Shown in pieces: positions 1 to 64,000 of a stretch of 64,000 nt of DNA. How positions within the stretch are numbered: position 1 is the stretch's first letter; each line of letters starts with the position of its first letter. The stretch comes from Hyaloraphidium curvatum SAG 235-1 (lineage: Eukaryota; Fungi; Monoblepharomycota). Location of the stretch: NCBI GenBank assembly GCA_025558095.1, contig JAIVFI010000041.1, positions 1 through 64,000 on the forward strand. The letters run 5' to 3'. The position numbers and the translations under genes were made by a program. The notes beneath the pieces are model-generated. The model searched no databases, was not told the origin of the DNA, and saw only the letters and a list, made by a program, of their open reading frames with translations.

Positions 1-549
1 GCCAACCTGGCCAAGGCGCCCGGGGCGAGCGTCGAGTTCGAGGTGCGGAGCGTGAACGACCTGCAGCCCGTGGACGGCGGGTTCGACGTCGTGTTCTGCT
101 TCGACATGTGGGTTCCTCTGTTTGCGGCCGCCCGCGATGCCGGTGACCCTCCCCACGGCGCAGGATCCACGACCTCGACGACCCCCTCGGCGGGCTGCGC
201 GGCATCCGCCGCTCCCTCGCCCCCGGCGGCATCCTGGTGATGATGGAACCCAAGCGCCCCGAGCGGTTCGAGGACTCGCTGACCCCCGACTTTGCCCGTA
301 CGTCCCGCGCCCGGCCGCTTCCCCGATTTGCGACTTCACAGCCATCTGCTCGCCCTTCCAGCGCTGTACGGCATCTCCTCCCTGCACTGCGTCCCGCAGT
401 CCCTCGCCGGCGGCGGCCCCGGGCTGGGCGCCGCGTGGGGCAAGAAGCGCGCGGAGGAGCTCGTGCTCGAGGCCGGGTTCAAGGGGATGGAGGAGCGGGA
501 GGTAAACGTGCCGGGGTTCTTCCAGGCAATGTACGTCGTGAAGGCGTGA
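1..549 (+). CDS. Class I SAM-dependent methyltransferase (Rv2258c-like), 3' part; exons <1-107, 164-297, 362-549
   Basis: The spliced product reads ...FDVVFCFDMIHDLDDPLGGLRGIRRSLAPGGILVMMEP...LYGISSLHCVPQSLAGGGPGLGAAWG...LEAGF. GT..AG introns at 108-163 and 298-361 restore the frame. Confidence 0.8.
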
Positions 550-850
550 TTTAGGGGGTTTCGCGAGCACGTTTTCCTGTCCCTGGCACGCGGCGTTTCC
601 GGCTTGTGTCCCGCGGACGCGCCTCGGCGGATCGGACGCGGAGCTCGCGTCACCCGCCGCTGGCTGCGCCCTCGCGTCTGCCGACAACCCGCCCGAGAGG
701 CGCACATCCCCTCGCCTTCGCATCTTTCACGTACGTCCACGAACCTCAAGCACGACGTGGTGACGCCTTTGCTGACAAGTGCGCGAACCAGCCGGCGAAA
801 GCGTTTCGTGAAACCTCCACGCCCGCGTAGCGGCCGCCCCGGTGTCTGCC

Positions 851-1302
851 ATGCCGCGCGACCTCGAACGGCTCCGGATGCAGCTCGAGGGCAAGGCCCT
901 ATTCTGGTTCCGCGACGCCACGGGCTTCGGCTGGCATCGACACCGAGACATGACCCTGAACGTGGGTCCCAATGACGACGATGGGAAGGACCTGCGGCTC
1001 ATGGAGGACAGAAAGGAAATCACCGTCGACGGTCAGCCACGGTCCTGGAACGAGCTCGCTAGCTTGATTCCCGACCACGATATGGGGGGTTTCGACCTCC
1101 AGGGGGTGCTCATTGTCGGGTCATCTACTTCCGCGAGGCTAGCGACTACCGCGGCCACGCCAACGGAGAGCTCGGCCTGGAGCTCAGCGTGCAGGGCCGC
1201 ACCGACGTGATCGAGACCAGCTTTGCGAAGCTGATGTTCTTGATGAGTGACGTGCCGCCTCGTCCCTTGTTCGGCGTCGCGTCTCCAAGGCTCGGACATT
1301 GA
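851..1302 (+). CDS. Hypothetical protein, probably 2 exons
   Basis: Non-low-complexity ORF from ATG 851 (MPRDLERLRMQLEGKALFWF...). A second coding-like frame (DYRGHANGELGLELSVQGRTDVIETSFAKLMF...) ends at TGA 1300-1302. The junction is uncertain. Confidence 0.35.
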
Positions 1303-1642
1303 AAAGACTGTGACGATCGGACTCCGTGCGGCCGCAATCTCTGTCGGGGAGAACTCTCATGTAATCACGTCCGAATAGTCTATGCGCGCACATCAAGACC
1401 ACGCCCTTTCAGCGCGCCTTCTGCTCTTTCCGGGAAATTCGGGGCCCAGACGCAACGGGCTGGAGCGGTCTTCGGCGAAGGAGTCCGGTCAAGTCCCCCA
1501 GCGGTCGTGCCGTCCGCTTGACGCGCCAAAACGAAGGAAAATCAAGTCCCGGTGGGGTTTAAAAGCAGCCAGACGCGCAACGGGTCGCACGGGCTGTAGG
1601 CCCGAGCCGCAATCCCTTCCGGGTCCCGACGCCCTCTCCGCA

Positions 1643-2073
1643 ATGGCGAGTCCCGCCCTCCTCCGCCGCGATGCGCCCCTGATTCCTCCAACAGTCAGCC
1701 GAGAAGCCTGCTGCAGCGCCCGCCGCTGCCGCCGCGCCCGTTGCCGCCCCCGCGCAGCCGGCCGCCGCTGCCACCGCGCCCGCGCCTGCCGCGGAGGCCG
1801 AGGAGGAGGACGACGCGCTCCGGGCCGCGTTCCTCCGCTACGACACCGTGGGCCGCACCTGACCTTCTCTCTCCGCGTGCTGACGCCTCCCCCGCCTCGC
1901 GAACCTCCCCCGCTGGACAGAACGGCGACGGCCACGTCTCGGCGGACGAGTTCCGCGCGGTCATGTCGGCGATGCTCGACGCCGACGAGGTGGAGCGGCT
2001 GATCAAGGAGAAGGACCGGGACGGGGACGGGCGGATCACGTACGAGGAGTTTATCCGGGCCGGGGAGGAGTGA
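1643..2073 (+). CDS. Two-EF-hand calcium-binding protein with Ala/Pro-rich N-terminus; exons 1643-1645, 1695-1847, 1921-2073
   Basis: Spliced: M|SAEKPAAAP...EEEDDALRAAFLRYDT|NGDGHVSADEF...DRDGDGRITYEEF. Two canonical EF loops. The first intron is GC-AG. Confidence 0.8.
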
Positions 2074-2192
2074 GGGGCCGGCTGGCGCGGGGCAGGAACG
2101 GTGTCGCCGATGTCACCCCGGGACGGAAAACGAGGGTCGATATCCGCGGCCCAATATCCACCGCATATCGCGCTCTCTCGCAACGAGCCCCC

Positions 2193-2916
2193 TCAGCTCG
2201 CGAAGCAGCATCCAGCCACCTCCCCCGCCTCCCCCGCCCCTCCGATCCCGCCCCCGCACACGCCGTCTCCCGCACCGTCCACCTCCCCCGTCGCCGGCAC
2301 GCACTTGATACTCGCCCCCTTGGTGACGATGAGCGCGGCGTCGCCCCCGGCGCCGCAGTACTTCCTCGTCCCGCAGGCGCCCTGCAGGTACGCCGCGCCG
2401 GCGCAGCAGCCCGCTGCGCAGACCCCGCTGCTCGCGGCCGCGCCGGGGGGGACCGCGGGGCCGGTGGCAAAGTCGCACGGTGCGTAGGTGGCGGCTCCCT
2501 GGGGGCACGCGAGGGCGGCGGGGTACGCGGCGAGGATGCCGGGGTCGGTGCACGGGGCGGCGGAGTACCGGCGGTAGAGGGCGGCCTTGGAAGCGTAGCG
2601 GACGCAGGCGACGTGGCCGGCGGGGGCGCCGGGGTGGGCGTATTCGCTTGTTCGGGGGACCGGGTCAGCGGGGCTGCGCTCGGGGGGCACGCGGGGCGCA
2701 CCAGAAGCTGGAGGGGTCGGCGCAGTCGGCGCACGATCGGGCGAAGATGACGGAGGGGCCGGGGGGCGCGGTGGGGCTGGCGAGGGCGGGGAGGGTCGGA
2801 GGGGCTGTCAGGGACGTCGGGGATCTGGGCGAGGGAACCGACCTGGCGGACGCGAGGGCTGCGGAGAACGCGAGCAGCGCCGCCGTCGTTTTGAGCAGGT
2901 CGGAGAAGCCGGTCAT
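2193..2916 (-). CDS. Secreted Cys-rich protein with shared N-terminal module; intron 2647-2701
   Basis: Signal peptide (TAALLAFSAALASA), Pro/Ser linker, then VIFARSCADCADPSSFC|EYAHPGAPAGHVACV...LYRRY, then a Cys/Gly/Ala-rich C-terminus. Confidence 0.7.
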
Positions 2917-3403
2917 GGCTGTCTTGTTCGGTCGTTTCGTGTTCCGATCCTTTCGGTTGGGGTCGGTGTGACTCGCGAAGGGTCCGGAACGGACTTTTGG
3001 CTCGGTCCCCAAAATCCCTGACGTCAGAGGCGTGACGCGCTACCAAACGCGAACCGGGACGTCTTGCTGCAGGCGGCTATGGTCTTCCCGTTTGCAGGTC
3101 ATTCGTGGCCCCGACGACGACATCCGCGGGGTGCGTGCCGAAACCCGGGCGGACGGCGCCCCGGATGACGTGTCTCCGGCTCCTGCCCCACCGTCCGGGG
3201 GGCGGTTCGCGACGGGAGCAAGCAGGTCGCCAGGGCAGAGCAGCCGATTAGACGGATGACACGGGGCGGTGTCCATGCGGTGCGACAACGCGGTCCTTGA
3301 TCTAGACGTCCACACCCTGCTGCCCGAGCTCCCTCCCCCCTCACTCCCGTCGCCCTCCCGCTCCTTGTACAAGCGCTTTCTCCGTGCATCCCTCCACATC
3401 CAA

Positions 3404-4839
3404 TCACACCGTCCCGCCGAGGCCCCCACCGGCGGCAACGCACCGCAGCTCCCCCGTCCTCCCGTCGTAGACCACGTCCGCCCCGCTGAGCTTGCGCTCC
3501 AGCTTCGGCCTCACCTGCAGCCACCCCTCCCCCCGGGCCGCGGGGCCGAGGAAGAACGGGTGCCGCAAGGCCAGCGCCGCGGGCGGGCGGCGCAGGGGGT
3601 CCGGGTGCATCAGGCCCGCGAGGAGCTCCGCCAACGCGGGGTCGGTGCCCCCGGGCAGCCCCTCCGGGAGGGGAGGGCGGCCGGTGAGCATCAAAACGCC
3701 GAGGGCGCCGGCGGCCCAGAGGTCCGATTCGGGCGTCGCGTGCTCCGAGGGGTGGGCGAGGGGGAGCAGCTCGGGGGCGAGGAAGGACGGGGTGGCGCGC
3801 GGCCCCCCGCGTTGCGCGGCAGGTTGGCGGTGCGCCACGGTACCCGTCAGGGAGGTGGACATGGGGTCGCCCGAGAAGTCGGCGAGGCAGGCGGTGCGCA
3901 GGTCGCCCGCGGCGCGGAGGAGCACGTTCGAGGGCTTCAGCGCGCGGTGTGCGAGGCCGTGGGCGTGCAGGTGCGCGAGCGCCGAGAGGACGGAACGCAG
4001 GGCGTCGCGGAGGTCCGGGAGGGGCAGGGGGCCTTGCGCGTTGAGGTACGTTTGGAGGTCCTGCGGGGGGGCGCGGCCGCGTTAGGCTGCGCGCGCAGGG
4101 AGCCGGCGGGACCACCTACAGCCGCGGCCAGCTCCTCGACGAGGTACACGGCGTCCTCGGTCTCGAACACCTCGTGCACCTCGACCAGGTTCGGGTGCCT
4201 GAGCGCGTCCGCGGCCTCGAACCGCCGGCGGACGTCCGCGGGGTCCCGCCCGCACTCCTGCGCGTCGAACGACGACGCCCGCCTGAAGCCCGGGTCGGCA
4301 CGCGCGTCTTCGGTGCTGCCCCACTGCGCCGACTGCGCCCTCCGGGGCGGGTACTCCCCCGGGATGCGCAGCGGCTTCGCGGCCACTTTCAGGGCCACCG
4401 ATCTGTAGGTCTCGAGGCACACGGCCGACTGCACGGCGGCGCCGGCGCCGAGGCCGACGATGCGCAGCGGGCGGTACGCGGCGCGGCGCAGGCGGCCGTG
4501 CGCAAAGGGGTCCGGGGCCAGGGCGGGGAGCGAGGGCGGCGAGGAGGCCGGGACGGGGCGGAGGGCGGCGAGGGCGTCGGGGGTGAGCGGGCGGAGGGGG
4601 CCCGAGATTGCGCGGGGCGGCCGCGGCAGGCTGCCCACGCGGGCGGGCGCGGCGGGCGGCGGCACCCACGCGGGCGCGGCGGGCTGCACCGGCAGCGAGG
4701 CCAGCGGCGCCGGCACGGTGGCGCACTGCGTGGCGGGGAGCGGGTACGGGTGCGGCCGGGCGAGCAGCGCGCGGCGGTCGCGCGCCGGCACGCCCGCGGC
4801 GCGCGCGTCGCCCGGCGAGGAGCGCGGCGGCGCGCACAT
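3404..4839 (-). CDS. Protein kinase-fold protein, probable pseudokinase; intron 4061-4119
   Basis: GLGAGAAV, VALK, LRHPNLVEVHEVFETEDAVYLVEEL, HRALKPSN, ADFS, TPSFLAPE and DLWAAG occur in kinase subdomain order. Confidence 0.8.
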
Positions 4840-6045
4840 CGTCCTTCTTCTTCTTCGGAGGCGGTTCTCGTGTTGGTTGTGTTCGCTGACGGCCGGTGAC
4901 TTATCGGGAGACGGACAAGGTCCCTACCAGCCACATCCCAGGTGCCCGCTCTTCGAGATTCGAGGGTCGCCGCCGCTGACGCACCAACCCAAATTCCCCC
5001 GCCCCGGCACACGCACGCCCCTGCCCCTCCCCTCCCCGGCCATTCACCCCCCATATCTTCCTTCCATGTTCCCAGCTTCCCAGCCCCGCGCCGTGCTCCA
5101 TGTTGCCGCACGGGACGGCCGAACCCCCCTTGCCGCCCGCGATTGCTCACCGCTCCAGCCGCCGGAGTCGGTCCGTCCCCGCCTCCCGCGCGGCGGGGAC
5201 CCGCGTTGGAGCGGGGGCAAGCTTCGGGTTCGGGTCAGGAGGACCGACGTGGTGGGGGGCGAAACACGGGGCGGCGGTCCCGACCGGCAAGAGGAGCGGG
5301 GGAAGCGCAACTTGGCCGGTCCGAAGGGGACCGCCACCGGGTGTGGCCGCACGGGCTGGTGCCACGGGAAGCTAAAGCTTTGGCTTCTCCGGGTCCTTGG
5401 CACGGCAGGGGACGTGCGACGCGTTGCGATCGCTGTTGATTCCGGCCCTCCGATGCCCGCGGGTCCGACGTGCGGGAACACGACCCTATTGTAGTTCGTA
5501 GAGCGAACTGCCTTCCTCCTACTCGACACTCGCCCCCCCTCGTCCCGGCATCCACCGCCACAAACATCGCCCGTACCCCCATTAGCTGCGGGACCCACGA
5601 GCTCATGGACGAGTCGATGTGTCGTTGGCATTGCTCCGTGACGGTTGGAGGGCTCTGCTCTCGCGCTTGTTCGTCCAGGGCCTTTGCCCCCCGGCCTTGC
5701 CCCTCACCGCCAAGAGGGGAAACAGATGGTGGAGCACGTTCTCGCTGCCTTTTCGCCGATGCCTTCCTGGCGCTGCGCCGGGCGCCTCCGTGCCCAGGGG
5801 ACCCGCCCTCCGCCGCGACCAGGTCCGCCGCACCGCACCCCGACAATTGAAGGAGCGATGCCGATCCGATCGTGATCGGCAGAAATGCTTCGTAATCTGC
5901 GGAATTGCTACGCCCCGGCTCCGTTCGGACCGCGACCGGGGTGAGGCAGCAGGGGCACCTGTAAACAGCGACGCCACCCCAGGACCCCCTTTCCTTCGAA
6001 CCCCATCCCGGCCGACGAATCGCGCGTCAGCTGCCACGAACCGCC

Positions 6046-7200
6046 ATGCCCGCCCGCCCGCCTATCCCCCCCTCCCGTTTGGCGCGCCCCGCCGGCGCAC
6101 GCGGCCTCTCGAACCCCTCCGCGACCCCCGTGCACCTCCTCCCCATCTCCTCCCGCATTTCCTGGCTGCTGGACCTCGCCCGCTCCCACTCGGCCGAATT
6201 CTGCTCCCCCGACGCGCAGCTGGCCTTGCGCCGCCACCTGGCCCTTCACCCCACCAGGATCGTGGTCCTGGGCTGCATGGACGGCCGGATCAACCTCCCC
6301 GTCGCGACCCGCTCCCCCACCGGCGCCATGCTGGGCTTCCGCAACATCGGCGGGAAATTCGACCTCGGCTGGCCCGGCATGGGGGCCACCCTGAGCGAGG
6401 AGGTCGGGAAGGCTGCGGACGGGGGGAGCAGGGTGCTCGCGCTCGTGACATACCACTACTCCAGGGGCAGCCACGCGAGGGGGTGCGCGGGCTGGGGGAA
6501 CGACACCGAGGCCGCAAAGCGGCACACGGGGCGGATCGGGGGGCAGATCGGGGAGATGTTCGGGCTGCGCCGCGACGCCGTCTTTCCCCTCCTCTGCGGG
6601 TTCGAGACGGACGAGGACGCGCTGGTGCTCCACGGCAGCAACGGCGACGTCATGGACGTCTCCACATTGGAAGAGGGCGACAGGCCGGGGATCAGGGGGA
6701 GGCTGGACGCGCTGTTCCCGGACATGCACCCCTCCGTGAGGAACGACCTGGTCCCGCTCATCCTGGGCAACATGGACCACATCGCGGAGCTCCGGACAAC
6801 CTCACGCGCACTGGACATCGTCCACCACGAATGGATCCTGGCCGTCGGCAGGGGCTTCGACTTCCTGCATGTGCCGAACCAGGCCCTCATCGTGGGCACC
6901 TACTCCCCCGACCTCGCGACGCCCATCGCCACCGCCGCGAAAATCGTGCACGGTAACATGGCCTCGGGGAGGGTGAACCCCGACGGCATGCTCCTGCTGG
7001 CCGCGGCGCCGTACACGGGCACGGGGGTCGATCGGGCGAGGGCGAGGATGAAGGCCGCGTTTTTGAGGAGGTACGCCGAAGCGGTCGTGGGGGAGAGGGT
7101 GCCGGAGCTGCAGGGGGTGCGTGCGATGGCGGTGGCGGTGGACATGGGGACGAGGGGTGTGGAGGTGGTCGAGGAGGAGGGGGGGGAGCTGGTCGTCTGA
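6046..7200 (+). CDS. CsoSCA-like (carboxysome-type) beta-carbonic anhydrase, intronless
   Basis: C77-M-D79-G-R81 and YH137YSRGSHARGC147AG match the beta-CA Zn ligand and Asp-Arg dyad pattern, with the long H..C spacing typical of CsoSCA. A GFETDEDAL segment follows. Confidence 0.7.
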   Translation: MPARPPIPPSRLARPAGARGLSNPSATPVHLLPISSRISWLLDLARSHSAEFCSPDAQLALRRHLALHPTRIVVLGCMDGRINLPVATRSPTGAMLGFRNIGGKFDLGWPGMGATLSEEVGKAADGGSRVLALVTYHYSRGSHARGCAGWGNDTEAAKRHTGRIGGQIGEMFGLRRDAVFPLLCGFETDEDALVLHGSNGDVMDVSTLEEGDRPGIRGRLDALFPDMHPSVRNDLVPLILGNMDHIAELRTTSRALDIVHHEWILAVGRGFDFLHVPNQALIVGTYSPDLATPIATAAKIVHGNMASGRVNPDGMLLLAAAPYTGTGVDRARARMKAAFLRRYAEAVVGERVPELQGVRAMAVAVDMGTRGVEVVEEEGGELVV

Positions 7201-7536
7201 GGCCGCGATAGGGGGGGGGGGAAGGGGGCACGCGTTGAACTTTCATGGTTCTCGACCAGTCGTTCGAGCTTGCTTGCGCCGCGCACGACCGCCCAACCGC
7301 ACCGCCGCGGACGGATTTCTTTCTCGGCCGTGGCCAGCATTCTGCCCTCTGAGCCCACGAACCTTCAGGCCCGCCCACTTGCTTCGGCCCGTCTATCCCG
7401 CCTTCCGCGACTGCGCGGCACAGTCCACCGCGGATAAGCCCGTGAGGCCGGGAAAGGAGCGACTGCGCCTGCGCGGGGGATCGGGTAAGGGATCCGCGTG
7501 GCGCTGCTCCAAAACCCCGAACCTCTCGAGCCAGCG

Positions 7537-8636
7537 ATGTGCCGCGCGGCCGTCCTCTCGCTGCTCCTCGTCTGCGGCGCTGCCTCGGCCTATGGGGTGT
7601 GCCCCGCCAACGCGCCCGCCGGCCGCCCGCTGTGCGCCTCCGCGGGGTTGGGCCCGCTGCCCGACTTGGGCTCGCGCGACGGCCGCACCGCGCTGCTCTT
7701 CACCGACGGCCGCCCGCGCATCCTGAAGGCAGGCAAGCCGGACCCGCTGTGGGCCGCGGCGTGGACCGTCCCGACGACGTGGCCGTGCTGGACAAACTAC
7801 GACGCCCGCCTGACCCCGCGCGGCATCGCGCTCTCGTGCCGCGGCGTGGCCTACGCGAACATCTCCGTCGTGCACCCGAGCGGGCTGCCCGTGGCGCGGG
7901 TCTCGCTGTCCGATGCGGGGAGGGCGGTCTTCTCGTCGGCCAACGGGACCGCGCTGGCGACGCTGCCGCCGTCGGGTGCGGGCAGGCTGGTGTACGCGAA
8001 GCTGAGGCAGCCGGTGCCGGCGCCGGCGGGCAAGGTGGTCAACTCGAACCCGACGTGGATGACGATGCCCGACTCGTGGTGCAACGAAGGTGGGCAAGGT
8101 CTTGTCTGACTCCTTGTTTTTGGGCTGACGACCGCTTCCTCCCTCGCCCAAGTCGTCTGGGTCCGCGTCAAGGACGGCGCCGTACAATGCGAACAAAACA
8201 GCCCGCCGAACGCGGCGCAGAACAAGGACCCCGTGCAGAACTGTTGGTCCCCTTTCCCCCTTGCCCCGCCCCCTACACCTCTGACCCCTCTCCATTCCCC
8301 CCCGCAGGCGTCTACCGATACAAGTGCGTCCTGAACCGCACCACACCCGCCTCGTGCGACTACGGCAACGGCTACCTCGGCCGGGAGGGCTACCGGCCCC
8401 CTTCGATGCCCGTGCAGTGGTACACGCTGATCCCCCGCGGGCAGCCGATCCGGTACGACAAGGCGATGGAGGAGTTCTACCCCGTCAAGGAGCTCGCGTG
8501 GCTCGCGACGCAGGGGTGGGTCAGGGGGATGCAGACGAGGGAGCGGCTGCTGCGGGACGGCGGGGCGGATTGCCACTGGAGCGAGACGAGGAGGGCGAGG
8601 GCGGACGCGGGGAACGCGACGGGTCGTGTGCGGTGA
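7537..8636 (+). CDS. Secreted hypothetical protein, about 3 exons
   Basis: Signal peptide MCRAAVLSLLLVCGAASAYG. Coding frames are joined by short introns at about 8090-8151 and 8243-8307. Several N-glycosylation sequons and Cys residues. Confidence 0.55.
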
Positions 8637-8749
8637 CCCACCCTGCGGGTCCCTCAAACGGCGAGTCAGACGGCACTCCACTCTCCATCACAATTGCGGG
8701 AAAACCCATTACATTGCAAGTCAATGCGGATGCCCGATCATCATCGCCT

Positions 8750-9622
8750 CTACGCGCCCTCCCCTGCCCCCGCCTCGGCCCCCGCCTCCTCGAGCCGCGC
8801 AAGCTCGTCCGCGTGGGCTCGGTACTTTTCGCACTTGCGCCGCAATTGAGCGGGAGTGTGCTGCTCCGGGTTGAGCTTCCGGTCCCGCGCCATGGCCTGT
8901 CGGCGGGGCCACGCAAAGATCAGCGGTGCCGGCAAGGTCCCGGAGCAAACGAAGCGCACCTCGTAGTTGTCCCCGTGTTTCTCGATCAGCTCCTTGACCC
9001 CCGCAAACTCCCGCGCGCTCATGTGCCGCCGGTGCTTCCTCGCATTGGCCGCCATCTCCTCCAGGCCCCTGACGAGCTCCGCCGCCCGCGCCGCTTCCTC
9101 CACGGCGGGCCGTTGCCGTTTTCCGGCCCGTTTGGGCACGTGTCCGAGGGGCTGGCCGATGGCGAGCCCCGATTTAGCGGCAAAGTCCGCGGGGAGCGGG
9201 AGGTCGTCCTCTGGGTCCGCTGCGGCCTGCTGCGGGCCCAGCTCCGGCCCCTCCCCCCCCTCCCCTTCCCCATCGTCGCCCGTGTCCTGCACCTCATCCG
9301 CAGGCCGGTTCAACCACGCCTCGATCGCCCCCTCCTCGTCCTTGGGCACCTTGACCCCCACGCCGACGGTCTCCCCCTCGGGCACCGCGACCCTCTCCAC
9401 CCTCCACCCGCCCCGCTTCACCCCGCCTTTGCGCCCGTCCAGCGCGGCCACCAGCCCCATCGCGGCGTAGTTCTCCCACACGGTCCGCTTGGCGTCCCAC
9501 GCGCCGCGGAGGGGGGCCGGGACGGCGTCGGTCGGCGGGCGCTTGGCGAGGAGGGGCTTCGGCCGCCGGCGGACGGTCTTGTTGGGGTTCTTGGTGCGGC
9601 GGCGTTGGCGCGGGGTCGTCAT
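8750..9622 (-). CDS. NOP16: Ribosome biogenesis protein Nop16; intron 8897-8959
   Basis: MTTPRQRRR..., WDAKRTVWENYAAMGL, and LIEKHGDNYE|AMARDRKLNPEQHTPAQLRRK are Nop16 signature segments. Confidence 0.88.
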   Translation of the reverse strand: MTTPRQRRRTKNPNKTVRRRPKPLLAKRPPTDAVPAPLRGAWDAKRTVWENYAAMGLVAALDGRKGGVKRGGWRVERVAVPEGETVGVGVKVPKDEEGAIEAWLNRPADEVQDTGDDGEGEGGEGPELGPQQAAADPEDDLPLPADFAAKSGLAIGQPLGHVPKRAGKRQRPAVEEAARAAELVRGLEEMAANARKHRRHMSAREFAGVKELIEKHGDNYEVRFVCSGTLPAPLIFAWPRRQAMARDRKLNPEQHTPAQLRRKCEKYRAHADELARLEEAGAEAGAGEGA

Positions 9623-10162
9623 CGCGGGACCGGGGGGCGCAAAAGGGGAGGTGTTGCGGGGCCGTTTGTTGTGTTGTTGTCGCCCCACCTACCTACCCGC
9701 TGCAGAGGGAGATGCAAGAGCCAATAGATCGAACACCTGGTCACAAGAGCTTCCTCGCGAGTGCCATAACCTCTGTCTGCCTTCGATCCCTGGCATCAGA
9801 GCCTCCCAGGCTCAGCCTTGCCCCCGCCTCCGGGCCGGCGGGCCCAGGTCCAGGCCCGTCGAGGATCGCCCACCCCGCCTGCATCATCCCCTCCGCCGCC
9901 CCCCTCTCTAGCACCGCCGACGCCGTCTCCTACCTGCTCTCCTCCCCGGGCTGGCGGTAATGCCACTCGGTCGGCAAGAACCTGAAGGGCGCGGAGGATG
10001 CGGAAGCCGCCGAGGGCGAGGAGCTGCACGGGCGCCCGTTCTCGGGGCAGGATACCACCGCGGGAGCAGGGCAATGCAGTTAGAGCACGCGGCCATCAGC
10101 GCATGCGGTCCTCGGGCATCCATTCCTCGATCACTCGGGCCGGGGAGTGGTGCCACGCTGGC

Positions 10163-10360
10163 ACAAGGACGCCGACGCAATCCCCGCCGCGCTCCGCCTC
10201 GGTCAGAAACGTCCACGCACCGCACCCGGGCGGACCGGCGCCGGGCATCATGCGGGGCAGCGCTGCCCGGCGATCGGGCGTCACCCTCGGGCTGCCGGAA
10301 AATCGGCGCGGGACGGCCGTCCCCCCGAAAAAAAAGCCGTCCGCCATAAAACAGTCATAG
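10163..10360. repeat. Dispersed non-coding repeat, copy 1 (of 15986-16223)
   Basis: Colinear shared blocks: GGACGCyGACGCAATsCCCGCC, CCCGGGCGGAyCGGCGCCGG, GCGATCG, TGCCGGAAAATCGGCGCGGkACGGCsGTCCCCC..AAAAA, AGTCATAG. Confidence 0.75.
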
Positions 10361-10415
10361 GGATCCCCAAAACACCATCGCAGTCATCGCAATCCGAACG
10401 CAACACAACCCCCCC

Positions 10416-11349
10416 ATGCCCAAGCTCCCCATGCGCGCCGGGGCCGCCCTGATCGCCGCCCTTCTGGCAGTCGCCGCCGCCACGGGCGCGGCAGGGGCAG
10501 CGTGGGTCCGGTCTGCTCCCCGCTCCGGTGCCACGCTCACAACGACCCCAGACTGCCCGAAAGGACCGCCGCCGCCGGACAAAAAGTCATCTTCCGCCGC
10601 ACGTGCGGCGACTGCGCCCCGGAAGCATTCTGGTGACCCCCTGGCCCCGTCCTTGCTAAAGGACACCCGCCCTGACTCGTCCCCATCCCCACGCCAGTGA
10701 ATTCCAATATCCCGGCGCTCCCGACGACCACGTCGCCTGCGTTCATGTCGACCCCGGATCCCTCCACTCGCTCTATCGCCGGTACGCCCCGGCCTGCGGC
10801 ACCTTCCTCTCCTGCGCCCCGGCAATGAACTCCCAAACCACGTTGAACGGCGCCACGTACAACGCCGGCGCGAGCAAGGGCGTGGGGTTCGTCGCGGGCA
10901 GCGGGGCGGGGGACTGCGGCGCGATCGACACGATCGCCCTGACGCTGTACAACACCGGCACGGCGGGGGCTCAGGTGAGGTTCAAGATCGACCTGAGGAA
11001 CAAGGGAGAGGGAAACTACTCCGGCACCACGCTGTACGCCTCTGACACGGTGTCGTTCACCGCGAGCTTCGGCACGACGTACACGGAGGTAATCTTCGGC
11101 CCCTCGGACCTGCCCAACATCGCCGCGTACCAGCTCACCGGGGGCGCATCCTACACCCTCTCGTTCTACGGCATGGTATTTGCCTCGGACGGCACCGCCA
11201 CCAACACCATCGCCCTGGGCCGCAACAGCGCCGCCGGCTCGGCGGCCGCCGCGACGACGTACGGGAACGGGTACTCGGGGGTGTTCATGATCAGCGGGTC
11301 GGCGGAGTACGCCGGGTCGTACAAGCTGAGTTTCGGAAACTCGCATTAA
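10416..11349 (+). CDS. Secreted protein with the shared N-terminal Cys module and a beta-rich C-terminal domain; introns 10502-10551, 10633-10697
   Basis: Signal peptide, then KVIFRRTCGDCAPEAFC|EFQYPGAPDDHVACV...LYRRY, in frame with ORF 10825-11349. Confidence 0.75.
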
Positions 11350-11688
11350 GAACTAACAAGGGACGGTGGGAAGGGAACGGGCCGCAGGGGAGACTATAGA
11401 GGCGGGACATCATGATCCTCGGGAGGCCCACCGAGGCCGGGTCTTTTCGCTTGCCATCCACCTTTGAAGCACGGCATTATTTCATCCGAATCCATTCCGC
11501 GGCACATATGCCATGTGGGGCCCCGTTTGCCCGATGAGGGACGGGTGTGGCGCCGACTTCCTTCGCATTAAGGGCCCACCTATCCCCAAAAAGGTGGACA
11601 GGCCCTTACACCCTTCGCCCGCTCGAAGGAGAGCGCCCGCTCCGTGATCAGCTTCCGCCCGACTCTCTCCGACCCTGCCGGCGCCGAC

Positions 11689-13468
11689 ATGGCCCTCCGC
11701 GCCGCGCTGGCGGCCGCCGCCGCGCTCGCCCTCCTCGCCCGCCCCGCCGACGCCCAGGCCTACGCCCCCAACGTCGGCTTCGACGACCCCGACGTGACGT
11801 GGGCGGTATGTGTCACATCCTACCGCCCCGCCCTGTCCGCGGCCCCTGCTGCCCGACCGCGGCAAGGAGGCTCCTGACCACAGAGCACGACGCTGACGCC
11901 ATTACCTGACAGTTCATCGGCTGCCGCGACCGCAACAACGACGTCCCCGCCGCGTGCGCGCGCACCCTGGCCTCGACGTACGTGCAGGGAAACGCCATCG
12001 CCGAGTTCCAGGGCCTCCGCCCGGGTGCGTCCCCTCCCGTCCGGCGGTGGCAAACCCGACCCCAGCAGCCGACGCTGATCGACCGTTGTTTCCCGCCGGT
12101 CCGCAGACGGCAAGAACAAGTGCGACACGCCGGCGCCGTTCGCCACGTGGTGCGCGGTCCGCGCCAAGGGCTTCAGCGCGGGGCAGTGCATGCTGTCGCT
12201 CGCCGACGGCGGTGCCTTCCTGATGGTCGGCCAATACTACGGTACTCAGGCCTGCCTCGGATCGATCGCGAGCGGAAGCACCTGCACGTGCGTTTGCTTT
12301 CGAGGGTGTTGCCTGATCGGCTTCTGACCCGCCACGCCGCGTGACTGCAGCTCCAGCCCCTCGCCTCGGACATCAAGCAGGTCGCCGGCGACGCGCAGTG
12401 CCCCTACGGCGGCGCCGCCACCGGAGGGTGGTGCGCGGCCGCGTGGCAGGCCATCGGGATGCTGAACCCGCAGCTCGTGCGTCCACCGGCCCGAGCGTGC
12501 GGAACGAGCTGATCGCCGCGCGATTGTCAGAGCTGCGGATCGCCACCGCCTCCCCCTCCCCCTCCTCCTCCTCCTCCTCCGCCGCCGCCGCCGAGCGACC
12601 AGTGCACGGCCCCCACGGGCGGCCCGGACTACGACGGAACCCCCTGGATCTGCGTGCAAGACAAGATGGGGTCCGGGAACTGGTGCACATCCCCGTCCTC
12701 CATCGCCTGCTCTTCATCTCACCCCATCCCCCTCTTCACAGGGTCCCCGTCAAGCTGACCGCCTGGTCCAACGCGTGCTGCATGTCCCGCAACTCCCGGG
12801 ACTGCATCTGGGCCGACAAGGCCTGCTGCGACCGGCTGGCGGCCTCGGGGACCGGGACCACGCCCTACTTCGAGTGCGGGCCGATCCACGCGTCTGTGTG
12901 GGGGTCGACCGGGTACGAGGATCCCAACGGGTGGGTCGATATGGCGACGTGCGCTCGGTGGGAGCGGGGGTGACCGGGGCATCCGTGTTCCAGCTGGTGC
13001 ACGACGGCCATGAACGCGCTCGGCGGCACCGTTCCCCCCCCTACCCCTCCCCCACCGCCCTCAGGCCCCGTGGACATGTGCACCAAATTCTTCGACGCCA
13101 AGTGCATCGGCGGCCGCTACATCTCCTCCGAGGAGGCCTCGCTGTTCTTCTGCAAGGAACAATCCACACCCGCCGCCTTTCTGCAGTACTCGTACCAGGG
13201 CACCGACGGCTGCGGCGCCTACGGCTCCAACTTGGGCGTTCTGTGCCAAGTGACCACGGGCTGCGACGCGACCTCCCCCGTGTCGATCCAGCGCGTCCGC
13301 TCGACGGCGCCCGACTCGGTCTGCCTCGTGCAGGGCCCGAACCAGAGCTCCAACGTGGCCAAGGCGTGCATGGATACGTGCAGGGTGGACGTCGGGGCGG
13401 GGAGGGGCTGGGCGGCGTGGGAGTGCGAGGCGGCGTCGCTGTACTGCACGTGCAGCAGCAGGCTGTGA
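11689..13468 (+). CDS. Multi-exon secreted Cys-rich multidomain protein with poly-Pro linkers
   Basis: Signal peptide MALRAALAAAAALALLARPADA. About 6 short introns. Cys-rich domains are separated by a long poly-Pro tract (about 12543-12593) and PPPTPPPPPS. Confidence 0.65.
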
Positions 13469-13833
13469 GCTTCGGGGGCCGTCGGGTGGGGAAAGCGGGT
13501 CCGCCGGTGGCACTGCGTCGGAATCGGGGTAGCACTGCGTCGAATGGGGGTAATCTAGAAGCTTTCCGGGTGGCCGGTGCCGGGATGGAGGCTCCCAGAG
13601 GCACCGGTCCGCGCGGGCGGATCGGCCTCAGATCCCGCCCCTCCCGGGGGATGGAATCCAGAAAGGCGCGTCTGCAAAACAAGTCAGACAGCTCCGTCGC
13701 TTAATGATGTGCCGCGTGCGCGAACGCGGCCCGCGTCGAATCGAATTCTCCGCAGAAACCGCACCTGGCTGGACGGGCCCCAATCCCGCGCATCCGAAGG
13801 AGCCGTTCCGCCGGCCTCCGCACTTGTTTCGCC

Positions 13834-14982
13834 ATGTCCTTCGCCGCGGATCCCCCGCCCTTTGCCGCCTCCGTCCTGTCGGGCGCGCACGGCCCCCTGC
13901 TGTTCGACCACGCCGGCGCCGGCCCCACCTTCTGGCCCGCGCTCCGCGGCATCTCCCGATTCGCGCTCGCCGTCGCCGGGACCCACGCCCGGGCATGCCT
14001 CCTGTGCGGCGAGGCAGGGCTCGACGGCGGGATGGCGGGGACGATGGCGGCGATGCAGGGCGGCGCGAGCGCGGCGGTCGCGCTGGAGGTATCGCGGGCG
14101 CTTGTCGGCGAGCTGGCCGGCGCGCATCCCGCGCTGGAGGCCGTGGGCGCCACGTACCGGCGGCCGGTGCGGCTGCCCGGGTGGGTCGACGTGCGCGCGG
14201 CGGCGGAGCGGAGGGGCGACGGGTGGGCGTGCCGCGCGGCGCTGTGGGACGCCGAGGGCGGGAAGGAGCTCGTCGTCGTCTCCTCCGAGTGGATCCCGGA
14301 CGAAGCCGGGGGAAACGGGGTCCGGACGGCGGCCGAGGACGAGCACGAGCTGCCCCCGGTCCTCAGTGTCCTGCTCGACAAGTTCCGAGACCCGGGCCTG
14401 CTGCCGACCTCCGAGCACCACATGTTCGCCCTCCTTGCCGCCGGCAGCCCCGTCGTCACCTCGCACCTCCTTCCTCCGGACGATCCCCGCGCGTGGGGGT
14501 TCCCGGCGGGCATGAGCCGGTCCGGGTTCATCTGGCGCTCGCCCAAGGAGGGCAGGCTGTACAGCAGGATGCACTCGGTGCAGACGCCCACGGCGCTGGA
14601 AGCGTGGTTCGAGGTGCCGGGGAGCCTGCTGTCGGCGGATGGCACGCTGCATCCCGCCATCCAGTACACGTACGCAGAGTAGGTCGCCGCCCGGTGCCGA
14701 TCCGCCCGTTGCCAACTACCCGCCCGACCGGCGAGCAGCAGCTGGCTCAACGGTTTCGCCCTCGGCGTCTCCGTAGCCGTGACCGTGACGGCGTCGCTCC
14801 GCTGCTCGTTCACCCAAGCGGGGCGGCGGTTCTGCGGCGGCTGGGTCGTGCTGAGGGGCAGGCCGGTGGAGCGCACGGGGAGGAGGGTGCGGCTGGCGGC
14901 CGAGCTGGCGAGCGAGGCGGGAGACGTGCTGATGCGGGCAGAGGGGGAATTTGCGGTCATCGGGCCGGCGCCCAGGATGTAG
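13834..14982 (+). CDS. Double HotDog-fold thioesterase-like protein, one intron near 14670-14740
   Basis: MQGGASAAV...ATYRRPVRLPGWVDVRA in the first half. GTLHPAIQYT...TASLRCSF...VVLRGRPVERTGRRVRLAAEL...AEGEF in the second half. Confidence 0.6.
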
Positions 14983-15178
14983 CGGGGCGGACACGGACGG
15001 CGGTGCCGGAGGAGGTGGCATGCGCCGAATGGGCGGGTATCTACAGGTCGGCAATGTACAAGATCCACAGGTGTCGCTCTAGCTCGCTCCCCGATGTCGC
15101 TCCCTCTTCCACGCTCTGCCATGGTGTCCCTTGTCGAGTCCAAGCTGGGCCTCCAATCGGGCCCTCCTCCGGCGCAGT

Positions 15179-15736
15179 TCACTCTTGCGCGTCCACGTCC
15201 CTCGGCCCCCGGACCTCGCGCATCTCGCCCAGGTCGGCCCCTCCCGCTCCCAGCAAGGGCGCCCGCGGGCAACCTTCATCGCTGTCCGCCCCGCGGTCCT
15301 CCCCGTGTCCCGATGGGCGGCCGCCCCGCCCGCCGAAGAAGGTGAACACCTCCGGCCCCGCCGCGAACCGCACCGCCTTCCTCGCCGCCCCCGGGCTGCC
15401 CTCCCCCGACCCGGGCGGCGGCGACGCCGGCGGCGTCACGCACACCAGCAGCCGTCCCAGCTCCGCGAGCTCGGGCAGCGGCGGGATCGCCAGGCGCCAC
15501 GCGGGGCGGCCCCTCCCCCGGCCCGCGGGCGAGGCCCCGTCGTCGTCGTGCCGGGCGGCCCCGGCCGGGTCCGCCCCGGGGTCATCGCCGAAGAAGGACC
15601 GCCAGCAGATGCCCTCCCCCTGCGGCGCCGGGGTTTCCGCGGCGTGGAGCTCCCGCTCCCGCGCCTCGGGGCTCCCCGGCGGCGGCGCCTCCATGCTCGG
15701 CGAGGGCGGGTACGCCGCGCCCGTTGGGCTGTCCAT
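15179..15736 (-). CDS. Small disordered hypothetical protein with an RVxF-like motif
   Basis: ATG-initiated 185-aa ORF containing RKAVRFAAGPEVFTF. Confidence 0.4.
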   Translation of the reverse strand: MDSPTGAAYPPSPSMEAPPPGSPEARERELHAAETPAPQGEGICWRSFFGDDPGADPAGAARHDDDGASPAGRGRGRPAWRLAIPPLPELAELGRLLVCVTPPASPPPGSGEGSPGAARKAVRFAAGPEVFTFFGGRGGRPSGHGEDRGADSDEGCPRAPLLGAGGADLGEMREVRGPRDVDAQE

Positions 15737-15985
15737 CGCTGCTAGAGGAGGTGGGGAAAGTGGCGAACGGGGACGGTGTGTCCTCTCTGTCCTTTGTCCT
15801 CGGTCGGTCTGGAAGGCGGGATCGGGTGGGTGGCTGGGGATCCTGGGGGAGGAGATTGGACGTTTTCGGGCGGAGCTGGGGCTGCGGGCGCCAGTCGGAC
15901 CTCGCCAAAATACCGGGAAATTGCGGTGACCGTTTTCCGTCGGTGTCCGCGCCCCGCGCCGTCCCCGATCGCCGTCGGCAGCCGC

Positions 15986-16223
15986 GAGGACGCTGACGCA
16001 ATGCCCGCCCTAGCCGCCCGGCGTTTCGGGCCGAAACTTCCAGGAACCGGCCCCGGGCGGATCGGCGCCGGCGAACCGGCGGGCATCGTCGTGGGGGATC
16101 TTCCACGTCGTCTGCGGGGGCGGCGGTTCCGGTGCGACGGCGCAGGGGCGGCGATCGCGCGTCCCACCTGGCCATGCCGGAAAATCGGCGCGGTACGGCG
16201 GTCCCCCAAAAAGCGAGTCATAG
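15986..16223. repeat. Dispersed non-coding repeat, copy 2 (of 10163-10360)
   Basis: Same ordered blocks as copy 1, in the same orientation. Confidence 0.75.
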
Positions 16224-16474
16224 TTCGCCGGATCGCCCCGACCGAGGCCGGGAAAGGGTCGGGCGTCTGGGACGGTCGATGGGCGGCATCGCCGTCGCAA
16301 CGCTCGCCGGGTCGTCCGGACGGGCGGGGACGGGGACCGCGGCGGACCCGATCGGAACCCCCGCACTTGGTGGCCAATCCGGATCCGATGCAGCTACAAA
16401 GCCCCGAAGCACGATGCCATCCGCGTGCTTTTTTTCCGCGGCCCGTCCTCCGCCGCCAACCCATCCCCCACCCA

Positions 16475-17738
16475 TCAGGGTGCCACATCCAGCGTCTCCT
16501 TGAACCCGCTCGGCTTGTGCGGCCCCAGCACCAGCTGCTCCAGGATCCCGCACCCCTCGCGTTTGCTCCCGTCGGGCAGCGTCATCTCGGCCTGGACGAA
16601 GGCCTGCACGTGCAGGTGGGGAGGAGCGCACGACTTGATTTCCGCGGGCTTGAACTCGTCGTAGCCGACCGCGAGCTCGCCCTTGTGCATGCCGTGGCCC
16701 CATTCGGGGTTCATGTAGCCGAGGCCCATCATGTGGAAGTTAAATCTGGGGGAGGCGAGCCGGCAAGGTGGGCAGGGGCAGGGAGGGAGCCGGATCAACG
16801 ACCCAGTGCCGTTCCGGGTGCCCGGCAGTTACCCACTTGGGGGTCAGCTTGATGGTGGTCGTCCCCCCGCCGTGCTTCTTGTCGTGCTCGAACGTGATGG
16901 TCGCCTCCTTGGCGTACCGCGACCCCGACACGTACTTGACCTCGGAGCGGCACCGGTCCACGTGCTCCGGCTCCCCGCCAGCCGTCAGCGCCATCGCCCC
17001 CGCCTGGTTCCACGCCTCGCCCTCGGCGTCGTCGTTGACGTGGTACAGGGTGATCCTGTCGCCGAAGTTGAGCGGCGCCCAGAGCCAGTAGAACTGGAAC
17101 GGCGCGGGCGGGGCCATCGGCTGTGGGTCCGCGGAGCCGATGGTGCGCACGCCCCAGGACCGGTCCCGCGTGCCCCACGTCGCGTCGGCCTTGACCTCGA
17201 TCCGCTCCCCCTTGAGCTCGATCCAGCCCTCCCACGCGCCGTTCTGGGTCATCCGCGTGACGTCCATCAGCGTGCGGGCGCCGATCCGCCGCGTGAACCG
17301 GGGCTCCTTGATCGCCGCCGTCCTCCCCGTGAAGGTCAGCTCCGCCCTGATGGGGTGCTCCGAGTCGCCGACGCGGACGCGGAGCACGCGGAGCGGCTCG
17401 ACGATGTCGACGGCGATGGGGCCGACATGCGTGTCCATGCGCTCGTGCATGAGCCAGCGCGACGCGTGGAGGTTGTGCTGCGTGCCGTTCCGCGAGACGC
17501 AGAAGGCGCCGTCGCAGATGTTGACGTGGGGGTAGACGCCGAACGCGGCCGCGAAGAACAGGGAGCCTGGATTGGTTGGGGCGTCAGGGAGGGGGCAGAG
17601 ACGGCCGGGGGCGGCCGACCGACCATCCTTCGAGTAGCCGTTGAAGAAGTAGCGGTCGTAGAAGTTGCGGTCCGTGCCCGAGAAGGCGATGGGCTCGGCC
17701 GTCTGGTGGATCGGGTAGTCGTCGGCCTTGGTCAGCAT
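16475..17738 (-). CDS. Bacterial-type conserved beta-rich hypothetical protein (possibly tocopherol cyclase/CrtC/AttH-like fold), 2 introns
   Basis: MLTKADDYPIHQT...DRNFYDRYFFNGY...GTRDRSWGVR...QFYWLWAP...GLGYMNPEWGHG...GILEQLVLGPH. From memory, this matches an alphaproteobacterial/actinobacterial family. Confidence 0.7.
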
Positions 17739-18011
17739 CGCGGCGGAGGGCGCGAAAGCGTCACAATTTGGTGGCAGTGATAGTTCGTCGCGCGAAAGGA
17801 CCGCTGAGAGGCCGGAAGGCGGTTCTACGACGGGCGGTGGGGGGCAGTTGTCGGGCCGGCGCGGCGCGGCGCGTGCCGTGGCCCCCGCCCGCGTGGAACC
17901 TTCTTCCCGGTGGCCTAGCCGCGTCCTCGAACCCCAGAGGCGCCCTAAATTTCTTGCTGGAATATCGTTAGGTCACTTGCGACCCACCCGGACCGAGATT
18001 TCCCGGGCGCC

Positions 18012-19348
18012 ATGGCACAAGCGGCTCGCCCGCTCCCCTCGTTCACCGACTTTCCCGCATCCATCGCGGACCTCACCGCGCCGTGGCTCGAATCCGTGTT
18101 CCGCGCCCACGGCCTGGACGCCCGAGTCGCAAGCATAGAAGCGAAACAGGTCGGCACGGGGCAGGTCGGCGGCAGCTACCGGATCACCGTGTCCTACGAT
18201 GGGGACCCTGGGGAGGCCCCGCCGACGGTGGTCGCCAAGCTCGTCTCCGAGGACCCCGACTCGCGCAAAACGGGCTTCGCCACGCGGACCTACGAGCGCG
18301 AGGAGTACTTCTACCGGCACCTCTCGGGCCGCCTCCGCACCAAGGGGATGAGGATAGCAAAGTGCTGGGCCGCCGAGCACGCCCCCGAACGCGAGGCGGC
18401 GCTGCTGCTCTTGGAGGACCTGGCGCCCGCGAACGCTGGGGACCAGCTCGCGGGGTGTGATCCGGGGAGGGCGGAGCTGGCGCTCAGGGAGGCGGCCAAG
18501 CTGCACGCCGAGTTCTGGGCGTCGGAGGAGCTCCCGAAGCTGGGCGGGTTCCTGGGGATGCCGGGCAACCCGCAGGCGGCGGCGGGACTGGCGCAGGTTT
18601 ACCAGGGGTCGTGGTGGCCCGGCTTCGTCGAGAGGTGCGTCGGCGGACGTCCCCGTTGATCGCCAGGAAACCGACCTACCTCCCCTCCGATGCAGATACA
18701 AACCCCGGATGACCCCGCACATCCTCGCCCTGGGCAGCCGCCTCGCACGCTCCCTGCGCGGGTGGCTGCTGCTCCGCGCCCGCCCGCCGCTGACACTCGC
18801 GCACTCGGACCTGCGGATCGACAACCTGATGTTCCCCCCCGCGGGGAACCCGGGGGGTGACTATTGCTGCGTGGTCGACTGGCAGACGCTGCAGGTCGGA
18901 CAAGGAGCCGTGGACGTGGGGTACTTCCTCGGGGGCTCGCTGCTGCCCGAGGACAGGCGAAAGCACGCGAGGCGATTGGTAGAGGTGTGGAGGGGGGAGC
19001 TGTTGGCCAACGGGGTCAAGGACTGCACGGCGGAGCAGGCGTGGGACGGGTTCCGGCAGGGGTGGGTCCCCGCGCGCGCGTGCGCCATGGTGATTGGCTG
19101 ACGGGAAGCGCGTACAGGTTCTTCGCGAGCATGGTGATGGCCGTCGCGGCGGGGATGACCGTGGGCAGGACCGACCGCGGAGACGAGATGTTCTGGTTCG
19201 TGCTCGCCTCCATGGCCCTCGCGACGCGTGCTGACGGGACCGAAGGGCGATGTTCGCGCGTGCGGCGGAGGCGGCGATCGAGACGGGGGCAGAGGAGCTG
19301 CTGCCGGCGGAGGAAGGGGCGGAGGCGGGGCAGGTGCCCGCCCCGTGA
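18012..19348 (+). CDS. Phosphotransferase of the APH/ecdysteroid-kinase-like (EcK) family, 3 introns
   Basis: VGTGQVG, TVVAKL, YEREEYFY, LLLEDL, Brenner motif HSDLRIDN, VVDWQ, DVGYFLGGSL, RTDRGDEMF. Stop TGA at 19346-19348. Confidence 0.85.
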
Positions 19349-19423
19349 CCCGATATCCCAATAGAACCTCGGTCGACGACGCCATCCCTCGGTCCGGCAC
19401 CCAATGGTCTTCCGATCCTCTAT

Positions 19424-19500
19424 GGCAGCTCACGAGCCGGCGCGGATCAGGCGGCCCGCCACCTCGCGGTTTCCGCGGGCCCCTTCATGTCGCCTCTGCC
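19424..19500 (-). promoter_or_regulatory. Type II SECIS element in the 3' UTR of the SelW-like gene
   Basis: The minus strand reads GGCAGAGGCGAC-ATGA-AGGGGCCCGCGG-AAA-CCGC-GAG-GTGG-CGGGCCGCC-TGAT-CCGCGCC...CTGCC. It has an AUGA/UGAU kink-turn core, 12 nt from AUGA to AAA, a GC-rich helix II, an apical mini-stem and helix I. Confidence 0.88.
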
Positions 19501-19509
19501 CTTGGCCGC

Positions 19510-19936
19510 CTACGCGCCCCGCTTCTTCGCGAGCGCAGCCTCGACCGCGTCGAAGATGCGGTACAGCTTCCACTCCCTGTCGACCATGCCGTCCCCGTTG
19601 ATCTGCCGCCGTCCGGGACCCCAATTAGCGCCCCGCCGGGCGGAAGCGGGCACGCGACCCACGTAGGAATGCACCGTCTCCCCGTCCACCGTCACCTCGA
19701 ACTTGTACGGCGGCGGTTTGGGCGGCGCGGCACCGGTGACCCACACCGCCTTGCCGAACTCCTTCTCGACCTCGGAACGGATGTGCAGGTACGCCGGCAG
19801 GAAGCCTGGACTCGGGTGAGGGACGCGCCCCTGCGGAGAAGCGGGAGGGCGGACCTCATTTGACGCCGACGAGGAAGTCCACCCAGACGAGGCTGGGATC
19901 CGGCGGGGGCCCGGAGGGGCCGCCTTTGGGCGGCAT
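19510..19936 (-). CDS. SELENOW: Selenoprotein W-like (Rdx family) protein with in-frame UGA/Sec at 19856-19858; exons 19936-19855, 19805-19663, 19602-19510; 105 aa
   Basis: Spliced: MPPKGGPSGPPPDPSLVWVDFLVGVK-U-GFLPAYLHIRSEVEKEFGKAVWVTG...YKFEVTVDGETVHSY|INGDGMVDREWKLYRIFDAVEAALAKKRGA. This aligns with SelW (UGYKSKYLQL..LEDEF...[21 protein letters not shown]...IKAALA). A SECIS lies downstream. Confidence 0.85.
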
Positions 19937-20607
19937 CGCGGCCGGAGTCCGTGGTGTTGCGGCGGGACTCGACGAGCGCCCGTGAGCTGTGAGCCCTGAG
20001 TCCCGCGGCGTGCGGCCGCCCCTTCCCCTGTGGCCATGGACGGACAAGGACGGTACAAAACGATCGAAGGCTGGACGGGAGCTGATTTGCAGTTTATCCG
20101 GCTGCGAAATTCGCGCGATTCGTTGCCGCAGCAGGCTGCCGCTTGGCGTCGCCAGGCTCCCGGGCGCTCTTCTCGGGTGCAGACCGCTGCCGCTCCTATC
20201 CGGTGATCGAATTCTGCAGAAGATCGGCGCCTCATGGTAGATGCCGCATCCGCAGCTGCCGCTCCCTCCCCGGAATCGGCGAGGGACTCGCGAAGCCTGC
20301 GGCATCCCTCGCGCAAACGGGCCTTCTGGCTCCCCCTCGGCCCCTCTTCCCAGGCCGCCACAAGCAGTCGATCTCGAACATGCACCGCAATCCCTCCGGA
20401 CCGGCCGCGAATCCCATCGGGAATCCTGCGCAACGCCCTCGCCTCGGAGAATCCCCCGAACGTGATCGCGGGCTGGTGCAGCAGTTCTTGAATCACGGCT
20501 TCCAGGGACCATTCTCCGCCGCTCTCCCCCTCCTCTGGTCCCTCTTCCCGGACGTCATTACCCCTCCACCGCTCCGGATCCCGCGCTCCCCGCACCTTGC
20601 CGCCGCC

Positions 20608-22592
20608 ATGCGCGCCCTCCTTTCCGGCGCCGCCGCCGCCGCCCTCTCCGCCCTCTTCGCGGGCCCCGCCGCAGCCCAGTTCACGTGGGGTTGGCGCATG
20701 GGCGGGCCCGAGGAGATCCACAACGAGGGCAAGAACCCCGTGCAGCCATGGGTGGGATCCGCCGCTGGAGGGGGTTGCGCCACCTCCGCTGACAGGGTCC
20801 CGCCCGTCCGCCGCAGCACGTCTTCCCCGACGGCGGCATCTCGACGCTCCGAGGGAGCAACGGCAACTTCATCTCTTTCTGGAGCAACGCCGAGAACTAC
20901 CGCACCGAGGGCCCCACCGCGCTGCTCGAGGACCAGTGGCAGAACGTGCCGTACACGCCCTGGCCGGTGGGTCCGTCGAGGCTCTCCCCTTGCTGTCCAT
21001 TGACCCAGAGCAAGATGATCTACTACGGAGGCCGCGTGGACTACCCCGCATTCTACAACGGCGGGCGGTGGCTGCTCTCGGTGCACAAGCACCCGACCGA
21101 CGGCAACCCGCGGCACCTCGTCGCCTTTGTCCACGCCGAGGACGCCTACTGGTTTGTCCTACCTCTCCTCCCCAGTTGCCACCTAACCCCACCAATGATC
21201 AGGCCCCGCCACATCGCCGGCGGCCCAAACTGGAAGTCCATCATGGTCTCGCACTCGTTCGACGAGGGTTTGACGTGGGAGGACCGCGGGCAGATCATCA
21301 CGCACAACCACCCGCGCCCGAGCGATGCCGACTCGTGGGACTCCTCCAAGATCCGGACGACCACCGGAGGCTTGGGCAACCACGCGTGGGTGGCGTCCGG
21401 CGGGCCGCTCGGCTCGGGCTGGTCCTCACTCGTTCCGATACGCGGGTCCACAGCGCAATCTGGGACGCGCCCAACGGCCGCTGGGTCATCATCTTCGAGG
21501 GCAACTGGAAGGGCGTGGCGATCAGCTACGATCCCGACGGGAACCCGGGGTCGTGGCTCAAATGGAACGGGCCCGCGGAGGGCTTCTCGCAGCCGGGAAT
21601 CGGCGGGGCGTGGGCGCGGATCCCGGCGCTGCAGAGCCTGACCGGGACCAACCCGATGATCAGCTACAACGAGTACCTTGGCAGGGTGCGTCGTAACGGC
21701 CGACGACCGCCGGATGAAGCCGCTGACCCCCCTCCGCGCGCAGTACCTCGTCATGTACGGCCTCTGGCTGTCCAGGGGCGCATACATGGTGATCACGGCC
21801 ACCAACGACTTTGTGAACTGGGAAACTCCACGGGTCTTTGCCCGCTCGGTTGATGGCACCCGGGCATGGTTCCCCACCCTCATCAACGAGGCCTACGGAT
21901 CTTTCCGCAGCGCGCAGTACAACTGGCTCTACTACGGTGCGGTTGCGCTTCCCTGGTCTCAGCGCGGACCTGCTTGACGGACCGCATGTCCGCAGGCGAC
22001 AAGTTCGAGGTGCCGCGCACGGACAAGCGCCAGCTCATGAAGCGCTACGTCGAGTTCTGCCTCGGCGAAGGCTGCGGCGACGGCTCGTCGTACTCCATCG
22101 CCGTCTCGGAGCAGGGTACCGGCAACTCGCTCACCAACATCCGTGGGTCCCGATCGCCGACCTCCGCTTGCATCGCGCTGACGTTCCTTGCCACCGACAG
22201 AGAACGACATCGACGGCGCCGCCGCAGGCCAGAACCTCGGCCGCCCCATCGGGGCCGCCTGCACCGCCAGCGACCAGCAGTGCACCACGACCTGCTGCGT
22301 CAACGGGCTCTGCGCGGACCGCAGCCTGTGCGTCGCAGGCGGCGGCGGCAGCTCGTCGTCCTCCTCCGGCAAGCCCGACGGCGCCGGGTGCTCCGCCTCG
22401 GGCCCGGAATGCACCAGCGGGTGCTGCGTCAACGCCGTGTGCACGGTGCGGAACGTGTGCTTCGGGGACGGGCCGGCGCCGTCGTCGCCGGGCAAGCCCG
22501 ACGGGGCAGGGTGCTCCTCGAGCGGGCCCGAGTGCTCGAGCGGGTGCTGTGTGAATGCCGTGTGCACGGTCAGGACCGTGTGCTTCGGGTGA
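20608..22592 (+). CDS. Secreted beta-propeller glycosidase-like protein (Asp-box) with three C-terminal Cys-rich repeats, about 8 exons
   Basis: Signal peptide, FPDGGIS, AFVHAED, Asp-box SFDEGLTW, NPMISYNEYL, NDFVNWETP, then three copies of C-x6-C-x3-CC-x4-C-x5-C. Confidence 0.7.
22369..22590 (+). repeat. Intragenic tandem duplication, ~123-bp unit encoding a Cys-rich module
   Basis: GKPDGAGCS.SGPEC.SGCCVNAVCTVR.VCFG occurs twice, nearly identical at the DNA level. Confidence 0.85.
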
Positions 22593-23277
22593 TTGGACAG
22601 ATGGGGACCATCGGGAAGGGAAGGACGTGCGAGTGCTGGGGATTGCTGGGGATATCTGACTGCCTGCTTGGCTCTAGAAAAAGCGCTTCTGCGCTGCTGC
22701 TGTCGTCATCTTTATCGCTGTAGACTCGCTTTCGCTGAATGCACGGATGTTTGCTGGGGAATTGGTGGTTGGGCGGGGAGTGATGGACACGTCATCACCA
22801 TCCGTCTCCACACCTCTCGCAAGGCGTGGGGGCGGCTCCTTGCCACGCACGGGGAAACGGTCTGCCTCACCATTCAGGGCCGAAAGGTCCGACGCTTACG
22901 CTCGGCCCGGACCCGACGCGGGGGGGTGATCTGACGTGGCGGGCTGCCCGCGCGCGCGGCGGCTGCAGGCGCTTGGCCGGCACGGCGCCGCTGCAAACCC
23001 CGTGGCAGGCCGGCGGGACTGATTGTGGCCCAGCCGGCGCGGTCGGGGGAGATCTTGCTCGACACGTGTCGATCCGGCGAGGATGGGCGGGGACAACGAA
23101 ACTTCGCGTCCCTCCGAGGACGGATAGAAGCAGCTTGTTCAGGAGCAGCAGATCCGAAGAGCAGATGTTCTTTCCGGCCCGGAATCGTCCTCGCCTCGCC
23201 TCGCCTCGCCGCCCGCCGCGGTCAACCCGATCGCCCGCCCGTTCCGCACGGTCTGCTTCACACACCACTAGCTCGCC

Positions 23278-23965
23278 ATGGACGCCGTCGCGGCGCAGCG
23301 CCGCGCGATCCAGGCCGGCGTCGGCGGCCTCGCCGCGTCTTTCCTTGTCGGCCTGCCGTGCGTTCTCTCCCGCCGCGGCGCGGTTCGCGGGCTGACCGAA
23401 AACGGCCCCTGAATGGCCCCCCACGCACGCGCTTCGTCTCTCTCTCTGGCCTTCTCCCTGCCATTCCCTCTGTCAATATCTCTCCGCCCTCCCCTTAACT
23501 CTCTCCCTTCCGTGCTCTCCCTTTGGCTCTCATCTCTCCTCCAGCTACTCGTTCGTCGTCCTGAACCGCAACCTCGAGACCTTCAACGAGGAGGACAAGG
23601 CCTTTGCCAAGAGCGACGCCGGCAAGGGCCCCATCGAGCTCGGCGCCAAAATCCCCGGCTCCGAACGCGCGTGGCGCATGGCCCACCTGGAAGGGCTGAC
23701 GAACGGGTTCCTGGCGCTGCTGGTGGCGGCGCTGATCCCGTCGCTCAAGCTGGAGCCGGGGCAGTTCAAGTGGCTCGCCAACGCGACCGCGGTGTGCGTG
23801 GCGGGTAACGTCGTGGGGAGCACCGCGGCGGCACTGGGGGAGACGAGGGGGCTGATGGGGGGCGGGACCAAGGCGGGGAGGTTCGCGTTCTGGAACTTCA
23901 ACGCGGCGGTGTTCGCAACGCCCGTTATGCTGTACTACCTGCTCAAGGGGGTGTCCAAGATCTGA
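23278..23965 (+). CDS. Styrene-oxide isomerase (StyC)-like 4-TM membrane protein; intron 23358-23544
   Basis: IPGSERAWRMAHLEGLTNG and NVVGSTAAALGETRGL resemble the StyC segments VPGSPEGWARAHSGPALNG and NVGFY...NRGL. Confidence 0.6.
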
Positions 23966-24114
23966 GGGAGTGGCGGGGCGACGGGCAACAACGCTTCGGG
24001 AGGCCTGGACCGATTTTGCGGAGGAACCCATTCACGTTGGGACCCGGCATGCTTATCGGTGATTTGGACAGCGTGCAATTGAAATGGATTCATCCCACGA
24101 GGAACTGGACTGCC

Positions 24115-25170
24115 TCAACCTGCCCCACCGTTTGCCGCCCCTGCGAACAACGCGTCCCCCAGGCTGCGGTACTTCGAAAACCGGGCCAGCACCCTCCCCA
24201 CCTTTTCCACCCTCTCCTCCACGCTCCCCTCCAGCGTCACGAACGGGATCTTCCGCGCCAGCAGGTCCGCCGCGATGCGCTTCTGCGATGTCCTCCGGTT
24301 CCCGTCGCCCGAGCGGTCCCACGTGTCGTCGTAGGGTATGTCGTCCCCGCAGAGGAACACCACGTCGTACCGCCGGGCGGAGGCATCGGCGAGCTCCGCC
24401 AGCAGCGGCTCCGCGGACCCATGGTACTCCAGAGCGAAAGTGTAGGTGGTGATCGCGTTGGTGTCCGTGAACAAGTACCTGTTTGCCTCCAGGAGCTTCC
24501 GCTCTTCCCGCTCCAGGTGCCCCTCGGCTATCTCCACCAGCTGCGCTGGCGCCAAGCGCCTGTCAACCTGGTGCTGATCCCAGTACTCCCGCCCGTACTC
24601 GGGCATCCAGACCGTGCCGTGAACCGCGGCCAGGCGCTCCGCGACGGTGGTCTTGCCCGTCGACGGGGCGCCCAGGAACACGACGTTAGCGACGAGGTCG
24701 CGGTACACGAGAGGGTCGAGGAGGTGCCGGTGGGCGAATGGGTCGCGGCGGATGGCGGTACCCGACGTGGGCACCTTTGTCCGACCCTCGTCAACGCGCC
24801 GGTCGACGGCGCCGAGGAAGCGGCTCATGTGGTCCCCGTAAAACTCGGAGCAGTAGAAATGCGTGATCCGGCCCAGGTCCAGCGACTGCACGTAGTCCTC
24901 GTTGAGCTTCCGTATTACCTCCGTGTCCCCCACGGCCTCCGGGCCATCCCAAGCCTCGACCACGCGCACAGAGGGGTACAGACGGCGGATCCAGCCCGCG
25001 CGGACGGACAACGGCACGTCCGTGACCGAAGGTGCGTCGTACGCGACCACCACGAGCTCGTCGACTTCGGGCAGCGCCGTGTCGAGCACGAGCTGGTGGC
25101 CGCGGTGGAACGGCGCGAACTTGCCGAGCACGAGGCCGCGCGTCGGCGGCGAGGTGGAGTCCTGCGCCAT
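24115..25170 (-). CDS. NadR-like bifunctional nucleotidyltransferase / P-loop kinase (no HTH), intronless
   Basis: GKFAPFHRGH (HxGH), SEFYG, SGTAIR, Walker A GAPSTGKTT, EYGREYW, FTDTNAITT. Confidence 0.85.
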   Translation of the reverse strand: MAQDSTSPPTRGLVLGKFAPFHRGHQLVLDTALPEVDELVVVAYDAPSVTDVPLSVRAGWIRRLYPSVRVVEAWDGPEAVGDTEVIRKLNEDYVQSLDLGRITHFYCSEFYGDHMSRFLGAVDRRVDEGRTKVPTSGTAIRRDPFAHRHLLDPLVYRDLVANVVFLGAPSTGKTTVAERLAAVHGTVWMPEYGREYWDQHQVDRRLAPAQLVEIAEGHLEREERKLLEANRYLFTDTNAITTYTFALEYHGSAEPLLAELADASARRYDVVFLCGDDIPYDDTWDRSGDGNRRTSQKRIAADLLARKIPFVTLEGSVEERVEKVGRVLARFSKYRSLGDALFAGAANGGAG

Positions 25171-25409
25171 TCGCGGGGAAGACACGTCGGCGAGGTGGAG
25201 CAACAGTGTTTACGTGGAGTCGGCCGCCCTCCAAGTCGCCGTGGACGGCCCCTGCAGCGATCCCGATCCTGAATCCTGACCGTCGGAAGAACCTCTACAG
25301 CACGTTCGGGAACCAGCTACTGCTCCGCCGGGCGGTATCTCCTTCTCGCAGAGCCAAGGGTCCGAAGCCGGGTCCGAAGCCGGGTGCGACGAGAGGGGCG
25401 GGCGCCCCT

Positions 25410-26390
25410 TCAATCCAGGTGTGCCATATGGTTCACCTCCCTTGCCCGCGCCATGGCGTGGTAGTGCACGTAGTCCTCCGGCAGGTTGTCCTTCGCGAGG
25501 TAGAAGTCCAGGTGCCGCACGCCCAGCGGCGGCAGCATCCTCGCGTGCTTGCCCTCGAAGCGCTTCATCCGCATGCCGGCCCTGCGCATGGTGAAGGTGG
25601 TGTCGGTCATCCACTCGATGTAGTAGTAGTTGCGCACGCTTATGTTGAAGGCCTTGGCGGGGCTCAGCGAGACGCCGTCCTCGTAGCGGTACGCGAGGTC
25701 GCCCAGCACCACGGGGTCGAGGTCGTCCCAGCGGATCGAGCCGCCGACGGCGTCCAGCTTCAGGGCGTCCAGGGCGTGCGCGTAGACCTCGAGCAGGTTG
25801 CCGGGGGCCGAGTCGAGCGCGCAGTCGGGGTCCGTGAGGACGTAGTGCCGCGAGCCGAGCGCGGCGACGCGCTCCGCGATCCAGTCCGCGACCATCTCGA
25901 TCAGCGCGTCGAAGGACGCCCAGGGGCGGGAGTTGCGGTGCACGTGCACGCCGGCGTCGCGCAGCCTGTCGAGGAAGCGCACTGCTGCGGGGAACGACGA
26001 GTTGTCGTCGAATATCGCGAGCTCGTACGGCGTGCGCAGGTGGCGCCAGTAGCTGCGCAGCGCGGCGGCGAGCACCGACGCGCGGTCGCGGAACAGCACG
26101 GCGAGCAGCACCGGCGGCTCCGAGCCGTTGCCCGCCACGCCGCGCAGCGAGAACGTGCGGCCGCCGCGCAGCCGCGGCGGAGCAAACGGCGCGTCGCCGA
26201 ACAGCGCGCCGAAGCAGTCGACGTCCGCGCCGCGCAGCGGCCCCGCGTAGTCGAAGTCGCACGCGGCAGCCGCCGTCGGCTCCCCGCCCTCCCCCCGTCC
26301 TCCGAGGCCTCCGAGCCACGCCACAAACACAAACACCGCCAGCGCCGCAGCCGTCAATCCGGCAAGCGGCAGCGCCTGGCGGGAGATCAT
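25410..26390 (-). CDS. GT-A fold (GT2-like) glycosyltransferase, type II membrane protein
   Basis: N-terminal TM anchor, AIFDDNSS, YVLTDPD (DxD motif). Confidence 0.65.
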   Translation of the reverse strand: MISRQALPLAGLTAAALAVFVFVAWLGGLGGRGEGGEPTAAAACDFDYAGPLRGADVDCFGALFGDAPFAPPRLRGGRTFSLRGVAGNGSEPPVLLAVLFRDRASVLAAALRSYWRHLRTPYELAIFDDNSSFPAAVRFLDRLRDAGVHVHRNSRPWASFDALIEMVADWIAERVAALGSRHYVLTDPDCALDSAPGNLLEVYAHALDALKLDAVGGSIRWDDLDPVVLGDLAYRYEDGVSLSPAKAFNISVRNYYYIEWMTDTTFTMRRAGMRMKRFEGKHARMLPPLGVRHLDFYLAKDNLPEDYVHYHAMARAREVNHMAHLD

Positions 26391-26499
26391 TTTTCTGTTG
26401 GGTGCCAAACAGGGGGGCCGGCGGCACAGGCGCGGTTTTTGCTGCGGGTCCGACCAATCGCAACAACTCGAGATTCACTCGTGGCTTTTCTCGCCAAGC

Positions 26500-28636
26500 T
26501 CACGCCCCGCAGAGGGCGCACCCGCTCATGCTCCCGTCCGGGCACGCGAACGCCCAGCACCCCGGCGCGATCCCGCACCCCAGCTCCTGCCGCACCTGCT
26601 CAAGCTTGGTCCACAAGCCCTTGGCCAACAGCTGCTCGGCCGTGTACCGCGGCCTGTTGGTGAACGGGGGCGTGACGTCGTTCGCCCACCAAGAGTTCCG
26701 CACCGCCGAGTTGGCCAACTGCGCCGCCGTCGCTCCCACCGGGATCCCCGCCGCGAGGTCGTAGCAGTACCTCCCGAATGTGCCCCTGGAGATCCACCCG
26801 AAGTCGACCTGCAGCTCGATCGGGCGGATGCCGACGTTGCGGCACGAGACCGGCCCGCTGACCTCGAACGCCGCGCGCCACGCGGGGCCTTCCATCAGCA
26901 GGGCCTCGCCCGGGGCGACGTACGGGCCGACGCCCTTGGTGTCGCTGTAGGGGTCGTCGCCGTGCGAGAGGTACGCGTCGAGGGTCGGGAAGTAGGTCAT
27001 GTAGTCTTGAGGAGCGGCGGGTCAGCGGCGGCATCTGCAAGGGGGGAGGGTGGCACCCACGGCTGCAGGTCTTGGTGACATCCTGGAAGGACAGCACGGG
27101 GATCCCGATGGACCGCAGCACCTTCTGCAGGAAAGCAGTCGTTCCGAAGCAGCCCGGCGTCCAACCCCACGGCGCGTTCAGGTACACGGCGGGTGGATCC
27201 ATCGACACTGTGCCGACGATCATCTGGTAGACCGAAGGAGCTCGGAGGCCTGGAGCACGGGCCGTCAGAGGGCGCGGATGCCGAGAATTCGGCCACTTAC
27301 CCCAATAGTAATCGTACTGCTGCCACCCGGTGACGCCGTCCGCGGCGCCGAACATGTGGGCAAAGTTCCACCGCACGAAATCGAGCACCCTCCCGATCAC
27401 CTTCCTCGCCACCGCGTTGGCATCCACCCCCGGCGTGCCCGGTGCGGGCAGCTCCCCCAGCGCGCCGATGTCCTGCAGCCACCCCCACACGTACGCCGGG
27501 TGCGCCGGGCTGACGGTGCGGTCCCAGCTCTCGTAGCCGTAGGCCTGCGGTCCGGCGGGGGCGCCTTGCGTGGTGTACCACATCTCCGCCGTGACCATCG
27601 GGCGGAGGGTGTCCAGGGGGAGGGTGCGGATGGTCCAGGGGACGAGGGCGCGGACTTCGAGGACGAGGAGGTGGGCAACGTGGGCGCAGTACCAGGCAAA
27701 GGCAGTCGGTTCGTCCCAGAGGGTACGCGCGCTCGAGCCGGGCACTGCAGAAGCCCAGTGAGCGCGCAGCAAATCCTCGACGATCAGAGGCGGAACCCAC
27801 GGAAGGGGAACGCGATGTTCCCTCCGACAGTCCCGTTGGTCGTCCAGCCGGGATACGAGCCCGGGTAAGTGGCAGAATAGTCTCCCCCGGCGGCGACCCA
27901 ATTCCAGGCGTGAAGGAACGCGGTCCGGAGCGCCTGCTTCTTGTCGTCGGGCCAGTCCATCCCGGGCTGGTTGAAAATCCGGCTATCGGGAACCCCGTTG
28001 ACCAGAAAGGGGAACCGGATGCTCGCGCGGAGGTTGATGAAGGCAGCGACGTAGCAGTCGAGGAACTGTTGCGGGCAGGGCGGGCGGTCAAAGCGGCTAC
28101 GGCGGGAACGGGCGGCGGGGGTTCACCAGCGGGTTCGCGGCCGGGCCGGTGCCGCACCCCGGGGGAATGTACCCGGGTGTCTCCGGGAGAACGGTTGCGG
28201 TGGTCGAGGTCCGCGTGCGCGTCCTCGTCTGGCTCGGCCGCCCTGTGACCGGCCGCCTCGTGGTCGTCCTCCACAAAATAATCGGCCGCCTCGTGGTCGT
28301 GCGCCTGAGCGTAATTTTGGTCGCCCATGTTGGGATCAGGGTCTTTGTCGGGGGCCGCGGCCGGAGCTTGACCGGCACGGGGATGGGGAGCAGCCGGTCG
28401 CGGATCGGGGACTTGACGAGGAGCGCCTTGCGGAGCACCGAAAACTGGGTGCCGGAGAGGAAGACCGGCCGCGTGGGGCGCACGAAGACGGGCCCGGCGG
28501 GGCGCGTGGTGGTCCGCCTGCGGCTCGTGGTGCGCGGCACCTGGCGCGGCTCCAGCGGCGCGCCCAGCGCGGGCAGCGCGGCCGCCAGCACCGCGAGGAG
28601 GAGCAGGAGGGCCGGGACGACCGCGCGGGGCCGCAT
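26500..28636 (-). CDS. Secreted transglutaminase-like (Cys-His-Asp) protein, paralog A, multi-exon
   Basis: Signal peptide, R/T/P-rich linker, GCFGTTAFLQKVLRSIGIPV, and spliced CS-H-YMTYFPTLDAYLSHGDDPY. Confidence 0.7.
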
Positions 28637-29103
28637 TTTTGTGGGTTTCGGGCGGCGCTGACTGTAGGGCGGGCGGACGCCGCAGGGAGATCTTCCACCG
28701 TGAGGCTGCGCATGGCTGGACGCAATCACCCGCACGTCGGAATGGGAGAAGGTGTCGTTTGTCCTCGGAAACCGAAGGAAACAATGCCGTCGAGAGATGT
28801 GCGCCCCTGATATTCACCTCCATTTTCATGGCGGCGAGCGCCGCAAGGGAGGAAGACGGGGTCGACTCCGCGGCACGTGAAGCTGGAACCCAAGCGAAGC
28901 GAGGAGGAGGCAGACCCATCTATTCCCGGGATTACTGGATTACTGAAGAGATGTAAGGCAACGGGAATCCTTCGCCCGATGCTCCGCGTTGCAGCTCGGA
29001 TGCTCATTTGCGCCCATTCTTGCACAGCGCGGCCCGGGCGGAAGATCCTCTGCCAACAAAAGCGCCGCTGCGGCCCGCATTCTCCGCCACCGAATCCGAC
29101 GCG

Positions 29104-31204
29104 ATGGAGGTCCGCAGGCTCCTTCTCCTCGCGCTGATCGCGCTCGGGACGCTCCTGGCCGCGATGCCCGCCCTGTCCGCGCCGCTGGAGCCGCGGCAGG
29201 CGCGCCGCACGACGACGCGGAAAGCGGCCGTCGTGCGCCCGACGCGGCCACCCTTCGTCGTTCCGGCCAAATACGCGGCCCTCAAAAAGGTGCTTGCCGT
29301 CGCCGGCCGCGATCGGCTTCTAGCCGTGCCCGCCCCGGCCACCTACCGCCCGCGCCGGCCGACCGTGACCCGCTGGCCGCCATGGGTGCCCAAGCGGCCG
29401 GCGATCAGAAGGACCACAACGCGGCGGAGAACGACGACGAGAAGAGGCCGGGCGCCGCCGTCGTCCAAAACGCGCACGACCACGGCGACCGCTCCGCCCA
29501 CGCCGCCGACGGTGCCGGGCTACATCCCTCCGCTCTGCGGCTCGTCTCCCAACACCAATCCCCTGGTGGGTTCCGTCTGTCGCCACCCATACGATGCTTC
29601 GGGACGCATCTGACCCCGCTTCACAACCAGTTCCTCGACTGCTACCTCGCGGCGTTCCCCAACCTCCGCCTGAGCATCCGGTTCCCGTTCCAAACCGGGC
29701 CCCAGTCCTCGAGCACCCTGTACTGGAGCCAGCCGGGGATGGACTGGCCCGAGGACCGGAAGCAGGCCGTGCGCACCGCCTTCCTGCACGCCTGGAACTG
29801 GATCGCGGCCGGCGGCGACTACTCTGCCACGTACCCGGGCTCCTATCCCGGCTGGACGACCAACGGCACCGTGGGCGGGAACATCCTGCCTCCAGGTTTG
29901 TCCGTCCGCCTTTGCATTCGGCGGCAGCACAAGGCTCATCCGCCCTCCCCCAGCTGCCGAGGGCATGGCCCGCACCCTCTGGGACGAGCCCACCGCCTTT
30001 TCCTGGTACTGCGCCCACGTCGCGCACCTCCTTGTGCTCGAGGTCCGCGGCATCGTTCCCTGGACCATCCGCACCCTCGACAACGACCTTCTCGTGCCCC
30101 TCATGACGGCTGAGATCTCGTGGACGGTCGTCGACGACGTCTACGGGTACGAAGTGATGGACCGCCGCGCTAGCCCCGCGCACCCGGCGTTCGTGTGGGG
30201 GTGGCTGCAGGACGTTGGCGCCCTGGCGGAGCTCCCGGCACCGGGCGCGGCCGGGGTGGACGTCGGCGCGGTGGCCAGGAAGGTGATCGGCAGGGTGCTC
30301 GACTTCCAGCGTTGGAACTTTGCGCACATGTTCGGCGGCGGAGGCTGGTCGCAGTACACCTACTACTGGGGTGGGTCCGCCGGGACCGGCAGCACTCACA
30401 GTCACGTAGGCTGACTCACGGCCCGATTCCGCCGCAGGTCCCCGCCAGCCCTCCGTGTACCAGATGATCGTGGGCACGGTATCGGCCGACCCGGTCACTG
30501 CCTACTTGAACGGCGAGGCCAGGGGCTGGACACCGGGCTGCTATGGTACGGCGGCGTTCCTGCAGAAGATCGCGCGCTCGATCGGGATCCCGGCCAACAT
30601 CATCGGCAACTCGACGCAGATGTGCGGCCGTGGGTGCCCGCTCCCCGGATGCTCCCCGTGTCGGCCTGACCACCCCGGCCATCCAGACACCACCGTCCAC
30701 TTCCCCACCATCGACGCCTACCTCTCCCACGGCGATGACCCGTACTCCGACACCCGCGGCGTAGGACCGTACGTCGCCCCCGGCGAGCTCCTCCTCACGG
30801 ACGGCCCCTCGTGGCGCACAATGCTCGACTCGGGCGCGGGCCTGGCATGCGAGAACGTCGGCTTCCGGCCGATCGAGCTGCAGGTCGACTTTGGGTGGAT
30901 CTCGGCGGGCACGTTCGGGCGGTACTGCTACGACCTCGCGGCGGGGATCACGGTGGGCGCCACGGCGGCGCAGCTGGAGAACTCGGCGGTCCGGCGGGCA
31001 TTCTACACCATGGACTTCGCCGCGACGGTGCAGACGGGCTCGTTCAAGTTCAGGCCGTGGTACACGGCGGAGCAGCTCCTGGCAAAGGGGCTGTGGACGC
31101 GGCTGGAGCAGGTCCGGCAGGAGCTCGGGTGCGCGGCGGCGCCGTACTGCTGGCAGGCCACGTGCGCGGACGGGGCGCCGTATTGCACGTACTGCGCGGG
31201 GTAA
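29104..31204 (+). CDS. Secreted transglutaminase-like (Cys-His-Asp) protein, paralog B, multi-exon
   Basis: Signal peptide, R/T/P-rich linker, GCYGTAAFLQKIARSIGIPA, and spliced CG-H-TTVHFPTIDAYLSHGDDPY. Colinear with paralog A. Confidence 0.7.
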
Positions 31205-31249
31205 AGGGATGGCGTGTATCGGTCGCAGCTGCCGCCGAACATCAGCTAG

Positions 31250-32176
31250 CCCGAACGACGGTCCCGCGGATTCCGGTTGCTCCTCGCGCGGCGCGCACAA
31301 CTGCTTGTGCTTCTTCCAGTGCTCGACTTGACACTCCTTGGAGCAGAAGCGCGCTTGCTTGCACCGCGAACATTGCCTGACCTTGCGGTCTATCCCCCCA
31401 ACCGTCACACCGCACTTGTCGTACCCCCGCCCGAGGAGCAGGTCGCCGTCCCTGTGCCTCTCTTGGCGGAGCAGCGGCTTTAGCCGCCCCCGCACCACTT
31501 GGGTGCAGGGTCCGCAGTGAGGGAAGATGATGTGGGCCAGGATGTAGGGCGATTCCTGCATGTTGTTGTAGGGGACGCTGCTCTTTTCGCTGACTGGCGC
31601 ACCGCAGCCGAGGCACTGCCGCGGCCTTTCCGCAAACCAGGCGGTCTCCTCTCGGTGAACCGTAGGGGCAATGCCCTTGAGGAGGTGATCCAAATCGGGA
31701 TCGTAGTAGAGCTCGGCGGGCACCACGAGGTCCACCGGGTCGAGCTGCTCAAACTCCAGGCTGCCGCCCGTTCCGATCGAAGGATCCGGGAGGCGCGTGC
31801 AGATGCGTGGCACGATCCGCACAATGCACACGTCCGCCGGGTCGGGCTTCCTCGGTGCTTCCACCGCGGCCCTCCCGACCTCCTGGCAAACGTCTCGCCC
31901 GCACGTCGCGGCGACCCAGATCCGCGCCGTTCGGTCCGTCAGGAGCGGCACGGTCTTTGCGCCCTGCCGCCCGTCCGTGGGCCGGCGGCACGAATGGCAC
32001 TTGCGGCCGCGCCTCGGCCACTCCCCCTCCAGGCGGACGAGCGCGGCCGCAACGGTGCCCGCGGTATCCGGTAGCAGGAGCGAGCGGGACAACGACGGCA
32101 CCGTGGCCTCCCGAATCATATGCGCCTCCAGGGCGCCGTCCAGGATCGTCAGGACGACCCGCGCGGGCCGATCCAT
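31250..32176 (-). CDS. MYND zinc-finger protein; 3' end uncertain because the ORF runs on to 30416
   Basis: YDKC...CSRCKQARFCSKECQVEHWKKHKQLC, plus two further CxxC-containing segments upstream. Confidence 0.65.
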
Positions 32177-32274
32177 CGGTTGTTCGCCGCGGTTGTTTGC
32201 GGGCGCGAAACCCCTTGCATTTTCGCATATCATGTAGCCGCGCTAGCGCGTATTTGGAAGCTGCGGAGATTCTC

Positions 32275-33484
32275 ATGGAGGCCGACGTCGATGCGGAACC
32301 AGCTGCGCCCGCCGGGACCGACCCTCCGCCACTCGAACTGCTCGCACTCCCCGCCGAACTCCTCGGCTCCATCGCGGGCTGGCTGCTTCTGAAGCCCCGT
32401 TCGGGCCTCCTCCCCTTCATTCTCACATGCAAAACTGCGTACGACCTCGCTCTGCCGCACCTGCTCGCCGCTTTGTCGTTCGGCTTCCAGTTGCGCCGGC
32501 TGCCCCCGTTCGCCGCCGGCTACCTGCGCTCCGACGAATCGCGGGACAAGCTGTGTCACGTTAGGTCGATCAATTCCCTGGATCCGACGGTCTCCGTCTG
32601 CCTGGAAGTCCTGCAAGGGGCGCGCCATCTCAGGTCGCTCGTCGTCGAAATCGGGGACACGCCCCGTTCCCCGGCCGACCGGGCGGTGGCTTCGCAGTTC
32701 TGGGCCTCCCTCTCGGGTCTTGACACCTTGGAGCACCTCGCGATCAGAAGCGAGTCCGAGCGCGTCTCCGAGAGGTTCTGGAGACCGCCGCCGGGAACCA
32801 TTTTCCGCCCACCGTCGCCACGGTGGACCTGGATCTGCGGTGCGAAGAAATCGGCCCGGGCGCGATGGCAATCCTGGCGTCGCTGCTGGCGACGGCAGCG
32901 GGGCTCAGGAGCTGTCCGGGCCCCCCCGACGCCGCCTTCGTGCTCAACCTGGCTCCCTTCCGCGCGGTCGCCGCCAGCTTGCGTGGTTCAAGTCGTCGCC
33001 GGAGCTTTTGCCGGCCGCTTTCGCCCCGTTTCCGGAGCATCGCCTGGCCCTGCGCCGGGTCGAACTGAGGGACGCTTTCAACGAAGACAGGCAGACGGAG
33101 CAGGAGTCGGTGCACGTCTTTGCCGCGGCGTGGGAACTGCTCCGAGGAAAAGAGGACATGGATCTCCTGCGCCTGGGTGGCTTCCCCCCCGTCCTGTTCT
33201 CGCGCGGCATCCCGCGGGTAAAGGTGCTGCAGCTCGTGGACCCCTTGCCGCCCCGCCTCGAGGACATCTCGGCGCTGCGCGCGGCGCTCCAAGACGGGCG
33301 CGTGAAGCGACTCCAGGTCGTCGTCTTTGGCCTGGACGGGAGACCCGCGGAAGCTGCCCGCGCGTGGAAGCCGATCGAGGGGGCCTTTGTGGCATGGGAA
33401 GCCCGGCAGGTCGATGTCCTCCTCCCTTGCTTTTGGGAAGACCATCCGCTCACGCGGGGGTGTACCTGCGCCAACTGTTCGTAG
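32275..33484 (+). pseudogene. F-box/LRR-like gene broken by two frameshifts (about 32810 and 32982)
   Basis: F-box-like LLALPAELLGSIAGWL. LRR-like coding continues through frames 1, 3 and 2 with no convincing introns. Confidence 0.55.
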
Positions 33485-33705
33485 CACTCGTGGTTTGGCT
33501 CGCGAATGCCTGATCCGCGCCCCCGCACATACCAAGGGAGGCGCAGCCTTCCCAATTCGCGAAAATGTCGTCCCTGCGGACATCAACTAGAGGTTGTCAC
33601 AGTCGCCGCTCGTTCGCGTACACTGGAACAGCGCACCCGAGGTTGCGGCAGCGGCAAACCTTTGAACTGTCTCCCCTGTACCGAGCCAACCATCTGCGCC
33701 CAAGA

Positions 33706-35163
33706 ATGTCGTCCGAAAAGCCCGTGGTCCAAACCTCCTCTGGCCCGGTGCGCGGCACGCGTGAGAACGGCTCGATCGCCTTCCACGGCGTGCCTTTCGC
33801 GGCTGCCCCCCTCGGCCCCCTCCGGTTCGCCGCCCCGCATCCCCCCGAGAAATGGACGGACGTGCGGGACTGCACCGCCCCCGGGCCGAGCGCGCCGCAG
33901 AACGCGTCGCGTCTGGACGCGGTGATGGGCATCGCGCAGTTTGCGCGGTCGGAGGACTGCCTGCACGTCTCCCTCTGGACGCCCGCCGCGGACCGGAACA
34001 AGCGGCCCGTGCTCGTGTGGCTGCACGGCGGGGCGTACATGTCGGGCGGCGCCAACCAGCCGTTCTACAACGGCGCGCGGCTGGCGGCCTCGGAGGACCT
34101 CGTGGTCGTGGGGGTCAACTACCGCCTGGGCGCCGTCGGCTGGCTGCTCGTGGAGGGTGCCCCCGCACCCGCGAACCGCGGCCTGCTCGACCAGATCGCC
34201 GCGCTGCGGTGGGTGAGGGACAACGTCGCCGCGTTCGGGGGCGATCCGGACAACGTGACGGTCGCGGGCCAGTCCGCCGGCGCCGGGTCGCTGCTGGCGC
34301 TCATGGTCAGCCCCGAGGCGCAGGGGCTCTTCCACAAGGGCATCTCGCAGAGCGGACCCGGGGCGAACCTCACCCTGGAGGAGGGACGGAACGTCGCCAG
34401 TACCTTCTTCGAAAAGGCCGGCCTGAAGGAGGGCGATCTGGACGCGCTGGCCTCGCTGGACATCTCCGCCATGCTGTCCGCGCAGGGCGCCGTTGTCGCC
34501 GACTACGCCGCCCGCGGGATCCGCGCCATTCCCTGGCAGCCCGTTGTCGCCCCTCCCTCCATCCCGGTGATGCCCGTCTCGGCCGTATCCGCGGGCGCCC
34601 TCCCGGAGATGCTGCTCATCTTCGGCTGGACGCACGACGAGTTCCGCGCATGGCACGCGCAGGATCCCCGCCTCGTCTCCGCCGCCTCGCTCGACGCGCT
34701 GAAGGAGCACCCGATCGGCCGGGGGCTGCCCTCCGCAGCGTGGGACGGGCTCGCGAAGCGGCTGGCCTCCGACCCTTCCATGAAGCCCTGGGAAGCGCTT
34801 TCGGGGATGATGACCGACGCGGTGTTCGGCGCCGCCGCGGTGGGCCCGGCGGACGCCCGCGCGGCGGCCGGCTGCGAAACGTGGGTGTACCGGTGGGATT
34901 GGCATCCGGGGACGGCGTGGAAAGCGTGCCACTGCATCGAGCTGCCGCTGGTGTTCGGCAACCTGGACGGGTGGCCGGCGTCGCCGATGATGGAGGGGGC
35001 GGATCGCGATGAGGTGGAGCGGGTGGCGAAGGCGGTGAGGGGCGCGTGGGGCTCGTTCGCGAGGGAGGGGAGGCCGGTGGTGGATGGGGGCCCGGAGTGG
35101 CCGGCGAGGGGGGAGAGGAAGGCGGTGTTGGTGTTTGGGAAGAAAGTGGAGCTGGAGGGGTGA
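33706..35163 (+). CDS. Type-B carboxylesterase (PnbA-like), intronless
   Basis: GVPFAAAPLGPLRF, SEDCL, WLHGGAY, NYRLG, GQSAG nucleophile motif, catalytic E (HDEF) and H (ACHCIEL). Confidence 0.92.
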   Translation: MSSEKPVVQTSSGPVRGTRENGSIAFHGVPFAAAPLGPLRFAAPHPPEKWTDVRDCTAPGPSAPQNASRLDAVMGIAQFARSEDCLHVSLWTPAADRNKRPVLVWLHGGAYMSGGANQPFYNGARLAASEDLVVVGVNYRLGAVGWLLVEGAPAPANRGLLDQIAALRWVRDNVAAFGGDPDNVTVAGQSAGAGSLLALMVSPEAQGLFHKGISQSGPGANLTLEEGRNVASTFFEKAGLKEGDLDALASLDISAMLSAQGAVVADYAARGIRAIPWQPVVAPPSIPVMPVSAVSAGALPEMLLIFGWTHDEFRAWHAQDPRLVSAASLDALKEHPIGRGLPSAAWDGLAKRLASDPSMKPWEALSGMMTDAVFGAAAVGPADARAAAGCETWVYRWDWHPGTAWKACHCIELPLVFGNLDGWPASPMMEGADRDEVERVAKAVRGAWGSFAREGRPVVDGGPEWPARGERKAVLVFGKKVELEG

Positions 35164-35405
35164 AAGGGGCAGGTCGGCCGGGAATGTAGGATTGGTAGGG
35201 CGGAGGCGTCAGAGGTCATTCCAGCGGCAAGCATCCGTTTATTGAGGTACCTTGTTGATCTTTACGACCCCGCCATTCTGAATGCCGTAGATGACGACCG
35301 CACGTGCCAAGCCGCCGAGTGCGCTGTGCAAGAGCTGTGCGGGGTCCGCCCACGACCGCCACCCAGCAAGCCTCCCCCGTTTGCCCCGCCTTCCACACGG
35401 CCATA

Positions 35406-36027
35406 ATGTCGGCGACCGAGCACGTCCGAGTCGGAGGTGACCCATTTCCCGCGCCGCCCGCCCGCGCTCCCCTGACGCCGCCGCCCCGCCGCGGACGCCT
35501 GGCCCCACCCCGGAAGGAATCCGTGGGTGCCCGCACGCCCGTCGCACCGGCGCGGGCTGACGCCTCCCGCAGTGGTCATGGGCCTGGGCGCCGGGCTGGT
35601 TTTCGCGCCGGCCGCGGTCGACGGCGTGTTTTCCAAGGCCGTCGGCGCTCTGGGTGCGGTAATGTCTCCCGCGCGGATCCGCATCCCCCGGGCCGGCTGA
35701 CGCGGCGCAGACCTGGCAGAACCTCGGGGGCGAGCCGCAGAACCAGGTCTGGGGCTGCGTGCTCACCGCTTTGGGCCTCATCTGTGGGGCCGCCCCTGCG
35801 CCGCCCCCGGGCCGCGCCTGCTGACCGGCCCGACCGCAGACTACCACGCCGGCGCCAGCCGCAACGAGGCCTTCGTGAAAACCTTCGTGGTGGCCAAGGC
35901 GTCGGTCGTCGCACTGCTCGCGGCGCAGTACCTGCGCGGCAAGGTTCCCCTGGGGAGCCTGCTGGGGGTCGGCGGGTTCGACGGCGTGTCGGGGCTGCTG
36001 GCCGCGAGGGCTGCTGGTATGATCTGA
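35406..36027 (+). CDS. Small ~4-TM membrane protein, 5 exons including a 6-nt microexon
   Basis: MSATEHVRVGG|IL|VMGLGAGLVFAP...|...VWGCVLTALGLI|YYHAGASRNEAFVKTFVVAK...GFDGVSGLLAARAAGMI. Four introns, each with a CTGAC branch point. Confidence 0.6.
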
Positions 36028-36453
36028 GGGGCTCGAAGATGATGTTTTCGTGGTTGATGTAGGCGCACTTTGCTGTCTCGATGCGTGATGAGCATCCCGG
36101 TGGGCGTCTTGGTCGCGGGCCATGCTCCTGCACTTGCAAAGACATCAGTTTGCCTCTGGAAAAACTGCCTGTGCCCGGCGCCGCCAGAGTCCCGATCTCG
36201 ATTTCGTTTCATTCGTCGTTCTCCTCCTGAACCACCAGCGCCGGTGCAGCCTGTCCGCAATACCTCCGATTATCCGACTGGGGTGGCGACCGCGATCCCG
36301 GAATGGAACCCCTTCCGGCCCGCCGCGGTTTTCCCGCCCGCACCTACCTTCCCACCCTCCCAACGATTTAAGGCGCGGCGAAAGCGAGCATTCCGCTCCA
36401 CCTGCGTCATCGTCCCCGCCGCCCCCCCCCCGTACAGGACGCGCCCGCCCGCG

Positions 36454-37083
36454 ATGCCCAAAGTCATCGCGCTCGACATCCAAGCCCGGTCGGGCGGCTG
36501 GCTCCGCGCCCCCCGAGGCTCCCTCGTCACAATCACCGATACCCACGGCTCCCAAATCGCCGACATGTTCGCCGTCTCCGCCGCCGACTTTTCCGAGCAC
36601 CTCGGCGCGGCGCACACCCGCGGCGCCACGCGGAAGCTCTTCCCCCGCGTGGGAGACGCGTTCTTCAGCACAAAGTACCGCCCCATGCTCAGCTTCGTGG
36701 CGGACACGTCGCCGGGGGTGCACGACATGCTGTGGCGCGCGTGTGACGCGGAGCTGTACGGCCTGGCCGGGTGGAAGGGGCCGGGGGAGCACACGAGCTG
36801 CAATGCCAACTTCCGAAAGGCGGCCGGGGAGTGCGGCTGGGTGCCGGAAGAGGTGCCCGACCCGGTGGATTGGTTTCAAAACACCCCGTTCGGCGCGGAC
36901 GGGCTGATGACCGCCGGGAGGGGCCCCAGCAGGCCCGGGGACAAGGTGGTGCTGCGCGCCGAGATGGACCTGATCGTGATCGTGTCGGCGTGCTCGTGGG
37001 ACATGGGGGATTCCAAGATCAACGGGGACGAGCTGACGGGGGTCAGGCTGGAGGTGGAGGAGCCCGAGACGGCGGAGCTCTGA
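36454..37083 (+). CDS. Urea carboxylase-associated family protein (DUF1989), intronless
   Basis: ITDTHGSQIADMFA, DTSPGVHDMLWRACD, HTSCNANF, VPDPVDWFQN, SRPGDKVVLRAEMDLIVIVSAC. Confidence 0.88.
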   Translation: MPKVIALDIQARSGGWLRAPRGSLVTITDTHGSQIADMFAVSAADFSEHLGAAHTRGATRKLFPRVGDAFFSTKYRPMLSFVADTSPGVHDMLWRACDAELYGLAGWKGPGEHTSCNANFRKAAGECGWVPEEVPDPVDWFQNTPFGADGLMTAGRGPSRPGDKVVLRAEMDLIVIVSACSWDMGDSKINGDELTGVRLEVEEPETAEL

Positions 37084-37161
37084 AACGAAGCATGCCCGCC
37101 AGCTGCGTGCAGCTCGTGTCGATGGCGCGTCGGCCATGACAAGGGTGTAGATCGAGGCGAA

Positions 37162-37193
37162 AGAGAGAGAGAGGAGAGGGAGAGGGAGAGAGA
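37162..37193. repeat. Imperfect (GA)n microsatellite
   Basis: agagagagagaggagagggagagggagagaga. Confidence 0.7.
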
Positions 37194-37652
37194 ATATTAA
37201 AGCCGTCCTTTCCAGGACTCAAGTGTTGAATACGGCCGATCCCTGCTGCGTGGCGCCGTCGAATCGTTGATGAGCTGCCTCTTCGTAGGGCAGCATCGTC
37301 AGGACAGAGAAGACGAGGCTCCGACGATCAAGGTGGAGTGACGAGTTTCTCCATCTGCTCGTCGCTTCCGCCCCACAGACACTCCAGTCGCGCACGCGCA
37401 TAGGAAGGCTCAAAATCTGCGACCAGCTCGCATACCGTTGAAGGAAGTGCAGCGAATATGCCGCCGGTCGCTCTTCTAATAGATAGCACCGGAGGAAACA
37501 AGCTCTGATCTTTCGTGCCGTCCATTTGGAAGCTTTGGTCTCTAATCTATCTCGTGCCGTTCGTATGGAGCGAAAGCAACGTTTGAGCTAAAGCCTGGTG
37601 CGAAGACCGATTCCGCGTTCCGGTGCCTTTCTTGGCTCATCGGATTCCCCCC

Positions 37653-39236
37653 TCACCCCGACCTGCACACCGTGTCCATGGTCACCACCACCCCGAACCC
37701 CCTCAGTATGCTCCACAGGCCAAACGCCAACGTGAATACGGTCACGAACAGCGTCCTCACGAGGCCGTAGTCCACCCCGAACCCCAGGATCCGCGCGCGC
37801 AGCCTGTCGGCCTCGATGTACGACGACAGGACGAGGTCGTGCCCGCGCAGGGCGGCCAAAGCGGTGGCGTTGCGGGAAAGGCGGGCGGGGAGGGCGAGTT
37901 CGCGGAGCTCCCGCTGCGCGTCGCGGTACAGGTCCACGGCGTCGGCGATCTGCGAGTTGTGCGCGGCCATGTTGACCAGGTCGAGGAAGAGGGAGAGGAA
38001 GAGGTAGCCGATCTGCAAGGGGATGAAGGCCGGGACGCAGCCGCCCGAGACCATGTAGGCGGTCGCCCAGACGGCGAGGGCGAGGAGGTACTGGATCAGC
38101 GTGGAGATGGGGAAGTTGAGGTTTGCGGGGGGGGATTTCCAGCTCGCGGCGAGGCCGGCGTGGAGGTCATTGTAGGCCTCCTGCCTGGCCGCCTCGACGT
38201 CTTCCGCCTCTGCGATCCCCGGTCCGGCTTCGGCCTCCGGTGGCGAGGGCCCGACCCCCTGCCCCGCCGCGACCATCTCGCCGCACTTTGCCAGAAGCTC
38301 CCCCAGCGCCTCCCTGACCGCGCGGCTGCGCACGCGGCGGTAAAGCTGCTCCAGCGGCGCGTTGGTGCTCACCGAGGGGATCACCTCGAGGTCGACCCCC
38401 ACGGCGGCGGCCATCGCCAGCCCCGCCATCGCCGCGCTCCACCAATTGGCCCACGTGTCCCCGGCAAAGGTGACAAGCACGGTGTACTGGAACGAGAACT
38501 GCGAGGCCATGCACCACGCGAAGCGGGTGGCGATCTCGGCCAGGCGGATCCAGCCGGCCGAGGAGAGCAGGGAGCCGGCGCAGGCGGGGTCGGGGCACGG
38601 GCACGCGGGGTCATCGGGGTCGTGCTGCAGCAGGCGCAGGGTCCTTCGGGGCGCGGAGAGGGTGGCCTCCTCCAGCGCCACCTCGTCCGTCCCTGATCCG
38701 CCCGACGCCGCCGATTTGAGCGTGCCTTCGCCCCATGCGGCCTCGACGAGCTGCAGCCACCGCACGGCGCCGCTGTAGAACACGCCGTAGAAGGACGCGG
38801 TCGGCTCGGCGCGGCCCCACGACGCGAGCGGGAACACGGCCTGCGAGAGGAACGCGAAGCCGACGATGGCGGTGCCGACTGCCAGCTGCGGCGTGGCGAA
38901 TGTGCCGTCGTTGAAGACCGGCACGAGGAACGCGCACGCGCCGCCGAGGATGCCCAGCGCGGCGTAGCGGGGTGCCTGCAGCGGGCGCAGGAAGTCGAGG
39001 CCGAACTGCAGCCGCGTCACGAGGTGCAGCGACGGCACCGGCCGCATCGCGCGCTCCATCGCCGCGGCAGAGAGCGGGTCCGCCGCGCGCACCGCCGCCG
39101 CGGGGTCCACGGGGCGGGGCACGCCGGGCAGCGGCGACAGCGGCGGCGGCGCCGCGGGGAAAACGGCCACCCATTCCTCGGGCGTGAAGAGGCGCTGCCA
39201 CGCCGCGGCCGGCGCGTCGGGGGGCGATTCGTCCAT
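37653..39236 (-). CDS. Multi-pass membrane protein of an expanded family (GR/7TMIC-like C-terminus), intact copy
   Basis: About 7 hydrophobic segments, an HDPDDPACPCPDPAC loop, and C-terminal RARILGFGVDYGLVRTLFVTVFTLAFGLWSILRG. Paralogs at 49568 and 63614. Confidence 0.75.
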   Translation of the reverse strand: MDESPPDAPAAAWQRLFTPEEWVAVFPAAPPPLSPLPGVPRPVDPAAAVRAADPLSAAAMERAMRPVPSLHLVTRLQFGLDFLRPLQAPRYAALGILGGACAFLVPVFNDGTFATPQLAVGTAIVGFAFLSQAVFPLASWGRAEPTASFYGVFYSGAVRWLQLVEAAWGEGTLKSAASGGSGTDEVALEEATLSAPRRTLRLLQHDPDDPACPCPDPACAGSLLSSAGWIRLAEIATRFAWCMASQFSFQYTVLVTFAGDTWANWWSAAMAGLAMAAAVGVDLEVIPSVSTNAPLEQLYRRVRSRAVREALGELLAKCGEMVAAGQGVGPSPPEAEAGPGIAEAEDVEAARQEAYNDLHAGLAASWKSPPANLNFPISTLIQYLLALAVWATAYMVSGGCVPAFIPLQIGYLFLSLFLDLVNMAAHNSQIADAVDLYRDAQRELRELALPARLSRNATALAALRGHDLVLSSYIEADRLRARILGFGVDYGLVRTLFVTVFTLAFGLWSILRGFGVVVTMDTVCRSG

Positions 39237-39989
39237 CGTGCGGGGGCGGTGCGCTGCTTGGCGATCGGCGGGTCAATGGCGGGTGACGTTGCGCCGAGTT
39301 CCGCCAGGGAGACACACGGTTTCCTGCCCGAGCCTTGCCCGAGGCGTCCAAGGAGCCTTTAAAACAGACCCTCAGCACCCATGGATGTCGGCGCGGGTCG
39401 ATTCCCGATCCCGAATCCGCCGCAGGAGGATTATGGCCTGCCGCTGGGTTGCTCGCGTGTGCTTGTGGGGACATGTACTAGAGGTCGCCCGTGGATCCCA
39501 TGCTTCCGTCCCAATCGCCTATCCTACGAACATTGAAAGCTGGTGCAAACCCTGAGCGCCGTCATTGCGCGGACTTTGGTCTTCCGGCCTCCGTGCCGCC
39601 CGCACCTGGGGCAACTGATGTCCTCCTTTCTGGGCACCGAGAGTCAGGATCGAAGGTACTGAACTGGAATTCGACTCATCCATCTTGAGTGTTGAGTGCT
39701 GAGTGCGCGGCCGACGGCGATGCCAGGGCGGGTGCTCGCGATGCGCGGACCCAATTGGGCATCAAGGCAAGCAGAGGATAGACCACTTTGCGAGCGCAGT
39801 GAGCGGGACGAGCGGAGGTCGCATGCTATCTGAAGTCCCGAGAGAGATCTGAGGTCGGCTGCAGGGATCGCGATTTGGTTTTCGGGCCCTCGAAAACGTT
39901 CGGCAGAACGTTCGTTGGAAGCTCGGGGCGGCACAGCCCCGACGCGTGAACCTCGCAGCTCGACCCCGCGACGCCACTCCCTGCCCGCG

Positions 39990-41658
39990 ATGCTGTCGTC
40001 TCCCACGCCGGTCTACATCTGCTCCGCGGCGGTCGCGCTCGCGGCGGCGGCGGGCGGCCCCCTGGCGTGGGCGGCCGCATCGGCGGCCGTCGCGTGGGTC
40101 GCGGCGCTGCGCTTCGCCAACGGCCGCTGGGCGCCCCGCGCGCCGCACGAGCCGCCCGTCGTCGCCGGCTGGATCCCGTTCCTCGGCGTCGGCCTCGACT
40201 TCCGCGCGCGCGGGGAGGCGTTCCTCGAGGAGGTAAAGAGGGAGCACGGCGACGTGTTTGCGCTCTACATGGGCGGCAGGCGGATGGTGTTCGCCAGGTC
40301 GCCCGACGTGCTGTTTGCCGTGATCAAGGACCGCGCGCACTGGTCGTTCGAGGAGATCAAGGAGGAGTTTTCCGAGAAGCTCGGCATGCCCACGGACGTC
40401 CCCGGCTACCGGGCCTATCAGGTTGGCTCGCGTCGCTCTGGCTCCCGTAGATCAAACTCACGTGCTTGTGCACAAGGCCGACGACTGGAGAATCACGACA
40501 AAGTGGCTGCTCAACGACGCCGCGGCCATGACGGAGCGCTACATACCGCGGGCCATGGCGCGGATCCAGGCCGAGCTCGCCGGCGACTCCACCGTGGTGA
40601 ACCTGTTCGACTTCACCGGGCGCGTCGTCTTCCACGGCGCCGCGGACGCGCTCTTCAGCTCCAAGATCCCCATCGGCGGCGACAAGACGGACGAGAACGT
40701 GAAGCGGCTCATGCTCCTCGACGCCGCGCTGCCCATGATCTTTGCCGGGATGCCGGACTTTCTGCTCCCCAAGGGCGCCCCCAAGGCCCGCGACGAGCTG
40801 TACGCGCTGCTCAGCCCCAAGGAGATCACAGAACACTGGACCGACACCATCGACGGCTTCCCCGGCGTCTGCAAGGACGGCCCCTCGGCGGTCGCCGACA
40901 ACGCTTCCACCCCGATCGAGCTCGCGAGCCCCTTCCAGGCCGCGCGCACACTGAACACGCTCAAGCACGGGCTGCACCGCCGCGCCGGCAACAAGACGTT
41001 CGGCATGAACGACACCCTGATGCTGTTTGCGTCGCAGGTCAACACCGCTCCGACGCTGTACTGGACCGTGCTCCACATCCTCCGCGGCAAGGCCGCCGGC
41101 ACGGGATGGTACCCCGCCGTGCTCGCCGAGGCCGAGGCCGCGCTTGCCGGCGGGTCCTTCGACGTCTCGTCGCCCACCCCCGTGCTGGACGCCTGCATCT
41201 CCGAGGCCATGCGGCTCACCATCTCCGTCTACATGTTCCGCATCGCCGTCGCCGACTCCGGGTCCCCCGACGGCCTCGTTGCGGTCCCCGGCACCCGCTT
41301 CTCCATCCCCGCCGGCACCCACCTCTGCATGAACCCGCGCGCCTCGCTCCACGTCAACCCGGACCTCTACGCCTCCGACGCCTCCCCCGTGCACGCCTTC
41401 GACCCCATGCGGCACATCCTCGCCGGCGAGAAAGCCACCGCGCGCAGGCTGATGCCCTTCGGCGCGGGGCACAGCATGTGCCCCGGGCGGCGGTTCGCGG
41501 CCAACGAGGTGCGCGCGGCCGCGGCGGCGCTGCTGGCGGGGTGGGAGGGGGAGCTGCTCGCGGGGGGCGGGGACGGGATCAGCCAGGCCAAGGCGGGGAT
41601 GGGGGTGATGTGGCCAGAGAGGCCGGCGGAGGTGCGGTTCGTGAGGAGGAAGAAGTGA
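39990..41658 (+). CDS. Cytochrome P450 (CYP7/8-like); intron 40422-40476
   Basis: N-terminal TM, EPPVVAGWIPFLG, I-helix ASQVNT, EAMR (ExxR), heme motif PFGAGHSMCPGRRFA. Confidence 0.93.
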
Positions 41659-42238
41659 GGGCGGGATGGGGAGAGCTGCGGATCGGACGTTGGGCGCCAG
41701 TCGCCGTTGGATGGCGAAGCATTGGATTCGGACAATGGAGCAGGACGTCGCAAAGTGAAGAAATCTCCCCCGAACAATAAGCCGGACGGGCCGCCGTTGC
41801 CGGCCCGCGGGCGCGGTTGCGCAGGCCCGCCACTCATCTGGGCCCCCGGCGGTGGGGGGTTGCGTGAGGCGCCGGCGGTGACGTTCCTCTCGCGTCCTCT
41901 CAGCCTCTCTCCCGGCTGGCCAGCGCGGTCGGGCCCAGGGGCGATGATCGCCCGGTGCGCCAAGGCGGCAGGCTCGAACGAAGTTGAGGCGCGCCGATCT
42001 GGCGCGGCCAAGTCTACTGCTCCGACGTGCCGCACCCAAGTGCCCGCACGTTTCATCCCGTACGCTCCTGCGCATCCGCGTCTATCCCGGCGCGAGTGGA
42101 CTGAGCGAACCCTCGTCGGGCTCGGGTTAGCAGGTGGAGGCCTTGCAGCCCCAGCCTCCTGCCTCCCCGATCCCCGACATCTCTGTGATCGCACTGCTTT
42201 CGAGGCCCGATGCTTTTCCATGCCCCCCCGCCCTACTC

Positions 42239-42721
42239 TTACGAAACCCCGCGGCTCCTCAGCGCCTCCAGCACCCCCACCAGCGCAAACGTCGGCCTCA
42301 GCGCCTCCACCCCCCTCCTGTCCAGCGCCGCGCGGCACACCGGGCACGCCGGGCTGCGCGCGACGGCGGCGACCGCGCAGACCCTGCAGAACGTGTGCCC
42401 GCAGTGCAGCGTGACGGGGAGCGAGAGCAGGCCCATGCACACGGGGCACGAAAGGTGCTCCGCCAGGGCGTCGGCGGCGGGGTCGCTTGTGCCGGGCGAG
42501 GGCGTGCCCCGGGCGGCCTGCACGTGCGCGCGGAAGGGCCGCCCGCGGCACGCGCCGCAGTACCCCGCCCAGCGCGGCGCGGTGCGGGTGAACCCGACGC
42601 CGTCGCGGAACTCGTCGTACAGCCCGTCGGCGGGCTCGGGGCGGCGGTCCGTGCAGCCGCAGCACCGCGGGACGAAGAGCAGCTCGCAGGAATGGCCGCA
42701 GCGCTTGGTGTGGGAAGGCAT
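42239..42721 (-). CDS. RING-HC (C3HC4) protein with an N-terminal Cys-rich domain
   Basis: CPVC...LHCGHTFCRVC...CPVC. The N-terminus reads CGHSC..PRCCGC...YCGAC. Confidence 0.8.
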   Translation of the reverse strand: MPSHTKRCGHSCELLFVPRCCGCTDRRPEPADGLYDEFRDGVGFTRTAPRWAGYCGACRGRPFRAHVQAARGTPSPGTSDPAADALAEHLSCPVCMGLLSLPVTLHCGHTFCRVCAVAAVARSPACPVCRAALDRRGVEALRPTFALVGVLEALRSRGVS

Positions 42722-42942
42722 CGCGCTGGTCCGGTTGGAGTTGTGGCACGGTCGAGTGACGGGCGGGCTCACGCGGTTGAGACCGATCGTGACTGGCTGA
42801 CTGGCTCTCAATCGATCGTGACTGGAGCTGCGCTTCTCTTGGACCGACATTTCGTCCGTGGCATTCCATCGGTTCTAATGCCATCGCCAAGTCACAAAGA
42901 ACGTAACCTAGGCGCCTGCCGCGTCCCCGTCAACTGGCCGCG

Positions 42943-43823
42943 TCACCACTTTCCGGTGTTGCCCATCGACTTCCACGGCTCCGCGGGTGCCAGCGGCGGC
43001 CCGTCCTGCAGCAGCTCGATCGAGATGTTGTCCGGCGACCTGCTCCCGGCCCGCGAACGATCAGCTTCCGCGCCACTGGGCGGCCGCGCGGGCACATGCC
43101 TGACGAAGGCCATCTTGCCGTCCCGCGGCGGCCGGTTGATCGTCACCCCGGCGTCCATGAGCTTCTGGCACGTCTCGTAGATGTTTGCCACGCTGCACCG
43201 CGGCGTCCGTCAGCCCACCGTCCACGGTGGCGCCCGCGGAGCGAACCTGTACGCGAGGTGCCCAAAGTTCCTGCCCTCGGTGTACCTTTCCGGCTCCGGA
43301 TCCGGGCTGCCCCGCACGTAAGCCCACCCTCCCCAACCCGACCGCGCAGAGGAACCCCACTAGTTGTACGTCAGCTCGATCTGCGCGTCCTCCTGCCCCT
43401 CGGGCGCCAGGAACACGAGGTCGTACTTGTGCTCGGGGCGCCGCGACTCGCGGACGATCTTGAGGCCGAGCTTGTTGACGTAAAAGTCGAGGGAGGCGTC
43501 GAGGTCCGCCACGCGGACCTGAGTGGGGGGAAAGGGGCGGGGGACGGGTGAGCTGGCTCGGCGTGGGGCCGGGAGGTAGGGCGATGGCGGGCTCAGGGGT
43601 TCGGGGCACGCGCCGGCACCATCTCCAGAGCAGGGGCCGCGACAACGACGCGTCCCTTGGCCTCCATCGCTCCTCCTGATGTCGCGAACCGCTCCCACGC
43701 CGGTTGCTCTCCGACGCGTCCCCCCGCCCTGCCCGCCACGATGCGGCCCGCGGACGCGCGCACCATCGTGTGGAGGTACCGCAGCTTCGGCTTGGAGGTT
43801 TCGGAGGTGCCGTTGGCGGCCAT
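42943..43823 (-). CDS. Glyoxalase I / lactoylglutathione lyase (single-domain, bacterial GloA-like VOC), about 5 exons
   Basis: [63 protein letters not shown]...[11 protein letters not shown]. Confidence 0.88.
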
Positions 43824-43859
43824 GTTGTCTGGTGGGGTGAGTTCGGGTGGCAAGGCCCG

Positions 43860-44500
43860 CTGGGACCTCGCTCCCTCGGACCTCTCCTGACCTGTTGCTG
43901 GGTGTCAAACTGTCCCTTCGGCCCTGCCGCAATGCACCAGTATTCTGGGAAGGTGTTCGATGCAAGAAGGACAGATCTGCGTTTGATGGACAGGTCGGAG
44001 AGGCAGGAGTCGGCGAGCACGCTTCCGACCTGTCACAACCTGTCCGTCTGTCAGCAACCTGTCCATTTGACCTTGCGGAAATGCAGCTATGTTCCGGCGA
44101 GGCAACCGGCACGAACCGGACAGGTCTTCGCGCGATGGACAGATCGGAGGGGCAACAGGCGTCGACGGCACCGTCGGACCTGTCCGTGACCTGTCCCTTC
44201 GGCGGCAACCTGTCCATCTAGTCCTGTCGTGACGCAGCGGTAGCTGCGCGGGGCTCTTAACGCGAAACGAACAAATCTGCCCGCGATGGACTGATCGGAA
44301 GGACAATAACAGTCCGTCGGTCACGGCACCTCGGACCTGTCAATCACCTGTCCTTCCGTCACCAACCTGTCCATTCGGTCCTGTCGTAGTTTAGGAATAT
44401 TCTGGCACGGCGGTCGATGCCAAACGGACAGGTCTGCGCCTGATGGACAGGTCAGAGGGGCGAGCGTCGTGATAGGCACGTCGACCGCTGACGTGTCGAT
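43860..44500. repeat. Degenerate ~150-bp tandem repeat (about 4 units) with internal inverted GGACAGGT/ACCTGTCC motifs
   Basis: Unit heads near 43970, 44118, 44270 and 44427 (rACAgrTCt..g..GATGGACaGrTCgGA.GGgC). Each is followed by GACCTGTC...ACCTGTCC...CAACCTGTCCAT. Confidence 0.85.
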
Positions 44501-44652
44501 CCCACTTCTCGCGCTCGACCTTTCCTGTTTCCCGCACACCAAGGCGGCTTCATGCCGTCCTCGACTCTAGACGAGCCGAGCTCCTTCGCGTCCTGACCCT
44601 CGGGCGCCGCCCGCACCTCTCAAAGGGATCGATCCCCCGCGAAACGCCAAAG

Positions 44653-47600
44653 ATGTCTGCCGCACCGGGCTCGCCGGGCCCCATGCCCGCCTCCGAGGCT
44701 CCGCACCGCGACTGCCCCGTCTGCCTCTCCCGCGTCCCCTCCGCGGACGGCGTGAGCTGCACCCGCGGGCACTTTGCGTGCGGGGGATGCTTCGCCGCCG
44801 CCATGGCGCTCCTCGCGCGGTCCCCCGGCGTGCTGGGCAGGAACCCCGGCGCGCTGTCGTGCTGCGACGCCTCGTGCGATGGTGGGACGTACGACGTCGG
44901 CCACGCGGTGGGGAGGCTCCCGACGGACGTGCTAGGCGAGCTGCTTGCGGGGGTGCTGGGCGTCATGGGGGACCGGGCGGGGCAGGCGGGGCAGCGGGGG
45001 GCGAATCCCGCGGCGCTGCCGCCGGATGCGGGCTTGGAGGCCATCCGCGATTACATTCAGGTGGGATGCCTCTGCTCTGCTGTTCTGGGGGTGCCCGTTT
45101 GCGCGTTGCTTATCCCCCGGTCCCCCGATCCCCCTCCGCGGCAGCTCAACATCCTCTCGTTCCCCTGCCCCGGCGGCTGCGGCCACGCGCACTTCAAGGT
45201 CGGCGGGTGCGAGGCCATGCGATGCCCGTCGTGCCACCGCTCCTACTGCTCGCTGTGCATGGTTGCTGTCCCCCGCGGCCACCTCCACGTGATCGAGGCG
45301 CACGGCGGCGGGTTCTTCCACCGCGAACGGTTCCATGAGGCGCGGAGGAGGGCGATCAAGCGGCAGCTGGTGGCTTTTCTGGTGGGCTTGGACCGGGAGG
45401 AGGCGTTCAAGGCGCGTGTGGTGGACGATCTGAGGGAGCACTTCGGGGGGGAGGTGGCCGCCGATTGGGATTTCGTGCGCTCGCGGATCGATCTCGGTTT
45501 GGATGCGGCGGCGTTGCCAGCGAGGAGGGTGGTGGTGGCGCTGCCGCCCGACGAGCCGCGCAGGCCGATGCGTGCCGAGGCCCCGCTGCTTCACCCTCCC
45601 CCGCCAAGGGCCCAGTTGCCTCTGCTACCTCCTCCCCCTCCGCGGGCTGAGGCCCAACCGCCTCGGCAGCCACGGTTCTTCCTCGACGCCGGGGCATTCA
45701 ACCGACCCGCAGAAGCCAACAGACGCGCTGGCGACAACGACCCCGCCCCGATCGCACCCCTCCCCGACCCCGCCGACGCGCACCCCGCTGACGTTCGCCG
45801 CCGAGTACGGTTCGCCGCCGCGCCCGCGATCCCCCTCGCCAACCCGCCCGCGCCCCGCCCCGATCCCGTCCGCGCGGCGGCCGACGCGCAGCTCCGCGCG
45901 GCGCACGAGGCCGCGCTGCGCAGGCAGGAAGCCCGGATGGCGGCCTGCCCGCAGCTCCGCATGCACGTCCCCGATCGCCTGGCCGACTTCCTCGCCCCCG
46001 ACGCCCCGGTTCCCCCTGCCGAGGGGCTGCTGTCAGGGGCGGCGGGGATGGTCGCGGAGCTCGCGGCGCTGGTACGGGGGGCGCTGAGGGACGAGGGGGT
46101 CTGGGAGATGCTGGGGAGGCCGGCGGTGGCGGAGCTCTGGGGGAGGATCGGGCACTGGAGGGAGAGGGTGGAGGCGGCGCTGCCGCCCGGACCAGCCGAT
46201 AGGCCTGCCGTTCGTGCGGACGGGGCAAGGCTGCGATCGGCGCTGAGGAATGCCGGGGTGCCCGATCTCGTTCCCCCTCCGGTGGCTGACGCAGCGATCG
46301 CCGCCGCACCCGCCCCTTCGGACGTTCCCGTGCCTGCCGCCCCGCCGCTCGGCACCGTCGGCGCCGCCCTCCTCCTCGCGGACGCCGCCTCCGTGACGGT
46401 GCGCGACGACGCCCTCCGCGCCGCCCTGCGCTCCGGCACCCCGCTCCGCCGCGACCAGATCACCGCCGCCTCGGGGGGGTTCCGCGCCGGCGACCCCGTG
46501 CGCGTGCTCGTCCCCCGCGGGGCTTTGGAGGTGCTGCGCGCGGTGGGCGTGGCGCGGTGCTCGGCCGACGAGGCGGTTCCCAAGGGGACGAGGGATGCGA
46601 TTGCGATGGAGGAGCCCGCGGTGGACCAGCTGGCCGCTCATCTGGCCGGGCGGGAACCGCCCCTCGCGGAATTCCGCGCGCAGTCGGACGAGGAGTGGCG
46701 CCGCATCCTCGCCTACGGGGCCTCGCTCGCCCGGGGCAGCGACTCGGCGGCGGTCCGCGAGGTGGTTCCCCTCCTGGCCGGCCGCGAGGGCGTGCCGCCC
46801 GATCGGGAGGGCTTCATCGCACACCTCCGCCGGGAGGGTCTGACGGTCCCCACGTTCGGGGAGGAAGGCGAGGTTTGGAACTTCCTCGCGGCGTGCGCGC
46901 CCGCTTTGGCGTTGCGCGGGGGGATGGATGCCGGCGGTGGGGTGCTGGGGAGGATGATGGCGGCGACGAGAAGGAGGGAGCAGCACCGCGCCGCGTATGC
47001 GAGGCTGATGGAGCGGCTGGATGCGGATATGAGGTCGGCGCCGGTGCCGATCGGGAGGAACGCCGTGAGGGTGGACGTGATACTGGGGATGAACGCGGAG
47101 CAGAGGGCGCTGGGGGACAGGTCGTACCATTTGCAGGCCTACGGGAACGACGTGCTGGGGAACCTGGTGCTGGCGTACGTGTTTTGGGCGAGGCTGCGGG
47201 CGATCGCGACTCCACGCGTGAGATCTGGCCACCAGGTGCGTCTTTCCTGGATCCAGATGATTGAAAATATGGTGCTCACACTCCCATGCCACCAATTTGC
47301 GCAGCTGGTCGACGAAGAAGGCGGATCCGAGGCCCTCCTTCGCATCGGCTACCAGAACGCCCTCGCCCGCGCCCTCCACGCCTCCCCCTTGCCCCCCGCC
47401 GACCTCGCCCGCATCGAAGCTGCCTTTGTGGAGATGCATGCCTCCCAGGCCCGCATCGTCTCGGACGCTCCCGCGGGTCCTGTGGGCCGGCAGCACCTCG
47501 CGCGGGACTCGCACGCGATCGAGGCGGCGTTCCGCCGGGCCGGGGATCGCGAGGCGCTGGCGCGGGTGCTGGAAGCCAGGACGGCGGAGCTGGAGCTGTG

Positions 47601-47694
47601 GTCGCGCGAGGGGGAGTTCTGGCCGCGGCCGGGGGACAGGGTAGAGGTGTTTGGGCTGGGGAACGGGAGGGCGATACGGTTCGAGCACAGGTGA
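44653..47694 (+). CDS. RING1/Rcat (RBR-like) zinc-finger protein fused to a PUA-like domain; in-frame introns 45061-45144 and about 47236-47304
   Basis: CPVC..SCTRGHFACGGC..CCDASC, then CPGGC..GGCEAMRCPSCHRSYCSLC..HLH, then VRDDALRAALRSGTPLRRDQITAASGGFRAGDPVRVL..AVGVARCSADE. Confidence 0.7.
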   Translation: MSAAPGSPGPMPASEAPHRDCPVCLSRVPSADGVSCTRGHFACGGCFAAAMALLARSPGVLGRNPGALSCCDASCDGGTYDVGHAVGRLPTDVLGELLAGVLGVMGDRAGQAGQRGANPAALPPDAGLEAIRDYIQVGCLCSAVLGVPVCALLIPRSPDPPPRQLNILSFPCPGGCGHAHFKVGGCEAMRCPSCHRSYCSLCMVAVPRGHLHVIEAHGGGFFHRERFHEARRRAIKRQLVAFLVGLDREEAFKARVVDDLREHFGGEVAADWDFVRSRIDLGLDAAALPARRVVVALPPDEPRRPMRAEAPLLHPPPPRAQLPLLPPPPPRAEAQPPRQPRFFLDAGAFNRPAEANRRAGDNDPAPIAPLPDPADAHPADVRRRVRFAAAPAIPLANPPAPRPDPVRAAADAQLRAAHEAALRRQEARMAACPQLRMHVPDRLADFLAPDAPVPPAEGLLSGAAGMVAELAALVRGALRDEGVWEMLGRPAVAELWGRIGHWRERVEAALPPGPADRPAVRADGARLRSALRNAGVPDLVPPPVADAAIAAAPAPSDVPVPAAPPLGTVGAALLLADAASVTVRDDALRAALRSGTPLRRDQITAASGGFRAGDPVRVLVPRGALEVLRAVGVARCSADEAVPKGTRDAIAMEEPAVDQLAAHLAGREPPLAEFRAQSDEEWRRILAYGASLARGSDSAAVREVVPLLAGREGVPPDREGFIAHLRREGLTVPTFGEEGEVWNFLAACAPALALRGGMDAGGGVLGRMMAATRRREQHRAAYARLMERLDADMRSAPVPIGRNAVRVDVILGMNAEQRALGDRSYHLQAYGNDVLGNLVLAYVFWARLRAIATPRVRSGHQVRLSWIQMIENMVLTLPCHQFAQLVDEEGGSEALLRIGYQNALARALHASPLPPADLARIEAAFVEMHASQARIVSDAPAGPVGRQHLARDSHAIEAAFRRAGDREALARVLEARTAELELWSREGEFWPRPGDRVEVFGLGNGRAIRFEHR

Positions 47695-47913
47695 AGGGTC
47701 GGTCGGGCGGGGACCTTGCTAGTGACCATCGTCACCTTTAGAAGTAATATGGGACTATTGGCCGTACGCCTCCCTGATGGCCGATGGAAAGCCCGAGTGG
47801 ACCCATCGACGATCCACTGCCAGAAACCCGCCCGGTCAGGGTTCGTTTAAGCGGCCACCCTTCCCGCCCCGGGCGCAACACGGCCACCTCTCTCCTGCCG
47901 CGTGCCTCACGCA

Positions 47914-49488
47914 ATGCGCCGCCTGCCGCTCCTCCTCCTTTTCTGCGCTGCCGGCGCCGCGTGCGGCCCGCGGGGCGCCGCGGCGCAAGTGCCCAACCCG
48001 CCGTGGGCCCCGTCGCTCATGGCGTTCGAGCACTACGACTCGGGCCGCACGCACCTCTTTGCCCAGGCGGCCTTCGGCGGCGACGTCAACGGCACAAACG
48101 CGACCAACGCCGTCGCCTCGCGCCCCTTCCAGCCCGGCATGCCCACACCGCCCACGCCGTACAACGTCGTCTACGCGGACAACTCCAGCATCATCGTCTA
48201 CGGCGGGAGCTACGGCGACGCCGGCGGTACCGGCGCGTTCCTGGCCCGCGTCGACGCCGCCACCCTGGCCACCGTCTGGGTCCGCCCGCTGATCAACGCG
48301 ACCGCGGCGGGCATATGGAACTACCCCGGCGTTGTCAGCCTGCTCGAAAGCGGCGTGCTCAACGTGATCTACGGCGTTCAGGTGGCCAACTTGAACTACA
48401 CCGACGGCGCCATTCTGGCCGGCCCGGCGACCCTGCCTTCGCTCCAACTGCCACAGTACTCTGCCTACAACGGCAACAACGGGTTCCCCGGCGGCCCGCT
48501 GGTCGCCAAGACCATCTCCATCGAGGCCGGCTGCACGGCCCAGGGGTTCACTGCCCTCTTGCAGTGCCCCGACACGCAGAACCCCTCGCTCATCGTAGCC
48601 TACGACCGCGACAGCCTCAACCTGCTAGCGCGGTACAACGCCAGCCAGATGATCGGGGGCAGGCTGACCGCCACCGTACTCGGGGGCAGGAAGCTGATGT
48701 ACGTGGCCGAGAGCACCCGGCTGACGCGGCTGGAGTACGTCGACGGCCCGGAACCGACGATCAGGGAGGACCGGAGCTGGGGCCCCGTGCGGTACGTCGA
48801 GCCCGGTAGCGGGCAGCAGCTCGCCTCGGCCCCCGTCGTGGGCGGCGACTGGGTATTCGCGCAGACCAACGCACTCCCCGCGGTCGCCAACGGCACGGAC
48901 CCGTACCTGACCGTGATCGCGGTGAACCAGAACAACGCCTCGCTGGTGCTCAAATCCCAGCCCTTCCGGGACCTGCCCACGGGCTCCCGCGGCTTCTTCA
49001 GCTTCGCCCCCAGCAGCGTGTCGGCGGACCCCGAGGACTCGGCGGTGTTCGCGCTGGACTACGGGCCCGGGTACTGGGCCAAGCTCCGCGTCGCCGGCAC
49101 GCCCCCGCAGCTGCAGGTCGTCTGGCGCGTGTCGCAGCCCTCGCTCGAGTTCATCACCGTGTTCGGGCCCAGCGTCGCGCAGCGGGTGCTCGCGGGGACC
49201 GAGTACAACGCCAACGCCACGCTCAACAGGATCGTGTACCGCAGGTCGTCGGACGGCGTCGCGATCGCGCAGTCGGACTACCTGCCTCGGGTGTCGAGCG
49301 GAACCCTGGTGTCGCCGGGGTACGGGGGGAAGACCTACGTGCTGGGCAGCACGGGGCTGTACGAGCTGCAGACCTCGGGGAGGGCCGTGACGACGACCAC
49401 CAGGCCGTCGGGGGCGGTGGGGAGGGGGTCGGGGTGGGCGCTGGCGGGTGCGGTGCTGGCGGCGGCGATGGCAATGGCTGGGGCGTGA
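47914..49488 (+). CDS. Secreted, probably GPI-anchored beta-rich glycoprotein, intronless
   Basis: Signal peptide, many NxS/T sequons, Thr-rich stalk, hydrophobic C-terminal tail. Confidence 0.75.
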   Translation: MRRLPLLLLFCAAGAACGPRGAAAQVPNPPWAPSLMAFEHYDSGRTHLFAQAAFGGDVNGTNATNAVASRPFQPGMPTPPTPYNVVYADNSSIIVYGGSYGDAGGTGAFLARVDAATLATVWVRPLINATAAGIWNYPGVVSLLESGVLNVIYGVQVANLNYTDGAILAGPATLPSLQLPQYSAYNGNNGFPGGPLVAKTISIEAGCTAQGFTALLQCPDTQNPSLIVAYDRDSLNLLARYNASQMIGGRLTATVLGGRKLMYVAESTRLTRLEYVDGPEPTIREDRSWGPVRYVEPGSGQQLASAPVVGGDWVFAQTNALPAVANGTDPYLTVIAVNQNNASLVLKSQPFRDLPTGSRGFFSFAPSSVSADPEDSAVFALDYGPGYWAKLRVAGTPPQLQVVWRVSQPSLEFITVFGPSVAQRVLAGTEYNANATLNRIVYRRSSDGVAIAQSDYLPRVSSGTLVSPGYGGKTYVLGSTGLYELQTSGRAVTTTTRPSGAVGRGSGWALAGAVLAAAMAMAGA

Positions 49489-49567
49489 GGGCGATTCAGT
49501 CAAGAGGGCGCATCTGAAGGCCTCGAATCACATCCATTTTAGATCATCAATCCGGAGCACGTACACG

Positions 49568-51150
49568 TCACGACCTGAATCCCCCGCACACGTTGTCCGC
49601 CGTCACGTAGACCCCCAGCCCCCTCAGGATCCCAAACAGCCCCACGCCGACCGTCAGCACCGTCGCCGCCACGGTCCTCACCACGCCCATGGTCACCGGC
49701 ACCCCCGCGAACGTCGCCTTGAGCCTCTCTGCGCCGTCGAGCGCGGAACCGAGCTCGCGCTCCCGGTCCAGCAGCTCGTCGCGGAGCGCCGGGGAGCGCG
49801 GGCCGAGGCGGAGGAGGAGGCTGCGGACGTGCGAGCGCGCGGCAAAATGCAGGGAGGAGATCGAGTCCACGTGGGCGTTGGCACGGGCAACGTGGACGAG
49901 GTCGATTAGGGCGAGGAGGATGAAGCAGAGGAGGGGGAGGAAGGTGTAGGCGGGGAGGCAGCCGCTTCCGGCGATGTAGATCAGGGAGGTGACGACCTCG
50001 ATGAAGACGGCGATCAGGGAGGTGTTCCGGGCGGTGAGGTACGTGGTGAAGCGGAGGCGGAGGACGGGGGCAAGTGCGCGGAGAAGGGTGGGGTGCAGGT
50101 CGTCCGCAGGGCCGACGAGCTCAGGGTCGGCCGCGGGGTGTCTCTCTGGGAGAAGACCATGTCCACGGCCGCGTCGAGCCGGTCGACCAGTGTTGCCAAG
50201 GCGAGGGAAAAGGCGCGGTGCTGCAGGCGCGCCTCTATGGCGATCAGGGCCAGGCTGGGAGTGAGTCGGGCGTAGATGGGCGCCAGGAAATTGAACGAGA
50301 CGGCAGACAGGAGGAAAAAGGCGGCGACGGACGCACTCCAAGCGGTATGCCACGTGTATCCAGCGAGCGTGACGAATGCCGTGTAGCCCGTGAGGAAGTT
50401 GTAGCTGGCAATGCAAAATAGCCCCCAAAAGACCGCCGTCAGGACGGTGAGGGAGGCCGCTCGCGCCGGCTCGCGCCCGAGGCAACCTTGACGGATGCAG
50501 GGGCATTGTGGGTCGCGCGGGTCGTGCGCCAGGAGCGGCCCATCTGGGTTGCTGGCCGACGCGAGCTGCAGCCAGCGAGCTTTCTGAGCGAGCTCGGAGG
50601 CATCCAAGACCGCGGGATCCCCCCCGACATCCTCTTGTCCATCCTCAGTCGCGTTCTTTGTCGACTGGCTGCCGGCCACGCCTTCTGCGGCGTCTTTGCC
50701 CTCGGCCCCGTTCCCAACGTACTTCGCAGTTTGCCGCCGCGACAGCAGCCCCGTGTACGCCACCGACCCCCACCACGCCAGCGTCTGGAAGGCGTAGGCG
50801 ACGGTGGCAACGGCGAGGTCCCTCCCCGTGAACGAGATCGGCCCCGCAGCGCTGGCGGCGAATGGGATCGCGACCACCGGAATCTGGGCGAAAGTCTTCA
50901 CGAAGTAGTGAATCTCCGCCACGCGTGCGTGGCGCCGACAAAGAGGCGGACTTGTTCGACGCGCCGCAGCGCCTGAGACGGCGCCGAAGAGAGCAGCGAC
51001 AGCAGGCGGGCCGCGGTGAGGGGATCCGCGCGGCGCGCCTTCTCCGCCGGGTCGGGCGGCGGGCGAGCCGACGCCCACGGCAGCGGCGGTTCCACAGGTG
51101 GGCGGGCAGGCAGCAAGGCAAGCCATTCGAGCTCCGAAAGGGCGGCCATG
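49568..51150 (-). pseudogene. Second copy of the multi-pass membrane family, with two frameshifts (about 50930 and 50130)
   Basis: Homology to 37653-39236 is split over three ORFs (50898-51200, 50014-51126, 49568-50506): ELEWLALLP..ADPL, HDPRDPQCPCIRQGC, and KATFAGVPVTMGVVRT. Confidence 0.7.
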
Positions 51151-51151
51151 A

Positions 51152-52201
51152 GGCAGCGGGGAACGGCTCCCGAGGACGATTGCCTCCCCGACCCAGCCAT
51201 CCTTCTACAGAAACAAGTTCCTGCTTCCGCTCCTCGCAGAGACGCTTTGGCTGGATGTGATGGACGCGCGGAAATGGAACCCGCTGCAGGGTTTCTTCGC
51301 CCGGTTTTTCGCAGACGACAAGGTACCCTTCGTCAAACGTCTCATTGTGAACTACCGCGACACCCACACGGACTTGGGCAGCGTCTCGGACCTGATCCCT
51401 GCCCTTCCAATACTGGAAGAATGCCCCCTGGCCCTGCGGCCGCGGGTGCCGGCGGACCGCTCCCGCCCCCGGATGGCTTCCTGGATCGACGGGCTACAGC
51501 ACCTCGGCCCGCTGTCGTCCTCCACGCTGCGGTGCCTCACCTAGGAGGTAGCCAGCGGTCGCCCGTTACCCGGCGCCTTCGCCCTGCATCTCCCGAACCT
51601 GGAGGCTTTCTCGGGCGACGGCTTCCCCGACCCGCAGTTGCTCGCTGCCCTACGCGCCGGATGCCCACGGCTGGGGCGCGTCCGCATCGCTTCCTTGCGC
51701 TCCCGCCCGAGCAAGCCGGACGTCTTTGAGGGCGATGACGCCCGCTGGTTGCTCGAGAGGATCCGCGACGTGGCTTCGGAGGGCGCGGATGCGTTGGCGA
51801 ACCTCCTCCGGTATCCGATGGCCAACCCCGAGCGCGTGGAACTGGCGTGCGCGGCCTCGGACGGGCTCTTGGACCTTCTGGTGCCCAAGCAGTCCCTCCA
51901 GACGATCGTACTGGGCTCGGCGAGCTCGCGCCTCTTCCTCCGCCCGCTTCCTCTTTCCCTGAGCTTCATCAAAATCACGGGGTCGCTGAAGTTGCACCTC
52001 CAGACTGGCGAGGAACGGGAGGCCGCGTTTGTTACCCTGCGCGGCCTCGCCCGCCTGAAGGCATTGCTGGTCGCCCGCCTGGACAGGGACAACCGCTGGG
52101 ATTGGGATGGGGGCGCCGAGTTCCGGATGTGGGAAGGGCTGCAGCTGCCTGGGGTGTTTGTGCGGACCGATTACCGTGATTCGCGGCCGGTTTTGGACTA
52201 G
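51152..52201 (+). pseudogene. LRR/F-box-associated-like gene relic with in-frame TAG at 51542-51544 and no clear start
   Basis: ORFs 51257-51544 and 51638-52201 share one frame: LRCLT*EVASGRPLPGAFALHLPNLEAFSG..LRAGCPRL. Confidence 0.55.
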
Positions 52202-52285
52202 TCATGACGACAGTTCACGACGACAAGAGCGGGCGTGCTGCGGACGTGCTCGAAAACAATCTCTGTTGGAAACGCCGGCCACGAA

Positions 52286-53467
52286 TCAGAACAGGCAGTA
52301 ATCCTCCAGCACCATGCAGAAATCCCCCAGCATCCCGTCGTCCTCCCCGTCCCCGTCCCCCTCCGAACCCTCGGACCGGCCGCTTGCCTGCGCATCCGCA
52401 TTCTCCGCGTCAAGCGCTGACAGTAGCGAGGCGATGGGGACCAGCGCGAACCCGTGCTCTGCGGCGACCATCCTGGCCTCCTCGAGGGTCATGCTGTACT
52501 GCGGGGAAGGGGGCGAAGGAGGCTGTGGATGAGCGGATGGCTCAGCGTGTGCAGGGTAGCGGGCTCCGATAAGGCCCACCATGACGGCCGGAGCAGTGGC
52601 GTCGAGCCCGTCGAAGGCCAGGTCGATCGCGTCCGAGAGGGCCCGATCGGCGGACGGCGGGGAGCCTTGGATTGCCGGGGGGAGCAGCTCGATCCCGCAG
52701 CTGAGCGCCAGCTCGCGGAACTCCTCGTCCGAGACGAAATGGGCGGAAGCGGGCAGGGGAGGCAGGTCGATCTCGGGCTTTGCTCGGTCAGCGAAAGTCG
52801 GGCGATCGGAGCCGTTTCGACCTACCTCGGCTTCGGGAAGCAGCACAGCATCCGGAGTCGACCGGTTCGGTCCGTCGGGAACAGCAGGCAGCTCGGGGAA
52901 CGAAGGAACGGAAGAGACAGGGGTGGGCAGGCCGGCAGCGTCGAACGACCCGTGCGGGGCGGAGAAGGCCGGGGAGGGAGAAGGGGAAGGGAGGGTGCCT
53001 CTGGCGGCGCCGAACGCGCTCGCAGGTATCGACACCGTCAGGTGGGCTCGCGCGGGGGGTGCGGAGTGGCTGCGCCCGGCTGGGGCGAGCGAGACCGTGG
53101 TCGGGAAGCCGAGGGAGCCCGGTCCGTCCGTGAGAGGTAATCCGGTCGGCTGACCGCGCATCGGAGACAACGCGCCGGCCCTCGCGGCGGCCGCGACCGC
53201 CTTGGTCGTCTTCGCCGGACGCCCCAAACCGGCCTTCTTGACCCCGCCCGCCTCGGTCCTGCCGCCCTTCTTGATCTGCTTCCGCGAGGCCCCACCACCC
53301 GGAGCGTCGGGTGAAGATGACTCCAGGGTGGGCTTCGGGTCGTCGCGCTTGGGCCTGGGGAAGGCGCTGCGCAGGACCATCTGCTTGGGCTCGAAGGGGA
53401 CGGCCGCGGCGGGGCGGGGAGCACCTGGTCCAATCGGCGCCGTCATCGTGACTTCCTGATGCAGCAT
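52286..53467 (-). CDS. Hypothetical low-complexity/disordered protein
   Basis: Long ORF with ATGs near 53446-53467, a basic patch and an acidic C-terminus. No recognisable domain. Confidence 0.35.
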   Translation of the reverse strand: MLHQEVTMTAPIGPGAPRPAAAVPFEPKQMVLRSAFPRPKRDDPKPTLESSSPDAPGGGASRKQIKKGGRTEAGGVKKAGLGRPAKTTKAVAAAARAGALSPMRGQPTGLPLTDGPGSLGFPTTVSLAPAGRSHSAPPARAHLTVSIPASAFGAARGTLPSPSPSPAFSAPHGSFDAAGLPTPVSSVPSFPELPAVPDGPNRSTPDAVLLPEAEVGRNGSDRPTFADRAKPEIDLPPLPASAHFVSDEEFRELALSCGIELLPPAIQGSPPSADRALSDAIDLAFDGLDATAPAVMVGLIGARYPAHAEPSAHPQPPSPPSPQYSMTLEEARMVAAEHGFALVPIASLLSALDAENADAQASGRSEGSEGDGDGEDDGMLGDFCMVLEDYCLF

Positions 53468-54808
53468 ATAGTCAGTTCTGGACAGCCGTAAGGCGGCCGG
53501 GAGCCGAACCGAAAAGTCCCGATGGGTGCGAACCCGGGCACCCCGCGGGGTTGCGAAGAGCGGCGCAAAGAGGCCAAAGGGAAGGCCCGCGCGCAGAACG
53601 CCGAAAAGATCAAGCCTCAAAAGGCACGTAGCGCGGGCGCTGCGGCCCGGAAACCCGGTGCGAAGGGCTGCGAATACGCTGCGTGTGAAAAATCGCCGAC
53701 GGCCGCGACCGCAGTCCCGTGCCGACCAGCGGCGTCCGAACCCACCGGCGACGCTCGAAATCGGTGCGACGAAGGCGCGGCGAGGGGCGGGGCGGGGGCG
53801 CACGGGGCCGTGGTTGCGTGATTCGGGAGGGGAGTGCGAGGTGTTTGTGGAGGCCGTCCTCCAACCGCGAGAGCCTGAGCGGGCCCCGCACAAGATCCAC
53901 ACAGGCCATAGATATGCGCCGGCATTGCCGCCATGGGCACCGCGTCTTTGTGAGAGCGGTCGTTGAGTTGCGCAGAGCGATGACTGTGCGCGCCTACCCG
54001 ACACAGCCCGACCGCGAGTCACCGTCGCTCCCGGAGTTCCAAGTTGACGCGAAGGAATGGTCATTGGATAATCCTCCGCCGTCCAGGGAAGCATCGCGGC
54101 CTTTCGAGGCGCGAAGTTCTCGCTGCCGGCCTCCCCATCTCATCGTCTTCGGCAGCACGCACTGCTGCCTCCCCGGACGGCACCGCGTCCTGCCCATGTC
54201 CGTTGGCCGCGCCGAGCACGTCAGACCGGACATGGTCCGCGCGGGTTGTAGGACCGCGACGGCGTGACGGCGTGTTCCGATAAGCAACGGCGGCAACAGG
54301 GAGTGCTTTGCCACCAGGCGACATCGAATCGGCCGTGCGGGGTGGACCCAGTCCAGCGCGGCAACACCCTGGCTCGATCGATCCGTGCATCCAAGTACTG
54401 CTCCGGTGATGCCGCCGACCGGTGGCCGCAGCGTCAGCATTCGCCGCTGACGGGTCCTCGGAACGGTCGGACGTGCGTTTCGAAGGGTCTGGACCGCGGG
54501 CCCGGAACCCGAAGGTGCAATGGCACTTTTCCGCGAACGTTCGCACGTTCTATCTTTCTCGGAGCGCCCGGTTATATTCCCCGATTCCTGCCGACGGCTC
54601 CCGCGCCGTACGCTCGCCGGACCCAGCCGACCGCCGCCGGCAGAGCGCTCTTCCCGCGCCGCCCGCCGCCGCACGTCGCCAACGCGGACTGCCTGAAACC
54701 ACAGTAGCACGCTCTCCCCGAACCGCCGCGGTCAGTTCTCCGCTGCCTGGCCGGGTTCATTCGTCCCTCGGCCTGACTGTTCCATCGCGGGCTCCGCAGC
54801 AGCCCGGA

Positions 54809-55609
54809 ATGTCGGCCCGCCACGTCGCCGGCGAGGTCTTTGCCGCGCTCTGCACCATCTGCTGGGCGCTGGTCCCCGCGCCCCAGGTCTGGAAGAACTG
54901 GAGGGAAAAGACCACGGAAGGACTGTCCCCCTTCCTGCCCCTCATCTGGATCTTTACCCTCACCCTCATCGCCGCATACGCCATCGTTGAGGGGCTTTCG
55001 GGCGGCCTCATCGCCCAGCCCTTCATAACCAACTTCATGTTCGCCATCGTCATCTGGCAAATCCTGTACTACGACCCCAAGAACAACCGGGACTGGCGGA
55101 AGCCTTCGCTCTACACCTTGTTGCTCGTGGTCGTCTTCGCCGGCACCCTGGTCGGGCTCATCTTCGGCCTGCGCGCAGCCGAGGCGGCCGGCGTGAATTT
55201 GGATTGGTTCGCATACCTCACCACTGTCTTTGGAATCGCCGGCGTTATCCCCCAGTACTACGAGGTCTGGAAGTTCCAGCGCGTGATCGGGCTCTCCCTG
55301 GGGCTCTGCATCCTGGACTCGTGCGGGGCGATCTTCGGCGCCACGAGCGTCGCGCTCTCGACGGATCCGCTTAACGTGGCCGGGTTCGTGGTCTACATCG
55401 TCTACGCGCCTTTCACCGGCACCCTGATACCCCTGCACTACATCTTGGAGGCGAGGTGGCGGCGGCTTCACCCGGAAGGGGATGTCCAGCGGGTCACGGA
55501 CATCGAGGTGATTGCGGAGGTGCCGGAGATGAAGGAGGAGGCGGACAAGGAGACCAGGGAGGGGGGGAGCTCCAATAGCGTCGCGGAATCGGATGCCCGT
55601 GCGGTTTAG
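54809..55609 (+). CDS. PQ-loop repeat 7-TM transporter
   Basis: PAPQVWKNWREKTTEGLS and VIPQYYEVWKFQRVIGLS are two PQ-loop repeats. Confidence 0.9.
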   Translation: MSARHVAGEVFAALCTICWALVPAPQVWKNWREKTTEGLSPFLPLIWIFTLTLIAAYAIVEGLSGGLIAQPFITNFMFAIVIWQILYYDPKNNRDWRKPSLYTLLLVVVFAGTLVGLIFGLRAAEAAGVNLDWFAYLTTVFGIAGVIPQYYEVWKFQRVIGLSLGLCILDSCGAIFGATSVALSTDPLNVAGFVVYIVYAPFTGTLIPLHYILEARWRRLHPEGDVQRVTDIEVIAEVPEMKEEADKETREGGSSNSVAESDARAV

Positions 55610-55754
55610 GGCGAATCCGCCGATGTCGTGTAGGCTTGCAACATACCTTGAGCTCTCTTTTTTGTTTGTTTCCGTTGTCCTTTAGCGATTAACAACGCCT
55701 CGGGCGGCTCCCCCGGGACACGAGTCCCGCATTCAACGAATCCCGCAAAACACG

Positions 55755-58403
55755 ATGGCCCCTCCTCTAAACGTGGTCATCGGACTTGTCAAGAGTGCGG
55801 CGGGCCCTCTATCGCAGCCCTCGAGGCGCGAGGAGGTCCCGCAGCGCGAGACCCCGGCGGCGGCGACTCGCCCCATCCGACCGCTACGGAAGCGCCGCTC
55901 TCCGGGCCTCGCGTCTCTCCCCGGCGAAATCATCGTGCGCATCGCGACCTTCTTCGGGCCCCGTGTCGGCCGCTTTCGCCCGCGTTCGACGCCCCGCGAG
56001 CTCTTTGCCACGTGCCGCGCCCTCCGCGCAATCGGCAGGCAGCCCTCGGCGCGCGCCTCCTTCCTCCTCGCGAACTTCGGGCTGCGGGAAATCGGCGACG
56101 GCATCGGGCACTTTCTCCGCTTGGTGACTGTGCCGGTGCTCGAGGCCGTGCTGCGGAGGTGCACCGGTGACAGGGCGATCCCGAGGTGCGGCTCACGTCC
56201 GCCACACGCCGCTCGGTTCTCATTTGCCTTCCATGGATTAAGGTTCCAGCTCCAGCGCTTGCAGAGGCGGCTTGCGGTGGCGTCGCGGGGCGATTTGCTG
56301 CCGCCGCTGCTCGCGTACCACGAAACCGTCTACCCGTCGCTCCCGCGTGGCACAAGGAAATCGAAAGATCTCCCGTACGGGGACATTGGCGCCGCCGTGA
56401 CGGACGACGAGCTGTTTCAGATCATCGTGCTTTCGAATGCCGTGCCGCAGGGCTGCGAATCGCTGATCGCCGAGGGCGAAGCTGGAGGATGGGCCGTCGG
56501 CGGGGTGAGAATGGCGAATCGGACCACACGATTACGGAGAAACTAACTGGCAACTACGGCCCTCAGGATCCAGTGCTGACGGTGCTCCTGACGCTTCAGA
56601 AGAAGTACCGCCTCCCCGCCGACCATACGATTGCCGCGCCGTCGACGCTGTCCCGCTCTCTTTCCGAGACTGTTGTCACTTCACAAGCGGCGCTGACGAT
56701 GCTGCCTGCCCCCCGTACCGACTGGCCCGCCCGCCGCCCTGCAATCGACCCCGTCAGGGATTCGTATGTGCCCGGGACCAGCGCCGGCCACGCTCTGCTC
56801 GTCTCGTTCGCGGACAAGGGGTCGCTCCGAGGCGTCAAGCTGCTGGTCGCACTCGGTGTCAAGATCGGCTTCCCGCAGACCTGGCTCTTCGATGTGCTCG
56901 ACGCAGCGGGGTTCCGATCTGACGGACCGGCCGCGCGCGCGCCGCAGGGCCACGTGCAGACGACGAACGCGCAGCAAGCCGTCAGCTACGTGCTTGGCTC
57001 TCCTTCCGGAGCCTCCATGCGCGGCCCGACATCCCCGGCTTCGACGCAAGGGATCGTGCGGGCCCTGTGCGACAGGTTCGGTGTGCTCTTCCCCTACCCG
57101 TCCGATAGGACCCTCGACCCGGTGGACGCGGCGGTCAATGCGAAATCACCCGACGTACTGCGCGCGGTGCTCGAAGCGGTGGATCCTGGGTTCTGGAAGG
57201 CTGGGGAGGGCTACTCCAGTATCAAGCTCCTCATGGAGGTTGGTGGCTCCGTTCGAAGCGCACGCTGACGCTGCTTGACGCCTCACAACCTAGGCAACGA
57301 AGCTTGATCCGGTATGTCACGACATCTTGCGATCTTTCGGCGCTCTCAACGGATGTTCCGTACGTGTTTTGGCAGTCGCTTGGAGAGCACTGTCTCTGAC
57401 CAATCCATCACCCGCAGACCGTGCAGCTCATGAGGGCCGTCATGGACGGCAATCAGGTCCTAACTCGAGAACTTTTGGTCGGCGGAGAGAGACTCTCCAC
57501 TGCACAGCTCGTACGTTCCGCTCGCGTATTCCATCGCTTCACCTTCCGCTCACTTTGCGAGAAGGAGATCGTCCTCAAGACTCCCGGCATCAGCAACCAA
57601 ACCCTCTCGGTGCTGCTTCAGAGCAGCGATCTGGGCCTGGACGGCGTCTGTGATCTCCTCAAGACGCTCGCCAACTCCACATTCCAGCTCCCTGGCCAGG
57701 TGCCGCACGCCGCAGCCTTCCTCCGCCACCACGGCGCTCAGCTCCGGACGCCCGAAGGGCGGCTCGCGCTCCTCGAGGTCTTCGAAGTCGGGTGCTCGGC
57801 GTGGAAAAGGGCAGTCCGACCTTACCTCGGGACCGTGGAGATGCTGGGACCGCGGAGCTTCGTTGCCGCCTGGGACATGTACGAGGCCGTTGTCGAGGAT
57901 GACGTGGAGGTAAGCCGCACACGATCGCCCGCGTGAAGCCGAGCTGAATCTGTCGTTGACAGACGATCCTGGAACTCAGCTCGAAGGGCGTGCGCCCGCC
58001 GGATCTCTCCGACATCTTTGAGGAAGAAGCCGTGGACGAGGACACCCTGATCGCCCTGCTCCGGCTTCCCGCCAGGGAGGCGCGGACCACGCCCGCCCGC
58101 TTGCTCGAGGACTGCGTCCGCCGCTCGTTCGGACGAGCGATCTCCCTGCTGCTCGAGCAAGGCACCGATGTCGACGAAGGCGTGCTGCAGGCGGCTATCG
58201 ACATGTTCGGAGCGGGCGGCCCCGGCCTAGCGACGTTCTCCAAGCTTCTTGATGTCGCTGCCGAGCAAGCCAACGGCGGCGTTGTCCCCAGGGAGTACTT
58301 GGCTGCCAGGGCGAAGAAGATCGGCGGGGAGTGGGCCGCTCGGTGGGCCGAGTACGAAGAGGAGGTGAAGCGCAAGTGGATGGAGCGGGTCTCAAACGCG
58401 TAG
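55755..58403 (+). CDS. Large multi-exon hypothetical protein with F-box-like N-terminus and helical (ankyrin-like) repeats
   Basis: LASLPGEIIVRIATFF. Consecutive coding frames are joined by short introns. Ankyrin-like segments: ADKGSLRGVKLLVALG and ISLLLEQGTDVD. Confidence 0.5.
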
Positions 58404-58479
58404 ACTCATGCTGGCAACAAAAGTGGTGTACTAGGCAGTTGTCTATTGATGATGGATGTTCTGCTCGTCTCTGCAGCGT

Positions 58480-59529
58480 TCAGTCGTTGACCTTGAAGAC
58501 CACTGATGGGACGTGGATCAGACGAGCCAGTCCGCTCAGCGCGCAGCACCCACCCTTGAGCACCGGCTTCCCCTCCGCGTCGACGCCCTTCTCGCAGAAC
58601 TCGTAGTACTTCTGGGCTTCCTCCATATTGACCACGTGGGTCGCCATGTCCCTGATCTTGGCCTTGCCGTCGATCATGAGCTGCAGCGCTGCCGGGTACT
58701 CCTCGCCCTCGGGGCCATAACCGAATGACCCATGGAACGAGATCTCCTTGAGCGCGTGGCGGAAGTAATCGTAATCTCCCTTGTGCGTTGCCATTCCGAC
58801 GTAAACCACGGTGCCCTGGGGCTTGACGACGTCGCAGGCGAAATCGACCGTGGCGGGGTGACCGGCAGCGTCGATGACCACGTCAATGGGCCCGTCGAAC
58901 TGCTCGGCGACCTTGGCGGCCAGAGCTGCCTGGTCCAATCCCTCCGCCAGCACCGTGGCGTCGGCACCGAACTGCTTCGCGTTGGAGAGCCGGCCGGCCT
59001 TGACGTCCGTCGAGACGAGCTTCTTGGGCCCCATGGCGCGGGCGCCGACGATGGTGAACAGCCCGACGGGGCCGGCGCCGATGATCAGCACGTTCTTGCC
59101 CGAGATGTCTCCCGCGCGCTTGACGGCGCGGAGGCCGACGGCAAAAGGCTCCACCATCGCGCCCTCCTCGAGCGAGACGTGCTCGGGGAGCTTGAGGCAG
59201 CGTTTGGCGGGGTGGATGTATTTCTCGCGGAGGAGGTCCATGTTGGCGAGGCCGTCCGGGAAGATGGCGACCTTGTCGCCGACCTTCAGGTCCGTGACGC
59301 CGGGGCCGAGCTTCCTGACGATCCCGCTGGCCTCATGGCCCATGGCCATTGGCAGGCCGCCCAGCATGTCCTGCGCCGCGCCGTAGTCGCGCCGGAAGAT
59401 GTGCACGTCGGAGCCGCAGATGCCGACCCGCGCCACGTCGAGCAGCACCTCGCCCTCCTCGGGCTCCCGGGGCTCCGGGACGTCGTCCACCTGCAGCCGC
59501 CGGGTCTCGTGGAGATAGAGCGCTTTCAT
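58480..59529 (-). CDS. Zn-dependent medium-chain (sorbitol/threonine-type) dehydrogenase; intron about 58505-58552
   Basis: GICGSDVH, MGHEASG, VGDKV, EEGAMVEP, GAGPVG. Confidence 0.9.
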   Translation of the reverse strand: MKALYLHETRRLQVDDVPEPREPEEGEVLLDVARVGICGSDVHIFRRDYGAAQDMLGGLPMAMGHEASGIVRKLGPGVTDLKVGDKVAIFPDGLANMDLLREKYIHPAKRCLKLPEHVSLEEGAMVEPFAVGLRAVKRAGDISGKNVLIIGAGPVGLFTIVGARAMGPKKLVSTDVKAGRLSNAKQFGADATVLAEGLDQAALAAKVAEQFDGPIDVVIDAAGHPATVDFACDVVKPQGTVVYVGMATHKGDYDYFRHALKEISFHGSFGYGPEGEEYPAALQLMIDGKAKIRDMATHVVNMEEAQKYYEFCEKGVDAEGKPVLKGGCCALSGLARLIHVPSVVFKVND

Positions 59530-59973
59530 GGCTGGCACTGGTGCGGAGGTGTTTGGCGTCGGGTGGTGTGGCGGGGGACGTTCGGCGTTGGGTGGGAGCG
59601 GCGACCGGGTCCTCTTGCCTCCACTCGCCACCCACACCCACTCAAGGTCCGGTGGATCGAGGAAGCACGAATCCGCGGGCCGAGTTGAGCCTAAGTGCCT
59701 TTCACATTGATTGCAATGCCGCTCCCGACTCGGATGCACGGATTCGCGCTTGATGACCCACCCCAGCAACTGTCTCCCACTTTGTACAGCACGCGCACGC
59801 TCAATTCAATCCGGTGACGACCTTTCGAGCAAGAGCACGTACACCATCCGAACATTAGTACATGACCCTCTGTTTGGGGCTGCAGATTCTATCCGACGTC
59901 GCACTTCCGGAAGGGTCCTTCTCCGTGGATTTCCGTCACCAGACCCAGACGATCCCCACCAGAGTCCTCAGCG

Positions 59974-60813
59974 ATGCCCCGCGCGCGCAACGGAGACGTG
60001 GAGCTGGAGTACGAGGTCTTCGGGACCGCGGGCGACGCCGTGATCCTCGTCAACGGCCTGGGGTCGCAGCTCCTCCGGTGGCCCGCGGAGCTCTGCGCGC
60101 AGCTCGCTGCCCAGGGGTTCCGCGTGGTGAGGATGGACAACCGCGACGTGGGGCTGTCGACGTGGCTGCCGGGAAGGGAGTACACCATCGCGGACATGGC
60201 GGGGGACGTGGCCGCTGTCGCGGACGCGCTCGGGGCGGAGCGGTTCCACGTCGTCGGCATGTCGCTGGGAGGGATGGTCGCGCAGCGCACGGCGATCAAC
60301 TACCCGCGGCGCGTGCTGTCCCTCGTTTCCATCATGTCGGGGGCCAACGTCGCGGAGTTCAGGTCCACCGAGGAGGCCCGCAGGGTGCTCGCCTTCGACC
60401 TGCCCGACCCCAAGGTGGACGAAGACGCCTACATTGCGCAGATGGCGGCCAACCGCGGCGTGATCGCGAGCCCGGGGTTCCGCATGTCGGACGAGGAGCT
60501 CCGCGCGGCGACCCTGGCCGAGTACCGCCGCGCGTACAACCCGGACGGCATAGCGAGGCAGCGTGCGGCGGTGATGACGGATCCCGATCGAACGCCCCTG
60601 CTGCGGGAGCTGGACGTCCCGACCGTCATCCTCCACGGCAAGGACGATCCGCTGGTGATGCCGAGCGCGGCCGAGGCGATGGCCGCCGCGATGTCGCACG
60701 CGGAGCTCCGGATCATCGACGGCATGGGGCACGACGTTCCGCCGGGGCTGTATGGCGTCTATGTCGACGCCATCCTCGCGGCAACCTCCAAGGCCAAGGA
60801 GAGGGCGCACTAG
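59974..60813 (+). CDS. Alpha/beta hydrolase (bacterial LipG-like), intronless
   Basis: GLGSQLLRWP, DNRDVGLS, GMSLGG, HGKDDPL, GMGHD. Confidence 0.9.
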   Translation: MPRARNGDVELEYEVFGTAGDAVILVNGLGSQLLRWPAELCAQLAAQGFRVVRMDNRDVGLSTWLPGREYTIADMAGDVAAVADALGAERFHVVGMSLGGMVAQRTAINYPRRVLSLVSIMSGANVAEFRSTEEARRVLAFDLPDPKVDEDAYIAQMAANRGVIASPGFRMSDEELRAATLAEYRRAYNPDGIARQRAAVMTDPDRTPLLRELDVPTVILHGKDDPLVMPSAAEAMAAAMSHAELRIIDGMGHDVPPGLYGVYVDAILAATSKAKERAH

Positions 60814-60870
60814 GTGCTGGGAATGTCACTGCTAGAACGTATTCATAAAGCTATCGTACTGTCGACACGT

Positions 60871-62244
60871 TCAATCTGCGCCTCCCGCAAGGTCCTCCAG
60901 CTGCAGATGCTCCTCGCCCTCCTCGCGATAGTCGTCCGAATCCGACACCGGCTCCCCCACGAGATCCTCCAGCCCCTCGACCACGCCGTCGTCCTCGACA
61001 TCCTCTCCCATCGAGCGGTACTGCGTCCTCCTCGGGTTCTCCCGCAGCAGCGACCACGGGCTCACGTCGTGGATCCCGAACTCGCCCAGCTGGTCCGCGA
61101 TCTCGTCCACGCCGTAACCCACGGGCCGGTTGAACCGGTGGTGCGGCTCCGCGTCCGCGGGCTTGCCGTGCCCGCAGAAGGCGCGGTGCCGGGGCCAGTC
61201 GGTCTTTTGGCAGAAGGGGCCGCAGTACCAGGCCACGCGGCAGCGCGTGCACCGCGAGAGGTTGGGGCCGACGTAGCGGCAGGGGCGGTGGAAGCAGCCG
61301 CGCATGGTGCGGACGCGGGGCTCATATGCCGGGCGCAGGGCCGCGCCGCGGGGCGGGAGGGGGAGGGAAGCGGCGGCCGGGTCCGAAAAGTCGGCGACGG
61401 CAAAGACGGCGGCTTGGTGGAGCGCCAGGACCGAGGCGGGGAGGGGATCGCCGACCATGTCGTCGGTAAAGGCTTCGACGAGCGGGTAAGGATCGCCGAG
61501 GATCTTGGAGCCCGCGAGGACGCGTTCGGGGGATGAACCGCGGTTGCCGTCGCCCAGAAAGATCGGGAAGCGCACCCAGCCGAGGAAAAAGGGCGTGCGG
61601 CGAAAGTGCCTCCTCAGACCGCGCGGGATCGCGCTCGTGGTAAAATGGCCCCGCGTCGAAGCTGCAAAGACGCGAAAGACGAGGAAGTCGATGCCCGGGT
61701 CCGCCGCCGGGGAGCCTTCGCGCACGTCCCGAATCAAGTGGCCGATGGTCGCCTCGACCAGCGCGACGACGGCGGCCAGGACCGGGTACGAGGGGTACGC
61801 GAACTCCTTGAGCGCGTGCGAGCCCGCGGCGATGCCGAGCACGCGCTTGTTCCGCTCGTCGTGCGCAAAGAGGTCGAGGCCCTCGACGGTGACTTTCACG
61901 CACATTGTCCGCTCCTCGGAGATGTACTGCGCGTCTGAGATGCGCAGCGCCGTCTCCGCCGTGCCGCGGCCCAGCAGGGCGCGCGCGGCGCCGCACACCG
62001 CGGCCAGCGCGTCCGCCGCGGGCTCGGCCGCGTCCTCGTCCTCCGCCGGCGCGTTGCCGATCAGCGCAAACTCGAGCAGCCCCATCGCGTCCTCCAGCTG
62101 CTCGATCTCGAGACGGTGCGCCGCCGACAGCTGCTCGGCAGTCTGCGGCTCCCGCGATGGCGCGAGCGTCTCTGCCGGCGCCTGCGCGGTCTCGGCGAAC
62201 TGGAAGAGCCGCAGCACGGCTGCCACCGGCTCCGAGCCGGTCAT
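60871..62244 (-). CDS. MYND zinc-finger protein
   Basis: CFHRPC...CTRCRVAWYCGPFCQKTDWPRHRAFC. Confidence 0.8.
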   Translation of the reverse strand: MTGSEPVAAVLRLFQFAETAQAPAETLAPSREPQTAEQLSAAHRLEIEQLEDAMGLLEFALIGNAPAEDEDAAEPAADALAAVCGAARALLGRGTAETALRISDAQYISEERTMCVKVTVEGLDLFAHDERNKRVLGIAAGSHALKEFAYPSYPVLAAVVALVEATIGHLIRDVREGSPAADPGIDFLVFRVFAASTRGHFTTSAIPRGLRRHFRRTPFFLGWVRFPIFLGDGNRGSSPERVLAGSKILGDPYPLVEAFTDDMVGDPLPASVLALHQAAVFAVADFSDPAAASLPLPPRGAALRPAYEPRVRTMRGCFHRPCRYVGPNLSRCTRCRVAWYCGPFCQKTDWPRHRAFCGHGKPADAEPHHRFNRPVGYGVDEIADQLGEFGIHDVSPWSLLRENPRRTQYRSMGEDVEDDGVVEGLEDLVGEPVSDSDDYREEGEEHLQLEDLAGGAD

Positions 62245-63613
62245 GGCAGGCTGCAGCGAATGGAATACGCCCGGGGCACTCAGGGGGCTGGACGCGTTGA
62301 AGCTCGATCTGTTTACGGTTGTTGGGGTCGGCGTTGCGACGATTCGCCCGGATGTGCCTCATTGATCCAACTCCAGTGATACGCTACAGGCATCGCGCAC
62401 GTCAATTGCGTTCGACAAAGAGCGCTCCCGTCTCTGCAAACGTTCGCGCCGGAGCACGCGCCGGATACCGGAACGAGCCCTCCCCGCAGTGTCCTACATC
62501 AGCCAGCTGTCGGCATTTCCGCCGATGAGCGCTGCGAGTCTCCCCGCCCTTGCGACCGCGACATCAGAGCTTGGCGGGCTTCTCTTTTTAGATGGTTCTT
62601 TTCAGTGTGTGACGCCTCCAAGGTCGAAACGTCCGCTCCCGTTCCCTCGCTGGCGTTCTCTCCGATGCGGCCGATCATGAGTGTGCCCCGCAACAGCATG
62701 AGCCGTCGGCGTCGTGGTACCGGGTGCTTTGCCGCCGTGTGCGAAGGATGATGAGGCCGGCCGATCTTGCGATGCCGGCCGCGGTGACGTTCCGAACATT
62801 TTGTAGCACGCCGGCGCGGGTTTGATCGTCCCTGGAGCTCCCAATCTGGGAGTTCCGGGGCGGAAGAAACCCAGGGCGCTTGCCGAAAGATACAACGGAA
62901 ATCGCAAAGGGAAAGACGCACAGCCCCGCGACCTTAACCCTCTTCATTCCAGCATGGACCGAAGACCATGCCAGGATGACGCCTCAGGCCGCGGCATAGC
63001 ACGTTCCCCCCGTGTAGAGTGGTTCAGCATCTCATTGGCCGAGATCCGCAGCTCGTTGATGCGTCGTTGACAATCGTACGTCGAGACGGGCGTGGCGACG
63101 CCCCACTGTTTCCCCGTCCACGTGCGACAGTGCAGGAACCAACCGGCCCAGTCCACGCTCATCCACCGACGGCTCTCACCATCGGCGCATGTCTGCAGTG
63201 GAGCTGGGCGGGTCCGCTCCGCCCACGGCGCCGCGACGGGGCGTTGTTGCACCGCCAGCTCAGCGCGCGGGCTTCCCATGTTCCAAGACCAGCCCTGCGG
63301 CGTTCCCGACAAGGCGTTGGACGCTGCCCCGAACGACGGCAAAAGTGCCATCGGTGGGCGGGTCCGCCGCTGCGCGCTGTGGAACGGGAGGAGGCCAGCC
63401 CGTCGAAAGGCGCCCAGCCGGGCACGTTTTGAGAGGCGCGACGCCGTTGCCGTTTGCTCCGCGCCGGGTGGCGTTCGAGCGCTCGGGTGAGGTCGTGCTG
63501 GCTGCGACGCGCGGTCTGGGTGATGAGCTGTTCGTCGGGACCACTGATGAGCTGTGTTCGTCGGACCATACTGCTAGGGAACAAGGACAGCGGATCGAAC
63601 CCAGTCCATTGAC

Positions 63614-64000
63614 CTACGACACCGTCGGACACACCACCTCCATGGTGAACCCTATCCCCGCGGCGCGCAGGATCGTCCACAGGCCCAGCGCGAGCGTCGC
63701 CGAGGTGACCACCAGCGTCCGCAGCGTCCCGTACCCGATCACGAACCCCGCCAGCCGCATCTTGGATCCCTGGACCCCCTGGAACGCGGCGATCACGCGG
63801 TCGTGCGCGAGCAGGCCTTCCACCGCCGCCGCGCGCAGGCCGTCCCCGTCCGCGCCCCGCAAGGGCATCGCGGCCACGACCAGCTCGCCGATCTCGCGGC
63901 GGGCCTCGGCGTACAACTTCGACAGGTCGTCCAGCTGCCCGTTCATGACCGACATGTTGACCAGATCGACCACGATCTGGTTGGCGCTGAAGACGGCGCC
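63614..64000 (-). CDS. Third copy of the multi-pass membrane family (3' part; continues beyond the window)
   Basis: VDLVNMSVMNGQL...HDRVI...KMRLAGFVIGYGTLRTLVVTSATLALGLWTILR...TMEVVC. Confidence 0.75.
   Translation of the reverse strand, partial: GAVFSANQIVVDLVNMSVMNGQLDDLSKLYAEARREIGELVVAAMPLRGADGDGLRAAAVEGLLAHDRVIAAFQGVQGSKMRLAGFVIGYGTLRTLVVTSATLALGLWTILRAAGIGFTMEVVCPTVS

Follow-up and report, generated by a model that had tools for sequence, protein, structure and literature searches.

The 64,000-nucleotide stretch of Hyaloraphidium curvatum DNA analyzed here (the window) carries on its minus strand a three-exon nuclear gene which, judging from its sequence and that of its relatives, very probably encodes a selenoprotein of the selenoprotein W (SelW) type, with an in-frame UGA read as selenocysteine (Sec). 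The predicted product has 105 residues and belongs to the SelW/Rdx family; public annotation misses the gene. It had been pointed out in an earlier note on this DNA as a hidden selenoprotein gene in a fungal-type genome. That description of the genome was right, as H. curvatum is a fungus of the class Monoblepharidomycetes, the same class as Gonapodya, and the coordinates given for the gene all match the minus strand of 19300-20800. The features of the locus are as follows.

19510-20036, minus strand: public model P0001, 155 aa, starting at ATG 20036, with intron 1 retained and intron 2 removed
19855-19936, minus strand: coding exon 1, with ATG 19936-19934, 26 sense codons, TGA and the first base of a Gly codon
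19856-19858, minus strand: proposed Sec codon TGA, codon 27, in frame
19806-19854, minus strand: intron 1 (phase 1; 49 nt), running from a weak GTCCGC donor to a CAG acceptor, with CTCAC as a branch-like motif
19663-19805, minus strand: exon 2, in which GC completes the Gly codon and is followed by FLPAY...VHSY, 47 codons
19603-19662, minus strand: intron 2, an in-frame stretch of 60 nt without stops; donor GTGGGT, branch motif CTAAT, acceptor CAG
19510-19602, minus strand: coding part of exon 3, INGDG...KKRGA, 30 codons, with the TAG stop at 19512-19510
19439-19496, minus strand: candidate SECIS element, form 2, from an Rfam match, fold and descriptor, with outer pairing to about 19510-19424

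The 26 codons that begin at ATG 19936 end in V-D-F-L-V-G-V-K directly before the TGA, and a single G (19855) separates the TGA from the GT of intron 1. The open reading frame ending in FLVGVK at TGA 19856-19858, followed by one G and a 49-nt GT..AG intron, is thus as the note had it, and counting exons and codons (26 + U + G + 47 + 30) reproduced the claimed length of 105 residues. The exon 2 frame also stays open through intron 1, and the resulting retained-intron reading frame (19510-20721) underlies the public 155-aa model. A false Sec-less annotation of this kind had been predicted, and P0001, which an exhaustive protein search returned, is that annotation. We judged the model wrong, because it is contradicted by the splicing described below.

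Two introns, 18635-18695 and 19062-19117, are confirmed in a convergent neighbor gene on the plus strand at 17900-19274. The end of its transcript contig, at 19274, is only ∼235 nt from the SelW-like stop codon; the 3′ UTRs of the two genes must therefore be short or overlapping.

Splicing and transcript coverage

A transcript-derived contig from X1, the one public sequencing run found to contain this DNA, lacks both introns. Its joints connect 19602 to 19663, skipping the 60 nt of intron 2 (19603-19662), and 19804 to 19854, skipping 49 nt; shifting the latter cut by one position gives 19806-19854. A lack of splicing at this first intron had been named beforehand as a result that would refute the selenoprotein reading; the contig removes the intron exactly. 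In the spliced contig the UGA is in frame with the SelW-like body. Eleven joints were seen in 5 kb among the X1 contigs (all at least 99% alike), and all 11 have GT..AG ends when read on the coding strand of their gene, from which we take the contigs to be derived from transcripts. The local introns are 48-68 nt long and mostly start with GTG[GC]GT; the intron 1 donor, GTCCGC, is the least consensus-like of the 11, yet it is used.

From the depth bins, the X1 contig spans 19494-19888. It aligns to the genome without a break over the 34 nt on the 5′ side of intron 1 (19855-19888), which include 11 codons ahead of the UGA. This unbroken stretch leaves no room among those codons for a hidden intron that could add a cysteine. 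No X1 reads or contigs covered 19275-19493 or 19889-20057, the latter including the part of exon 1 with the ATG (19889-19936). The contig therefore stops short of the ATG at its 5′ limit (19888), and its 3′ limit (19494) lies two bases into the SECIS element. Coverage gaps among the X1 contigs carry no evidential weight, and we infer that a 3′ UTR of 16 nt is implausible for this gene.

Homology to selenoprotein W and relatives of the gene

We searched the exons separately, with the exon 2+3 junction taken from the public protein (P0001:78-155). The part following the UGA matched mouse SelW (2npb_A) over residues 14-86 in a phmmer search (E = 1.4e-10), with 40% identity over 74 aligned columns, in keeping with the alignment claimed in the earlier note. 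Since this alignment begins at Gly14, right after Sec13 of the mouse protein, the TGA falls at the exact Sec position of SelW. The Pfam Rdx profile (PF10262) gave 15.6 bits (E = 0.019) on the post-Sec part, below the cut-off of 22.6, with strand β1 and the motif lying outside the query. Exon 2 by itself scored 12.5 bits, and exons 1 and 3 taken singly gave no match to the profile. A structure model of the post-Sec part (pLDDT 70; β1 outside the model) has three strands with a helix before and after them (H-E-E-E-H); among PDB structures it again matched 2npb best (TM 0.63, Foldseek E = 0.016, prob 1.00).

The Sec would occupy the C-terminal position of the CxxU/CxxC motif, as in the Rdx family. 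The residue at −3 is Gly (G-V-K-U), so that the Cys of the CxxU motif is absent, a point overlooked in the earlier note, and the rest of the protein is cysteine-free as well. The cysteines of mammalian SelW include Cys10 and the glutathione-binding Cys37. The H. curvatum protein resembles mouse SelW in being a small single domain, in having Sec before a conserved Gly-aromatic pair, in the order of secondary structure elements after Sec, and in a SECIS element in a short 3′ UTR, which is predicted here. It differs from the mouse protein in having G-V-K-U in place of CxxU, in its lack of any Cys, and in a 15-residue Pro/Gly-rich N-terminal extension.

Searching the genome with the Pfam Rdx profile identified two further members, on contigs C43 and C20. 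The one on C43 is a canonical SelW paralogue.

L022:1391-1734 (gene plus SECIS, 1391-1849 = C43:206877-207335): canonical SelW paralogue, KAI9002127.1

This gene reads V-Y-C-G-A-TGA-G, followed by a 59-nt intron and Y-G-R-R-Y..., and ends at a TGA stop. Its TGA Sec codon (L022:1439-1441) is at the same place as in the SelW-like gene, and the two proteins are 38% identical by BLASTP (E = 1e-15). Its SECIS, at L022:1786-1849, consists of AUGA, 12 nt, AAA, a mini-stem and UGA, and has the ends AUGAAGG...CCUGA in common with that of the SelW-like gene. Both genes also have a phase-1 intron right after TGA-G, which strongly supports the gene model given in the earlier note. In the paralogue Y-C-G-A-U is kept and there is one intron; the SelW-like gene reads G-V-K-U, is interrupted twice and encodes a longer N terminus. 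The comparison indicates that the SelW-like gene is a diverged paralogue of canonical SelW (CGAU) in which the N-terminal cysteine of the motif was lost. In the NCBI model of the C43 paralogue (KAI9002127.1, “seleno protein W, 1”), the segment that contains Sec is treated as intron. The third Rdx gene, at L021:1351-1775 (C20, about 442964-443388), has at least one intron and a Cys-only CxxC motif (FYCPKCKW), and it appears to be a non-selenoprotein member of the family.

An orthologue of the SelW-like protein, P0002, is encoded on a 28-kb Logan contig (L024) with a GC content of 57.8%, versus 68.8% for the H. curvatum window. On this contig an in-frame TAA is followed two codons on by an ATG, 21 further sense codons ending in V-D-L-L-V-G-I-K, TGA and G; G-F-L-P-A-Y-L-H-I-R-S-E follows after a GT..AG intron of 89 nt. 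The TGA (L024:2897-2899) and the position of intron 1 are both kept, and there is no intron at the position of intron 2. Common to the two proteins is V-D-[FL]-L-V-G-[VI]-K-U-G-F-L-P-A-Y (LVG[VI]K-U-GFLPAYLHIRSE). The Gly at −3 is conserved (G-I-K-U), neither protein has a Cys, and the Pfam Rdx profile scored 23.8 bits on P0002, above the cut-off of 22.6.

Silent sites are saturated between the two genes, with pS at 0.74 versus pN at 0.26 overall; by exon, pN is 0.42 (exon 1), 0.22 (exon 2) and 0.20 (exon 3). In this test of UGA conservation, for which one orthologue with DNA was used, the substitution pattern indicates purifying selection on the peptide before the TGA, on the TGA and on the body after it, as one frame across the intron.

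We found no synteny between L024 and the H. curvatum window. Two metagenome scans yielded no further orthologues, and a word-based protein search returned no relatives beyond P0001 and P0002. A third GxxU member, P0003, was encoded on a 531-nt contig of assembly GCA_041445565.1; its called protein runs past VHSY into V-G, as would be expected if an intron corresponding to intron 2 had been left in the model. The GxxU type is known, then, from H. curvatum, from one relative (the Logan contig) and from one NCBI assembly.

The predicted SECIS element and the selenocysteine machinery

The predicted SECIS begins 14 nt past the stop of the SelW-like gene. Its AUGA (19488-19485) lies 21 nt past the stop and is followed, after 12 nt, by AAA (19472-19470), a mini-stem and UGAU (19449-19446, with GA at 19448-19447). 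The arrangement AUGA-N12-AAA-mini-stem-UGAU had been placed about 22 nt past the TAG; both the sequence and the fold bear it out, the exact spacing being 21 nt. Rfam SECIS_1 matched 19496-19439 end to end with 21.9 bits (E = 0.17 in a search of 901 nt), the gathering score being 35. The minimum free energy fold contains helix I, an unpaired AUGA/UGAU quartet, a 10-bp helix II with one bulge, and the mini-stem (z = −2.5). A SECISearch-style descriptor of our own design found two sites on both strands of the window, versus 0.77 expected per 128 kb simulated, the expectation coming from first-order Markov simulations of the window. By our arithmetic, about one stop in a thousand would have such a site by chance in the 200 nt that follow it on the same strand. 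The second descriptor site (60574-60614, plus strand) is inside a 328-aa open reading frame (59862-60848), and we took it to be a chance match.

Downstream of the orthologue on L024, no canonical SECIS was found within ∼1.1 kb with Rfam, the strict descriptor or an energy-based scan. The segment L024:3375-3468 is SECIS-like and has the ends AUGAAGG...CCUGA, but its A-run comes after 19 nt (not 10-13) and its apical part measures ∼50 nt. It may represent the kind of fungal SECIS that Mariotti et al. (preprint, 10.1101/314781) describe as “undetectable”.

A search of the genome for the Sec machinery, as proposed in the earlier note, recovered tRNA-Sec, SepSecS, selenophosphate synthetase (SPS) with a TGA, and eEFSec. 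The tRNA-Sec scored 78.2 bits against a cut-off of 47, and ARAGORN called it as tRNA-SeC with anticodon TCA. SepSecS was found with 198.9 bits, and selD/SPS with 169.8 bits summed and one internal TGA. At the SPS locus (L006/L007; C2:990953-991939, minus strand), this TGA lies inside the selD match. The H. curvatum SPS is probably Sec containing, like the SPS of all Sec-using fungi in Mariotti et al. Domains III and IV of eEFSec (PF21208 and PF21131) lie side by side on contig C1, scoring 54.5 and 41.2 bits; each exceeds its cut-off, and neither profile had a match in 14 prokaryote controls. The bacterial selB model TIGR00475 was discarded as a probe for eEFSec, its top matches being mitochondrial IF2 and eIF5B. 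In the search for PSTK, TIGR03575 gave one exon match of 22.7 bits; the single PF08433 locus matches Kti12 (6qp0) and was rejected as a PSTK candidate. H. curvatum, like its relative Gonapodya, retains a working-looking Sec system.

Sec decoding has been described in the early-diverging fungi Gonapodya, Bifiguratus and Harpellales (Mariotti et al., 10.1101/314781), and Amses et al. 2022 (PMC9457484) report Sec as encoded in 11 early-diverging fungal genomes. Sec use by early-diverging fungi is established, as the earlier note stated for a few of them such as Gonapodya. The fungal families of Mariotti et al. are SPS, AhpC, MsrA, DI-like, TR, SelenoU and SelenoH; SelenoW is not among these seven. 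The H. curvatum gene is like the others in that eukaryote-type Sec decoding is kept in an early-diverging fungus, and Gonapodya is of the same class. SelenoH is of the Rdx family too, but the H. curvatum protein aligns with SelW (UG-aromatic, GDG-VD) and not with SelH. A recognizable SECIS was reported for 5 of the 16 fungal selenoprotein genes in the preprint, whereas that of the SelW-like gene is canonical.

Alternative readings and implications

Reading the UGA as Sec is supported by the spliced intron, the Sec machinery, the SelW homology and the existence of a Sec-less public model, all of which the earlier note had looked to and all of which were found; together they argue for a selenoprotein as the very probable product. 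An improbable alternative is that the UGA is a true stop, so that the gene yields a 26-residue peptide or a degraded mRNA, and the SelW-like exons are those of a decaying SelW duplicate. Decay could explain the lost CxxU cysteine, the weak donor of intron 1 and the Pfam Rdx score under the cut-off, and the end of the X1 contig at 19494, two bases into the SECIS, would suit it as well. However, a decaying duplicate would not be expected to show strong purifying selection on both sides of the TGA (pN 0.20-0.42 versus pS of about 0.75), a well-represented and fully spliced transcript contig, a well-formed SECIS 14 nt past the stop, and an orthologue in which both the TGA and the intron position are kept.

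We consider it similarly improbable that near-cognate decoding puts an ordinary residue, Cys or Trp, at the UGA, or that the organism reassigns UGA. The Sec chemistry is deduced from sequence and the Rfam score of the SECIS is below threshold, both of which leave some room for such decoding, but the genome has a tRNA-Sec with anticodon TCA together with SepSecS, SPS and eEFSec, and the UGA stands at the Sec position of SelW. Because the canonical SelW gene on C43 uses TGA both as Sec codon and as terminator, UGA cannot be generally reassigned. Least credible of all is that the public model is right and the product a Sec-less 155-aa protein that starts at ATG 20036 and includes translated intron 1: this intron does not interrupt the frame and NCBI carries the model, but the X1 contig removes intron 1, without which the ATG 20036 frame no longer fits that of the SelW-like exon, nothing in the orthologue corresponds to the 77 N-terminal residues (its own mis-called N terminus is translated intron), and the model discards the residue aligned with the SelW active site.

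On the selenoprotein reading, UGA codon 27 would be recoded to Sec by way of the SECIS hairpin in the 3′ UTR, eEFSec and tRNA-Sec. The Sec would then lie at the start of helix α1 in a thioredoxin-like fold, as the only redox-active residue of the protein. As the protein contains no Cys, the intramolecular Cys-Sec bond of SelW is impossible, and recycling would have to involve an external thiol or a diselenide. Sec could cycle via selenenic acid, or via a mixed selenenylsulfide with an outside thiol such as glutathione, thioredoxin or a client protein; alternatively, it could form an intermolecular diselenide.

The SelW motif variants that we found described in the literature are UxxU and CxxR. 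UxxU variants occur in amphioxus and Ostreococcus (Jiang 2020, PMC7539508) and show, like the present protein, that the first position of CxxU is variable in nature. They differ in that the first position is there taken by a redox-active Sec, whereas it is glycine in H. curvatum. The use of Sec in this fungal class was already known from Gonapodya, and a conserved, cysteine-free SelW homologue with G-x-K-U is not a new kind of system. What is new is a SelW-type family that is unlisted in the preprint survey of fungi, and GxxU in place of CxxU in a cysteine-free protein. We lean slightly toward the view that these proteins form an undescribed SelW-type subfamily in which Sec is the sole redox-active residue (xxxU rather than CxxU), that is, cysteine-free “mono-selenol” proteins with a thioredoxin fold.

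The SelW-like gene extends the short list of fungal selenoproteins by a SelW-type family, and it offers a clean canonical fungal SECIS where most reported fungal selenoprotein genes have no recognizable one. Both SelW-type genes of the genome are mis-modeled in public annotation, one as a read-through “hypothetical protein” and the other with its Sec region spliced out. The function of SelW itself is still poorly understood, and a homologue that is cysteine-free, conserved and expressed amounts to a natural experiment on whether the CxxU selenenylsulfide is needed for it. If the mono-selenol subfamily is real, the resolving cysteine of the Rdx motif would be dispensable when Sec is present, and the protein would have to act through an external thiol or a diselenide dimer.
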